From: Clostridiaceae bacterium | GTDB taxonomy: Bacteria; Bacillota; Clostridia; Christensenellales; CAG-917 | Length of the DNA stretch: 64,000 bases | Assembly (NCBI GenBank): GCA_031289315.1 | Contig: JAITPR010000048.1 | Location: 1,085 to 65,084, forward strand | Direction: 5' to 3' | Shown here: positions 1 to 64,000 of the stretch, piece after piece | How the letters are laid out: each line of letters begins with the position of its first letter | Numbering within the stretch: position 1 is the first letter of the stretch | The notes under the pieces: model-generated | The model's database searches: none | What the model was told of the DNA's origin: nothing | What the model saw: the letters and a program-made list of their open reading frames with translations, nothing else | Made by a program: the position numbers and the translations under genes

Positions 1-50
1 AAAAAGCGGATTTATCCGCCGAGGGCGTTTCAAATCGGAGGAAAGGTTAA

Positions 51-425
51 ATGCCAACAATTAATCAGCTTATACGGCAAGGCAGAGAGCGTCAAACAAA
101 GAAGTCCATGACTCCTATCATGGAGCAATGCCCGCAAAAACGCGGCGTATGTTTGTCGGTCACCACCACGTCGCCCAAAAAGCCTAACTCCGCATTGCGT
201 AAGATTGCCAGAGTGCGTCTTGTGAACGGAATGGAAGGTACCGTGTATATTCCCGGTATCGGACACAACCTTCAAGAGCACAGCGTGGTGTTGATACGCG
301 GAGGGAGAGTAAAAGATCTCCCCGGCGTACGTTATCACATCATACGCGGCACAATCGACGCGGCGGGTGTGGCAAAGCGGAAGCAATCGAGATCTAAGTA
401 CGGCGCTAAACGCCCGAAATCTTAA
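51..425 (+). CDS. rpsL: 30S ribosomal protein S12
   Basis: 124-aa ORF beginning MPTINQLIR with the [10 protein letters not shown] motif. GGAGG lies upstream. It is followed by S7, EF-G and EF-Tu, the str operon order. Confidence 0.97.
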
Positions 426-586
426 GTCGCCTAAACGCTCCCCTGCGGTTTTCCGTATCGGCAGCGTTTACGAAGTTAAATGCGGTACGGGGCGTTTAAG
501 CCCGGTTGTCCGCACAAGGCTAAATCAATTTTAATAACAACCCCGCGGGGTCATTTACTCCCCGCAGATTATCGGAGGATAAACAT

Positions 587-1057
587 ATGCCAAGAAGAAG
601 CGGCGTTCCCAAGCGCGACGTACTTCCCGACCCGATTTATAACAGCAAGGTTGTCGCCAAGCTTATAAATCAAGTTATGATGCAAGGAAAGAAAGGTACG
701 GCGCAACGTATAGTATACGATGCTTTTGAAATAGTCAAAAATAAACTCGGACAAGAACCGTTGAGCGTGTTTTTAAAGGCGCTGGAAAACGTGATGCCCG
801 TGTTGGAAGTAAAGGCGCGGAGAGTTGGCGGCGCGAACTATCAGGTTCCGTTGGAAATTCGTCCCGACAGACGCCAAACCTTAGGTATCCGTTGGTTGGT
901 TACCTACAGCAGAAAGCGCGGTGAAAAAACCATGGACGCAAGGCTGGCGGGAGAGCTTGCCGACGCGTTCGCAAATGCCGGCGCGGCAGTAAAGAAAAAG
1001 GAAGAAACCCACCGTATGGCGGAGGCGAACAAGGCGTTCGCGCATTTCCGTTGGTAG
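587..1057 (+). CDS. rpsG: 30S ribosomal protein S7
   Basis: 156-aa ORF beginning [20 protein letters not shown], a typical S7 N-terminus. GGAGGA RBS present. Confidence 0.97.
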
Positions 1058-1130
1058 GCTTCCGCAACTATTTGCGGAACCTGCATTATGATGAGGGGGA
1101 GCCGCAAACAGACGGAGGTCAAAGACTTAC

Positions 1131-3212
1131 ATGGATAACAAACAGACATATACACTGGATAAACTCAGAAATATAGGTATAATGGCGCACATCGATGCGG
1201 GCAAGACTACCACGACGGAGCGTATACTTTTCTATACGGGACGGCTTCACAAAATGGGCGAGGTACACGAAGGCGCGGCTACTATGGACTGGATGGTTCA
1301 AGAGCAGGAACGCGGCATTACGATAACTTCGGCTGCGACTACGGCGTTTTGGAAGGGTTCCAAGATAAATATAATCGACACCCCGGGTCACGTGGATTTC
1401 ACGGTAGAGGTCGAAAGAAGCTTGCGCGTGCTAGACGGTGCCGTCGCGTTATTTTGCGCGAAGGGCGGTGTCGAACCGCAATCCGAAACAGTATGGCGTC
1501 AAGCCGACAAGTACAAGGTTCCGCGCTTAGCGTTCGTCAATAAGATGGACATCAACGGCGCCAATTTTGAACAAGCGGTCAAGATGATGCGTGAGCGGCT
1601 TAACGCGAACGCGGTACCGTTGGAGCTTCCAATCGGTCAAGAGGATACGTTTAAGGGCGTCATAGACGTCGTTGAGGGTATCGCGCTTTACTACATGGAC
1701 GACTTAGGAAACCAAATCGAACGCCGCGCCATTCCCGAAGAGCTACAAGATAAGTTCACGGCGGCGCGCGAAGAGATGATTGCCGCCGCGGCGGAATACG
1801 ACGATTCCATATTGGAGAAATTTTTCGCCGAGGAGCCTATACCCGTCGCCGATTTAAAGGTTGCGTTGAGAAAGGCGACCGTCGCGATGAAAATCGTACC
1901 GGTACTTTGCGGAAGCGCGTACAAGAACAAGGGCGTACAAAGCTTGCTTGACGCGGTTGTGGATTATCTCCCCTCTCCGTTGGACGTTCCCGCTATAGAG
2001 GGCAAAAACCCCCACAACGACAAGCCGGAAACAAGACATGCGGACGAAAAAGAGCCTTTAAGCGCGTTGGTCTTCAAGATTATGACCGACCCGTTTGTGG
2101 GCAAGCTTGCTTTCGTGAGGGTTTACAGCGGAGAGTTAAAGAGCGGCGTTGCGGCTTATAACTCCGTCAAGGACAAATCCGAACGCATAGGCAGAATTTT
2201 AAGAATGCACGCCAACGAACGCGAAGAATTAGGAAGCGCGTCCGCGGGCGATATAGTCGGTATAGTAGGCTTGAAGGAAGGCACCACCGGTGACACGCTT
2301 TGTGATAAGAGCAGACCGATAGTGCTGGAAAACATGGTTTTCCCGGACCCCGTCATAAGGGTGGCAATCGAGCCGAAAACCAAAGCCGGACAGGAAAAAA
2401 TGGGCATTGCACTCTTGAAGCTTCAAGAGGAAGACCCCACCTTCCGCACCTATACCGATAAGGAAACGGGGCAGACGCTTATAGCGGGTATGGGCGAGCT
2501 TCACTTAGAAATCATCGTAGACAGATTGTTGCGTGAATTCAAGGTGGAAGCCAACGTCGGACGTCCGCAGGTCGCCTACCGCGAAGCTATTAAAAATACC
2601 GCGATTGCCGAAGGGCGTTACGTGCGCCAGAGCGGCGGTAAGGGTCAATACGGCGTTTGCAAAATCGAGCTTAGTCCGCTTGAGCCGGGTAGCGGTTACG
2701 TCTACGAGGATGTAACCGTCGGCGGAATTATTCCTAAGGAATATTCACAGGCGATAAAGAACGGTATTGAGGAAGCCGCTAAGGGCGGAGTGCTTGCGGG
2801 CTACGAGGTGGTTGATTTCAAGGCTACGCTCATAGACGGCAGCACCCACGAGGTCGACTCGTCGGAAATGGCGTTCAAAATCGCCGGTTCCATGGCTTTC
2901 AAGGAAGCCGCGAGAAAATCCGGTCTTACGCTCTTAGAGCCTCTCATGAACGTAGAAGTGGTGGTCCCGCGCGAATATATGGGCGAAGTAACCGCCTCTA
3001 TCGTTTCGAAGCGCGGCAACATCAAGAGTACCGACGAGAGAAACGGCGCGTTAGTCGTGGACAGCGAGGTTCCGCTTTCGGAAATGTTTGGATACGTGAC
3101 TAAGCTTCGTTCGGCGACGCAGGGACGCGGTACATCAACAATGCAATTCGCGCACTACGCCGAAGCGCCTAAGAGTATCGTTGAGAAAATCATCAGCGGT
3201 AACAAGGCATAA
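1131..3212 (+). CDS. fusA: Elongation factor G
   Basis: 693 aa. G1 motif [17 protein letters not shown] and the NKMD motif are present. Position after rpsG fits. Confidence 0.97.
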
Positions 3213-3319
3213 ACAAAACAGGAAACCCATTCCTCCATTAGGGGGGATAATTGATACGCGTTGCAACCGCGCGCGGCAAATAAAAAATATTGCTATTATA
3301 ATTTCGGAGGAACAAAAAA

Positions 3320-4522
3320 ATGGCAAAAGCTAAATTTGACAGAAGCAAACCCCACGTCAACATCGGTACTATCGGACACGTTGACCACGGCAAGACCACT
3401 CTTACCGCCGCCATAACAATGTACGCGGCTTCCAAGGGTAACGCCAAAGTTATGAAGTATGACGAAATAGACAAGGCGCCCGAGGAAAAAGCTAGAGGCA
3501 TAACAATCAACACCGCGCACGTCGAGTACGAGACGCCGAAGCGTCACTATGCGCACGTTGACTGTCCCGGACACGCCGACTACGTTAAAAACATGATAAC
3601 CGGCGCGGCTCAGATGGACGGAGCAATCCTCGTCGTCGCCGCTTCGGACGGTCCCATGCCGCAAACCAGAGAACACATCCTGCTTGCAAGACAGGTCGGC
3701 GTTCCCTACATTCTCGTATTTCTCAACAAATGCGACCAAGTCGACGACGAAGAACTCTTAGAGTTAGTCGAAATGGAAGTTAGAGAGCTGCTTGACCAAT
3801 ACAGCTTCCCCGGCGACAACACCCCGATTATTCGCGGTTCGGCGCTGAAAGCAATGGAATCCGGTCTTGCAGGTAACTTCAACTCACCTGAATTCGCTTG
3901 TATTCAAGCCCTTTTGGACGCGGTTGACAGCTACATTCCCGACCCCGAAAGAGACATCGACAAGCCGTTCCTTATGCCGGTTGAAGACGTATTCACCATC
4001 ACCGGACGCGGAACCGTCGCTACGGGCAGAGTTGAGAGAGGCGTTTTGAAGCTTGCAGACAAGGTTCAAATCATCGGTCTTACCGACACCAAAGAAACCA
4101 CCGTTACCGGTATTGAAATGTTCCGTAAGTTACTCGACTTCGCAGAAGCGGGCGACAACATCGGCGCACTTCTCCGCGGCGTGCAACGTGCCGACATCGA
4201 AAGAGGTCAGGTATTAGCAAAGCCCAACACCATCAAACCGCACACCCACTTCACCTCGCAAGTCTACGTCTTGAAGCAAGAGGAAGGCGGACGTCACACC
4301 CCGTTCTTTGACGGATACCGTCCCCAATTCTACTTCAGAACCACCGACGTTACCGGTTCCATCAAGCTCCCCGCGGGCGTGGAAATGGTTATGCCCGGCG
4401 ACCACATCGACATGGAAATCAAGCTCATCAGCCCTATAGCTATTGAGGAAGGTTTGCGTTTCGCCATTCGCGAAGGCGGCAGAACGGTTGGTTCCGGCGT
4501 CGTTGCGAAGATTATAGCCTAA
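3320..4522 (+). CDS. tuf: Elongation factor Tu
   Basis: 400 aa. [17 protein letters not shown] and NKCD motifs are present. GGAGGA RBS. Confidence 0.98.
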
Positions 4523-4938
4523 TATTAAGCGTCTTTTACGGCGCGCACGGCGTTAAAAACGCCCCCTTTTCCAAGGCTTTTTTGCCTCCTGCAAGGCGTG
4601 TTAAACACGACTTGTAAGGAGGTCTTAAGGTGCTAAGAAAGAGAGGCGTTTTGGCACGTGCGGGTTGTTTCAAGCTTCGCTTTGCAGCCGGTGTCTTTAT
4701 CGCGGCTTTACGGATTTTAAGGTTTTTGCCTTTTAATACGCAATCGCTTGCGCTTTTGACCCAACTTTTGTTCTTCCGGAACAAGGGTGTCCGCGTCAAT
4801 TGCGGACGTAAGGCTTAGGCTTGCCGCCGTCCGGCACGGTTACCTCTAATAGGGTATAATCGGTCGGCTTAGGCAACAAGTCTTTCATTACGATACCGTA
4901 TGCGCCGCGTATGCGCTTCTACGGACGGAGGTATAATT

Positions 4939-5088
4939 ATGCGTGTAAGAGTTACTTTGGCTTGCTCGGAGTGCAAACAAAGAAATTACAATTCAATGAA
5001 AAACAAACAAAAAACTCCCGATAAAATCGAATTGCAAAAATATTGCAGGTTCTGCAAGAAACACACTCTCCACAAAGAAACTAAGTAG
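4939..5088 (+). CDS. rpmG: 50S ribosomal protein L33
   Basis: An internal ATG at 4939 follows GGAGGT. The product [17 protein letters not shown]...[14 protein letters not shown] has the L33 CxxC...CxxC zinc-ribbon pattern. The track ORF starting at 4900 is over-extended. Confidence 0.9.
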
Positions 5089-5102
5089 TAGGAGGCGTTA
5101 TT

Positions 5103-5423
5103 ATGGCAGACGCGAAAAAAGAAGCGAAAACCAATAAGAAGCAGCCTACCGCGGTGAGCGGCGGGAAGTCCGGGCAAGGCAAACAAACCGGAGCTGCAAA
5201 CGGTAAACCGAAAAAAAATCGCGGGCAAAGAATTGTCGCGTTTTTTAAGGGTATTATTTCGGAGCTCAAGAAGGTTACATGGCCCAAGCCTAAGACGGTT
5301 TTCTCGTCATCACTTGTCGTTATCGTCGTGGTGTTGGTGTTTTTGCTGATTATCTTCGGGATAGACCGCGGTTTATCGGAATTGCTTAAATTATTGGTAG
5401 GCGTAGGTTCGACGACAGCATAA
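5103..5423 (+). CDS. secE: Preprotein translocase subunit SecE
   Basis: 106 aa with a Lys-rich N-terminus, then ELKKVTWPK and a single C-terminal TM helix. It lies between rpmG and nusG, the conserved position. Confidence 0.8.
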   Translation: MADAKKEAKTNKKQPTAVSGGKSGQGKQTGAANGKPKKNRGQRIVAFFKGIISELKKVTWPKPKTVFSSSLVVIVVVLVFLLIIFGIDRGLSELLKLLVGVGSTTA

Positions 5424-5538
5424 CATCATATAGGATTCGTTCCGCAAACAGTCGGGTAAAACGGTTTTCCGTTAAACATGCGTCCCCAAAAAGGGCGTCG
5501 CGTAGGGTTTGCGAAGGGTTTCCAAAATAGGAGACTAT

Positions 5539-6066
5539 ATGGAAAATATCGACCAAGCAAAGTGGTATGTTCTCCATACATATTCCGGATATGAGGGTAT
5601 GGTGGAGGACAATCTGCACAACATGGTTGAAAACAACAGCTTGCAGGATTACATCTTCGAAGTGAAGGTTCCTGTTGAGGACGAAGTCGTCGAAAAAAAC
5701 GGGAAGAAAAAACTTGTTCAACGTAAGAAGTTCCCTAGCTATGTTTTCATCAAAATGATATATACGAACCATATTTGGTTCATGGTTACGAATACAAGAG
5801 GCGTTACGGGCTTCGTCGGTCCGGCAGGAAGACCCTTGCCGCTTACCGCGGACGAGGTCAAGAGAATGGGTCTAGAGGTCATCACCGCCGACGAATTCGA
5901 CATCAAAAGCGGCGACAACGTGCGCATCATATCGGGCGCGTTGGAAAGCTTTATCGGCGTGGTCGAGCTTGTTGCCGCAGAGCGTCAGAAGGTTAAGGTC
6001 ATCGTTTCGATGTTTGGGAGACAGACTCCTGTGGAGCTTGACTTTTCTCAAGTCGAAAAAATTTAA
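5539..6066 (+). CDS. nusG: Transcription termination/antitermination factor NusG
   Basis: The ATG at 5539 follows AGGAG. The product has the KWYVLHTYSGYE NGN domain start and a C-terminal KOW-like GDNVRIISGALESFIGVV. Confidence 0.92.
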   Translation: MENIDQAKWYVLHTYSGYEGMVEDNLHNMVENNSLQDYIFEVKVPVEDEVVEKNGKKKLVQRKKFPSYVFIKMIYTNHIWFMVTNTRGVTGFVGPAGRPLPLTADEVKRMGLEVITADEFDIKSGDNVRIISGALESFIGVVELVAAERQKVKVIVSMFGRQTPVELDFSQVEKI

Positions 6067-6149
6067 CCGACGGCGAATATACGTCGCAATACTTTGTCAG
6101 AACTCAACCGCTTGCTCATGTACGTCTAGTACTATTCGCGGCGCGGTTG

Positions 6150-6335
6150 ATTTTCTTCCTCGTCTTGCTAGTATCTGCACCGTCGGCGGTTATGCGGGGT
6201 AAGTGATTCTTCCTTGTCTAACTCGCGTCTATGCCGTTAAATCCAGTATAAACGCAGAGTGCCGGGGCGGACACGCTTCGTGGTACTGTGTAAGAAAAAA
6301 ATTCGCCTCTTGTTCGTGTACGTTCAAGTGCGATA
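6150..6335 (+). repeat. Family D intergenic repeat (nusG-rplK spacer)
   Basis: GTGATTCTTCCTTGTCTAACTCGCGTCTATGCCGTTAAA, ACGCTTCGTGGTACTGT and CTCTTGTTCGTGTACGTT all have counterparts at 7628-7850. Confidence 0.75.
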
Positions 6336-6500
6336 ACCGTTTTTTATTGTTTGATTAGCGTCGTTCATAGACCGGATAAAACAACCTAAAAACACTAAAA
6401 AATAATAGAAAAGTGGGAGAACGCGCTAAAATCCAAAACCTTGCGCTTCAAAAACCACAAACGCTCCCGATGAAGTCGGAGAGCGAAGGAGGTCACTTCT

Positions 6501-6926
6501 ATGGCAAAGAAAATTAATGCGGTAGTCAAACTACAGTTGCCCGCGGGTAAAGCAACCCCCGGACCGCCCGTAGGCTCATCGTTAGGACCCCACGGTATCA
6601 ACATACCCGGGTTCGTAAAAGAATTCAACGAAAAAACGCTTAAAAACGTCGGTCTTATAATCCCCGTGGTTATCACGATTTACAGTGACCGCTCTTTCTC
6701 GTTAGTGTTCAAAACCCCTCCCGCGCCCGTTCTCATCAAGAAAGCGTGCGGTATCACCAGCGGTTCGGCTCGTTCCAACCGTGACAAGGTGGCAAAAATA
6801 ACCAAGGCTCAAGTGAAAGAAATCGCCGAAACCAAAATGCCCGACCTCAACGCCGCAAGCTTAGAGTCAGCAATGAGCATGATTGAAGGTACGGCGCGTA
6901 GCATGGGCGTAGTGGTTATTGACTAA
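6501..6926 (+). CDS. rplK: 50S ribosomal protein L11
   Basis: 141 aa containing [27 protein letters not shown], the L11 signature. GAAGGAGG RBS. Confidence 0.97.
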
Positions 6927-6940
6927 AGGAGGGGAGCATC

Positions 6941-7627
6941 ATGAAAAGAGGAAAAAATTACGTCGCGTCTAGAAAGATCGTCGACAGAACTAAATTATAC
7001 GATACCGCCGAGGCAATCGCTCTTGCAATAGAAACCGCCAAAGCAAAGTTTGATGAAACCATTGAGCTTCACGTCAAGTTGGGCGTTGACCCCCGTCACG
7101 CCGACCAACAAGTCAGAGGAACCGTCGTGCTTCCGCACGGTACCGGTAAAACCCTCCGCGTACTCGTCATAGCAAAGGGCGACAAGGCGGACGAGGCGGT
7201 GAAAGCCGGCGCGGATTTTGTCGGCGCCGAGGATATGGTCGCCAAAATTCAGAACGAAGGCTGGTTCGGCTTTGACGCTTGCGTTACCACCCCCGACATG
7301 ATGGGTTTGGTAGGTCGTTTGGGCAAGATATTAGGTCCTAAGGGTCTGATGCCGAACCCGAAGTCCGGCACCGTTTCCATGGATATTGCGCGTGCCGTAA
7401 GAGATATTAAAGCCGGTAAGGTGGAATACAGAGTTGATAAAACCGCTATAGTCCACGTTCCCTTCGGCAAGAAGTCCTTCGGCTCCGAAAAGCTTTCCGA
7501 AAACTTTAACACCATCATGGAAGCCCTTGTAAAGGCTAAACCTTCGGCGGCTAAGGGTATATACCTTAAGAGCGTGTATATCGCAAGTACTATGGGTCCG
7601 AGTGTTAAGATTAACTACAAAATCTAA
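6941..7627 (+). CDS. rplA: 50S ribosomal protein L1
   Basis: 228 aa with L1-type sequence ([32 protein letters not shown]). Directly follows rplK. Confidence 0.97.
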
Positions 7628-7850
7628 CTGACGGCAGATACGCTTCGTGATACTTCGTCAAAAACACGTTGCCCCTTGTTCGTGATACGTTTATGTACAC
7701 TCTCCGCGGAGCAAGTGATTTTTCCTCGTCTGACTCGCGTCTATGCCGTCAAACAGGCGGAGTACGCGCTTCGTGATACTGTAACAGAACGACACGGTTT
7801 TGATTCACAATCGTCTATGCCGTCAAACGGGCAGAGTGCGTTTTGCAATT
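7628..7850 (+). repeat. Family D intergenic repeat (rplA-rplJ spacer)
   Basis: GTGATTTTTCCTCGTCTGACTCGCGTCTATGCCGTCAAA, ACGCTTCGTGATACT (twice), CCCTTGTTCGTGATACGTT and a second CGTCTATGCCGTCAAAC. Confidence 0.75.
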
Positions 7851-7915
7851 TCGATTAGACCGGAAAGATTTATCCGTTCGCACCGATAAAATTTATCCGC
7901 GTTAGGCTAAAACGT

Positions 7916-7944
7916 TTGACGCGTTTAAAAAAATTTGATATTAT
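7916..7944 (+). promoter_or_regulatory. Sigma-A type promoter for rplJL
   Basis: TTGACG (7916-7921), a 17-nt spacer ending in TGa (extended -10), then TATTAT (7939-7944). It lies about 275 nt upstream of rplJ. Confidence 0.5.
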
Positions 7945-8219
7945 TACTACGCTATCCTAAGACAGCAAGCGGTTTTATTTAAACCTTAAACCTATAAAGG
8001 GCTTGTCGAGGTGGGCTGTAAACGATTTTTCCGGGATGTCGCGCGGTAACAAGTGCATGTCCGTACGGTTTAGAATGTCGATTTGCGCGTCGCTTGTCTT
8101 TTTTTAGCAAGCGGCGCGTTATATTTTACGTAAGTGAAAAAGACGGGCTAAGGCTCAAAACAGTTTCATATCCGTATTCGTAAGGTTTACGGACGTAATC
8201 CTAATAAGGAGGTAAAAAA
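7945..8219 (+). promoter_or_regulatory. Putative L10 (rplJ) leader with attenuator-like hairpin
   Basis: Long untranslated leader between the promoter and rplJ. A GC-rich hairpin GCGCGTCGCTTG/CAAGCGGCGCG (8085-8118) is followed by TTATATTTT. Autoregulatory L10 leaders are known in Firmicutes, but I could not check a covariance model. Confidence 0.4.
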
Positions 8220-8750
8220 GTGGCATCAGCATCGATACTTGAATTGAAAAAGCAAGCGGTTGAGGAACTTAAGGCTAAAATTTTGGCTTCTCCGTCGTTC
8301 GTACTGGTTGACTACAAGGGCTTAAACGCCTTTCAAGACAACGAGTTACGCGTGACTTTCAGAAAGTCCGGCGTTAAATTTTCCGTTATCAAAAACCGTA
8401 TCGCCAAAATCGCGCTGAACGAGTTGGGTTATACGCAGTACGACAAGGATTTAGAAGGTCCTACCGCAATCGCTTTCGCGTCAACCGACGTGATTGCACC
8501 CGCTAAAATCGCGTTAGACGGCGTTAAAAAGTACGTTAAAATCAAGGTCAAAAGCGGCATGGTAGACGGTAGCTTCATCGACCTTGACGGCGTAAAAGCG
8601 CTTTCGGAGCTTCCTCCGAAAGAAGTTCTTATCGCGAAATTGTTGGGTACTATCCAAGCGCCTATATCCAATCTCGTCTATGTACTCAACGGTACGCTTG
8701 CGGGTTTGGCAATATGCTTGAACAAGATAGCCGAACAAAAGGGTGCGTAA
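8220..8750 (+). CDS. rplJ: 50S ribosomal protein L10
   Basis: 176 aa with a GTG start 8 nt after AAGGAGG. Sequence is L10-like and the gene precedes rplL. Confidence 0.95.
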   Translation: MASASILELKKQAVEELKAKILASPSFVLVDYKGLNAFQDNELRVTFRKSGVKFSVIKNRIAKIALNELGYTQYDKDLEGPTAIAFASTDVIAPAKIALDGVKKYVKIKVKSGMVDGSFIDLDGVKALSELPPKEVLIAKLLGTIQAPISNLVYVLNGTLAGLAICLNKIAEQKGA

Positions 8751-9063
8751 AAGCATCTAAACAGCGCGGTAAAAGCCGTTTTCGGCTTCGGGCGTATTTC
8801 AAAAACAGAAAACAGATAAGCGCATAAAAACGCTTGAGGGTCTTGCAAGCGGGATACTTTTTTTCCTGCGCAAGAGCTAAAAATTAAAAAACGTGTAAAA
8901 GCGTCTAAAACGGACGTTGTTGCATCTACCGGTTTTAAGCGGCGCGCGTAAAAATTAAATAGAAACCGAAATGGCACAAAAAACGAGGATGTGTAAAGCG
9001 TCTTCAAGCAACACCAAAAACAAAAATAAAAAATATAACATATTTATCCGGAGGATACAAAAA

Positions 9064-9441
9064 ATGGCAGATATTAATAAGCTTTTAGATGAAATCAAAG
9101 GCATGACGGTTATCGAGCTTTCTCAACTCGTTAAGGCTTTGGAAACCGAATTCGGCGTTAGCGCAGCCGCTCCCGTAGCCGTAGCCGCTCCCGTAGCAAA
9201 CACAGAGGCAGCCGCTCCCGTAGAGGAAAAGACCGAGTTCGACGTCATATTAAAGGAAATCGGACCCAACAAGATTGCGGTTATTAAGGTTGTCCGCGAA
9301 GTGACCGGTTTAGGTCTTGTCGAGGCAAAAGCCGCCGTCGAAGGCGCCCCCAAGACCATCAAGGAAGGCATTGCGAAAGCCGCCGCCGAACAGATCGTCG
9401 CGAAGTTCAAGGAAGCCGCAGCGGTTGCCGAAATAAAGTAA
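9064..9441 (+). CDS. rplL: 50S ribosomal protein L7/L12
   Basis: The ATG at 9064 follows GGAGGA. The product begins [27 protein letters not shown], has an Ala/Pro hinge and the [17 protein letters not shown]-terminal domain. The track start at 8971 is over-extended. Confidence 0.95.
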
Positions 9442-9446
9442 TTTAA

Positions 9447-9553
9447 GGGGTGGGACAGTTCGCGGTGACAAAGTATTTTCAGGCTACTTTAGACTAAAAG
9501 AGCCGAAAAGATTTTATTGGCAGACAAGCCGTCACTACGAATTTTCCACACCC
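9447..9553 (+). repeat. Family A palindromic MITE-like element, copy 1 (long variant)
   Basis: The arms GGGGTGGGACAGTTCGCGGTGAC and GTCACTACGAATTTTCCACACCC flank an extra internal module. AATTTAA flanks both sides (9440-9446 and 9554-9560). Confidence 0.8.
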
Positions 9554-9628
9554 AATTTAACTTGACTTATGCGGGTTCCTTGCTTTAAGGAAGGGACAAG
9601 CAGGCGTTGAGATTGACCCTCTTAACTT

Positions 9629-9677
9629 AAAAATGCGGTTGCAGTAGGAAAAAATTCTATTGACGACCGCGTTTTTT
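9629..9677 (+). terminator. Family B hairpin terminator after rplL
   Basis: CTTAACTTAAAAATGCGGT...ACCGCGTTTTTT. An imperfect stem is followed by a T-run, with the conserved AAC(C/T)TAAAA lead-in. Confidence 0.55.
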
Positions 9678-10103
9678 GTTTGGGGTTACAGCGCTTATCC
9701 GCGTGTTTTTTAATTCTTTTTGTCGTGTGCCGAAAAACTCTTCGTCATTTTTTACCTTTTTTGAGGAATTTCACGGTAAAAGTATAAAAATAATGAGAAA
9801 ATTTAATTGTTTTTTTCGAATAAGTATTGAAATTTTTCTCTTAATAGGTTAAAATTATTATAACGTATATACAAGAGCCGTACTTCCGCGTGAGGTCGGT
9901 TATATACGGCGACCGGCGGCTCGCCGTTTTTGCGTAAGTTTTTAAATAAGCGCTTATTTTTCGCGTATGCGATAAATAGCGCGGCACGGATGAAAAAATA
10001 AAAACCGGTTACGCTTGCCGCGAATGCGCGGCACGGACGGAAAAATAAAAATCCGATTACGCTTTCTAACGGTAGCGATACGGATAGAGGAGATAAAAGA
10101 AAT

Positions 10104-11372
10104 ATGGTTACGATTGCCACGATAGGTGCGGGCGGACGAGGAGAGCTTTACATGACATTCGTAAGGATGTTTCGCGGACGGAGCGCTAAGATAACCGCGC
10201 TTTGTGATATTGCGGAGCAGACGCTTTCCGACATGGGCAAAAAGTTCGGCATACCGGAGAACATGCGGTTCAACTCAACGGAAAAGTTTTTCGCGGCGGG
10301 GAAGTTGGCGGACGCGCTTATAATCGGCACGCAAGACGACAGCCATGTGGAGATAGCCACGGCGGCGATAGAGGCGGGCTACGACATTCTTTTGGAAAAG
10401 CCGATCTCCGGCAATTTTGAGGAATGCGTGAAGCTTGCCGCGCTTGCAAAGGAAAGGGGTGTGCGCGTCGTAGTGTGCCATGTGTTGAGATACTCCGGCT
10501 ATTACAAGGCTATAAAGAACACGATAAGGGACGGGGTTATCGGAAAGGTTATTTCTGTCAACCATACCGAAAACATCGGATACTACCATTATGCGCACAG
10601 CTATGTGCGCGGCGACTGGCGCAACGAAGCCGCAAGTACGCCGGCGCTACTGGCGAAGTGCTGTCACGACATAGACCTCATACAGTGGTTTATGGACAAG
10701 CCTGCGGTTTCCGTAAGCTCCCTTGGGCGGCTCAACTACTTTGTGAGAGAGAACGCACCCGCTGGAGCCACACCCTACTGCATGGACGGTTGCACGGCGA
10801 AGAGCGGTTGCATATACGACGCGGAATATCACTATCTAACGGTGCCGGCGCGTAAGGCAAAGTGGATTAAGTACCGCACACGTAAATTTACTGGCAAAAA
10901 GGACTGCACGAAGGAAGAGGTGCGTGAGGCGATTGCACACGGACCGTACGGAAGGTGCGTATACATGTGCGACAACGACGTGTGCGACAACCAAACCGTG
11001 AGTATTGATTTCGGTGACGGGCAGACGGCGCAGCATCTAATGACGGCGTTTAGCGCGGAGTGCTTCCGCCAGTCGCACATAGTGGGGACTAAGGGCGAGT
11101 TAATCGGCTATAACAACGAGCTTAAGCTTATTCTTTTCGGGCAGAAGCCGAAGAAACTGGTAAGCAAGTTCACGCATTTGCCCGGGCATACCGCGGGCGA
11201 TATAAAGACGGTTACCGCTTTTATAGATTTGCTTGAGGGCAAGCTTACGGACAGTGAGGACGTTACGTTTATCGAAGCGTCGTTAGAGAGCCACCGCATA
11301 ATAATGGCGGCGGAGCAGTCGCGCAAGCTTGACGGAGAGCTTATAAAACTGGAGGCGGACAGCCTTAGGTGA
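10104..11372 (+). CDS. Gfo/Idh/MocA family oxidoreductase
   Basis: 422 aa with an N-terminal Rossmann fold (IATIGAGGRG) and the LLEKPIS motif typical of the family. GAGGAG RBS. Confidence 0.8.
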   Translation: MVTIATIGAGGRGELYMTFVRMFRGRSAKITALCDIAEQTLSDMGKKFGIPENMRFNSTEKFFAAGKLADALIIGTQDDSHVEIATAAIEAGYDILLEKPISGNFEECVKLAALAKERGVRVVVCHVLRYSGYYKAIKNTIRDGVIGKVISVNHTENIGYYHYAHSYVRGDWRNEAASTPALLAKCCHDIDLIQWFMDKPAVSVSSLGRLNYFVRENAPAGATPYCMDGCTAKSGCIYDAEYHYLTVPARKAKWIKYRTRKFTGKKDCTKEEVREAIAHGPYGRCVYMCDNDVCDNQTVSIDFGDGQTAQHLMTAFSAECFRQSHIVGTKGELIGYNNELKLILFGQKPKKLVSKFTHLPGHTAGDIKTVTAFIDLLEGKLTDSEDVTFIEASLESHRIIMAAEQSRKLDGELIKLEADSLR

Positions 11373-11460
11373 CGACTTGCTAGGCAAGAAAATCTTTTCG
11401 ACTTTTTTATTCTTAAAAATAGCCTGAAAATATTTTGTCGCCGCGAACTTATTCATAACC
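11355..11460 (-). repeat. Family A element, copy 2 (long variant; left arm merged with the gene's 3' end)
   Basis: GCGGACAGCCTTAGGTGACGACTTGCTAGGCAAGAAAATC...GAAAATATTTTGTCGCCGCGAAC. The oxidoreductase stop TGA lies inside the GGTGAC arm. Confidence 0.65.
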
Positions 11461-11490
11461 ATAAAACTTTAAAGGAAGGAAGGATTTTTG

Positions 11491-12312
11491 ATGAAACTGT
11501 TGGCAATAAACGATTTATCGTGTGTAGGGCGTTGTTCCTTAGGGGTGGCGCTTCCCATAATTTCCGCCGCCGGCATAGAGGTGGACGTACTGCCCACCGC
11601 CGTGCTTTCGTCGCAGACGGGCGGATTTACCGACTATACGGTACACGACATGACCTCCGAAATGAAGAAGATAACCGCGCATTGGACACGGCTTGGGTTG
11701 AAGTTCGACGCGGTTTACTCCGGTTATTTGGCTTCAGAGAAGCAGGTGGGATTGGTTCGCAAAATCTTAACCGACTTTCTAGAGCCGGACGGAAAGTTTT
11801 TCTTAGACCCGGTTATGGGCGACGCGGGGGTTCTTTATCCGGGTTTTTCGGAAACGTATCCCGCCGCTATGAAGGAGCTTGCCCTGTCGGCGGACTACAT
11901 ATTCCCTAACTTTACGGAGGCATGTCTTCTCACCGGCACGGAGTACGGAAAGATTGGCGCCGGGGATTATGACGGAATTTTGAGAAATCTTCAAGAGATT
12001 TGTCCACGCTCCGTGGTTACGGGTATTCCGAACGGTGGAATGGTGGGTACCGGTTGGATTGAAAACGGCGTCGCGGGTTACGTGTTTTCACCGGAGCTTC
12101 CCGGATTTTTCCACGGAGCCGGCGACGTGTTCTCCAGCGTAATGACCGCCTCGTTGCTGTGCGGCAAAAGCTTTTCGGAGTCGGTAGAATTTTCCGCGGA
12201 ATTCACGGAGCGCGCCGTAAAACGCACGGCGGCAAGCGGTGCGGACACGCGTTTCGGATTGGAGTTTGAGAAGGATTTGAAATGGATAGTCAAAAGCTTG
12301 TCGACGCTATAA
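11491..12312 (+). CDS. pdxK: Pyridoxal/pyridoxamine kinase
   Basis: About 273 aa from ATG 11491. The N-terminus LAINDLSCVGRCSLGVALPIISAAG and the ribokinase-like GAGDVFS motif near the C-terminus fit PdxK-type kinases. Confidence 0.75.
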   Translation: MKLLAINDLSCVGRCSLGVALPIISAAGIEVDVLPTAVLSSQTGGFTDYTVHDMTSEMKKITAHWTRLGLKFDAVYSGYLASEKQVGLVRKILTDFLEPDGKFFLDPVMGDAGVLYPGFSETYPAAMKELALSADYIFPNFTEACLLTGTEYGKIGAGDYDGILRNLQEICPRSVVTGIPNGGMVGTGWIENGVAGYVFSPELPGFFHGAGDVFSSVMTASLLCGKSFSESVEFSAEFTERAVKRTAASGADTRFGLEFEKDLKWIVKSLSTL

Positions 12313-13394
12313 AAAAAATCCGCGCCAAAATGCCCACCATAGGTGAGCTTGCGGAAAAAAGCTTTATTAAACGCGGAGAGTTGGATAAATTCTACTTGTT
12401 TCCTAAGGCACGGCTGCATCTTGACGAATGGATAGGCTATTGCACGCTGTTTAACGTAAACAAGGCAAAGGATGTCGAATACGTAAGGAAAATCCGTTAC
12501 GCGGACGGCGACGAAAATCTTTATCTCAACGTATGCCGTCCGCAAAACCGTACGGCGGGGCAAAAGCTTCCCGTGTTTGTCTACATACACGGAGGAGGCT
12601 GGGTGTCCGGCAGACCGGAGGACAGAGAGGCTTTCGTTTCGCGCATAGCCTCCGCCGGGTTTTTCACGGTAAACGTGTTCTACGGCTATTCTCCGGAGTA
12701 TCCGCACCCGTTGCCGGTCGCCAACATATACCGCGCGCTGAAGTGGCTACGGACGCAAATCGACTTCCCGGAAGCCGATACCGATGAAATTTGGTTGGGC
12801 GGAGAGTCCGCCGGCGCACATTTGGCGGCGATTGCCGGAGCGGCGTCGGCCAATCCGGAATATCGCGAATTACTGGCGTTAGACGAGGAATACGGCGAAA
12901 TAAAATTCAAGGGTCTTGTGCTAAACTGCGGCGTATACGATATAGAAACGGCGCTTGAATCCGGTTTCAAATACATTTCAAGCTATGTATACGCCTATTA
13001 CGGGCGACCGCTTGAGGAAATGGAAGAGGACGTCTATGCGATTACCATGTCGCCGGTGTACTTTGTAACGGGTGCATTTCCTAAGACATTTCTCGTCACC
13101 GCGCAGAACGACCCGTTGAAGGGGTGCGGCGCGTTGATGCGTGATAAGCTGTCGGAGTGCGGCGTGGCGTTTGAGCACTTCCACGGCGACGGAGCGGCTG
13201 CCGTCCATGCGTTTGCGGTATCGCAAGCGTTCGACATATCAAAGGAAGCGATGAATAGAATTCTGCGCTTCATGGGCAAGGAAGAGCAGTACATCGTGGA
13301 GGGTACTCCCGAATACGAGATAGAAATCGCCGAAGGGAGCGTGCAAAGCATAACCGGAGCCGCGGAAACGCCGCAAGACGGCGACAGCGTATAA
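12282..13394 (+). CDS. Alpha/beta hydrolase (family IV / HSL-like esterase)
   Basis: 370 aa with the HGGGW oxyanion motif, the GESAGA nucleophile elbow, and distal NDPL and His residues. GAGAAGGA RBS. The start overlaps the pdxK end by 31 nt; an alternative ATG is at 12330. Confidence 0.75.
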   Translation: MDSQKLVDAIKKIRAKMPTIGELAEKSFIKRGELDKFYLFPKARLHLDEWIGYCTLFNVNKAKDVEYVRKIRYADGDENLYLNVCRPQNRTAGQKLPVFVYIHGGGWVSGRPEDREAFVSRIASAGFFTVNVFYGYSPEYPHPLPVANIYRALKWLRTQIDFPEADTDEIWLGGESAGAHLAAIAGAASANPEYRELLALDEEYGEIKFKGLVLNCGVYDIETALESGFKYISSYVYAYYGRPLEEMEEDVYAITMSPVYFVTGAFPKTFLVTAQNDPLKGCGALMRDKLSECGVAFEHFHGDGAAAVHAFAVSQAFDISKEAMNRILRFMGKEEQYIVEGTPEYEIEIAEGSVQSITGAAETPQDGDSV

Positions 13395-13527
13395 CAAAAA
13401 AGCGAAAAAATAAACCGTCAAAAACGCCCTAAAAAGGCGAAAAAAAGCCCAAAAAACGAAAAAAAATAAACCGTCAAAAGCTTTTGGAAGAACGGAATAA
13501 GAGCGGTAGAATAAGGTAGGAGGGACT

Positions 13528-14469
13528 ATGACAGCGGAAGTAAATGATAAATTGAGCGGAAAGCGACGCGTGCAACACGCGTTGGTAAAAGCGTTTTACG
13601 TCGCCAGCGAGCGCATAGGCAAGCTTACGATTTACGATATAAATAAGGCAAGAGGGCTTAAATACAAGCGTAAAATTCGGTATTGCTCCGACGAAAGGCT
13701 GTATCTAAACCTATGCTATAAGGAAGACGGCGGCACGGAGAAGCGCCCGGTATTGTTTTACATTCACGGCGGCGGTTTCGTGTCCGGCAGACCGGAGTTT
13801 CGTGAAGCCTTCGTATCTAAATTCGCGGAGGCGGGCTATTTTACGGTTAACGTATTTTACGGGCTTACGCCGAAGTATGTGCATCCGTATTCAATCGAAA
13901 ACATATATAAGGCGCTTAAATGGGTTCAGGAAAATGCCGACGGCTATAATCTTGACCTAAGCCGCGTGTTTGTGAGCGGAGAGTCCGCCGGAGCTACGCT
14001 TGCGGCAATGGCGGGTGCGGTGTCGTCCAATCCGGACTATAAGAGGCTGTTCAACCTTGATTACGCTTCGCGCGACTTCAAGTTCAAGGGAATGGTGCTT
14101 AATTGCGGCGTTTACGACATGGAAAAGGTTTGCGCGTCCGGTTTTCCGCATATCGACTATTTTGTAGAGGCATACTACGGCAGAAGCATAGAAACCGTCG
14201 ACAAGGAATCTATAAATTTTGTGAGCATGTCGCCGTATAGGTTTATAACTCCTGATTTTCCGCCGTCCTTTATTATTACGGCGGAGAACGACAAATTGAC
14301 GGATGGAGGCAACGAATTTGCCGAAAGGCTCAAGGAAAACGGCGTAAAAATAGACGTTTTTCACGGCGAAGGCAAAACTGCGGTGCATGCATTTGCCGTC
14401 GCGCAAATATTGAAGATAAGCCGCGCCGCCGTAAAGCAGAGCATAAAATTTACCGACGATATTCCGTAA
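13528..14469 (+). CDS. Alpha/beta hydrolase (paralog of the preceding gene)
   Basis: 313 aa with HGGGF and GESAGA motifs. It is collinear with 12282-13394 (KIRY..D..LYLN.C, FFTVNVFYG, KALKW). Confidence 0.75.
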   Translation: MTAEVNDKLSGKRRVQHALVKAFYVASERIGKLTIYDINKARGLKYKRKIRYCSDERLYLNLCYKEDGGTEKRPVLFYIHGGGFVSGRPEFREAFVSKFAEAGYFTVNVFYGLTPKYVHPYSIENIYKALKWVQENADGYNLDLSRVFVSGESAGATLAAMAGAVSSNPDYKRLFNLDYASRDFKFKGMVLNCGVYDMEKVCASGFPHIDYFVEAYYGRSIETVDKESINFVSMSPYRFITPDFPPSFIITAENDKLTDGGNEFAERLKENGVKIDVFHGEGKTAVHAFAVAQILKISRAAVKQSIKFTDDIP

Positions 14470-14503
14470 TGATGAATACTGTCGGGAAACGACGACAAAA
14501 TAA

Positions 14504-14585
14504 GGTGTGAGGACAATTCGCGGTGACAAAATATTTTGGGTTTTTATTAAATCCGACGAACGCAAAGCGGCATAAAGTCCTCACA
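14504..14585 (+). repeat. Family A element, copy 3 (degenerate right half)
   Basis: GGTGTGAGGACAATTCGCGGTGACAAAATATTTT is followed by diverged sequence that ends in the complementary GTCCTCACA. Confidence 0.5.
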
Positions 14586-14735
14586 AAAAGCATTTAATAC
14601 TAGAAGGTTCGTTCAGCCCGACAATTAAAGGGTAAGGACGGGGCTTTATGGGCGCCTTAGACGCGTCCGCAGAATAAAACGTTTACGCCGTAAGGCGACG
14701 TATAAAAAAACAGAAAAAAAAGAGGAAGATACATC

Positions 14736-15431
14736 ATGGATATTAAAGCGTTGAAAAATATAAGCTGCGGGTTATACCTTATAACGTCGCATGTGGGCAA
14801 TCACTATAACGGTTGCATCGCAAACACGCTGTTGCAAGTCACTTCAACCCCTATCAAGCTTTCGGTGACATTGAATAAGAAAAATGCGACCTGTGAATAC
14901 ATAAAGCGGTCGGGGCATTTCACGGCGACCGTCGTCTCCGAGGCTTCTGATATAGTCGGACCCGTGGCGTTGTTCGGATTTTTCTCCGGACACGACAGGG
15001 ATAAGTTTGCCAATGATCCCGAAGGTAATCCTACGATGGGATGTGCCTTAGATAAATTGGAAAATAAATATGTGACGGACGGCATGAGTACGGTGTTTTC
15101 GGTTCGCGTTACGTCTGCCTTAGACATCGACACGCATATAATGTTCGTCGGAGAATTGATTGACGCAAAGATTTTAAATGACGAAGCTCCGATGACCTAC
15201 GACTATTACCGTAATGTGAAAAACGGTACTACTCCGCCGCGTGCGTCAAGCTATGCTTTGGACGGAGTAGACGCAAAAGCGCCGCAATCCGGCGGAGAAG
15301 AGCCGGTTGTGCCGAAGGTGAAACGTTGGCGTTGCAGTAAGTGCGGACATATATACGACGGCAATACCATACCCGACGGCTATGTGTGTCCGACATGTCA
15401 AGCGGATAAGACGTTTTTCAACATTCTTTAA
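14736..15431 (+). CDS. Flavin reductase domain fused to a rubredoxin-like domain
   Basis: 231 aa. The N-terminus resembles a flavin reductase domain (GLYLITS...NGCIANT). The C-terminus WRCSKCGHIY...YVCPTCQ has the rubredoxin CxxC/CPxC pairs. Confidence 0.7.
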   Translation: MDIKALKNISCGLYLITSHVGNHYNGCIANTLLQVTSTPIKLSVTLNKKNATCEYIKRSGHFTATVVSEASDIVGPVALFGFFSGHDRDKFANDPEGNPTMGCALDKLENKYVTDGMSTVFSVRVTSALDIDTHIMFVGELIDAKILNDEAPMTYDYYRNVKNGTTPPRASSYALDGVDAKAPQSGGEEPVVPKVKRWRCSKCGHIYDGNTIPDGYVCPTCQADKTFFNIL

Positions 15432-15522
15432 ACCGCATACCGAAAGCCCGCGCGTTTTATACCGCGGGCAATAAGGCAATGTATTGGAGAATAAAACGGC
15501 TCAAAACGACTAAAAACCTATG

Positions 15523-15568
15523 AAAAAGGGTGTGTTGAGTATAACGCCTTTGCGTTTTCGACACACCC
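15523..15568 (-). terminator. Hairpin terminator downstream of the 15703-16440 gene
   Basis: On the minus strand, GGGTGTGTCGA...TCAACACACCC is followed by TTTTTC. Confidence 0.5.
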
Positions 15569-15702
15569 TATGAAGCAAAAAAATAAATTTCTAGACCGGC
15601 AAAGACTTAAACCGGCTTGCCGGCAAATAATTGAATTGCCGAGTCGGCAAAGGCTTGAACCGCCGGGTTGGTAAAGACTTAAACCGCTACGTCGGGAAAG
15701 AC

Positions 15703-16440
15703 CTAAATCGCTTTGTAGATTATAAGAATTTCCTCAAGCTCGCGCAGTTTTTTGGCGGCGGAGCGTATGCCGGACAGCGTGTGCTTCAAGCCTATCCAGA
15801 TTACCTTTAATAAAAACGGGTCGCGGGTGTCTAAGGCAAGCTCAAAGCCTTCCAAAATGGCGGAGCATTCGTCACGTTCTTCGGTTTCGATGGACGCTTC
15901 CTTTACCGCCTCGACGAGTGCGGTCAAAACGTAGCGTGCTTGGTCTGCAAGCCCCTCTGCAAGAGCTGCGGCTTCCTCGGCACCCTGTTCTTCGGCGGGA
16001 ACGTCTTCGCCCTTGTAGACGAGGTTAAACGCCTCCTGAAAGGGGCGAACGAGGTTTTCCGCAAACTGCTCATATGAGCGATTGCCGTTTTCGGCGGGAA
16101 AAAAGTCCAAAATAAACTTCATTAGATTGCGGCGGTTCATATCGAACTCCGCAAACAGGCACACGACTAAGGCGACGCGCGCTTTCGAACCTTTGGGAAG
16201 CTTGAACGCCGTGCGGGAGCCAAGCCCGGTAGCCGCACGCATGTACGCCTTAGGATAATCGAAGCCTATCTTACTCGCGTCCACGGTTTCTCTTAGCTTG
16301 TCGTAGTAGGCTATGCATTTCAGCAAACGGCGTATCTCTTTGGACGCTAAAATCAGCTTGCTTGCGCGCAAGTCGTTGCAAACGGCGTTAAATTCGGAAA
16401 GTGCCGTGTTGTCGCCGGATAGCGAATTATTTTTATTCAT
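15703..16440 (-). CDS. Hypothetical protein
   Basis: 245-aa ORF with a GGAGG RBS upstream of the ATG. It is acidic and helical, and I recognise no motif. Confidence 0.6.
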   Translation of the reverse strand: MNKNNSLSGDNTALSEFNAVCNDLRASKLILASKEIRRLLKCIAYYDKLRETVDASKIGFDYPKAYMRAATGLGSRTAFKLPKGSKARVALVVCLFAEFDMNRRNLMKFILDFFPAENGNRSYEQFAENLVRPFQEAFNLVYKGEDVPAEEQGAEEAAALAEGLADQARYVLTALVEAVKEASIETEERDECSAILEGFELALDTRDPFLLKVIWIGLKHTLSGIRSAAKKLRELEEILIIYKAI

Positions 16441-16463
16441 TGTATAACCTCCGAGTTATAGTT

Positions 16464-16639
16464 AGGGAGTGGACAACCCTCGGTGACGACATGCCTGCTC
16501 AAGAAAATCTTCTCGGCTCTTTTTAGTCTAAAACCGTCTGAAATGCTCCTATATAGCTGTGCTACGCCTTGCACTTTCAGACAATTTTATCCTTAAAAAT
16601 AGCCTGAAAATATTTTATCACCGCGAATTGTCCACGCCC
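16464..16639 (-). repeat. Family A element, copy 4 (176-bp composite / longest form)
   Basis: AGGGAGTGGACAACCCTCGGTGACGAC...TTATCACCGCGAATTGTCCACGCCC with about 100 bp of internal modules. GTTAGGGA flanks both sides (16461-16468 and 16640-16647). Confidence 0.8.
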
Positions 16640-16883
16640 GTTAGGGAAATACATTTAGAGCATATTTCCACTTGTTTTATGCTTTGCGTGCGCACATTGC
16701 CGCCCGCCGCATGCAGTCGAAAGCCGACCGCACGAAAGTTTACTCTAACAATTTAACAGAAAACAAAAAAAAAATCAATACATTTATTGTTGTCTGCATT
16801 TTAAGCGATATAATAGGTCTGTTGAAATCGGAACACCGCAACGGTTTTTGTACCTGCGCGTGCGAACTAAGGAGAGGTACTTG

Positions 16884-18680
16884 ATGAAAAGCAAGCTTTT
16901 ACACGGAAGATTTTCTAAGCTTACCGCACTTGTCATAGTCGTCGTTATGTTGGCGGCGGTGTTTTCTGCTTGCGGCTTTTTCGCCGGAGGTAGCACGCAG
17001 TTCGAAGCGTTTTGTGACGAGCTTTTTGTGGCTTTCATGCGGGGTGACGCGCTTTCCATAAACATATTGTTGGAACATCCGGAGGAGTACGGGCTGGAAA
17101 GCGAATCCGTATACGTTTCCAAACCGGCGGACAACAGCAAGGACTACAAGGAGTCGTATGAGCAGTTGGCGGCTATAGCCGTGCAAATATTGACATTCAA
17201 TTTCAAGTCTTTAACGCCGTCGCAACAGGTTACTTATAACGTACTTTTGGAGTTCCTCACCGGTCTTTCCGAGATGGGAGATTATTACTGGTTTCAAAAC
17301 GGATTTTTGGGCAGTTACATGGGAGATAACGCCGATTTGCCCATTTACCTTGATAAGTACGAGTTTAAGACCAAAAACGACGTTGCAAATTACATTGTGA
17401 TGATAAACGACACGGCGGACGCGTTTGCCGATTACGTCGCCTACGAACGCGCTCGTTGTCAAAACGGCTACGGACGCGCGGATTTCGTGTACGAGGGCAT
17501 TATAGACCAAGCGGAAGCGATGGCACCGGACACGGACGGCAAGCATTACCTTGAGGCGGATTTCGAAAGAAAGGTAGCTGAGTCCGGATTGGTTTACAGC
17601 GCGGCGGAGTTGGAGTCCTTAAAGCAGGAAAACCGTTCGGCAATCTACGAAAACCTACTTCCGGCATACGCGGAGCTTGCCGTAAGTATAGGGCAGTTGC
17701 TGATTGATTTCCCGACCGACACGCGCAATCAGGCCGGGCTTTCCCACTTGACTAACGGCAAGGAATTCTACGCAACTAGCTTTAAGCGCGCTACCTCGTC
17801 AAGCGACAGCGTGCCGACGGCGTTAAGTAACATGAAAAAAGCCCTAAAGGATGTGTGGTACGACTACAGCGTCGCCTATAACGCGCTTTTGACCGGTCAC
17901 GACGCGGCGTGGATCACCGCGGGAATTAATTCCGTATACGCGCTCAACAGCTATTCCGACGAGAATATGATGTCTATATTGGAGTCTTTGGAGCAGTCGT
18001 CTAAGCAAGATTTCCCCGCGCGCCCCGAAGGCTCTCCGTCCGTGACGTTGAACCGCGTCAATCCCGCTCTGAAGGAGTACTACAGCCCCGCCGCCTACTT
18101 TAAATCCGCCGTGGACAGCACCACCGCGCCCGAACACATATATGTCAATACGCCCGACGATTTGAACAAGGGGTATATCGTCTATGAATTGCTTTCGCAT
18201 GAGGGCTTCCCCGGTCACTTGTTGCAGCACTCCTATTTTAAACTCTCCGACGCCCACAACGTACGCAAAATTTTAGGTATGTCGGGCTATTCGGAGGGAT
18301 GGGCGGAATACGCGCAAATGTACACAGCTAAGTACTTCGGAGAAACGGAGCTGTTGCCGTTCTACAATTTAATTCTGAAAAACCGTCAGCTAAACGGTTA
18401 CCTGCAAGTAATCGTGGATATCTTGGTCAACTACTACGGATATAGCGTCGTCGAGTTAGAGCAATATCTTGCGGATAACGCGCTTCCGACGCTGACGAAT
18501 GCGCAAGCGGCTTTCAAAAGCGTTATAGAATACCCGACAAACGCCGCCACTTATTACTATTCATACCGCAAGTTCATTGAACTAAGAGCCGATTACAAGG
18601 GTTCGGACATGCAGTTCCACACCGCGGTGCTTGCCGCCGGACCTATGTCGTTCGAACTGCTGCGCAAAACCATAATGTAA
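16884..18680 (+). CDS. DUF885 family lipoprotein (metallopeptidase-like)
   Basis: The ATG at 16884 follows AAGGAGAG. A signal peptide with a lipobox (VFSAC) is present, as is HEGFPGHLLQH, the DUF885 HExxPGH motif. Confidence 0.8.
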   Translation: MKSKLLHGRFSKLTALVIVVVMLAAVFSACGFFAGGSTQFEAFCDELFVAFMRGDALSINILLEHPEEYGLESESVYVSKPADNSKDYKESYEQLAAIAVQILTFNFKSLTPSQQVTYNVLLEFLTGLSEMGDYYWFQNGFLGSYMGDNADLPIYLDKYEFKTKNDVANYIVMINDTADAFADYVAYERARCQNGYGRADFVYEGIIDQAEAMAPDTDGKHYLEADFERKVAESGLVYSAAELESLKQENRSAIYENLLPAYAELAVSIGQLLIDFPTDTRNQAGLSHLTNGKEFYATSFKRATSSSDSVPTALSNMKKALKDVWYDYSVAYNALLTGHDAAWITAGINSVYALNSYSDENMMSILESLEQSSKQDFPARPEGSPSVTLNRVNPALKEYYSPAAYFKSAVDSTTAPEHIYVNTPDDLNKGYIVYELLSHEGFPGHLLQHSYFKLSDAHNVRKILGMSGYSEGWAEYAQMYTAKYFGETELLPFYNLILKNRQLNGYLQVIVDILVNYYGYSVVELEQYLADNALPTLTNAQAAFKSVIEYPTNAATYYYSYRKFIELRADYKGSDMQFHTAVLAAGPMSFELLRKTIM

Positions 18681-18687
18681 ATTTATA

Positions 18688-18721
18688 GGGCGAATGCATT
18701 TAATGCATTCGCCCCCTTTTT
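18688..18721 (+). terminator. Rho-independent terminator after the DUF885 gene
   Basis: GGGCGAATGCATT-T-AATGCATTCGCCC is followed by CCTTTTT, 8 nt after the stop. Confidence 0.8.
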
Positions 18722-18853
18722 ACGCCGCACGCGTCGCTATCTCACCGTACGCGACTATTTAAGAGTTTTTTTCGTAGGAAATCCGTGAAAAAATAAGCTG
18801 TAATTTTTACGCGTAAGCCCTATATAATGTTCTCGGAGCGCAGTGGTATAATT

Positions 18854-18928
18854 GGGGCGTGGACAATACGCGTTGACGACTTGCCTACTCAAGAAAATAT
18901 TTTGTCACCTCGAATAGTCCCCACACCC
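18854..18928 (-). repeat. Family A element, copy 5
   Basis: GGGGCGTGGACAATACGCGTTGACGACTTGCCTACTCAAGAAAATATTTTGTCACCTCGAATAGTCCCCACACCC. Confidence 0.85.
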
Positions 18929-18934
18929 GTTTGG

Positions 18935-18964
18935 TTGACATAAAACCACAAAAAGATTTATAAT
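18935..18964 (+). promoter_or_regulatory. Promoter abutting the apgM start codon (possible leaderless mRNA)
   Basis: TTGACA (18935-18940), an 18-nt spacer and TATAAT (18959-18964). Only 6 nt separate the -10 box from ATG 18971, and no SD sequence is present. Confidence 0.45.
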
Positions 18965-18970
18965 ATCCGC

Positions 18971-20182
18971 ATGAAATATATACTTGTTTTGGGTGACGGC
19001 ATGGCCGATTTGCCTTTGGAAAAGTTGGGCGGCAAAACGCCCTTGGAGGTCGCTAAAAAGCCCGCTACAGACGCCTTAGCGTCGAACGGCGGCGCGGTGG
19101 GCGTGGTAAAAACCATACCCGACGGCTTTAAGCCGGGCAGCGATACCGCCAATTTATCGGTTTTGGGTTACGCGCCCGCCAAATATTATACCGGGCGGTC
19201 GCCGCTTGAAGCGGTAAGCTTAGGCATAGACATGAAAAACTCCGATTTAGCGGTGAGGTGCAACGTGGTTACCTTGTCCGACGAGGAGGATTTTGCCGCT
19301 AAAACTATGGTCGATTACAGCTCCGGAGAAATTTCCACGGAGGAGTCGGGCGCGCTTGTCCGCGCGGTGCAAGACGCGTTGGGAGATGAGAAATTCCGCT
19401 TCTACGCCGGCGTTAGCTACCGCCATTGCCTCATAATAGGCGACGGTATCTCCGGCACGAAAACCACTCCGCCGCACGACATTACCGGCAGAAAAATACG
19501 TGAATACCTGCCCACCGGCGTGTATGCCGACGAATATATGCGGCTCTATAAAGAGGCGCACGAGATACTCAAAAATCACCCTGTAAACCGTGCACGCGTT
19601 GCCGCCGGTAAAAACCTAGCCAATTCGATTTGGCTTTGGGGAGAGGGCAAAAAGCCGGTCCTGGACCCGTTTAAGGACAAGTTTGGCAAGAACGGCGCCA
19701 TGATTTCCGCAGTGGATTTGCTCAAGGGTATAGCCATTGCGGCAAGCATGACCGTGTGCGAGGTAGAGGGCGCTACCGGCAACATACATACAAATTTCGC
19801 CGGAAAAGGCGCGGCGGCAATAGCCGCGCTAGAAAACGGAAACGACTTCGTTTACGTCCACATAGAGGCGCCCGACGAGAGCGGACACCACGGCAATGTC
19901 GAAGAAAAAATTCTTTCGATAGAGCTTATCGACAAGAATATAGTCAAGCCGGTATACGATTATTTTGTTAAAACGGGCGAGGACTTCGCCATGCTAGTCC
20001 TTCCCGACCATCCGACGCCCATTGCCACGATGACGCATTCTTCCGCTCCCGTACCCTTCGTGATGTGGAAAAAAGGTGTAAAACTGGGCAAAGCGCGGTG
20101 TTACGACGAAAAGGAAGCCGTGTCGACCGGTATATACTATCCGGACGGCGAAAGCCTCATGAAGGCATTCTTGTCCTTGTAG
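18971..20182 (+). CDS. apgM: Cofactor-independent phosphoglycerate mutase (ApgM-type metalloenzyme)
   Basis: 403 aa with N-terminus MKYILVLGDGMADLP, HIEAPDESGHHG and LPDHPTP motifs typical of the alkaline-phosphatase-superfamily iPGM/ApgM family. Confidence 0.8.
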   Translation: MKYILVLGDGMADLPLEKLGGKTPLEVAKKPATDALASNGGAVGVVKTIPDGFKPGSDTANLSVLGYAPAKYYTGRSPLEAVSLGIDMKNSDLAVRCNVVTLSDEEDFAAKTMVDYSSGEISTEESGALVRAVQDALGDEKFRFYAGVSYRHCLIIGDGISGTKTTPPHDITGRKIREYLPTGVYADEYMRLYKEAHEILKNHPVNRARVAAGKNLANSIWLWGEGKKPVLDPFKDKFGKNGAMISAVDLLKGIAIAASMTVCEVEGATGNIHTNFAGKGAAAIAALENGNDFVYVHIEAPDESGHHGNVEEKILSIELIDKNIVKPVYDYFVKTGEDFAMLVLPDHPTPIATMTHSSAPVPFVMWKKGVKLGKARCYDEKEAVSTGIYYPDGESLMKAFLSL

Positions 20183-20194
20183 AATAGAATTTTT

Positions 20195-20268
20195 GGTTAT
20201 GGACAATCCGCGTTGACGACTTGCTGCGCAAGAAAATATTTTGTCACTGTGAACTGTTCGCTCTCCCC
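20195..20268 (-). repeat. Family A element, copy 6
   Basis: GGTTATGGACAATCCGCGTTGACGACTTGCTGCGCAAGAAAATATTTTGTCACTGTGAACTGTTCGCTCTCCCC. Confidence 0.8.
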
Positions 20269-20278
20269 AATAAAATAG

Positions 20279-20325
20279 AAGCGCGGAATGTGTAAGATTT
20301 TATATTACCGCATTCCGCGTTCTTA
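20279..20325 (-). terminator. Family B hairpin (reverse orientation)
   Basis: GCGCGGAATG...CATTCCGCG. Read on the minus strand, ATAACCTAAGAACGCGGAAT matches the family B lead-in. Confidence 0.4.
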
Positions 20326-20530
20326 GGTTATAAGGAAGCACACACCGTGTACCTAATACGCGCGGCGCGCAACCTACGCAATGCGCAACGCATACATCTA
20401 CGAAGAGTACGCATCTACGAAGAGTAAACGCCTACGAAGAACACACACTTATAAAGCGTACATACCTACGAAGCGCGTGGGTTGAAACGTACAATTAACC
20501 ACAGCGCAATATTCGCGCCGTGTAACCTAT

Positions 20531-20552
20531 GCGCCGCGAATTGTCCACGCCC
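20531..20552 (-). repeat. Family A solo arm, copy 7
   Basis: Only GCGCCGCGAATTGTCCACGCCC is present. It lies in the 5' region of the LUD gene's over-extended ORF. Confidence 0.55.
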
Positions 20553-20589
20553 AAAAAATTCCGGCAGTCCGTTGTTTGAGGAGAAAAGC

Positions 20590-21291
20590 ATGTTTTATGA
20601 CGAAATGGAAAGGGAAAGGGATTTAAATAAGACGGTTGAAAATTTGGAGCGCAACGGTATGCGCGCCGTCGTCGTCGATACCCGCGAGGAAGCCGCGCGC
20701 TACGTGGAGGACACAATCCCCGCCGGTGCGTCCGTTGCCGTAGGCGGAAGCGTTACGCTAAAGGAATGCGGCATAATAGACTTGCTCAAGAGCGGTAAAT
20801 ATAATTTTTTTACTCCGCGCCCGACGGTCGCTCCGGACGGGACGGCGACGGTATCTCCGGAAGCGGCTGTCGCCAATTACCGCGCCGCCTACGGAGCCGA
20901 TTACTATTTGAGCGGTTCAAACGCGATTACCAGAGAGGGAGAATTATATAACGTGGACGGGCGTGGCAACAGAGTTTCCGCCATAGCCTACGGACCTCAA
21001 AAGGTGATAATAATTGCCGGTATCAACAAAATAGTGAAGAATTTGGATGCGGCGGTCGCGCGTGTGAAAACCGTTGCGGCTCCGCAAAATTGCCGGCGGT
21101 TGGGTATAGAATCCTATTGCGCGGAGATGGACAAGTGTCACTCGTTCTTTCGCGGCGGCGATAAAGCGGCGAACATGACGGACGGTTGCTTAAGCAATAC
21201 GCGTATTTGCTGTCATTATTTGGTATCCTCAAAGCAGTCCGCCGACGGCAGAATTACCGTGGTGTTGGTTAAGGAAAAGTTGGGCTATTAA
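20590..21291 (+). CDS. LUD (lactate utilisation / DUF162) domain protein
   Basis: The ATG at 20590 follows GAGGAG. The sequence has a LUD-like pattern (VAVGGSVTL...GSNAITREGELYNVDGRGNR). The track start at 20482 reads through a repeat arm and is rejected. Confidence 0.65.
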   Translation: MFYDEMERERDLNKTVENLERNGMRAVVVDTREEAARYVEDTIPAGASVAVGGSVTLKECGIIDLLKSGKYNFFTPRPTVAPDGTATVSPEAAVANYRAAYGADYYLSGSNAITREGELYNVDGRGNRVSAIAYGPQKVIIIAGINKIVKNLDAAVARVKTVAAPQNCRRLGIESYCAEMDKCHSFFRGGDKAANMTDGCLSNTRICCHYLVSSKQSADGRITVVLVKEKLGY

Positions 21292-21294
21292 GTT

Positions 21295-21367
21295 GGGGCG
21301 TGTACAAACCCACTGTGACGGCTTGCTGGCTAATAAAATATTTTGTCACCGCGAATTGTCTACACCC
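21295..21367 (-). repeat. Family A element, copy 8
   Basis: GGGGCGTGTACAAACCCACTGTGACGGCTTGCTGGCTAATAAAATATTTTGTCACCGCGAATTGTCTACACCC. Confidence 0.8.
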
Positions 21368-21411
21368 GCAATCAGTAGCAAAAAGAAAGAGTTATTCTAA
21401 AAGAGGATTTT

Positions 21412-23028
21412 ATGAAGACATATTGGTATAAAGAAACGGTCTTTTATCAGATTTATCCGCGTAGCTTTTGCGACAGCGACGGCGACGGAATAGGTGATAT
21501 ACGCGGCATAATATCCAAGCTTGACTATCTTAAGGATTTAGGCATAGGCGCCGTATGGTTGTCGCCGGTGTATAAGTCGCCGAACGACGACAACGGTTAT
21601 GATATTTCCGATTACCGCGACATCATGGATGAGTTCGGGACCTTTGCCGACTGGAAGGAAATGTCGGACGGGCTTCATTCGCGCGGCATAAGACTTGTTA
21701 TGGATTTGGTCGTCAATCACACCTCCGACGAACACCCGTGGTTTGAGGAGTCGAAAAAAAGTAAGGACAATCCCTATAGGAACTATTATATATGGCGCGA
21801 CGGTACGGGCGCGGATAAAAAGTCGCCTCCCAACGGATGGCGCGCTTGCTTCGGTGGTTCGGCGTGGGAATACGACGAAACGACGGGGCAGTTTTTCCTG
21901 CACCTATTCTCTAAAAAACAGCCCGATTTAAATTGGGATAACCCGAACGTTCGCCGCGAAGTCGCGGATATATGCAACTTCTGGCTTGATTTAGGTGTGG
22001 ACGGCTTCCGTTGCGACGTCATAACCTACATAGCTAAGAATTTTAAAGAGGACGGTTATAAGTCCGATAATTATACGATTGCCCAAAACTGGCAGGAATA
22101 CATCAGGGAGTTGCGTTCCCGTAGCTGGGATAATTACGATACGATGATTGTCGGAGAGTGCTGCGGCGCGGACGCGAAAAATGCCGATACCATTCACGGT
22201 GACGGCACGGGTCTGCTTGATACCGTTATCAGCTTTGACCACTTGCCGTGGTTTAGGCGGTACAGCCTTGTCGCGTGGAAGGGCAAGATGTCCGCGTGGC
22301 AACGATTAAGCGACAAGTGTTGGTGGAGCCTATATTTCGAAAATCACGACCAACAGCGCGCGGTGTCGCGGTTTATCCGACCCGGATATGAAAAGGACGG
22401 CGCCAAAATGCTGGGTACCGTTCTCATGTTTTTGCGCGGCACGCCCTATATATATCAGGGGCAGGAGTTGGGTATGACGAATATTCCTCTGTCGGCGGAG
22501 GAGTTTAAGGACATTCAATCCGTCAACATGCTTCGCGATGCCGGCTCCGCGATTGCAAAACGCAAGGCGTATAAGCATTTATTGTTGCGCGCGCGCGACC
22601 ATGCCCGTACTCCCGTGCAGTGGAACGGCGGTAAAAATGCCGGATTTTCCGACGGCGAGCCGTGGATGAAGGTTAATCCGAATTACATAAGCGTGAACGC
22701 CGAAGCCGAAATAAAGGACGCCGGCTCGGTTTTAAATTACTATAAACGGCTGATTGCGGCGCGTAAAAGCGTTAGCGGCTTTGTAAAGGACGGCAAATAC
22801 CGGGAGCATTTCTCAAAAAATAAGCGGTATTACTGTTTTACACGCGAAACCAAAGACGGTTCCTTACTTGTCGTCGCGTCGTTTTCTCACCGTCCCGCTA
22901 AGTTTACGCCGCCGTCGGAGTTCGATTTAGTGGAGGGCAAGCTTCTTATTTCCAACAACGAAGACGCAGATAAGGCGCTTGCGCCGTTTGTGCTGAAGCC
23001 GTACGAGGTAAGGGTGTATCAAATATAA
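21412..23028 (+). CDS. GH13 alpha-glucosidase / oligo-1,6-glucosidase
   Basis: 538 aa with the YQIYPRSF start and GH13 conserved regions DLVVNHTSDEH, GFRCDVI, VGEC and FENHDQQR. Confidence 0.9.
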   Translation: MKTYWYKETVFYQIYPRSFCDSDGDGIGDIRGIISKLDYLKDLGIGAVWLSPVYKSPNDDNGYDISDYRDIMDEFGTFADWKEMSDGLHSRGIRLVMDLVVNHTSDEHPWFEESKKSKDNPYRNYYIWRDGTGADKKSPPNGWRACFGGSAWEYDETTGQFFLHLFSKKQPDLNWDNPNVRREVADICNFWLDLGVDGFRCDVITYIAKNFKEDGYKSDNYTIAQNWQEYIRELRSRSWDNYDTMIVGECCGADAKNADTIHGDGTGLLDTVISFDHLPWFRRYSLVAWKGKMSAWQRLSDKCWWSLYFENHDQQRAVSRFIRPGYEKDGAKMLGTVLMFLRGTPYIYQGQELGMTNIPLSAEEFKDIQSVNMLRDAGSAIAKRKAYKHLLLRARDHARTPVQWNGGKNAGFSDGEPWMKVNPNYISVNAEAEIKDAGSVLNYYKRLIAARKSVSGFVKDGKYREHFSKNKRYYCFTRETKDGSLLVVASFSHRPAKFTPPSEFDLVEGKLLISNNEDADKALAPFVLKPYEVRVYQI

Positions 23029-23088
23029 AGCGTCCAATCGCATGCAAAAATAACGGATACGGAAGGGTTAGAGTATAACAGCTACAAA

Positions 23089-24213
23089 ATGTCTAAGATG
23101 TCGAAAACGGTAAATGAAAATATGCAATCCGATTGCTCCGGCAGAGTGTCCCCGTCGGATTTTTGGGCTACCGCTTTTGCGTCTTCCGCTTCCTCCGCGA
23201 ATACGGAACACGGCGCCTTGCCGAATCCTTCCGCCGTTACCATGTGCGGCGGGCATTGTGGAGAAGTGCTTTCCGAAAGCGTACAAGACAACGGAAACGC
23301 CGCCGTTGCGACCTCCGAAACCGAATTTAACGATGAAGCCGCGGACGCTAAAACGGAGCTTACTACTACCGCGCTTCCGCGCAAGAAACGCATTTGGGAG
23401 CTTGACGCGCTTCGCGGGTTTTGTATCATTCTTGTCATATTCGACCACTTCATGTATACAATTGGGCAGATGTTCGGTCCTCTTTGGTTCGGATACGACA
23501 TGGAAAGCGCCGCCGGTCCGCTTGCCGCTTTTTGCCGTTTCGCCGAGTGGTATTGGACGTCGTTGCCCCGTACAATCATTCATCCGATAGCGCTTTTGGT
23601 TTTTTTCGCGCTCTGCGGTGCATCGTGTACATTTTCACGCAACAATCTCAAACGCGGGTTTTTGCTCCTGCTCATGTCGATTGCCGTAAGCATAGTTACG
23701 TTGCTGTTCGACGAGTCGGTATTCATACATTTCGGTACCCTCACATTTCTTTCCTTCTGCATTCTGATTTGGGAGTTCTTCAGCCGCCTATTGGATTTCA
23801 ATAAAACCGTGAAAAAATATGCGCTCCCCGCCGTGTCATTTGTCTGCGCCGCCGTTGTCGGGATACTTTTTCTCGTCGCCCTGAAAACGCCCTTCCAAAA
23901 TGTCCCCGACGCTTTCGGATGGTTGTTCGACCCGTTCCTCACCGACGTGAAAACCTCGTTTAATTCGCCCGGAGAAATCATGGCGTTTATTCCGTGGGCG
24001 TCCTTCTTTTTTCTAGGCGCCGCGATAGTCCCCGTGATTTACCGCAAACGCGTTACACTGCTCTCCGCACTCGATAAAAAATGGCATAAACCGCTAAGCT
24101 TTATCGGTAGGCATACTCTGATAATATATATTTCACACCAAACTATTATAATAAGTATTCTAGCGCTTATTAGCTTCCTCTTCATCACCCCCGGCGATTT
24201 TTTGGTGATTTGA
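23089..24213 (+). CDS. DUF1624 / heparan-alpha-glucosaminide N-acetyltransferase-like membrane protein
   Basis: The RIWELDALRGFCIILVIFDH motif is followed by multiple TM helices. The low-complexity N-terminal ~100 aa and the lack of an SD make the true start uncertain. Confidence 0.55.
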   Translation: MSKMSKTVNENMQSDCSGRVSPSDFWATAFASSASSANTEHGALPNPSAVTMCGGHCGEVLSESVQDNGNAAVATSETEFNDEAADAKTELTTTALPRKKRIWELDALRGFCIILVIFDHFMYTIGQMFGPLWFGYDMESAAGPLAAFCRFAEWYWTSLPRTIIHPIALLVFFALCGASCTFSRNNLKRGFLLLLMSIAVSIVTLLFDESVFIHFGTLTFLSFCILIWEFFSRLLDFNKTVKKYALPAVSFVCAAVVGILFLVALKTPFQNVPDAFGWLFDPFLTDVKTSFNSPGEIMAFIPWASFFFLGAAIVPVIYRKRVTLLSALDKKWHKPLSFIGRHTLIIYISHQTIIISILALISFLFITPGDFLVI

Positions 24214-24297
24214 GCCCTTGTTCTTTTGCTACGCGGCAAAAAGAATCAAAAATTGGTGTGCGAACAACGCAAGCGTGACGCTTGACCCTGATAACCT

Positions 24298-24345
24298 AAA
24301 AGCGCGGAATACGTAAGGTAACCCTTATCGTATTCCGCGCTTTTA
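24298..24345. terminator. Family B bidirectional terminator between convergent genes
   Basis: AAAAGCGCGGAATACG-loop-CGTATTCCGCGCTTTT, preceded by GATAACCT. Confidence 0.7.
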
Positions 24346-24379
24346 ATTTATTAATGTTAATCAACAGACTGTCGGATTT

Positions 24380-24880
24380 TCAGTTACCTCCGCATGTCAA
24401 CAAATCCATGATTTTTTCGCATGAGGTGCGTATGTCCGCGTAACAAACGTCAAAATTATCCGTATACCACGGGTCGGCTACGTCGCCGCCTACACCCGCC
24501 GCGTCCTTTAACCGCAGTATCTTCGCCGTTACTCCGTTTCCCAAAATTCGCGCCATATTAGTCACGTTTGCCCCGTCCATACCTAAAAATAAATCGTATT
24601 TAAATGCGTCCGCAGAGTTTAAACGCGTCGCGTAATGCTCGTATACCGGAACACCCCTCTTTGATAACACCTGCAATGTGCCGGTGTGAGGCGGACAACC
24701 GCACTCCTCAAAGCTTGTCGCCGCCGATTGAATTATAAACCGCTCCGATAAACCGCGCTCTTCGGCAAGATGTGCAAAAACAAACTCCGCCATCGGACTT
24801 CTGCATATGTTGCCGTGACATACAAACATTACCCGTATCACATCTTTTTTTTTCAATTCGTCAAATAATTTTTTATTCAT
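24380..24880 (-). CDS. Low-molecular-weight protein tyrosine phosphatase
   Basis: 166 aa with the VCHGNICRSP P-loop (CX5R-S) and a distal DPWY Asp motif. Confidence 0.85.
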   Translation of the reverse strand: MNKKLFDELKKKDVIRVMFVCHGNICRSPMAEFVFAHLAEERGLSERFIIQSAATSFEECGCPPHTGTLQVLSKRGVPVYEHYATRLNSADAFKYDLFLGMDGANVTNMARILGNGVTAKILRLKDAAGVGGDVADPWYTDNFDVCYADIRTSCEKIMDLLTCGGN

Positions 24881-25039
24881 AAGATTTTTTTGTCTTTCAC
24901 CGCTTCACCTCTCCGTTATTCCGTCACTCCGCCGTTTCGTCATTAATCATTTATATCTCACGTCACTTTGTCATTTCTTGCCGCACGGCAGTTTCTTAAC
25001 GGGAGCGTTATCGACGTAATTCAAGTCGTGCGCGCGCGC

Positions 25040-25483
25040 TCAACGCAACATTTCGTCTGCGATTGCCGCAGATAGCTTTACAAGTTCCACGCACGGCAGT
25101 TTTTTAATTGGGGCGTTGTCGACGTAATTCAGGTCATGCGCGCTCTCAAACGTACCGCCGCGCAGTAATTCCCGACAGATTATCGAACCGCCGCTTCTAG
25201 CTTTAAACCGCTCAGCAAATTCTTGCACAAAGCGATAGTGTTCCTTTTTGGCGGTTTGGTCGGTAGGGTCGGCAAAGCCGTGCAGCATTCCGAATACCAA
25301 AGCCGCGCCGCTGACGGCTCCGCATACCTCACGCATTCTTGCCAGACCGCCGCCAAAGGATGACGCAAGCGCGGCAAGCTCACCTTCGCTTTTGCCCAAC
25401 TCATCTTTAAACGCCAGCACCACCGCTTGCGCGCAGTTATAGCCCTTTTTAAAATATGCTTCCGCAATGTGTTCTCTTTCCAT
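25040..25483 (-). CDS. C_GCAxxG_C_C family protein
   Basis: 147 aa from the internal ATG at 25483. The GYNCAQAV motif (C-[GN]-C-A-x-x) and later conserved Cys residues are present. The upstream 83 codons of the track ORF look non-coding. Confidence 0.65.
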   Translation of the reverse strand: MEREHIAEAYFKKGYNCAQAVVLAFKDELGKSEGELAALASSFGGGLARMREVCGAVSGAALVFGMLHGFADPTDQTAKKEHYRFVQEFAERFKARSGGSIICRELLRGGTFESAHDLNYVDNAPIKKLPCVELVKLSAAIADEMLR

Positions 25484-25725
25484 TGTCCCCCCATGTTGGT
25501 TTCGGTTGGCACAATTATACCACACAACCCTCTTACGGCGCAATAAAACACAGCGTGTTCGACTTTTATTACAAACGCATAAAATGCGGTTGTCCCGTGT
25601 AGGCTCTTTGCATATGTTGCTCCGTGTTTTGGGTACGGTGACTGCCGGCGTTATTGGCAAAAGGACGGGCATTTTGGGTAAAATGAATGCAAAATTCCTT
25701 TTAATAATGTTTAGCGCGCGTTTCC

Positions 25726-25754
25726 TTGACATATTTTTCGTAAAATGTTAATAT
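25726..25754 (+). promoter_or_regulatory. Sigma-A type promoter upstream of the DEAD-box helicase
   Basis: TTGACA (25726-25731), a 17-nt spacer ending in TGt, then TAATAT (25749-25754). It implies a 5' UTR of about 275 nt. Confidence 0.45.
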
Positions 25755-26036
25755 TCATTTAAATAAAATATAGTGTGTACGCGCCGGAGATCATATCTTT
25801 TCTTAAGCTTTAGGGAATCAGTTCTTATTCGGCGCATTACGACGGGCGGTTATTTTAGGGTTTGAACTCTGCCGCGGTCGTCGTGAGGAATGCCGAACAC
25901 AGTGTTGTCCGAAATTTCTATTCCGCATATTACAAATACCGTCCGTTATTCTACGCGGAGGGTTCGTTTGTTTTGTGCGTTGTGGTGCGGGTCGGCGTTA
26001 TCGGGGTGTTCCGCGCATCATAAAAAGGAGAAAGAT

Positions 26037-27245
26037 ATGTTGTTTTCGGAAATGAATTTATCCGACGAAGTCGTTCGCTCTGTTGAGCATAGCGGCTTTA
26101 CGATACCCACGGAGGTGCAAGAAAAATGTATTCCGGCAATCATGAGCGGGCTTGACGTCGTCGGGCGCTCCAAGACCGGTTCCGGCAAGACGCTTGCCTT
26201 CGGAATTCCGCTCATCGAGCATGTAAATCCGGAGCTGAAAGCCGTCCAATCGTTGGTAATTTGCCCCACCCGTGAGCTTGCTATGCAAGTGGCGGAGGAG
26301 ATGCGCAAGGCTACCGAATTTAAAGAAGGCTGCAAAATGACCGCGGTTTTCGGCGGCGCGGACATGGGCAAGCAAATAGACGCGCTTAAACGCGCTAAAA
26401 TCGTAGTCGCCACTCCGGGACGTCTTATGGACCACATCGGAAGACGTACTATAAAGTTGGACTTTGTTAAAACAGTGGTTTTAGATGAAGCCGACGAGAT
26501 GTTAAACATGGGTTTCCGTGAGGACATAGAGAAAATCTTGCGCTTCATTCCGCGTGAACGTCAAACAGTTATGTTCTCCGCAACTATGCCGCCGGCAATC
26601 CGCCGCTTGACCGAGGACTATATGGTTACGCCGACGTTTGTGGAAATAGGCGACCTCAACACGACAATTGATACCATAGAACAAAGCTATTTAAAGGTCC
26701 CAAAAGACGCCAAAAAGACCACGCTTGTCAACCTGTTTAAAACCTGTCAGCCCCAAAGCGCAATAGTTTTTTGCAATACAAAACGCATGGCGGACGAAAT
26801 TCGCCGTACGCTCAATAACAACGGAGTGGGCGCGGAAGCGCTCCACGGCGATATGCCGCAGTCCGCTAGACGGCGCGTTATGGACGCCATGAAAGCGCAT
26901 AAAATAAATATCCTCGTCGCCACAGACGTCGCGGCGCGCGGTATCGACATTGACGATATCGACTATGTTATAAACTACGACCTCCCGAACGACGTCGAAT
27001 ACTACATTCACCGTATAGGCAGAACGGGACGCGCCGGTAAGGCGGGTAAAGCGGTTACATTTATTACCGACCGCCGTGAATTGGCAATCTTGAATATATA
27101 CAAGAATAACACGCATTCCGACATCGCGGAGCATAAGCTTTCCGAGGATTCCATCGATTTTGCGCCGCCTAAGCCCTCCACCTACTACAAATCCATGAAA
27201 CGTCCCGGCTCTCTTAACCCCGGAGGCTTCCGCCGCCGCCGTTAG
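26037..27245 (+). CDS. DEAD-box ATP-dependent RNA helicase
   Basis: The ATG at 26037 follows AAGGAG. Q motif (FTIPTEVQ), KTGSGKT, DEAD, SAT and HRIGRTGRAG are all present, with a basic C-terminal tail. Confidence 0.92.
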   Translation: MLFSEMNLSDEVVRSVEHSGFTIPTEVQEKCIPAIMSGLDVVGRSKTGSGKTLAFGIPLIEHVNPELKAVQSLVICPTRELAMQVAEEMRKATEFKEGCKMTAVFGGADMGKQIDALKRAKIVVATPGRLMDHIGRRTIKLDFVKTVVLDEADEMLNMGFREDIEKILRFIPRERQTVMFSATMPPAIRRLTEDYMVTPTFVEIGDLNTTIDTIEQSYLKVPKDAKKTTLVNLFKTCQPQSAIVFCNTKRMADEIRRTLNNNGVGAEALHGDMPQSARRRVMDAMKAHKINILVATDVAARGIDIDDIDYVINYDLPNDVEYYIHRIGRTGRAGKAGKAVTFITDRRELAILNIYKNNTHSDIAEHKLSEDSIDFAPPKPSTYYKSMKRPGSLNPGGFRRRR

Positions 27246-27336
27246 ACTGGTTGAAACGAAGTTCATTTTCGCCGACCGCAAGGAAACGTGAAACGTTGGA
27301 AGCGCCATGCTTGTGTAAATCTAATTAAAAAACGCG

Positions 27337-27408
27337 AAAAAACGCGGTTTCTGCAAGATATGAGAATTGCCCGATATACGGAAATTCTCTTGCCGAAGCC
27401 GCGTTTTT
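27337..27408 (+). terminator. Long hairpin terminator after the DEAD-box helicase (family B, reverse lead-in)
   Basis: AAAAAACGCGGTTTCTGCAAGA..GAGAATT / GAAATTCTCTTGCCGAAGCCGCGTTTTT. Confidence 0.6.
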
Positions 27409-27492
27409 AAGTTATCCTAAATAATCAAATTCATAAAAATTTTGCCTTCATGAAATAACCATACGGCGTAAATCCTTAATATTTTATTCCAC

Positions 27493-27547
27493 ATTTATCC
27501 TTAAAAATAGCCCGAAAATATTTTATCACCGCGAACTGTCCGCACCC
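27493..27547 (-). repeat. Family A half element, copy 9
   Basis: ATTTATCCTTAAAAATAGCCCGAAAATATTTTATCACCGCGAACTGTCCGCACCC. It matches the right half of the long variant (copies 2 and 4). Confidence 0.7.
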
Positions 27548-27763
27548 TAAATATTTTTCGGTATAAAAAAGAGATTATCCGATAAAGAAATTCCTAAAAT
27601 ATTAATATCTACGGACTAATTATATTAATATCATAGACTTAAAAAAAGTTTGATGTTAAAATAAACGCATGCGGTTATATTTTAATAATCCTTCAATCGG
27701 GGGACATATTAAAAACGGCATTCTCCCGGCGCGCGGACGGCGCCGGGGAACGGGAGAGAAAGA

Positions 27764-28594
27764 GTGAGCCTTGCGGATAAAATTTTTATAGAAAACGTCA
27801 CCGATATTTTGGAGAACGGAGTTTGGGATACGGGTTTGCCGGTGCGCCCGCGTTGGGCGGACGGTACTCCCGCGCATACCGTAAAAAAGTTTTGTATTGT
27901 GAACCGCTACGACCTACGGAAGGAATTCCCGATTTTGACGTTGCGTAAAACCAATTTTACGGCGGCGGTGGACGAGCTTCTTTGGATTTGGCAAAAAAAA
28001 TCCAACGATGTGAACAAGCTTAATTCGCATATATGGGACGCGTGGGCGGACGAAAACGGGAGTATAGGCAAGGCGTACGGCTATCAGTTGGGCGTAAAGC
28101 ACAGCTACAAGGAGGGCGAATTTGACCAAGTGGACCGCGTGCTTTTCGACCTTAAAAACAATCCGTCTTCGCGGCGCATACTCACCAACATATACAATTT
28201 TGCCGACCTCAGCGAGATGAAGCTCTATCCGTGCGCGTACTCCATGACGTTCAACGTCAGCGGCAACGTGCTTAACGGTATTTTGAATCAGCGTTCACAG
28301 GACACGCTCACCGCCAACAATTGGAACGTCGTTCAATATGCGGCGTTACTTTTGATGTTTGCGCAGGTGAGCGGACTTGTCGCGGGGGAGCTTGTTCACG
28401 TGATAGCCGACGCGCATATCTACGACCGCCATGTGGACATAGTGACCGAAATGATTAAAAATCCACAGTATGCCGCGCCGAAGCTTACGCTCAATCCGGA
28501 CATAAAGAATTTTTACGCGTTCACCCCGAAGGACTTTGTTTTGACGGATTACCAATTTAATGCTATCGGAAAGAGAATAGAAGTGGCGGTATGA
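27764..28594 (+). CDS. thyA: Thymidylate synthase
   Basis: 276 aa with a GTG start after GGGAGAG. ThyA motifs include ELLWIW, SRRIL, the catalytic LYPCAYS and RSQDT. Confidence 0.93.
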   Translation: MSLADKIFIENVTDILENGVWDTGLPVRPRWADGTPAHTVKKFCIVNRYDLRKEFPILTLRKTNFTAAVDELLWIWQKKSNDVNKLNSHIWDAWADENGSIGKAYGYQLGVKHSYKEGEFDQVDRVLFDLKNNPSSRRILTNIYNFADLSEMKLYPCAYSMTFNVSGNVLNGILNQRSQDTLTANNWNVVQYAALLLMFAQVSGLVAGELVHVIADAHIYDRHVDIVTEMIKNPQYAAPKLTLNPDIKNFYAFTPKDFVLTDYQFNAIGKRIEVAV

Positions 28595-29151
28595 GAATTA
28601 TAGTAGCAGTAGACGAAAAATGGGGAATCGGCAAGGACAACAGGTTGCTGTTCTCAGTAAAAGAAGACATGCGGCATTTTATTGCGCACACTAAGGGAAA
28701 AACCGTGATTATGGGCAGCAATACGCTTTGCTCCATGCCGGGCGGTCTGCCCTTAAAAAACCGTCGCAATATAGTGCTTTCGCGCAAGCTTTCCGATAAG
28801 GACATACAAGCGTTCGCAGCGGAGGGCTATGATTGCACGCTTGCGCGAAGCATATCGGATTTGCCGGGGTTGCTTGCCGCCGATGAAAAAGCGTCCTCCG
28901 ACGGCGTATATGTAATAGGGGGAGCCGCGGTTTATGCGGAGCTTTTGCCGTTTTCAAGCGACGCGGTCGTGACGAAGTTTTTTGCGGACGGCGGCGCGGA
29001 ATTGTTCTTTACCGATTTGGACGTAGCGGAGAGTTGGAAGAGGACGGAAGAAAGTGAGATTTTTGAGGGTGTGGACACCGTTTCCGGAAAGACCGTAAAA
29101 TATCAATTTTGCGTTTATGCGAATACGCATGTCAACAAAATCAGACGGTAG
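28591..29151 (+). CDS. folA: Dihydrofolate reductase
   Basis: 186 aa with N-terminus IIVAVDEKWGIGKDNRLLF and VIGGAAVY. It overlaps the thyA stop by 4 nt, the classic thyA-folA pair. Confidence 0.85.
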   Translation: MRIIVAVDEKWGIGKDNRLLFSVKEDMRHFIAHTKGKTVIMGSNTLCSMPGGLPLKNRRNIVLSRKLSDKDIQAFAAEGYDCTLARSISDLPGLLAADEKASSDGVYVIGGAAVYAELLPFSSDAVVTKFFADGGAELFFTDLDVAESWKRTEESEIFEGVDTVSGKTVKYQFCVYANTHVNKIRR

Positions 29152-29259
29152 AATTATTTTTTTCTTAAGCGTAGCAAATAGAAAGGGAAAGGGTATTACT
29201 TGTGCAATCTCCGCGGAAGGCTCCGTTGTTTGGAAAAGCGTAAGCTACGCGGATGGTGA

Positions 29260-30486
29260 CTAGGCTTTTTCGTCGGGAAAGCGTGAAAATCTGTTGCCAA
29301 CACACCGGATTAACGCGTACACCGTGTAAACCACGCCGAAGACGGATATAGCGGGATAGGTGTAGTCCACAAGGTTCGTGAAGTCTAAAAAGCTTAAAGG
29401 CAGGGCTATCAGTCCCCAAAATACGCCTATAAGCGCGCGCGTTAAGACGGGATTTTTTTCGCGGACGGGAATACCGTCCGGCTTTATTTTTCTGCCGATT
29501 TCTATTTCCGTATCGGTTTCTATGCCGGTACCGCTTTTTATTTCCGTATTGGATTTTATTCTCATGGCGTATCTTATTTCCGTACCGGATTTTATTCCGG
29601 TAGCGCTTTTTATTCTTGCACCGGTAGAGGATTTTATTTTTTTACGCTCCGCGCCGATGCAGAAGATTTTTGTGTAAACCGCGAAATCACGCGTCATTTC
29701 CACGAGCAGGAACAGCGACGAAACCAACGTCGTTAAGATTGCGCCGAATATCAGTATTCCGGCGAAAATTTTAAGTCCGTGTTTAGCGGCTGCGGAGAGT
29801 ACGGGCATAGCCGCGCCCAATAGATTTTCCGTATTAATTACGGTTTGAAGCATGTAGAGCGCCGCCGATAAAATTACCGCGGTTATTATGCCCGCCGTCC
29901 GGATTTCCCGTTTGTTTACCTTGATTTTGGTAAGCACGGAACCGGATAGGAACACGTTTAATGCGCCGTAAGCAAGCGGAGTAAAGACGTTTATACGCCC
30001 CGTGTAGAAGTAAGCCGGACTTTTAAAAAAGATAATTATCACAAAAACAATTATGAGTGGCATAAAAACGAGATTTAAAACCGCTATTTGTTTCAATCCG
30101 AATGCCACCAAAAATATTCCTATCAGCAGGCAGACTATCCCGAACATCGGAAGTCCGAACAGCTCACGCATTGCGGACTCTGCTCCGGCGGTCATTGTTG
30201 CAAGCATGGACAGCGCGGACACAAACACCGCCGCGCCGTGTACGGTCCTTAAAATTTTGAAAAATCCGGTCTTGTCCGTGCCAACCGTCGTAGTCGCTCC
30301 GTCTTTTTTAACCGCATTACCCAGCGTAAGGAAAAGACTGCAAAGTACGCCCAAAACAACTCCGGCGGCAACGCCTACAAGAGGCGAACAATTGCCGAAA
30401 AACAGCGCGATTTCCCGTCCGGACATAAATCCCGCGCCGATTGTGGAACCGATAAAAATAAAAGCCGCGGAGAATGAACGCTTCAA
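29260..30486 (-). CDS. Multi-pass membrane protein (YkvI-like) with an internal repeat insertion
   Basis: 408 aa with a TTG start after GAGAGG. The N-terminus FIFIGSTIGAGFMSGREI resembles YkvI-type transporters, and there are about 10 TM helices. A ~60-aa hydrophilic KSGTEI-type repeat block lies near the C-terminus. Confidence 0.55.
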   Translation of the reverse strand: MKRSFSAAFIFIGSTIGAGFMSGREIALFFGNCSPLVGVAAGVVLGVLCSLFLTLGNAVKKDGATTTVGTDKTGFFKILRTVHGAAVFVSALSMLATMTAGAESAMRELFGLPMFGIVCLLIGIFLVAFGLKQIAVLNLVFMPLIIVFVIIIFFKSPAYFYTGRINVFTPLAYGALNVFLSGSVLTKIKVNKREIRTAGIITAVILSAALYMLQTVINTENLLGAAMPVLSAAAKHGLKIFAGILIFGAILTTLVSSLFLLVEMTRDFAVYTKIFCIGAERKKIKSSTGARIKSATGIKSGTEIRYAMRIKSNTEIKSGTGIETDTEIEIGRKIKPDGIPVREKNPVLTRALIGVFWGLIALPLSFLDFTNLVDYTYPAISVFGVVYTVYALIRCVGNRFSRFPDEKA

Positions 30487-30513
30487 AAGATATGCACCTC
30501 TCTATAGTAATTT

Positions 30514-30583
30514 AGGGTGCGGACAATCCGGGGTGACGACTTGCCTGCCAAGAAGATCTTTTGTCACAGCGGATTGCACCGCG
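30514..30583 (-). repeat. Family A element, copy 10
   Basis: AGGGTGCGGACAATCCGGGGTGACGACTTGCCTGCCAAGAAGATCTTTTGTCACAGCGGATTGCACCGCG. ATTTAGGG occurs at both borders. Confidence 0.8.
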
Positions 30584-30999
30584 ATTTAGGGCGCGTCAAC
30601 ACCCCCAATTCAGTTGCCGTAAACAATAAATTATATTCGTCGGCAGTGCAAAAAATGGCATTTTTACGGTGACAGATTAAAGTTGCGTTTATACGGCGCG
30701 TACGGACTTGCGCCCCCTACGATTTTTCAATCAAACGATTTGAAGAGTTTGCATCTATGCGGCGCGTACGGGCTTGCGCAAAAACGGCACTTTCGGTGTC
30801 GACGGATTAATCTTACATTTATGCGGCGCGTACGGGGACGTTGGCACCGCATCTGCGTTATTTCGGGTTTTGCCGCGCAAATTAACCGCATTTGGTCGCG
30901 CTTTTATGGACATTTGATGGGGTATTCGTGCAAAATCGGGGTTTATATGCTTCGATTAACGCTGTTAGTTGCGCATAATGTCTGTGGAACGCTTTGTAA

Positions 31000-32592
<1,593 letters not shown>

Positions 32593-32630
32593 ACTGCGGC
32601 GCGTCGGGATACGGCGTAACGGTGTAAATT

Positions 32631-34229
32631 TTGATATACGGGAATACCGACGGAATTAAAAGAACTGTGCTTGACGCTTTGGAAAAGCTTCAAACCGCAT
32701 ACGATAGGAGCCTCTTTGTCGACAGAGAGGTTCTTCGTTTTATTGTTGCGTTGACATCGAAGATAAACCGCGAAATATGCGTGTTCATATCACGCGCCGG
32801 CGCGGTTATATCCGTGGGAATAGGTGACAGCTCGTCCGTACCGCTGCAAAATATCGACTTAAAACGCGCCACAAATAAATTTACCGGTGTACGTTGCGTG
32901 CATACTCACCCCAACGGTACGGGGGAGTTGAGCGACCTTGATATAAGCTCACTTAAAAAACTGCGTCTTGACTGTATGTGCGCGGTAGGCGTTTTAAACG
33001 GTGAAAGCCGCGATGTTTCCGTGGCGTATTCCGATGCGAACGAGGTCAAAACCTACCGCTACCGCTCCGTGTCGCGGCTTCCGGACGAGGATTTACTGTC
33101 TAGAATAACCGAATTCGAAGGGCATATCACGACGAAGCCTAAAAAGGAAAAGCTTAAAAAATCCGCCGTATTGGTTTCCGTCGCTCCGTCGGACGTAGGC
33201 GCGGACGCGGCGCTTAAGGAGCTTGCCGGGCTTGCGGATACCGCCGGGTTAGAGATAGTCGGAGAGGTGCTTCAAATACGCAGTAAGCCTGACAAAGCCT
33301 TTTGTGCCGGGCAGGGCAAGGTCGACGAGATAAAGCGTTTGGCGCAGGTAAAGGACGCGGACTACGTAATTTTCAACAACGCGTTGTCGGGCAGTCAGCT
33401 TTCACGATTGGAAGAAACGCTGTGTTTGGACGTACTGGATCGCGCCATGCTCATCTTAGACATCTTTTCACACCATGCGGAAACGCAGGAGGGCAAGCTT
33501 CAGGTGGAGCTTGCGAGGTTGAAATACACGTTACCTAAGCTTATGGGGCAAGGAAAAGCCTTGTCAAGGATAGGCGGCGGCGGGGGAAGCGGCGCGTACA
33601 CTAAGGGCTCCGGCGAAACAAAGCTTGAAACGGATCGCCGTCATATCAGAGCCGCCATATACGAGCTTTCGGAGCGCATAGACAAGCTGAAGACAGAACG
33701 CGATATGCGCCGTTCCCGTCGCGAAAAAAGCGGTATAAAAACCGTGGCGATAGTCGGCTACACAAATGCCGGCAAGTCCACGCTCATGAACGCGTTGTCA
33801 AAGGCGGGCGTAAAAGAGGAAAACAAACTGTTCGCTACGCTTGACCCCGTGACGCGGCGGATATTTGTCGACGTAAATAAAGAGTATTTGCTTACGGATA
33901 CCGTCGGTTTTATAGACAATCTCCCACATGAGCTCATAGACGCTTTCCGGTCGACGCTTGACGAAACGCGTTACGCGGATCTGTTGCTGCATGTGGCGGA
34001 TGCCTCCTCCATCGACGCGGAGCGTCAATTCGACGTGGTACGCAAGGTCTTAGACGAGCTGGGCGTCGGGGATAAGCCGATAATAACCGTGTATAACAAA
34101 ATAGATATGCTGTCACCGAACACGGATTTTATGCCGCAGATTTTGGTAGATAGCACACGTATTTCGGCTAAAACCGGTGAAGGAATTGCCGAACTTAAAC
34201 GGCTCATAGCCGAAAAATTGTTTTTATAA
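32631..34229 (+). CDS. hflX: GTPase HflX with a ~175-aa N-terminal extension
   Basis: 532 aa with a TTG start. The HflX N-domain begins at about aa 178. G motifs GYTNAGKST, DTVGF and NKID are present. The extension contains HTHPNGTGELSDLD. Confidence 0.88.
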   Translation: MIYGNTDGIKRTVLDALEKLQTAYDRSLFVDREVLRFIVALTSKINREICVFISRAGAVISVGIGDSSSVPLQNIDLKRATNKFTGVRCVHTHPNGTGELSDLDISSLKKLRLDCMCAVGVLNGESRDVSVAYSDANEVKTYRYRSVSRLPDEDLLSRITEFEGHITTKPKKEKLKKSAVLVSVAPSDVGADAALKELAGLADTAGLEIVGEVLQIRSKPDKAFCAGQGKVDEIKRLAQVKDADYVIFNNALSGSQLSRLEETLCLDVLDRAMLILDIFSHHAETQEGKLQVELARLKYTLPKLMGQGKALSRIGGGGGSGAYTKGSGETKLETDRRHIRAAIYELSERIDKLKTERDMRRSRREKSGIKTVAIVGYTNAGKSTLMNALSKAGVKEENKLFATLDPVTRRIFVDVNKEYLLTDTVGFIDNLPHELIDAFRSTLDETRYADLLLHVADASSIDAERQFDVVRKVLDELGVGDKPIITVYNKIDMLSPNTDFMPQILVDSTRISAKTGEGIAELKRLIAEKLFL

Positions 34230-34247
34230 ACAAAGGCGGAATAAAAT

Positions 34248-35102
34248 ATGAATTCTAACGACGGTCGCACGAAATACGCGGCATTGATTGATTTTCACGT
34301 ACATTTTTTTCCCGACAAGATTGCCGGTAAGGCGTTGTCCGCGCTTGTGGTAAACGCGCTTCCGCAAGCCTTAGCGGAAAATTTGAATATGACCCCGGCA
34401 ACGGACGGAACGGCTACGGACACGCTTAGGAGAATGGACGATTGGGGAGTTACCAAAGCCGTTACGCTGTCGATTGCCACAAACGAAAGGCAGACGGCAA
34501 ACGTCAATAATTTTGCCGCGGAGTTTCTAAAGGATGAGCGGATTATACCGTTTGCCTCCGTGTTCCCCGGTGCGGAGAACGCGCAAGCCGCGCTTGAGAG
34601 CATCAAGGCGGCGGGCTTCAAGGGCATCAAGCTTCATCCGGAATATCAGGGCTTCGATGTCGCGGACGAGCAAAAAGCCTTTCCGATATACGAATTTTTA
34701 GAAAAAAACGGGCTGATATTGTCGCTTCACGCGGGGCATGACATAGGGTTCCCGTCCAGCTATCTTTCTCCTCCGGAGGGTATTCGCAGGGTCGCCGACA
34801 CCTTTTCCCGGTTAAAAATTGTTGCCGCGCATTTGGGCGGTTGGCGGTCGTGGGAGGAGGTCTTGAAGTATCTTGTCGGTGCCGACGTGTACCTTGATAC
34901 GTCCTGCACGGCAGGGTTCATAGACGAAGACACCGCCGGCAAAATAATAACCCGGCACGGCGCGGAAAAAATTCTGTTCGGCACCGATTGTCCGTGGAGC
35001 TCCGCACCCGCCACCGTCGCCTTATTGGAAAAGCTTAAGTTGCCGCGCTCCGACATGGAACTGATTTACCACAAAAACGCCGAGCGGCTATTGAAGCTGT
35101 AA
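34248..35102 (+). CDS. Amidohydrolase-2 family metal-dependent hydrolase
   Basis: 284 aa. The IDFHVHFFP start (the HxH metal ligands), later LHAGHD and GTDCPW fit a TIM-barrel amidohydrolase (PF04909-like). Confidence 0.65.
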   Translation: MNSNDGRTKYAALIDFHVHFFPDKIAGKALSALVVNALPQALAENLNMTPATDGTATDTLRRMDDWGVTKAVTLSIATNERQTANVNNFAAEFLKDERIIPFASVFPGAENAQAALESIKAAGFKGIKLHPEYQGFDVADEQKAFPIYEFLEKNGLILSLHAGHDIGFPSSYLSPPEGIRRVADTFSRLKIVAAHLGGWRSWEEVLKYLVGADVYLDTSCTAGFIDEDTAGKIITRHGAEKILFGTDCPWSSAPATVALLEKLKLPRSDMELIYHKNAERLLKL

Positions 35103-35287
35103 GCGGAATTTCTTTGAGATAGGTAAGTTTAGCCAACGTTAAAAACGGTTTAACGCGTCGTCGGCATACGGCGATATTTCGGATAATTTGAAATTTTAAC
35201 CGGCGTTAAAACGGTTTACTGCGCCGACTTATATCGGTATTTTTTAGTTAAGAAAAAAATAGGGTGTGTTAACACGCCAGGAAAACC

Positions 35288-36106
35288 TTAAATTACGTCC
35301 TTTATTTTAGTTTGCAATTTATGAGAATGTAAGAGTATGCGTAAAGTATTTTCGGATAGACGTTTGTTTTCGGCGCCGTCGAGGACGATTACAAAGTTGG
35401 TAATGCGCCTATTGCCGACATGCTTTAGGAGGGAAGCAAGGGTTGCGTCGCCGTCTATGTAAACGGTATGTTCCTCCACGCCGTGAGCGTAGTCCTTCGC
35501 TTCGGACGCTATACCGGCGACGGAAAAATAAAGTTCTTTCTTTGTTCCGGAAATTGCGCCGACAAAAAGGAACACCGCCATAATTCCTAACGTAAAATTA
35601 AATCTGACGAACATTGATACTATAAACAGCGCGAATAGGGCAAGGGAAAAAACTATGCCGGCAATTTTCAAGGATTTTAGCGCGCGAATGCGATTTTTTG
35701 AAAGTCCTAGCACAATACGGGAGCCGTCCAACGGAAATGCCGGCAACAAATTAAATAGAAACAACATGAGATTGACGTCGAAAAAAAGCCGCGTGTATGC
35801 ATATGACGACGGAAAAATCCACCACAATGCGGCGGTCATTACGGCGGCAAGCAGACTTGCGACGGGACCGGCAACGGCTATGAGCGTTTCGCTTAATCTG
35901 TCGAGGCGCTCATAGCCGTTTAAAACCGCGCCGTAAGGCATGAGTACCGTTTCTCGCATTCGGTATCCGCGTTCGCGTGCGACGAAGAAATGCGCGGCTT
36001 CATGCCACAATGCCGCTACCGCCGAAAACAGCAAAGCCCAACCGTAACCTAACGGTATCAGTACCGCCGCAAGCGCTAGGTAGAGCGGGTGAATCTTTAA
36101 TTTCAT
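35288..36106 (-). CDS. M50 site-2 protease (SpoIVFB-like)
   Basis: 272 aa. The HEAAH zinc motif lies in a TM helix and the NLLPAFPLDGSR (LDG) motif is present. The neighbourhood with minD, rplU, prp and rpmA mirrors the B. subtilis spoIVF region. Confidence 0.8.
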   Translation of the reverse strand: MKLKIHPLYLALAAVLIPLGYGWALLFSAVAALWHEAAHFFVARERGYRMRETVLMPYGAVLNGYERLDRLSETLIAVAGPVASLLAAVMTAALWWIFPSSYAYTRLFFDVNLMLFLFNLLPAFPLDGSRIVLGLSKNRIRALKSLKIAGIVFSLALFALFIVSMFVRFNFTLGIMAVFLFVGAISGTKKELYFSVAGIASEAKDYAHGVEEHTVYIDGDATLASLLKHVGNRRITNFVIVLDGAENKRLSENTLRILLHSHKLQTKIKDVI

Positions 36107-36360
36107 CCGAATATATTACCGATAAAGGAGCTTATAGTGGCAATTCCGCCGCTTAAACCCGCCGCTTTAACTATATTGTAAATCAAATATCCGAACGATA
36201 CCGCAAGCCCCAAGGCGGTGGGAAGTATGGCGACGTCCAACGGGTCCAGTTTTTCCTTGCGTGTTTTCATAAAGCTGCGTTTGCTTAAACCTACCTCGTT
36301 TACAACATAGTCGTTTTCGCTGGTCACGGAGTCCGCGACCTTGATGTTTTCATAGTTCAT
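36103..36360 (-). CDS. Small membrane protein, translationally coupled to the M50 protease
   Basis: 85 aa with a GAGAGG RBS. The stop overlaps the protease ATG (ATGA). The C-terminal half is hydrophobic and Gly-rich. Confidence 0.45.
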   Translation of the reverse strand: MNYENIKVADSVTSENDYVVNEVGLSKRSFMKTRKEKLDPLDVAILPTALGLAVSFGYLIYNIVKAAGLSGGIATISSFIGNIFG

Positions 36361-36707
36361 AAAGCTTACCTCTCGTTTTTTTACCCGCGCCGCCGTGGAA
36401 TTTGGACTGACGCTTCAAGCTTCGGTGTCAATGTCGGGTAGTCCCTGCCAAATCGCCGTATACATTGCGGGCATAAAAAGATATATGCTCCGACACCGGG
36501 AAATATTCCGCTCCGACAACGCACCGTTCCGGCAACCGGAACCGCACTCCGGTAACTTAAAACACAAGTCCGCGCTTATGGGCGCGCCTACTACGCAAAA
36601 TATTTAGTACTGACACGCCCTAACCGAACCGCCGTTAAAGACATATTTCGCGTACCGCGCGCAAAACACGCTTTTTTTTGCGCGGCGCAACGCTTTATAA
36701 TGACGGC

Positions 36708-37478
36708 ATGGCGGCAAGAAAGATTGTAATAACCTCCGGTAAAGGCGGAGTGGGAAAAACTACCGTGACGGCGGGTTTGGGTTATGCGTTGGCGGCGGCG
36801 GGCTTCGGGGTTATACTCGTCGACGCCGACGTCGGGCTTAACAACCTTGACGTGGCGCTGGGCGTGGAGGACAGGAAGCTGTACGACTTTTCGGATATTT
36901 TGGAGAGCCGTTGCCGTCCCGGACAAGCCTTAATCCGTTGCGGAGAACGCGACCTCTTTGTGCTTTCGTCGGGGGCGGAAACTCCGGCTATGACCGCGCA
37001 AGCCTTTCGCGGAGTTATAGAATCCCTTGCGACCTCCTGCGATTTTATTTTTATAGACTGTCCCGCCGGCATAGAGAACGGCTTTCACCGCGCGGTGTCC
37101 GCCGCAGACGAAGCGGTCGTCGTCACAAACCCCGCCGTATCGGCTATACGCGACGCGGATAAGGTATTGTCGTTGCTTACGGGCTATACGCTTTCCTCCG
37201 TCGGCATAGCGATAAACCGCATAAACGGCGGTAAGGTCTTGAGCGGCGAAATGATGAGCGCTGCCGATATAGCAAGGCTGTTGCGCCGCCCTACCTTGGG
37301 AATTATACCGGAGGACGCGGAAATTCTTTTGGGGAAAACTCCCGCGCATAACGGGCGTTCGGAGGCGGACGAGGCTTTCGGCGCGTTTGCTGACAACATA
37401 GCTTCACGGCGCGCGCGACCGTACGATTACTTATCCGCTCACCGCGGCTTCCGCGGATTTTTCCGCCGCCGCGCGTAG
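36708..37478 (+). CDS. minD: Septum site-determining ATPase MinD
   Basis: From ATG 36708. The deviant Walker A SGKGGVGKTT and DADVGLNNLD are present, with a basic amphipathic C-terminal tail. Confidence 0.9.
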   Translation: MAARKIVITSGKGGVGKTTVTAGLGYALAAAGFGVILVDADVGLNNLDVALGVEDRKLYDFSDILESRCRPGQALIRCGERDLFVLSSGAETPAMTAQAFRGVIESLATSCDFIFIDCPAGIENGFHRAVSAADEAVVVTNPAVSAIRDADKVLSLLTGYTLSSVGIAINRINGGKVLSGEMMSAADIARLLRRPTLGIIPEDAEILLGKTPAHNGRSEADEAFGAFADNIASRRARPYDYLSAHRGFRGFFRRRA

Positions 37479-37725
37479 GGTAAGGGTATCCGCAAAAAAC
37501 CGCAAAAACCGCGCACACACGGCGCGGTATTTAGATGCGGATTCCGGGCTTGCCGTTTCAAAAGAAGCCTTCACGTAAATATGCGCGGCAAGGCGTGGTA
37601 TTAGATACGGTAGCCCGCCGCGCATAGCGTGATATAAAACGGTAGCCGTGTTTTTGTTCGCGCGTGGCGCAGCAGAAAAAAAATTTACGGGGAACCGCCC
37701 ATGATAATGGCGGGAGGGGGCATGT

Positions 37726-37968
37726 ATGGAAAATTACGCGGATAAAAATTTTAAACGTCTGGAAAAGATTTTGCTTTCGGATAAAATCAATATACCCGAA
37801 GGCTTTGCCGAAATCGTAAGGCGCGACATAGAGAGCGTGTTGTCCTCTTACTTTGAGCTTAACCGCGTACGGTTGGAAATAATTCCGTCGGCGGCGGGCG
37901 CGGAAATAACCGTTTCGGCGGACGCGTCACGTATTAAGACGCTTTCCGTAGGCAGCAATCTGGATTGA
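37726..37968 (+). CDS. minE: MinE-like topological specificity factor (tentative)
   Basis: 80 aa with a GGGAGGGGG RBS, located right after minD. Similarity to MinE is weak (LEKILLSD...IVRRDIESVLSSYF), so the call rests mainly on size and position. Confidence 0.45.
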   Translation: MENYADKNFKRLEKILLSDKINIPEGFAEIVRRDIESVLSSYFELNRVRLEIIPSAAGAEITVSADASRIKTLSVGSNLD

Positions 37969-38293
37969 TTTACCAAAGCCGGTATTGACGGGCACGGCAA
38001 CGGAAGGAAAACGGCGATACCATAAGATTGATTTACCAAAGAGCCGTATCGCGCCGTGCGGAGGGCGGCGCTTAGCAAAGAGCCGGATAAAATTCGCGGT
38101 ACGGAAAGGGCATATCGTGCGGCGCATATGCATTTTAATTTGTATGCCGCGTAAAAACTCTGTACCGGCTTAAAAAAGCGCGGCTAGAACTACCCTTATT
38201 GGCTTTGTGCGCAAATTTTAGTGTGAATTTCACCTTATCTGCAAAAATAGGGCTAAAATCGCGGTTAAAATTATTAAAACCGCTGCATTCTGT

Positions 38294-38322
38294 TTGACAG
38301 TCATTCTTAAATATAGTATATT
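38294..38322 (+). promoter_or_regulatory. Sigma-A type promoter for rplU-prp-rpmA
   Basis: TTGACA (38294-38299), a 17-nt spacer and TATATT (38317-38322). Confidence 0.5.
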
Positions 38323-38518
38323 TATCGTGAGCCGCTCGGGAGTGGTTTTTTTAAGTTGACGAATTTGCGTTTTTTTTCGTGAGTTTTGCGGGAGTTTTCC
38401 GCCGTCACACCTATCAAGTGTACTTCAGCAAATCCTATGCTTCACCGTTTACGGGGTTTTTAAGCAAAGAGGCGCGAAAAGTTGCCCGGCGAGATCGGAG
38501 AGAGGAGGTAAAAACTTT
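38323..38518 (+). promoter_or_regulatory. Putative L21 operon leader
   Basis: About 195 nt of untranslated leader between the promoter and rplU. An L21 leader RNA is known in Firmicutes, but I cannot verify the structure by eye. Confidence 0.3.
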
Positions 38519-38827
38519 ATGTACGCAATTGTGGAAACGGGCGGGAAGCAGGTCAAGGTCGAAAAGGACCTGATTGTCAACGTCGAAAAGCTTGCGGTGG
38601 GTATCGGTGAAATAGTCGAGCTCCCCGTGTTGCTTGTGTCCGACAACGCCGGAAATATTAAGACGGGCGAAGCCGTAAGCGGCGCAGTCGTCAAGGCGGA
38701 AGTCGTTAGACAGGATAAAGAGGGCAAGGTCATCGTTTACAAGTACAAGGCTAAGAAGAACGAGCGTCGCCGTCAAGGGCACCGTCAACCGTTCACGGCT
38801 TTAAAGGTTCTTGAAATCATAGGCTAA
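38519..38827 (+). CDS. rplU: 50S ribosomal protein L21
   Basis: 102 aa beginning MYAIVETGGKQVKV. GAGAGGAGG RBS. Confidence 0.95.
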   Translation: MYAIVETGGKQVKVEKDLIVNVEKLAVGIGEIVELPVLLVSDNAGNIKTGEAVSGAVVKAEVVRQDKEGKVIVYKYKAKKNERRRQGHRQPFTALKVLEIIG

Positions 38828-38907
38828 GTTAAATGCGCCGGGAGAGTCTTAGCGGTAAATACGCGGGATAAGCGGATAAAATCCGTACCGGGTTCGGCAA
38901 AGAAGTT

Positions 38908-39237
38908 ATGACGAAAGTAAGGTTTATTACGGAAAGCGGCAAAATAAAGGCGGTGTCCGCGGAAGGGCATACCGGTTTTGCCGACAGCGGAGAGGACATT
39001 GTGTGCGCCGCCCTGTCGTCTATAATACAGACTACGGTCTTAGGGCTTATGAAGGTCGCCAAAATTGACGTACGTTGTGAAATCGACGAGAAAGAAGGTA
39101 TATTATCCTTCTCACTGCCGCCGAAATTGACGGAACGTGAGGAACGCGACGCAGAGGTTCTTCTTCAGACCTTACTTTTGGGGGTGTCCGACCTCTACGA
39201 AGGATATTCGGACTATATCGAATTGGAGGTAATCTAA
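38908..39237 (+). CDS. prp: Ribosomal-processing cysteine protease Prp
   Basis: 109 aa lying between rplU and rpmA. The [19 protein letters not shown] motif carries the His/Cys dyad context of Prp/YsxB. Confidence 0.85.
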
Positions 39238-39238
39238 A

Positions 39239-39514
39239 ATGTTTATAAGAATTCAATTGTTTGCGCATAAGAAAGGCGTCGGCAGTTCACGTAACGGAAG
39301 AGAAAGCGCGGCACAGCGCTTGGGACCGAAGCGCACCGACGGTCAATTCGTACTTGCCGGCAATATTCTTGTCCGTCAAAGAGGCACTAAATTCTATCCC
39401 GGCAACAACGTCGGAATAGGCAAAGACGACACGCTGTTCGCGCTTGTCGATGGTGTTGTGCGCTTTGAGAGAAAGGGCAAGGACGATAAGCAGGTCAGCG
39501 TTTACGCGGAATAA
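39239..39514 (+). CDS. rpmA: 50S ribosomal protein L27 (with a Prp-cleaved N-terminal extension)
   Basis: 91 aa. MFIRIQLFA precedes [14 protein letters not shown], which is the Firmicutes pro-sequence pattern. Confidence 0.95.
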
Positions 39515-39718
39515 TCAATTATATGACGGGGGGCTTTCGGGTTCCCCGTTGTAACGCGTTTCGAAATCTTTGGTTTCGACGCGAAGATAGAGTGTAGACA
39601 ATTTGCGGCGATAAAATATTTTTTTGAGTAGCAAGTCGTCACTATGGCATTGTATACACCCTAAGATTATAATAGCACTTAAGGACGAACACCGCGGCAC
39701 GCGCGGAGGGTGTACGCT

Positions 39719-40543
39719 ATGGAAGTAAAATCCGAAAACGGAGTAATAACCGTGGAGTCGCCCGACACCTTCGACATCAAGCAGACGTTGGAGTGCGGTC
39801 AGGTGTTCAGATACCGGCTTACGGAGCGCGGAGCGGTGGTTTTTTCCGGCGATAAGCGTGCCGAAATGACGTTTGAAGGCGGCAAAATAAAAATTTTTGC
39901 GAAAGATGAAAAATATTTTCTGAAATATCTTGATTTTGCCACAAACTATGCTACAATAATAGAGAAAGTGCAAGATAAAGGTCTTGTTTCGGCGGCGGCG
40001 GCTTACGCTAGCGGCATACGGATTCTAAAGCAGGACCCGTATGAGACGGCAATAAGCTTCATCATATCCGCCAACAACCACATTCCGCGTATAAAGTCCA
40101 TCATAGAGAGGGTATGCGCGGCACTGGGTGAGGATATGGGCGGCTGGCACGCTTTCCCGGAGATAGGGGCGCTGGCGTCGAAGGACGCGGACTTCTACTT
40201 CGGACTGGGGGCGGGCTACCGCGCACCGTACATAGCCGAAACCGCAAGGCTTTTAACTAAGATTGATTTGGAAAAAGTGCGCAAGCTCACCACGGACGAA
40301 GCGTCGGAGGTTTTAAAAAAGCTCCCCGGCGTAGGTCCCAAAGTGGCGGATTGCATTCTTTTATTCGGGCTTGGGAAAACAGATGTTTTTCCCGTCGACA
40401 CATGGATAAAAAAGGTATACCGCGATATGTACGGGGAAGCGACTTCCGCCGTCATGCGGAGGGAGCTTATCAGCCGTTACGGCGAGCTTTCCGGTTACGT
40501 ACAGCAGTATCTTTTCTATTATAAACGAGAACAGAACTCATAA
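39719..40543 (+). CDS. ogg: 8-oxoguanine DNA glycosylase / HhH-GPD family N-glycosylase
   Basis: An OGG-like N-domain (TLECGQVFRY) is followed by the HhH-GPD motif LPGVGPKVADCILLFGLGKTDVFPVDTWI. The ATG at 39719 is preferred over the GTG at 39710. Confidence 0.8.
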   Translation: MEVKSENGVITVESPDTFDIKQTLECGQVFRYRLTERGAVVFSGDKRAEMTFEGGKIKIFAKDEKYFLKYLDFATNYATIIEKVQDKGLVSAAAAYASGIRILKQDPYETAISFIISANNHIPRIKSIIERVCAALGEDMGGWHAFPEIGALASKDADFYFGLGAGYRAPYIAETARLLTKIDLEKVRKLTTDEASEVLKKLPGVGPKVADCILLFGLGKTDVFPVDTWIKKVYRDMYGEATSAVMRRELISRYGELSGYVQQYLFYYKREQNS

Positions 40544-40560
40544 ACGGAGGAACAAAAATT

Positions 40561-41202
40561 ATGAGCGATAAAAAGAAGTATGTCGTTTTAGCCGACATTG
40601 AAAGCGTCCGCGTTTCGTATGCAACGTTTGACAAGGCACTGAAAGAACTCACACAGTTCGGAGAGGTTGCAGCGTGCAAGTTTTACGGCTACAGCGCAAA
40701 GAGAACCAAGGATTACGGCGAGTTCATTCAAGCGAACAACTATGACGCGCTTTCCGCTCTTCCCAAAAAGAGAAAGGGCAAACTCGACCTCCGTCAGGTT
40801 ATCGACGCGGTCAGACTGTCGGCATACCCCAATATCGACGGCTTCTTCATAATCTACGGCAGAGGCGACATTGCGCCGCTCATTGCCTATATCAAGGGAT
40901 TAGGAATGGACGTCGTAGCGGGTGTATTACAACCCGATAGAAACTCCGAGCTTTGCAACAAGGTTATCATGCTTGACCCCGAGGCTCCGTACGTCAGCTT
41001 AGCTGAAGGCGGATACAGACAGGTCGCGGCAATAGACCCCAAAGCAAGAGCGCCCAAAAAGCCCGCTGCGCCTAAAGCGCCCGTTGCTGCGGCACCCGTT
41101 GTTAATAACTTCTACACCACGAACGAAGTCGCTCCCGTTGCTCAAAGCTCCGGTGACGACGACCTTATCGCGCAGTTGCAGAAGATATTGGCCGGCGGCT
41201 GA
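40561..41202 (+). CDS. NYN/LabA-like domain protein with an Ala/Pro-rich tail (tentative)
   Basis: 213 aa with a GGAGGA RBS. The pattern VVLADIES...YGYS...KGKLDLRQVIDAV...DGFFIIYGRGDIAPLI resembles LabA-like NYN domains. The C-terminus reads PKKPAAPKAPVAAAPV. Confidence 0.45.
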   Translation: MSDKKKYVVLADIESVRVSYATFDKALKELTQFGEVAACKFYGYSAKRTKDYGEFIQANNYDALSALPKKRKGKLDLRQVIDAVRLSAYPNIDGFFIIYGRGDIAPLIAYIKGLGMDVVAGVLQPDRNSELCNKVIMLDPEAPYVSLAEGGYRQVAAIDPKARAPKKPAAPKAPVAAAPVVNNFYTTNEVAPVAQSSGDDDLIAQLQKILAGG

Positions 41203-41720
41203 GAAACGAAAAAATTACGTCCGCATACGTATAACGGCATCGTATTGTTGAGTAGCCCGTCCGCTTAAGTCTCTTTGGTTTTTTGCGGATACGCCTTAAC
41301 TGCGGCTTAATTTTCTTATGCGCGGCTTAAAATTTCGTAAAGCGGCTTAAATTTTTGCGGAATACCCGAACCGGCGGTGAATAGCCGTCGGTTCGGAGAT
41401 TTTGTTTTGCGGTCTTACAAAGCCCGCAAGGCGTGTTTCGGCGTGTAAGCGTTACATATGAATGTATCGTCGGCGCGCTTTAAACACGCATGATCTTTTT
41501 CCGCGTTGCGTCGTATTCTTACCGTTATTTTCGCCTAAGCTAGCGGAAGTATTTTTCAGTATGTTCAACGCAAAACCGCTCAAGCCGGCTTTTGCGGTCT
41601 TGGACCCATTTCGGTTGCCGATTACGGTAGCCCGTTTTGAGCGTTCCTTGCCACCGCTTTGCCGGTTTTTTCACGCCGAAACGCCGGCGACGGTAAAAAA
41701 TGCGTTTCAAGGGTAAAACT

Positions 41721-41921
41721 ATGGTGGAATTCAACAAACAGCTTTGCAAGGGTTGTTCGCTTTGCACGGAGAGCTGTCCGAAGAAAATATTGCAAATCTC
41801 AAAGACGGAAATCAATGACAAGGGCTACTATGTCGCCGAATGCGTCAATCAACAAGCATGCATCTCGTGTGCGTTTTGCGCGATTATTTGTCCTGACTCC
41901 GTCGTCACGGTGATAAAATAA
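41721..41921 (+). CDS. 4Fe-4S ferredoxin-type delta subunit of 2-oxoacid:ferredoxin oxidoreductase
   Basis: 66 aa with two CxxCxxCxxxCP clusters (CKGCSLCTESCP and CISCAFCAIICP). It precedes the alpha, beta and gamma subunits. Confidence 0.75.
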   Translation: MVEFNKQLCKGCSLCTESCPKKILQISKTEINDKGYYVAECVNQQACISCAFCAIICPDSVVTVIK

Positions 41922-41993
41922 GAGAGTGGACAGTTTTCGGCGGTAAAATATTTTCTTGTACGGCAAGTTCGTCGCCATGGATTGTCTACACCT
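41922..41993 (+). repeat. Family A element, copy 11 (inside the kor operon)
   Basis: GAGAGTGGACAGTTTTCGGCGGTAAAATATTTTCTTGTACGGCAAGTTCGTCGCCATGGATTGTCTACACCT. A perfect 8-bp TAAAATAA lies on both sides (41914-41921 and 41994-42001). Confidence 0.85.
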
Positions 41994-42217
41994 TAAAATA
42001 ACCGGACTTACGCAAAAGCCGCACCGTCCTTTTATCGTTATACCGTTGGGAGTTTTCTAAAAACCTTTTGCCGGGCAGTGTACATGAACAAATCCGCGTT
42101 ACGCCGCCAACCGTCGGGAGTTTTCTAAAAACCTTTTAGGGGTGAGGTATTAAGTCCGTACGGTCTACCGTAAAAATTCAGTTTTTGAGCGCAAAAGCCG
42201 CTTAAAAGAGGTCAACA

Positions 42218-43279
42218 ATGTCGGAAAAAAAATTAATGAAAGGAAACGAAGCGATAGCTGAAGCCGCCGTCAGAGGCGGTTGCAGATACTATTTTGGTTA
42301 TCCCATCACTCCGCAGAACGAAATTCCGGAGTATATGTCGTGGCGGCTCCCTGAGGTCGGCGGCGTATTTATTCAAGCCGAAAGTGAAATATCGGCGATT
42401 AATATGGTTTACGGCGCCGCCGGTGCGGGTGGACGCTCCATGACAAGCTCCTCAAGCCCCGGCGTCAGCTTAAAGCAAGAGGGCATTTCGTACATATGCG
42501 GCGCGGAATTGCCTTGCGTCATAATAAATATGGTGCGCGGCGGTCCCGGTTTAGGCGGCATTCAGCCCGCGCAGAGCGACTATTTTCAAGCGGTAAAGGG
42601 CGGCGGTCACGGCGACTATAAAATGCTTGTATACGGTCCCGCAACCGTTCAAGAGGCTGTCGACATCGTATACGGCGCGTTTGATAAGGCGGAGCAATAC
42701 CGCTTACCGGTCATGATTTTGGGCGACGGTATGTTGGGTCAGATTATGGAAGCCGTTACCCTCCCCGAAATGAGAAAGCCGGGCGATATAAAGGTTCCCG
42801 AATGGGCGACCGTCGGCACTCACACCGGCGCGGACAGAAAAATAATTAATTCGCTTTACATAGAGCCGGATGTGCTTGAAGCGCTAAACCGTACCCTATA
42901 CGCGCGCTACGCCGCCATGTCGGAAGCCGAAACCATGGTTGAGGAATACCGCGTGTCCGATGCCGAGGTGATAATCACCGCTTACGGCACCGTAGCTAGA
43001 ATTGCCAAAAGTACCGTGGATATTCTCCGCGCCGCCGGCGTAAAGGCGGGGCTTATACGCCCGATAACGCTTTATCCGTTCCCGAGCGCGACCTACCGCG
43101 CCGCGGCTAAAAAACGCTCCGTTAAGGAGTTTATCACCGTCGAGCTTTCCATGGGACAGATGGTAGAGGACGTCCGCCTTGCGGTCAACGGCAAAAAACC
43201 GGTTAAGTTCTACGGACGCTCCGGCGGCAACGTGATGACTCCCGAGGATATAGCCCGCTTTGTGACGGAGGGAAAGTAA
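42218..43279 (+). CDS. 2-oxoacid:ferredoxin oxidoreductase alpha subunit
   Basis: 353 aa. MKGNEAIAEAAVRGGCRYYFGYPITPQNEI is the typical Kor/Vor/Por alpha start. Substrate specificity cannot be determined. Confidence 0.9.
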   Translation: MSEKKLMKGNEAIAEAAVRGGCRYYFGYPITPQNEIPEYMSWRLPEVGGVFIQAESEISAINMVYGAAGAGGRSMTSSSSPGVSLKQEGISYICGAELPCVIINMVRGGPGLGGIQPAQSDYFQAVKGGGHGDYKMLVYGPATVQEAVDIVYGAFDKAEQYRLPVMILGDGMLGQIMEAVTLPEMRKPGDIKVPEWATVGTHTGADRKIINSLYIEPDVLEALNRTLYARYAAMSEAETMVEEYRVSDAEVIITAYGTVARIAKSTVDILRAAGVKAGLIRPITLYPFPSATYRAAAKKRSVKEFITVELSMGQMVEDVRLAVNGKKPVKFYGRSGGNVMTPEDIARFVTEGK

Positions 43280-43280
43280 T

Positions 43281-44018
43281 ATGTCAGTCGTTTATAAAAA
43301 ATCAAAGCTTTTAACCGATACGCCGTTTCATTATTGTCCGGGGTGCGCGCACGGCATTGCCCACAAGCTTGTCGCAGAAACGCTGGAAGAACTGGGTCAA
43401 GAGGGCAACGTAATAGGTATAGCGCCCGTAGGTTGCGCGGTCTTCGCATACAACTACTTCAATTGCGATATGCAACAAGCCGCTCACGGGCGCGCTCCCG
43501 CAGTCGCTACCGGCGTAAAGAGCGTTTATCCGGATAAAACCGTGTTCGCCTATCAAGGCGACGGCGACCTTGCCAGCATAGGTATGGCGGAAATCGTACA
43601 CGCGGCGGCACGCGGTACCAATATAACGGTTGTCTTCATAAATAACGCCATTTACGGTATGACGGGCGGACAAATGGCGCCCACTACCCTTGAAGGTCAA
43701 AAGTCGACGACCTGCGTTTACGGCAGAAAACCGGAGATCAACGGCAGTCCGATTAAAGTAGCGGAGCTTCTTGCTACCCTTGATGGACCGTCCTATATAG
43801 CGCGCTGCGCCCTCGATACCGTGAAAAATATCCGCGCGGCAAAGGCGGCGGTTAAGAAAGCCTTCCAAAATCAGCTGGACGGAAAGGGCTTTTCATTGGT
43901 GGAGCTTTTGTCCTCTTGCCCCACGAACTGGCACATGTCCCCATTGGAGGCAATGAAGTTTGTCGGCGGCGAAATGACTAAAATTTATCCGTTAGGCGTG
44001 TTCAAGAATATTGATTAA
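43281..44018 (+). CDS. 2-oxoacid:ferredoxin oxidoreductase beta (TPP-binding) subunit
   Basis: 245 aa with the CPGCAHG Cys motif and the TPP-binding GDGD...NN pattern (YQGDGDLASIG...FINNAIYGMTGGQ). Confidence 0.9.
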   Translation: MSVVYKKSKLLTDTPFHYCPGCAHGIAHKLVAETLEELGQEGNVIGIAPVGCAVFAYNYFNCDMQQAAHGRAPAVATGVKSVYPDKTVFAYQGDGDLASIGMAEIVHAAARGTNITVVFINNAIYGMTGGQMAPTTLEGQKSTTCVYGRKPEINGSPIKVAELLATLDGPSYIARCALDTVKNIRAAKAAVKKAFQNQLDGKGFSLVELLSSCPTNWHMSPLEAMKFVGGEMTKIYPLGVFKNID

Positions 44019-44269
44019 ACCTCATGTGCCGCCGCGAAAAGGCATCCGCTTTTAAGTCGGGTGCGTTTTATGTGACCTTTTAGGTATCCGAAAAACTGTT
44101 ATGCCGCACATCTAAAGCGGCTCCGCGCCCGTAGTTCGTACGACGCGGCAACATAAAAGAACCGCAAAAACATTGAATTACGTGGGCGGCTTGCACCCGT
44201 AAACGTGCCGTTTTGCGAATAGGCGGAAATTATCCCCTCGTAAGCGTTGTTTCTCAAGGAGAATGTCGT

Positions 44270-44794
44270 ATGGAAAAAATAATAATTGCCGGTTTCGGCG
44301 GTCAAGGCGTGTTGAGCTTAGGGCAGTTGATTGCCTACGCCGCTATGTATGAGGGCAAAGAGGTCACTTGGTTGCCGTCATACGGTCCCGAAATGCGCGG
44401 CGGCACCGCCAATTGCAGCGTCGTCGTCGATGATAAACCCGTCGCGTCACCCGTTATTGCCGTTCCCGATTGCCTCATCGCCATGAACAAGCCTAGCCTA
44501 CACAAGTTTGAGAACAATGTGCGCCCCGGCGGTACCGTAATCGTCAACAGCTCCCTCATCGAAGATAAGGTCGCGCGTTCGGACGTGAATGTACGCTATA
44601 TCGACGCTAACGCAATTGCGCACTCCGTCGGCAACGATAAAGCCGCCAGTATCGTGATTCTCGGCGCCTACATAAAAGCAAGCGGGCTTTTCCCCGAAGC
44701 CGTTATGCTGGCTACTATAGAAAAAGTGTTTGCCGCGAAACCTAAGTTTATCCCATCCAATAAGGATGCCTTCCTCGCCGGGTTCTCCGCGTAA
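44270..44794 (+). CDS. 2-oxoacid:ferredoxin oxidoreductase gamma subunit
   Basis: The ATG at 44270 follows AAGGAG. IIIAGFGGQGVLSLGQ and PSYGPEMRGGTANC are gamma subunit signatures. Confidence 0.88.
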   Translation: MEKIIIAGFGGQGVLSLGQLIAYAAMYEGKEVTWLPSYGPEMRGGTANCSVVVDDKPVASPVIAVPDCLIAMNKPSLHKFENNVRPGGTVIVNSSLIEDKVARSDVNVRYIDANAIAHSVGNDKAASIVILGAYIKASGLFPEAVMLATIEKVFAAKPKFIPSNKDAFLAGFSA

Positions 44795-44825
44795 GGCTCG
44801 TTCTTTTGCTATGCGGCAAAAGAAC

Positions 44826-44893
44826 GAGCTAGTTCTTTCTTGCACGCGCAAGAAAGAACCCAAGAAGCGCGCAAGCTTGAAGCTTGACACTGA
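44826..44893. repeat. Left copy of a ~65-bp inverted repeat
   Basis: GTTCTTTCTTGCACGCGCAAGAAAGAAC...CGCAAGCTTGAAGCTTGACACTGATTAC. Its reverse complement occurs at 45350-45415. Confidence 0.85.
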
Positions 44894-44900
44894 TTACTTG

Positions 44901-44949
44901 AAAAACGCGGTTGACGCAGGATTATATCCTTAGCGTCAACCGCGTTTTT
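44901..44949 (+). terminator. Family B terminator after the kor gamma subunit
   Basis: AAAAACGCGGTTGACGC-loop-GCGTCAACCGCGTTTTT, preceded by GATTACTTG. Confidence 0.75.
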
Positions 44950-45077
44950 AAATTTATTCAGTGTTAATCCCCTCACTTATCGTGGTTTATTTTCTTTATA
45001 TCCCATTGCCACAATACGCGTTTTTAATTTATTCAGTGTTAACCCTCTCACTTATCGTGGTTTATTTTCTTTATATC
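44941..45077 (+). repeat. Two direct copies of a ~62-bp unit
   Basis: CGCGTTTTTAA(A)TTTATTCAGTGTTAA(T/C)CC(C/T)CTCACTTATCGTGGTTTATTTTCTTTATATC at 44941-45002 and 45017-45077. Confidence 0.85.
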
Positions 45078-45285
45078 TTCTCAATGGGAGCGTGAAATTG
45101 CATTGTCACCTTGAGTGAAGCACGCGGTGCGAAATCGAACCGAGCCGCTAAATTGCGAATGCAATTTACGCACTTATTGGAGCATTGGCGGAGATAAGTG
45201 CAGAGAGGCGAGGAAAAGGTCCCCGGAATGGGTGCATAAACTCTTACGCTACTTTTCCATGCAACGCGTATAAATCGGGGGCTTT
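45078..45285. repeat. Family C related copy
   Basis: It shares ATGGGAGCG, TTGTCACCTTGAG, AAAGGTCCCC..ATGGG.GC and CCATGCAACGCG(T/C)ATAAA with 61270-61410. Confidence 0.6.
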
Positions 45286-45300
45286 GAAGCGGATAACTTT

Positions 45301-45346
45301 AAAAGCGCGGAATACAAGTAAAATTTTTACTGTATTCCGCGCTTTT
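45301..45346 (-). terminator. Family B terminator after the acyl-CoA synthetase
   Basis: AAAAGCGCGGAATACA-loop-TGTATTCCGCGCTTTT. On the minus strand it is preceded by GATTACCT. Confidence 0.7.
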
Positions 45347-45349
45347 AGG

Positions 45350-45415
45350 TAATCAGTGTCAAGCTTCAAGCTTGCGTTTTCTTTGGTTCTTTCTTGCACG
45401 CGCAAGAAAGAACAA
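45350..45415. repeat. Right copy of the ~65-bp inverted repeat
   Basis: GTAATCAGTGTCAAGCTTCAAGCTTGCG...GTTCTTTCTTGCACGCGCAAGAAAGAAC. Confidence 0.85.
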
Positions 45416-45430
45416 TGGCGAACAAGAGCT

Positions 45431-47080
45431 TTACTTCGATTCCTTACGGATGTCGACGCGTTTAATTTTGCCGCTAACGGTTTTGGGGAGGGTATCGCAG
45501 AACTCGATTATGCGGGGGTATTTATAGGGGGCGGTATTTTTTTTGACGTGTTCTTGCAGTTCTTTTTTGAGGGCATCGGATGGGGTGTAACCTTTTGCAA
45601 GGACGATAGAGGCTTTAACGACTTGACCGCGAACGGGGTCGGGGGCGCCGGTTATGGCGCATTCTAAGACGGCGGGGTGTTCGACGAGAACGCTTTCCAC
45701 TTCGAAGGGACCGATGCGGTAGCCGGAGGATTTAATTATATCGTCCTTGCGCCCTACGAACCAATAGACGCCGTTTTTATCGCGAAGTGCAAGGTCGCCG
45801 GTGTGGTAATATTTGCCGCCGCGCGCGTCGAAGGTGCGGTCGGGTTCGTTTTTGTAGCCGCATACCAAGCCGCACAGGTCGGACTTATTTAGAATGACGA
45901 TTTCGCCTTCGGTGCCGTCTTGTACGACCTCGTCGTCGTCGTTCACAAGGGCGACGTCGTAGAACGCGGAGGGCTTGCCTAAGGAACCGGAAATAGGCTC
46001 GTCGTAGATGTAGTTGCCCAATATGACGGCGGTTTCCGTTTGCCCGAAGCCCTCGTATATTTTAAGCCCGGTGGCGTCCTTGAACTGTTTAAAGATTTCG
46101 GCGTTGAGGGCTTCGCCGGCGGTGGTGCAGTGGGAGAGAGAGGAAAAATTAAATTTTGAGAGATCCTCTTTGACGAGGAAGCGATATATAGTAGGCGGCG
46201 CACAGAACGTGGTTATGCGGTACTTTTCGATTAGGGGGAGTACATCTGTAGGGGTAAAGCGTCCGTGGTAATCGTAGGCGAAGACGGCGCTGCCGGCAAT
46301 CCACTGCCCGAAAATTTTGCCCCAACTACTTTTCGCCCAACCGGTTTCCGCCATAGTGAAGTGTAGCCCGTCATCGACTACGCACTGCCAAAAATATGCG
46401 TTTGATATAAAGCATAGGGGGTAGGTGTTGTTGTGCATTACCATTTTAGGCATTCCGGTGGTGCCGGAGGTGAAGTACATCAAGACGATGTCGTCGTTTT
46501 CGGGGCGGGGAAGCTTCGGCGGAAGCTTTTGGGAGAACTTGTTAAGCTCGTCGGTTATGACGGGAAAACCGGGAACGGGTTTAGTGTACAGAACGCCTTT
46601 CACGGTGCCGCATTTAGGCAGGGCTTCGGAGATGTGTTCGATAACGTCGGTTTCGGCGGTGGCGAACAGTAGCTTGACGTCGCCGTTATGACAGCGGTAT
46701 TCCACGTCCTTAGCGGTGAGCAGGTGGGTTGCGGGGACGATTACGGCACCCATTTTAAAGCAGGCTACCGTCAAAATCCAGTATTCATAGCGGCGGTTGA
46801 GCATAGACATAACGTAGTCGCCCTTTTTAACGCCGTAGGAAATAAGCAGATTTACCATGCGGTTCGAGAGCTTGGATAGCTCACCGAATGTAATAACCCT
46901 CTCGTCGCCCTTATCGTCGCACCAAACAAGGGCGCGTTTATCGGGTGTGAGGCGTGCGTATTCGTCAACGATGTCGAAGCCGAAATTAAACTTTTCTGGG
47001 ATTAAAAGCTTTAAATTAGCTTTGTAATCCGCGTAATCGGCAAAGTCAAGCCTATTTAAATATTTGGGAAGCAAATTCAT
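45431..47080 (-). CDS. AMP-forming acyl-CoA synthetase (medium-chain type)
   Basis: 549 aa from the ATG at 47080 (GGAG RBS). The AMP-binding signature YFTSGTTGMPK, YHTGDLA and the C-terminal SGKIKR are present. Confidence 0.88.
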   Translation of the reverse strand: MNLLPKYLNRLDFADYADYKANLKLLIPEKFNFGFDIVDEYARLTPDKRALVWCDDKGDERVITFGELSKLSNRMVNLLISYGVKKGDYVMSMLNRRYEYWILTVACFKMGAVIVPATHLLTAKDVEYRCHNGDVKLLFATAETDVIEHISEALPKCGTVKGVLYTKPVPGFPVITDELNKFSQKLPPKLPRPENDDIVLMYFTSGTTGMPKMVMHNNTYPLCFISNAYFWQCVVDDGLHFTMAETGWAKSSWGKIFGQWIAGSAVFAYDYHGRFTPTDVLPLIEKYRITTFCAPPTIYRFLVKEDLSKFNFSSLSHCTTAGEALNAEIFKQFKDATGLKIYEGFGQTETAVILGNYIYDEPISGSLGKPSAFYDVALVNDDDEVVQDGTEGEIVILNKSDLCGLVCGYKNEPDRTFDARGGKYYHTGDLALRDKNGVYWFVGRKDDIIKSSGYRIGPFEVESVLVEHPAVLECAITGAPDPVRGQVVKASIVLAKGYTPSDALKKELQEHVKKNTAPYKYPRIIEFCDTLPKTVSGKIKRVDIRKESK

Positions 47081-47295
47081 TCCGCAATCTCCGTATGCAC
47101 GGTTTTTAGCCGCGCGTTTTACAAGATAGAAATCTTTTAACAATTCTAACATAATCCGCGTGAATTGGGTATCAATTGAGCACAACTTTTTTACTTGATT
47201 TAAAAGTATATAAATGCTACAATAAAAGCATATAAAATCAGCTTTAAATATTTGCCGGCGGCGACTTTCGCAATCGGTGACGGAGATTAAGGATT

Positions 47296-47739
47296 ATGTT
47301 GAACAAACGCTCGCAAGAGGTACTCAATTATATAAGGAGCGTTTCCCGTGACGGGAAGTACAAGGTTATCGACGCGGACGACATCATAGGCGCGCTTTCG
47401 GATGCGCTTACGCCCGCGGAGCTTTCGCAAACGGTTAAGGACTTGCAGGAGCGCGACTACGTGATAGTTAAGTACGCGACGCTTGCCGACTATTGCGTGG
47501 CTCCCAGCAACAAGGCTATTATCGAGGAGGAAAAGCAGATTGCCGCCGCTAAGAAGGTTTTAGAGGAAACGGCGGCGGTGTCTATTAAGCCGTTGTCCGA
47601 GGCGCTTACTCCCGATACGGTTACGTCGCCCGCTCCGCTTGACCTCAAAAAAACCGTGGTATACGCGGCGTTTTTCGGCGGTGTCATAGGAAGTGCGTTG
47701 ACGGGAATAATACATATAATCATAGCGTTATTCACTTAA
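47296..47739 (+). CDS. Hypothetical protein: winged-helix-like N-domain plus a C-terminal TM anchor
   Basis: 147 aa with a GGAG RBS. A soluble N-terminal ~70 aa is followed by a linker and a hydrophobic tail (VVYAAFFGGVIGSALTGIIHIIIALF). Confidence 0.5.
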   Translation: MLNKRSQEVLNYIRSVSRDGKYKVIDADDIIGALSDALTPAELSQTVKDLQERDYVIVKYATLADYCVAPSNKAIIEEEKQIAAAKKVLEETAAVSIKPLSEALTPDTVTSPAPLDLKKTVVYAAFFGGVIGSALTGIIHIIIALFT

Positions 47740-47758
47740 CGCGGGGGAGGTATAAGCA

Positions 47759-48154
47759 ATGGCTCTTGATAAAAAAAGCCCGCTGTCTAAAAAAGAAAAA
47801 GCATTGATGAAGGTGGTGTACCGTGAGGCTATGATGAATAACGGCGCGTGCCTGCTTTCGCCAATAGATATATTCGAGCGTTTGCCGCTTGACCTTGAGT
47901 TTAGGGCGACGGAGCTTGAACCGACGTTGAAGGTACTGGAATTGGACGATTATTTTGACGTCACCACGACGGACAAGAAGGGCGAACCGATTTACTGTGT
48001 CAATCTGCACCAAAAGGGGCTTGCTTTCGTACGTGAGGAGGAGGGCTTTAGACGCAGTTTAAGGTTTAAAATTTTTCTCACCATTCTTTTGGCAATCCTA
48101 ACCGCCACGGTCAGCGTAATAGTCCGCTACATTTGGACGAGCATTTCAATTTAG
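47759..48154 (+). CDS. Hypothetical protein with the same architecture (soluble N-domain plus C-terminal TM anchor)
   Basis: 131 aa with a GGGGGAGG RBS. The C-terminal TM is FLTILLAILTATVSVIVRYIW. Adjacent to the previous ORF. Confidence 0.5.
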   Translation: MALDKKSPLSKKEKALMKVVYREAMMNNGACLLSPIDIFERLPLDLEFRATELEPTLKVLELDDYFDVTTTDKKGEPIYCVNLHQKGLAFVREEEGFRRSLRFKIFLTILLAILTATVSVIVRYIWTSISI

Positions 48155-48223
48155 GGGGCGCGCAATTCGCGGTGACAAAGATGTTCTTGGCAGGCAAGCC
48201 ATCGCCACGGATTATCCGCACCC
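48155..48223 (+). repeat. Family A element, copy 12
   Basis: GGGGCGCGCAATTCGCGGTGACAAAGATGTTCTTGGCAGGCAAGCCATCGCCACGGATTATCCGCACCC. AATTTAG flanks both sides (48148-48154 and 48224-48230). Confidence 0.85.
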
Positions 48224-48255
48224 AATTTAGAATGCACGTCGGTGTTATTTATTAA

Positions 48256-50226
48256 ATGAATAAGTTTGAGCTTGTTTCTAAATTTAAACCGACGGGCGAC
48301 CAACCGGACGCTATAGCAAGGCTTACGCGCGGCTTGAACGACGGTCTGCGTATGCAGGTATTGTTGGGCGTTACCGGAAGCGGCAAGACCTTTACCATGG
48401 CGAACGTAATTCAAGAGGTACAGCGTCCCGCGCTTATAATTGCGCATAACAAAATTTTGGCGGCGCAGCTTTGCAATGAATTCAGAGAATTTTTCCCTAA
48501 GAACCGCGTGGAGTTTTTCGTAAGCTACTACGATTATTATCAGCCGGAGGCGTATATTCCGCGTTCGGACACCTACATAGAAAAAGACCTTGCGATTAAC
48601 GACGAAATAGACAAACTAAGACATTCTGCGACAAGTTCTCTTTTTGAGTCGCGCGACGTAATTGTCGTCGCTTCGGTGTCGTGTATATACGGTTTGGGCG
48701 CTCCGGAGGAATATTTTCGGCAGTCCATTTCCCTACGTCCCGGGGCGGAAATCGACCGCGACGAGCTTTTGAGGAAGCTTGTGGACATTCAGTACAAGAG
48801 GGCGGACATAGATTTTCAACGTTCGACGTTTAGGGTACGCGGCGATACCGTGGACATTTTTCCGGCGGCGAACAGCGAAATAGCCGTACGGTTGGAGTTT
48901 TTCGGCGACGAAATCGAAAGAATTTTGGAGTTTGACGCGCTTACGGGCAAGGTGCTTAACGAGTTGAAGCACTCGATTATATTCCCTGCAAGCCACTACG
49001 TTGTGGGCGGCGAGCATATGGAAGCGGCGCTTAAGCAGATACGGCGGGATAAGGAATTACGCGTTGAGGAATTCCGCGAAAAAAATAAGCTCATAGAGGC
49101 GCAGAGAATTGACGAGCGCGTGAATTACGACATAGAGATGATACGCGAAATGGGCTATTGCAGCGGCATAGAAAATTATTCGCGGTATTTTGACGGGCGC
49201 GCACCGGGTACTCCGCCCTACACGCTTTTAGACTTTTTTCCCAAGGATTTTATAGTATTTGCCGACGAAAGCCACATGACGCTTCCGCAGATACGCGGCA
49301 TGTTTAACGGCGATAAAAGCCGAAAAATAAATCTTGTGGATTACGGCTTTCGTTTGCCGGCGGCGTTTGACAATCGCCCCTTGAATTTTGAGGAATTCGA
49401 CGCGCGGATAGGTCAAATCGTATGCGTATCCGCAACGCCCGGACCGTATGAAATGTCCGTCGCGGACGACGTGTCCGAACAGCTGATACGCCCTACCGGG
49501 CTTATAGACCCGGAGGTGTCCGTGCGTCCGATAGAGGGACAAATCGACGACCTAACGGAGGAAATTCGCAAGACGGCGGAGGTAGGCGGCAAGGTATTGG
49601 TTACCACGCTTACCAAAAGAATGGCGGAGAGCCTGACGGACTTTTTGCGTGAGAACGGCGTAAAGGTGAAATACCTGCACAGCGACATAGAAACGTTGGA
49701 ACGCATAAAGATTGTAAGCGGTTTGAGGAGCGGAGAGTTTGACGTGCTTGTCGGCATCAACCTATTGCGTGAGGGTTTGGATTTGCCGGAGGTTAGGCTT
49801 GTGGCGATTTTGGACGCGGATAAGGAGGGGTTTTTGAGAAGCGAAACTTCCCTTATACAGACAATCGGGCGCGCCGCCAGAAACATCGACGGAAAGGTGG
49901 TCATGTACGCCGACGTGATGACTGACAGCATGAAGCGCGCGATAAGCGAAACCAACCGCAGAAGACGCGTACAGACGGAATACAATGAAGAACACGATAT
50001 AACACCGCAATCCATTCAGAAAGAAATAATAAACACAATTCGAATTACTCAAAAAGTAGATGAACAACAAGAAACTGACACCAAAACGGATAAAAAAGAC
50101 GTTGCGCGCGAAATAGAGCGCTTAAAGGGTGCAATGCAATTGGCGGCGGATTCGTTGGATTTTGAGCTTGCGATAAGAATACGCGACCGTTTAGCCGAAC
50201 TCCGCAAATTCAGAAACAAGAAGTAA
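48256..50226 (+). CDS. uvrB: Excinuclease ABC subunit B
   Basis: 656 aa with [11 protein letters not shown], Walker A GVTGSGKT, helicase motifs and the C-terminal UVR domain ([17 protein letters not shown]). Confidence 0.97.
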
Positions 50227-50271
50227 GGGGCGCGGACGTAAGTATTTACGGCGGTTGTTAAAAATAATTTT

Positions 50272-50344
50272 AGGGTGTGGACACTTCGCGGTGACAAAAG
50301 ATTTTCTTGGCAGGCAAGTCGTCACCGCGGATTGTCCGCACTCC
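50272..50344 (+). repeat. Family A element, copy 13
   Basis: AGGGTGTGGACACTTCGCGGTGACAAAAGATTTTCTTGGCAGGCAAGTCGTCACCGCGGATTGTCCGCACTCC, downstream of uvrB. Confidence 0.85.
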
Positions 50345-50555
50345 ATTTTTATAGGTTCAGAAGCATTCCGGAAAAGAAAAGCAATAGAGTTGTCACAAAA
50401 CAAAGAAGGGAATTTTTAGCAAGGGATTTTCGTGTCCGTTTTTCAGGATAAAACGGGGGCGAAAAAAAAGTACCAACAAAACGGCATGTACCGGTATTAT
50501 TAAATCAAGAGGGTGCGTTTCGGCTTAAAATTAGGATACGGTTATCGGGAGCAAG

Positions 50556-51092
50556 ATGACGGATAACGAGTTACTTGAAGGCTTTATGCGTGAGCTGAAA
50601 GGCGGCAACAGAGATGCGCTTGACGGTATTTATAGGATTACCGCAAAGGGCGTATATCTTTTGGCGTACTCGATTTTGAGGAATGCGGAGAGCGCGCGGG
50701 ACGTCATGCAGGATACCTTTTTGAGGGTGGCGGCAAATATCGACAAGTATGAGCCGCAAAATAACGCAAAGGCGTGGGTGCTGATAATAGCGCGGAATAT
50801 AGGGTACAGAGAGTACGCCAACGCAAAGAGAAACGCGGGTTCGGCGGCTTTGGAACAGCTTGCAGACGCGCGGGATTACGCGTCGCAGTGGACGGATAAC
50901 GCCGCGTTAGCCGCCGTGTTAAATACATTGACGACGGAGGAGCGGGAGATTGTTACACTGTTCGCGATTGACGGCTACAAGCACCGCGAAATAGCGGAGA
51001 TAGTTAGCCGCCCGGCGGGAACGGTTCGCTGGCTTTATAATAGGGCGATAAACAGACTTAGAAAGCAGATGGAGGCGCACGATGAAAAATAA
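50556..51092 (+). CDS. ECF-type RNA polymerase sigma-70 family factor
   Basis: 178 aa. Region 2 (VMQDTFLRV...AWVLIIARN) and the region 4 HTH (EIAEIVSRPAGTVRWLYNRA) are present. Confidence 0.85.
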   Translation: MTDNELLEGFMRELKGGNRDALDGIYRITAKGVYLLAYSILRNAESARDVMQDTFLRVAANIDKYEPQNNAKAWVLIIARNIGYREYANAKRNAGSAALEQLADARDYASQWTDNAALAAVLNTLTTEEREIVTLFAIDGYKHREIAEIVSRPAGTVRWLYNRAINRLRKQMEAHDEK

Positions 51093-51963
51093 GGAAATAA
51101 AATCTCTGTTACGGGCGGAAGCCGATAGCGTGCGGTTGCCCGATATATCGGGCAATATAAGGGAAAAAGCGGCAAAATCGGAAGTCTTAAAATCGGAAGT
51201 CTTAAAATCGGAAACAGTTGCAATAGAAACAGCAATAGAAATAGTTGCAACGGAAACGGTTGCAATGGCAACTGTTGCGGAAAAAACTGTTGGCGTGCAA
51301 GCGGCGCGCGGAGCTGCGGGACGTAAGAGAATTTTATCCCTTGCAGTTGCCGTTGCCGCCGTGTTTGTTTTGGTATTCGCCGCCGTATTTATTCCGCAAA
51401 TCTTGCAAAGCGATCCGGACGGCTTTGACAGTCAAGAGTATGCGGCGGTTACCGTGGATATAAATTCAGGTTTGGAAATTTCCGTCAACGCGGAAGAGCG
51501 GATAATAGGCATACGCACGGTGGACGCTTCCGCCGCGGCGCTTTTAGACGGCATTTCATACGATGAGGAGCTGCTGTACGACGTGCTTGCGGAAATAATA
51601 GCAAAATGCAAAAACGGCAGTTTAAGTGAGGAAAACCCCGAACAAAACATTATTTTAGTGTCGGTAAGCTGTGTGAACATCGACGACGGCAACCGCATAA
51701 AGGAAAATATAGACGGCGCGATACACAAATGTTGCGAACAAAACGGCATGGCGGTCAAGGTGAATTTGATTGACTATCCCCAAGAGCTTGCATCCGCCGC
51801 CGCATATTGCAATGTTACGCCGGCAAAGCTGCAACTCATATTGACGGCGTATTCGGTTGACGCCGGGGGCAAATCGGAAGCCGATTTTATCGGAGAATTC
51901 CGGCATTTGGCGGTAGGTGAAATTTACGCCTATATAGCCGCGAACACAAGGAATGTCAAATGA
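51082..51963 (+). CDS. Putative anti-sigma factor (single-pass membrane protein)
   Basis: 293 aa. It overlaps the sigma gene stop by 11 nt. One TM helix (ILSLAVAVAAVFVLVFAAVFI) is present. No zinc-binding anti-sigma motif was seen, so the call rests on context. Confidence 0.5.
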   Translation: MKNKEIKSLLRAEADSVRLPDISGNIREKAAKSEVLKSEVLKSETVAIETAIEIVATETVAMATVAEKTVGVQAARGAAGRKRILSLAVAVAAVFVLVFAAVFIPQILQSDPDGFDSQEYAAVTVDINSGLEISVNAEERIIGIRTVDASAAALLDGISYDEELLYDVLAEIIAKCKNGSLSEENPEQNIILVSVSCVNIDDGNRIKENIDGAIHKCCEQNGMAVKVNLIDYPQELASAAAYCNVTPAKLQLILTAYSVDAGGKSEADFIGEFRHLAVGEIYAYIAANTRNVK

Positions 51964-53660
51964 CGGAAAAAACGGTGAGAATTTTAATAGACGGCATGAC
52001 TTGCGCGCATTGCGAAGATACCGTTGAAACCGCGCTTTCCGGTACGGAGGGTATAGCGCAAGTCAAAGTAAGCTATATAAAGGGGCTTGCGGATCTCGCG
52101 TACGACGCGGAAGTTGTAGAAATTGATGAAATAAAGGAAATAATAAGGTCGCTGGGTTATACGCCCGTTGATAATAAAGAGGACGCCGCGGCTTCAAAAA
52201 AGAAAAAACTGTCGCAATGGCTAAATCTCGTGGGCGTCCTTATCATATTGTTTGCCGTTTACTTTATACTTAACCGACTGGGCGTATTCGGTTTCGCCAA
52301 CATTTTCCCGCAGGCGGGAGAGGGTACGGCGCTGGGAATGCTGTTTGTAATAGGCTTGCTTACGTCGGTGCATTGCGTCGCGATGTGCGGCGGAATAAAT
52401 ATTTCGCAGTGTATAAATAGGGGAGCGGCAAAAACCGGAGATGCGGCGGCGGACGAGAACGTATCCGAAGATGAAAGCTTAGACGAGAGCGTAGCAGATG
52501 AGAAAATATTTGAAGATGAAAACGAAGAAGAGCGCGCGGTAGATAAGAATTTAGTCGCGTATGAAAGCTTAGACGAGAGCGTAGCGGGCGGAAATTTATT
52601 TACCGACGAGAATTTGGCGGCAAAAGAGCGCGCGGCGGTCGAAAGCTTAGACGAAAATGAGGCGGTCGGAAATTTATTTGAAGATGAGAGTGTAGATGAA
52701 AATTTGGTCGCGGATGAAAGCATTGAGGACGAGAACCCGGACGACGGGGAAGCCTTATATGCCGCTTCCGCGTCGAAGAAAAAATTCGATATAAAAACCT
52801 TCCGTTCCAGCCTGTTGTACAATCTAGGCAGGGTGATTTCTTACACGGTAATAGGCTTTATAGTGGGTGCTATAGGTTCGGTTTTAGCCTTCTCCGACAC
52901 GGCTAAGGGCGTAGTTTCCATTGTTGCCGGCGTACTTATGATTATCATGGGGCTTAACATGTTGGGCGTGTTGCCCTTCTTACGCAAGCTGTCCGTGAGA
53001 ATGCCTAAGTTCATAACCAAACCTATCAACAAATTAAAGGCAAAAAACAACTCGCCGTTTATCGTGGGTTTATTGAACGGCTTGATGCCGTGCGGACCGT
53101 TGCAAACCATGCAGATATACGCGTTGTCCACGGGCAGCCCATTTTTGGGCGCGTTTTCCATGTTTCTTTTCAGCTTAGGGACCGTTCCCTTGATGTTTGC
53201 CGTCGGCGCGTTGGGTTCCCTGCTAACCAAAAAAGTGGCTAAAAAAATCATGGCGGCGGCGTCGGCGCTGGTAATAGTTTTGGGCATGGTGATGTTCGGC
53301 AACGGCGCGGGGCTTTCTGGTTTAGCATTGCCGGAATTTTTGGGCGGTAGCGGCGGCGGGACGGCGGTCGAAGCCGCCGTCGACTACGAAAACAACGTGC
53401 AGACGGTGGAGTTCGACTTGCAACCGAACAGCTACAACGCTATTAGAGTTAAGAGAGGCGTTCCCGTCGTGTGGACGATAAGGGCGGACGCGGATAACTT
53501 AAACGGCTGTAACGGCGAAATTAAGGTCGGCAAGCTCGGCATATCCAAAAAATTGGAGATCGGCGACAATGTGATTGAGTTTACGCCGGAGAGCGGAGGT
53601 ACGATTGCATACAGCTGTTGGATGGGCATGATAAAAAGCCGGATAATAGTGTATGATTGA
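51960..53660 (+). CDS. HMA-domain / DsbD_2 (TauE-like) membrane protein with a C-terminal cupredoxin-like domain
   Basis: 566 aa with an ATGA overlap with the upstream ORF. It has an N-terminal GMTCAHCE heavy-metal-associated fold, TM region Cys motifs (CVAMCGG and MPCGPLQ), a ~100-aa acidic repeat loop and a C-terminal beta-rich domain with conserved Cys. Confidence 0.65.
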   Translation: MTEKTVRILIDGMTCAHCEDTVETALSGTEGIAQVKVSYIKGLADLAYDAEVVEIDEIKEIIRSLGYTPVDNKEDAAASKKKKLSQWLNLVGVLIILFAVYFILNRLGVFGFANIFPQAGEGTALGMLFVIGLLTSVHCVAMCGGINISQCINRGAAKTGDAAADENVSEDESLDESVADEKIFEDENEEERAVDKNLVAYESLDESVAGGNLFTDENLAAKERAAVESLDENEAVGNLFEDESVDENLVADESIEDENPDDGEALYAASASKKKFDIKTFRSSLLYNLGRVISYTVIGFIVGAIGSVLAFSDTAKGVVSIVAGVLMIIMGLNMLGVLPFLRKLSVRMPKFITKPINKLKAKNNSPFIVGLLNGLMPCGPLQTMQIYALSTGSPFLGAFSMFLFSLGTVPLMFAVGALGSLLTKKVAKKIMAAASALVIVLGMVMFGNGAGLSGLALPEFLGGSGGGTAVEAAVDYENNVQTVEFDLQPNSYNAIRVKRGVPVVWTIRADADNLNGCNGEIKVGKLGISKKLEIGDNVIEFTPESGGTIAYSCWMGMIKSRIIVYD

Positions 53661-53692
53661 GGCGCTTGAATGCGCTTTACAACGCGCGTCAA

Positions 53693-53762
53693 GAGGGGGA
53701 CAATCCGTGGTGACGACTTGCCTGCCAAGAAAATATTTTGTCACCGCGAACTGTCCATACCC
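53693..53762 (-). repeat. Family A element, copy 14
   Basis: GAGGGGGACAATCCGTGGTGACGACTTGCCTGCCAAGAAAATATTTTGTCACCGCGAACTGTCCATACCC. Confidence 0.85.
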
Positions 53763-53790
53763 TAAAACCTAAGGCTTGCTATTATGAGGA

Positions 53791-54267
53791 GTGCAAATGG
53801 CTAACAATAAGAAAGTAATAAAAATTTCTTCGACACAAAAGCATCGGGAAGAAGAGCTTGCCGCTAAAAAAGCCGCGGAGCTTGCATTGAAGCGAAAAAG
53901 ATTTATAATGATAGGTGTAATCTCCGCCGTCGTCATAACGGCTATCGTGCTCATGGCGGTGCTTATTCCCAGAAGCAGCGGCGGAACCTCCGCGACAATT
54001 TCTACCGACGTTCAAACCGTGACGACAAGCTCCGGCAGCAGCGGTAGCGGAAACATTACCGTAAAAGCGGGCGTGCCGGTTTCGTGGACTATTAACGCTT
54101 CCCAAAGCTTAGGTTGTATGACGGGCGTCAAGCAAAGCACATTGGGTATCAATAAAACTTTGTCGTCGGGTACGGCAAATACCGTGCGTTTTACGCCGAC
54201 TAAAAAGGGGACCTTTACGGTGACGTGTCCGTCGGGGCATTTCTTTTGCCGCATTACGGTGAACTGA
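53791..54267 (+). CDS. Membrane-anchored cupredoxin-like protein (paralog of the C-terminal domain of the previous ORF)
   Basis: 158 aa with one TM. KAGVPVSWTINA..GC..G...LGI.K.L...FTP..GT..V.C aligns with RGVPVVWTIRA..GC.G...LGISKKL...FTP..GT...SC in 51960-53660. Confidence 0.5.
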   Translation: MQMANNKKVIKISSTQKHREEELAAKKAAELALKRKRFIMIGVISAVVITAIVLMAVLIPRSSGGTSATISTDVQTVTTSSGSSGSGNITVKAGVPVSWTINASQSLGCMTGVKQSTLGINKTLSSGTANTVRFTPTKKGTFTVTCPSGHFFCRITVN

Positions 54268-54399
54268 CAAAGACCGTGCGAGTGGGCGTTATATAACGGC
54301 ATGATAAGATACGCGTAGCCGTGTGAGCGTTATAACGGCGTGATAAAATACGCGTAATTGTACTGTAAAGTACGGCAAATGAAAATAAAAGGAAAAGGA

Positions 54400-54436
54400 C
54401 TTCGCGCAATAATTTTATGCCGAACTGTCCACACCC
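54400..54436 (-). repeat. Family A degenerate arm, copy 15
   Basis: TTCGCGCAATAATTTTATGCCGAACTGTCCACACCC, just upstream of copA. Confidence 0.45.
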
Positions 54437-54454
54437 AAATAATAAGGACTATAT

Positions 54455-56938
54455 ATGGAAAACACATATTCGATAAACGGCATGACCTGCGCCGCTTGCG
54501 CAAACAGGGTGGAGAAAGCCGTTGCAAGGATAGACGGAGTTGAACGGGCGTCCGTCAACTTCGCCACGGAAAAGCTGACCGTCGTCTACGACGGGGACGC
54601 CGTTAACGCGGAAATGTTGAAGAACGCCGTTGAGCAAGCCGGCTACGGTTTGATTGAGAAATCCGCCGACAAAGCCGTAGTACTGCTTATTTCCGGCATG
54701 ACCTGCGCCGCTTGCGCAAGCAGAGTGGAAAAGGCGTTGCAACAGACGGACGGCGTGCTTTCGGCGGCGGTTAATTTTGCCACGGAGAGGGCTACGATAA
54801 GCTATGACCCCGGCAAAACAAAGGTATCCTTACTTAAAAAGGCGGTTGAGGCGGCGGGCTACGGTGCGCTTGATGCCGAAAATAAATCCGCCGTCGACGA
54901 GGACGCTCTGCGCAAGAAAAAGGAAATCAAAATACTTTGGATAAAGTTCGCTTTAGCCGCGGTGTTCAGCATTCCGCTTTTGTATTTTGCCATGGGTCCC
55001 ATGGTTTCGTGGTGGAAGGTTCCGGTGCCGATGATTTTCGACCCAATGATGAACCCGTTAAACTACGCTGTACTTCAATTGTCGCTTACCTTGCCCGTGA
55101 TAGCGGTAGGCTATAAGTTTTATACCGTCGGGTATAAAGCGATATTTAAGCGCAGTCCCAATATGGACTCCCTAATTGCAATAGGAACTACGGCGGCGGT
55201 CGGGTACAGCATTTACTCGCTTATAAGGATTGCCTTAGGCGACATGGGCGCGGTGGAAAGCCTGTACTTCGAAACGGCGGGCGTTATCATAACCTTGATA
55301 CTGTTGGGCAAGTCATTGGAGGCGGTTTCAAAGGGCAAGACAAGCGAAGCAATAAAGAAGCTCATGGGTCTTGCGCCTAAGACGGCAACCGTCGTTAAGG
55401 ACGGGCAGGAAATAGAAATCCAAATCGACGAGGTGGAAATCGATGACATAATATTAGTGCGTCCGGGTGAAAAAATACCTGTCGACGGAGTGGTTTTGGA
55501 GGGCTATACGGCTATAGACGAATCCATGCTGACGGGCGAAAGCATGCCGATTGACAAGAAAATCGGCGACAAGGTTTACACCGCCAGTATAAATAAAAAC
55601 GGCGTCATACGCTTTAAGGCTACCAAAATCGGCGCAGATACGGCGCTTGCAAGGATAATCAAGCTAGTAGAGGACGCACAAGGCTCTAAGGCGCCCATAG
55701 CTAAGGTTGCGGACGTGGTGTCGGGCTACTTTGTGCCAATCGTGTTCGGAATAGCTGTGGTTGCGTTTATAGCGTGGATGATAGGCGGCAAGGGTCCCGT
55801 ATTTTCGCTTACGATATTCATATCCGTGTTGGTAATAGCTTGCCCGTGCGCGTTGGGGCTTGCCACGCCTACCGCTATCATGGTTGGCACGGGTATCGGT
55901 GCAAAGAACGGCATTTTGATAAAGGGCGGCGAAGCGTTGGAAACCACGCATAAAATTAAGACGATTGTGTTCGATAAAACCGGTACGATAACGGAGGGTA
56001 AACCCGAAGTCACGGATATAATTTGTGCAAGCGGCGTAGACAGAACATATTTATTACAGCTTGCGGCGTCCGCGGAGAAAGGCTCCGAACACCCTTTGGG
56101 AGAGGCGATTGTGAAAGCCGCCGAAAAGGAAGGGCTGGAATTTTTAAAAACAGAAGGCTTCGAAGCGGTGACGGGGTTCGGAATTTCCGTCGCAATAGAC
56201 GGGAAGCAGGTGCTTTTGGGCAACAAAAAGCTGATGTTAAACAAGGAAATCCCGGTGGAGGAATTTGAAGCCCAATCGGATACGTTGGCGGAAGAGGGCA
56301 AAACCCCCATGTATATTGCGATAGACTCAGCGCCCGTAGGCATTATAGCCGTCGCCGACGTCGTTAAACCTAGTAGCCGCGACGCGATAGCCGCGCTCAA
56401 TAAAATGGGAGTGGAGGTAGCTATGATAACAGGAGATAACAAGCGTACGGCGGAGGCGATAGCAAGGCAGGTAGGCATTACGCGCGTTCTGTCGGAGGTG
56501 TTGCCGCAGGATAAGGCGAACGAGGTCAAAAAATTGCAGGCGGAAGGCAAAAAGGTGGCTATGGTAGGCGACGGTATAAACGACGCGCCAGCCTTAGCTC
56601 AAGCGGATATAGGAATAGCCATAGGAAACGGAACGGACGTGGCAATCGAATCGGCGGACATAGTTCTCATGCGTAGCGATTTGAACGACGTACCCACGGC
56701 GATAAGGTTAAGTAAAAATACCATGAGAAATATAAAACAGAACCTATTTTGGGCGTTCGGTTACAACGTTGCCGGCATACCGGTTGCGGCGGGGATACTG
56801 TATCTTTTTAACGGTCCGCTCTTAAACCCGATACTGGCGGCGGCGGCTATGTCGTTTAGCTCGGTGTCCGTGCTTCTCAACGCTCTGCGCTTGCGCTTCT
56901 TTAAAACGACGTCGAGAAAGGAGAAAAAAGCCTCTTGA
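54455..56938 (+). CDS. copA: Copper-translocating P1B-type ATPase
   Basis: 827 aa with two N-terminal GMTCAACA HMA domains, TGES, the CPC motif (ACPCALG), DKTGT and GDGINDAP. Confidence 0.95.
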   Translation: MENTYSINGMTCAACANRVEKAVARIDGVERASVNFATEKLTVVYDGDAVNAEMLKNAVEQAGYGLIEKSADKAVVLLISGMTCAACASRVEKALQQTDGVLSAAVNFATERATISYDPGKTKVSLLKKAVEAAGYGALDAENKSAVDEDALRKKKEIKILWIKFALAAVFSIPLLYFAMGPMVSWWKVPVPMIFDPMMNPLNYAVLQLSLTLPVIAVGYKFYTVGYKAIFKRSPNMDSLIAIGTTAAVGYSIYSLIRIALGDMGAVESLYFETAGVIITLILLGKSLEAVSKGKTSEAIKKLMGLAPKTATVVKDGQEIEIQIDEVEIDDIILVRPGEKIPVDGVVLEGYTAIDESMLTGESMPIDKKIGDKVYTASINKNGVIRFKATKIGADTALARIIKLVEDAQGSKAPIAKVADVVSGYFVPIVFGIAVVAFIAWMIGGKGPVFSLTIFISVLVIACPCALGLATPTAIMVGTGIGAKNGILIKGGEALETTHKIKTIVFDKTGTITEGKPEVTDIICASGVDRTYLLQLAASAEKGSEHPLGEAIVKAAEKEGLEFLKTEGFEAVTGFGISVAIDGKQVLLGNKKLMLNKEIPVEEFEAQSDTLAEEGKTPMYIAIDSAPVGIIAVADVVKPSSRDAIAALNKMGVEVAMITGDNKRTAEAIARQVGITRVLSEVLPQDKANEVKKLQAEGKKVAMVGDGINDAPALAQADIGIAIGNGTDVAIESADIVLMRSDLNDVPTAIRLSKNTMRNIKQNLFWAFGYNVAGIPVAAGILYLFNGPLLNPILAAAAMSFSSVSVLLNALRLRFFKTTSRKEKKAS

Positions 56939-57231
56939 CGTGGAGAAAAATTCTTTTTACCGGAAGGCAAAATCCGTTAGACGGGAAAGTAAACTTCGTT
57001 TGACGGAGAAACAAAATCCGATTGACGTGGACTTACGTAGAAATTTTTTTTAAATTTGTGTGCGGTTTTATAAATATTATATTATCATGAACGCGTGAGC
57101 TTGAGCGCCCTAAAAATAGGACGCTCCTAATCTATAGACAAGATAAAAAATTTTTCCGCAAAGCGGACGCGGCAAGGAAAACACAACCCTTGTATGCGAA
57201 GGAAAGCCTACGGGAAAGACGGTACGGTGAT

Positions 57232-64000: not shown

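Follow-up and report, generated by a model that had tools for sequence, protein, structure and literature searches.

A JAB/JAMM-like domain fused to the N-terminus of HflX in Clostridia and their relatives, a putative zinc hydrolase at the ribosome

The only HflX encoded in the genome of a Clostridiaceae bacterium (GenBank assembly GCA_031289315.1; Christensenellales, CAG-917) begins with a 178-residue extension that carries an invariant JAMM motif, has weak but consistent Pfam matches to JAB families only and is modelled with a JAB-type structure. The gene lies in a 64,000-nucleotide stretch of contig JAITPR010000048.1, referred to here as the window, and its product is called JAB-HflX. HflX, a GTPase that binds the 50S subunit on its intersubunit face, splits stalled or idle ribosomes or keeps them apart, and it is known as a heat-stress and macrolide/lincosamide-tolerance factor. 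A preliminary description of this DNA had proposed an HflX with an N-terminal JAB/JAMM extension, and the analysis bears this out. Judged from the sequences, the JAB domain is probably a second, putative enzyme activity that HflX brings to the ribosome. The fuller reading, of a single HflX joined to a divergent RadC-like JAB/JAMM zinc hydrolase that cleaves an amide bond of a ribosome-bound substrate during rescue, we regard as evenly balanced between right and wrong.

To our knowledge, the HflX proteins studied structurally and biochemically are all of two kinds: short forms, from E. coli, Listeria and Staphylococcus, and the mycobacterial form, whose extension is short. The fusion had been thought not to be a characterised architecture, and in the literature searched no pairing of HflX with a JAB, JAMM or isopeptidase domain is described; one review mentions N-terminal extensions of HflX in 'several Clostridium spp.' and says nothing further of them (PMC12493154). 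The features of the gene are collected in Table 1.

Table 1. Features of the JAB-HflX gene, in window coordinates
Feature	Position	Strand	Basis or remark
JAB-HflX gene	32631..34229	+	532 codons plus stop, TTG start; ORF list and translation
Shine-Dalgarno-like GGTG	32621..32624	+	6 nt before the TTG; read from the sequence, weak alone
JAB/JAMM-like domain core, residues 1-145	32631..33065	+	AlphaFold, Foldseek, Pfam JAB-clan matches, hhalign
E48, predicted general base (E of EXnHS/THX7SXXD)	32772..32774	+	Invariant in alignments A1, A3, A5
Predicted zinc ligands H91, H93, D104 and predicted catalytic Ser S101	32901..32942	+	H91-T-H93-P-N-G-x3-L-S101-x2-D104, invariant columns
Helix 152-167 and Lys-rich linker, residues 146-178, bridging JAB domain and HflX	33066..33164	+	Least conserved stretch
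Canonical HflX, residues 179-530: N-domain, helical domain, G domain	33165..34220	+	TIGR03156

An in-frame TAA at 32625-32627, two codons upstream of the TTG at 32631, makes this TTG the furthest-upstream start possible. In homologues a Met is aligned to the TTG (MIYGNT...), conservation of G4 and N5 is 90% or higher, and at 80/80 loci JAB and HflX share one continuous open reading frame. These comparative observations support the TTG at 32631 as the translation start and agree with the earlier view that the extension is probably translated; as had also been remarked, the stretch from the TTG to the JAMM motif contains no in-frame ATG, the first internal Met being M116. The contrary reading, in which the motif is a coincidence within a 5' region that is untranslated or was wrongly called, with HflX truly starting near residue 179, is almost certainly wrong. 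The start is a TTG with a weak Shine-Dalgarno sequence and one automated gene call begins 12 codons later (P0002, 520 aa), but conservation at the protein level runs through the whole extension to residues 4-5 and already refutes this reading, and the unbroken frame, the aligned Met and the late first ATG also stand against it. An internal promoter or terminator separating the JAB and HflX parts was not found, promoter-like and terminator-like counts being at the level of shuffled sequence. A hairpin-like site at 32706-32735 sits within conserved coding sequence and is regarded as chance.

The motif, HTHPNGTGELSDLDIS, is encoded at 32901-32948 and reads H-x-H-x7-S-x2-D exactly as first described, with H91 at 32901-32903, H93 at 32907-32909, S101 at 32931-32933 and D104 at 32940-32942. 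The upstream Glu that had been pointed out is E48, in NREICVF, with 42 residues separating it from H91. The full JAMM motif E-x(n)-H-(S/T)-H-x7-S-x2-D is thus present (E48, H91-T-H93, S101, D104), following the definition EXnHS/THX7SXXD (PMC300881). In open frames of the genome that span 150 aa or more, the pattern H.H.{7}S..D occurs four times where composition predicts 0.73, so that a lone occurrence would not be significant; three of the four are of JAB type (JAB-HflX, RadC and a 176-aa HSHP...S..D protein). The JAMM motif is significant because it is invariant across homologous extensions, in which conservation of its residues had been taken as decisive: it is found in 25/25 homologues and at 80/80 species loci (HTHP being forced by the search pattern there, and S..D free), and an unbiased phmmer search gave 148 representatives, of which 147 keep H.H.{7}S..D. 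The invariant alignment columns of the motif are H91, T92, H93, P94, G96, S101 and D104.

A JAB/MPN fold is confidently predicted for the extension by structural modelling, with pLDDT 85.8 and pTM 0.82 for the N-domain and pLDDT 86.0 and pTM 0.77 for the full-length AlphaFold model. The model consists, in order, of a helix (32-45), two strands (49-54, 58-64), a loop, the strand that carries HxH (87-93), the helix that carries SxxD (102-110) and three further strands (115-122, 125-134, 139-144), an order which appears to be that of AfJAMM. Likeness to known JAB folds had been proposed as the critical comparison, and Foldseek found it: against BFVD, 13 matches were obtained at E<=1e-3 with probability 1.00, reaching E of about 1e-5 to phage RadC/JAB proteins. 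Every informatively named strong BFVD match is a RadC or JAB protein, the names including 'RadC DNA repair proteins' and 'RadC-like JAB domain containing protein', and a 'JAB domain-containing protein' is matched at E 2.7e-3. No PDB match was found at E<=1e-3; the top one, weak, is RadC 2qlc (E 0.012, probability 0.87), the Mov34 MPN domain ranks fourth, and TM-scores are modest (0.3-0.46).

Matches to JAB sequence profiles, also suggested at the outset, were weak but consistent. Across 53 members, Prok-JAB was matched weakly in 32 (best E 0.0017) and RadC-JAB in 25 (best E 4.6e-4), every other Pfam family being matched in three members at most; the curated cut-off, however, was reached by no single Pfam or NCBIfam JAB model with the window protein, the Pfam RadC model scoring 15.8 bits (E 0.013) against a cut-off of 22.1. 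No model for the N-terminal extension was found in NCBIfam. Alignment with the RadC-JAB family by hhalign gave E 1.4e-4 and probability 53% over 56 columns and paired the HxH...S..D columns of the two. When PDB sequences were searched with an N-domain profile, only a marginal match to an AMSH-type JAMM protein (AMSH-LP, E about 0.5) was obtained. Other PDB-sequence matches from the phmmer and profile searches (RecA concatemers, S19) were noise or marginal and were not used as support. Taken together, models and profiles support a real, conserved domain with JAB-superfamily affinities.

Among known JAB proteins, RadC (PF04002; Chlorobium tepidum RadC, 2qlc) is the best PDB Foldseek match, among the best named BFVD matches and the best hhalign partner tested. 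The likeness to the RadC/JAB pattern that had first drawn attention is confirmed by a nearly identical context, HNHPSGxxxPSxxD in RadC and HTHPNGxxxLSxxD in JAB-HflX, and in both an upstream Glu opens a strand and an Asp lies within the strand after the motif helix. In contrast to RadC, JAB-HflX falls short of the Pfam cut-off, is without the RadC N-terminal region and has a 22-residue loop in place of a RadC helix, and the RadC invariants T87 and D103-H104 have no counterpart among its invariant columns. Classification as RadC proper was rejected, since the score stays under the Pfam gathering threshold and the T and DH columns typical of RadC are missing; a separate, ordinary RadC is encoded elsewhere in the source genome (112.6 bits). 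The minimal JAMM/MPN+ enzymes of prokaryotes and archaea (AfJAMM, 1R5X; Prok-JAB, PF14464) share the full EXnH(S/T)HX7SXXD motif (PMC300881), but the Prok-JAB matches are sub-threshold, and the domain in JAB-HflX is not free-standing, being joined to a translational GTPase.

The remainder of the protein, residues 179-530, matches the NCBIfam HflX equivalog model TIGR03156 with 427.6 bits (cut-off 216.75), and the 178 residues that precede this match agree with the extension of about 175 residues first estimated. Like canonical HflX (E. coli; Listeria HflX/HflXr), this part has an intact G domain: Pfam GTP-bdg_N, GTP-bdg_M and MMR_HSR1 are matched, the motifs GYTNAGKS, DTVG, NKID and SAK are intact, and the corresponding alignment columns are invariant. 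Unlike canonical HflX, the protein of the source organism's clade is without the HflX C-terminal domain, a part that is common in the family but does not define it; in the window protein the Pfam match to HflX_C (PF19275) is absent, the match to the E. coli-type model NF008280 breaks off at position 361 of 426, and the protein ends two residues past the TIGR03156 match. Most other JAB-HflX proteins are 585-620 aa long and keep that domain. The mean majority fraction is 0.66 in the JAB core (46-122), 0.63 in the HflX N-domain, 0.68 in the helical domain and 0.61 in the G domain, against 0.35 in the linker (pLDDT about 74 in the full-length model). Conservation thus shows purifying selection on the JAB domain that is, on alignment evidence, as strong as that on the HflX domains.

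A survey of HflX architectures, called for at the outset, showed the fusion to be common, with a spread that is wide and consistent with lineage. Of 301 genomes sampled across the phylum, 237 carry HflX and 59 of these, about a quarter, carry JAB-HflX; in 59/59 of them and in 14/14 relatives the domain is in frame with HflX and the fusion is the only HflX copy. Two HflX copies occur in five genomes, and the JAB domain is absent from all five. A paralogue beside a normal HflX was rejected, because domain-bearing genomes each have one HflX match and the two-copy genomes are without the domain. In 17 of 31 close relatives HflX is entirely absent.

Three families (L126-L131; at least six of the 59 positive genomes) retain the JAB domain with its catalytic residues replaced, and catalysis must therefore be dispensable in some lineages. 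Motif-intact and motif-dead versions of one domain are also known from the eukaryotic MPN+/MPN- pairs Rpn11/Rpn8 and CSN5/CSN6, but those of JAB-HflX are orthologues across lineages rather than paired subunits, and they have no ubiquitin system context. Such retention speaks for a mainly non-catalytic ribosome-binding or wedge module with a purely structural metal site, which would pry or keep the subunits apart or remodel H68-H71. A separate protein, P0110, with four degenerate copies of the domain is consistent with this, as is the high full-length pTM, which suggests that the JAB domain packs onto HflX in the model. Mycobacterial HflX also has extra sequence ahead of its N-domain, which on the ribosome lies on the A-site-finger, uL16 and H69-H71 side of 50S and works without catalysis (PMC12493154); that extension, however, is a short peptide of 39-58 aa, whereas JAB-HflX has a folded, enzyme-like domain of about 145 residues and a linker. 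We nevertheless consider this mainly non-catalytic role unlikely. The dead versions are the most divergent and belong to minority lineages, and E48 and S101, which do not bind the metal in JAMM enzymes, stay unchanged along with the ligands in 147/148 representatives and in all alignments; a purely structural metal site would need neither of them.

If the domain is instead a zinc hydrolase acting on an amide bond, H91, H93 and D104 would coordinate one zinc ion, E48 would activate water and S101 would stabilise the intermediate, by analogy with AfJAMM (PMC300881). Binding of HflX would place the active site on the side of 50S that has the A-site finger, uL16 and H69-H71, where the domain could hydrolyse an amide bond, peptide or isopeptide, of a substrate bound to the ribosome during rescue, candidates being the nascent chain, the tail of a ribosomal protein or a bound factor. 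The domain may in addition have a binding or wedge function independent of catalysis, which would explain why a dead domain is kept in a few lineages.

A RadC-like JAB hydrolase could also act on a nucleic-acid-linked substrate, either the 3'-end ester or amide of peptidyl- or aminoacyl-tRNA on the split 50S or rRNA itself, which we judge quite improbable; we know of no JAB domain, RadC's included, for which nuclease or esterase activity has been demonstrated. RadC is the closest relative by fold and profile, the linker is rich in Lys, three Arg residues beside the catalytic ones are conserved (Arg88 invariant, Arg47 and Arg55 nearly so), and HflX is known to dock next to the peptidyl-transferase centre (PMC12493154). 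The conserved Arg residues could, however, equally bind a carboxylate, or rRNA merely for docking.

The gene neighbourhoods, compared at 80 loci and in the window, lend no support to the deubiquitinase or deconjugation role that had been suggested. Of these 81 loci, at most 14 share any one flanking gene family, none of the families encodes a beta-grasp Ubl, an E1 or an E2, and neither an association with MoaD/ThiS/SAMP-like genes nor a conserved operon partner of JAB-HflX was found. By our own reading of the sequences, the flanking genes are presumably of VanW-like, Nnr, RecX, YigZ, NUDIX, Hpt and NifS types. Within the window, JAB-HflX is flanked by guaB and an Amidohydro_2 gene, the adjacency to guaB being local to the genome's own group. 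A deconjugating isopeptidase that strips a Ubl from ribosomal proteins, as part of a bacterial Ubl system, would have counterparts in Cap3, BilC and archaeal JAMM1; the JAMM motif is of deubiquitinase type and one BFVD match is labelled 'Ubiquitin-like protein'. Unlike those enzymes, JAB-HflX has no conserved Ubl/E1/E2 association, and with such neighbours in the window and at the other loci we hold this role to be very improbable.

A bolder reading is a two-step rescue, in which the GTPase would split the stalled ribosome and the tethered putative zinc hydrolase would then cleave something left on 50S, for instance the linkage of the nascent peptidyl-tRNA, its chain, or an element of a hibernation factor or ribosomal protein that is still bound. 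We put this forward as a speculative and doubtful proposal; if true, one protein would both dissociate the ribosome and clear its large subunit, and Clostridia and their relatives would have a route separate from the RqcH, ArfB and Pth pathways. The carriers include many gut and rumen Clostridia, Christensenellales, Oscillospiraceae and Clostridium species, and the natural dead variants, together with the frequent loss of hflX in small-genome relatives, provide comparative handles. If the metallohydrolase works in a quarter of the phylum's HflX-bearing genomes, ribosome rescue there would include a chemical cleavage step that has not been looked for.

Residues 179-530 of the window's JAB-HflX protein, an HflX GTPase with an N-terminal JAB/JAMM-like domain, are covered by TIGR03156, the NCBIfam HflX equivalog (427.6 bits; cut-off 216.75), and hold the Pfam domains GTP-bdg_N, GTP-bdg_M and MMR_HSR1 with complete G motifs (GYTNAGKS, DTVG, NKID, SAK). 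The protein ends two residues past the G domain, and lacks the HflX C-terminal domain, since the E. coli-type model NF008280 aligns only as far as position 361 of 426 and Pfam gives no HflX_C match. That domain is also missing in HflX of the window's family (open frames of 529-560 aa) and two further families (522-559 aa), and is present in most JAB-HflX proteins (585-620 aa). Residues 1-178 lie ahead of the canonical HflX N-domain, in line with the extension of about 175 aa claimed in the preliminary description. JAB-HflX joins two domains, each already known, in a combination not yet described. The N-terminal domain is unannotated in Pfam and NCBIfam, and a full-text literature search returned no paper linking HflX with JAB, JAMM, MPN or isopeptidase, as had been believed of this fusion; one review says only that N-terminal HflX extensions occur in several Clostridium species (PMC12493154).

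Features of the JAB-HflX gene, its predicted N-terminal fold and its surroundings
Feature	Position	Strand	Remark
guaB	3' end 38 bp upstream of JAB-HflX ORF		
GGTG	6 nt before TTG		read from sequence
JAB-HflX ORF	32631-34229	+	532 codons, TTG start
Hairpin, then T-rich run	32706-32735		13 pairs; codons 26-38
E48	32772-32774	+	within NREICVF
JAMM motif	32901-32948		HTHPNGTGELSDLDIS
Gene end	34221-34229		
Amidohydro_2 gene	begins 19 bp downstream of JAB-HflX ORF		
Predicted elements, first half	residues 32-45; 49-54, 58-64		helix; two strands; 22-residue loop
Predicted elements, second half	residues 87-93; 102-110; 115-122, 125-134, 139-144		strand (HxH); helix (S..D); three strands

An in-frame TAA two codons 5' of the TTG means that translation in this frame cannot begin any further upstream. 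Homologues have a Met at the aligned start position (MIYGNT...), and across 53 sequences conservation is 90% or higher at G4 and N5, which opposes the start 12 codons later in an automated call (protein P0002). The first internal Met, M116, falls within the JAB domain and past the motif, so no in-frame ATG separates the TTG from the motif, as first described. The aligned Met, the conserved G4 and N5 and a single continuous ORF (about 520-617 aa) in all 80 of the best loci, from at least 597 species loci in a genome scan, also uphold the supposition that the extension is translated; that it is an artefact is scarcely credible. The hairpin (see table) falls within conserved coding sequence; as terminator-like sites are no commoner here than in shuffled sequence, it is regarded as chance.

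The motif is encoded exactly where the preliminary description placed it, with the upstream Glu at the claimed spacing. It reads E-x42-H-T-H-x7-S-x2-D, an exact match to EXnHS/THX7SXXD, the JAMM motif as defined on AfJAMM (PMC300881). By itself it is weak evidence; long open frames of the window's genome hold four such motifs against 0.73 expected, three of them in JAB-type proteins (JAB-HflX, RadC and a small HSHP...S..D protein).

Profile and Foldseek comparisons had been proposed at the outset. The sole Pfam match to the window's extension was RadC-JAB, one of the families named there, but below threshold (E 0.013); across all 53 aligned members, Prok-JAB was matched by 32 and RadC by 25, with any other family at three or fewer. 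Alignment by hhalign to 22 bona fide RadC-JAB domains, drawn from the window's genome and its relatives, gave E 1.4e-4 (probability 53%) and paired the HTHPNG...S..D columns with RadC HNHPSG...S..D. The AlphaFold model of the N-domain (53 sequences) has pLDDT 85.8 and pTM 0.82. The order of its elements is presumably that of AfJAMM. Foldseek gave 13 matches in BFVD at E<=1e-3 (probability 1.00), among them 'RadC DNA repair proteins' and 'RadC-like JAB domain containing protein', followed by 'JAB domain-containing protein' (E 2.7e-3). No PDB match fell below 1e-3; the best there was RadC 2qlc, at E 0.012 with probability 0.87, and rank 4 went to the Mov34 MPN domain. From sequence and model we conclude that the extension probably belongs to the JAB superfamily, as a divergent RadC-like member. 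It falls outside RadC proper, because it scores under the cut-off, has no counterpart of the RadC-specific T and DH columns, and a normal RadC (112.6 bits) lies elsewhere in the genome, on contig C39. That the domain works in RadC-like fashion on a substrate linked to nucleic acid, e.g. peptidyl-tRNA, is rather improbable.

Contig C39 also holds a stand-alone JAMM-type protein, a 176-aa open frame with HSHPETPARPSDED, about 29 kb from RadC on the same strand. A predicted membrane protein of 478 aa (locus L134, G123:C29) has a C-terminal piece, HTHPSGIAKLSKAD, to which the HflX-type JAB profile aligns at E 4e-8, and related JAB domains therefore occur outside HflX. P0110, an 869-aa protein of the representative library whose source is presumably Gram-negative, has LptE as its N-terminal domain and, after it, four degenerate HflX-type JAB-like copies, all four missing HxH.

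Forty proteins of HflX length came from a word-indexed search in which residues 1-177 were scored; in 25 of them E48, R55, G57, G65, R88, H91, T92, H93, P94, G96, L100, S101, D104 and D114 are invariant. All 80 best loci of the genome scan, whose pattern imposed HTHP and left S..D free, have H.H.{7}S..D at residue 90-92. An unbiased search with phmmer through 1.84 billion representatives yielded 519 matches at E<=1e-3; among the 150 listed, which are fragments or proteins of ~520-650 aa, nearly all have the domain at the N-terminus, the motif is retained in 147 of the top 148, and HflX domains were found in all three scanned with Pfam. By mean majority fraction, conservation of the JAB core (residues 46-122; 0.66) is on a par with that of the HflX domains (0.63, 0.68 and 0.61), whereas the helix and linker at residues 146-178 fall short of it (0.35).

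In a phylum sample of 301 evenly drawn genomes, HflX was found in 237 and the JAB domain in 59 (50 of the 272 high-quality genomes), consistently within families (e.g. 6/6, 7/7 and 6/8 vs many families at 0/n). Named carriers include Christensenellaceae, Christensenellales, Oscillospiraceae, Acetivibrio, Clostridium botulinum, C. sporogenes, Desnuesiella, Peptococcia and Negativicutes. Every domain-bearing genome of the sample has exactly one HflX match, and the five genomes with two copies lack the domain; JAB-HflX is therefore the orthologue and not an added paralogue. In compared pairs (e.g. genome G139) only a few bases separate the JAB match from the HflX match, with contig and strand shared, and the window's genome (2.18 Mb, 89.6% complete) has only one HflX. 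HflX matches in open frames of 737-942 aa (five genomes of family f72, G083, G125, G165, G234 and G318, and G293) gave no match to the JAB-domain profile; these may have some other large extension, or simply be long open frames. HflX is a GTPase supposed to be universal. Of 31 genomes from the window's own family and order, HflX is present in 14, the same 14 that have the domain; the other 17 (1.1-3.2 Mb; 15 of them 91-100% complete) lack HflX altogether, and the relative G016 has a broken copy with split frames and a TAA, which points to repeated loss in this small-genome group.

The weakest phylum-sample matches (L126-L131; genomes G232, G162, G291, G228, G073 and G158, from families other than the window's) are HflX proteins in which the domain persists without its catalytic residues, resembling the MPN-minus state. 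They form three families: one has FTR in place of HTH, another K or N for E, YLT for HTH and no S..D, and the third has lost all catalytic residues. Since such versions, dead to judge by their residues, are kept in at least 6 of the 59 domain-positive genomes, the domain must also serve a purpose that does not depend on catalysis. That it is a purely structural module is nonetheless unlikely, with the motif so widely retained. Deconjugation, one of the activities first suggested, finds no support in the flanking genes: across 81 loci no family is common to more than 14 and none is Ubl-, E1- or E2-like, so a Ubl deconjugation enzyme is very improbable.

In mycobacteria the N-terminal extension of HflX (39-58 residues) touches both uL16 and H38 and runs as far as the H69-H71 junction (PMC12493154), and by analogy an N-terminal HflX appendage should sit at the same place on the 50S. 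The full-length AlphaFold model (pLDDT 86.0, pTM 0.77), with higher confidence at residues 1-10 than the isolated-domain model, suggests that the remainder of the protein is a packing surface for the JAB domain. What the analysis itself shows is the architecture, the start codon, the conservation, the predicted fold and the distribution; placement on the ribosome and substrate class are inferred. The best reading, which we hold at roughly even confidence, is that HflX would deliver the JAB domain, for which we infer metal binding and catalysis as a zinc-dependent amide hydrolase, to the 50S intersubunit face, where during rescue it may act on a substrate bound to the ribosome, a peptide or a protein, and, besides hydrolysis, would add a binding or wedge function.
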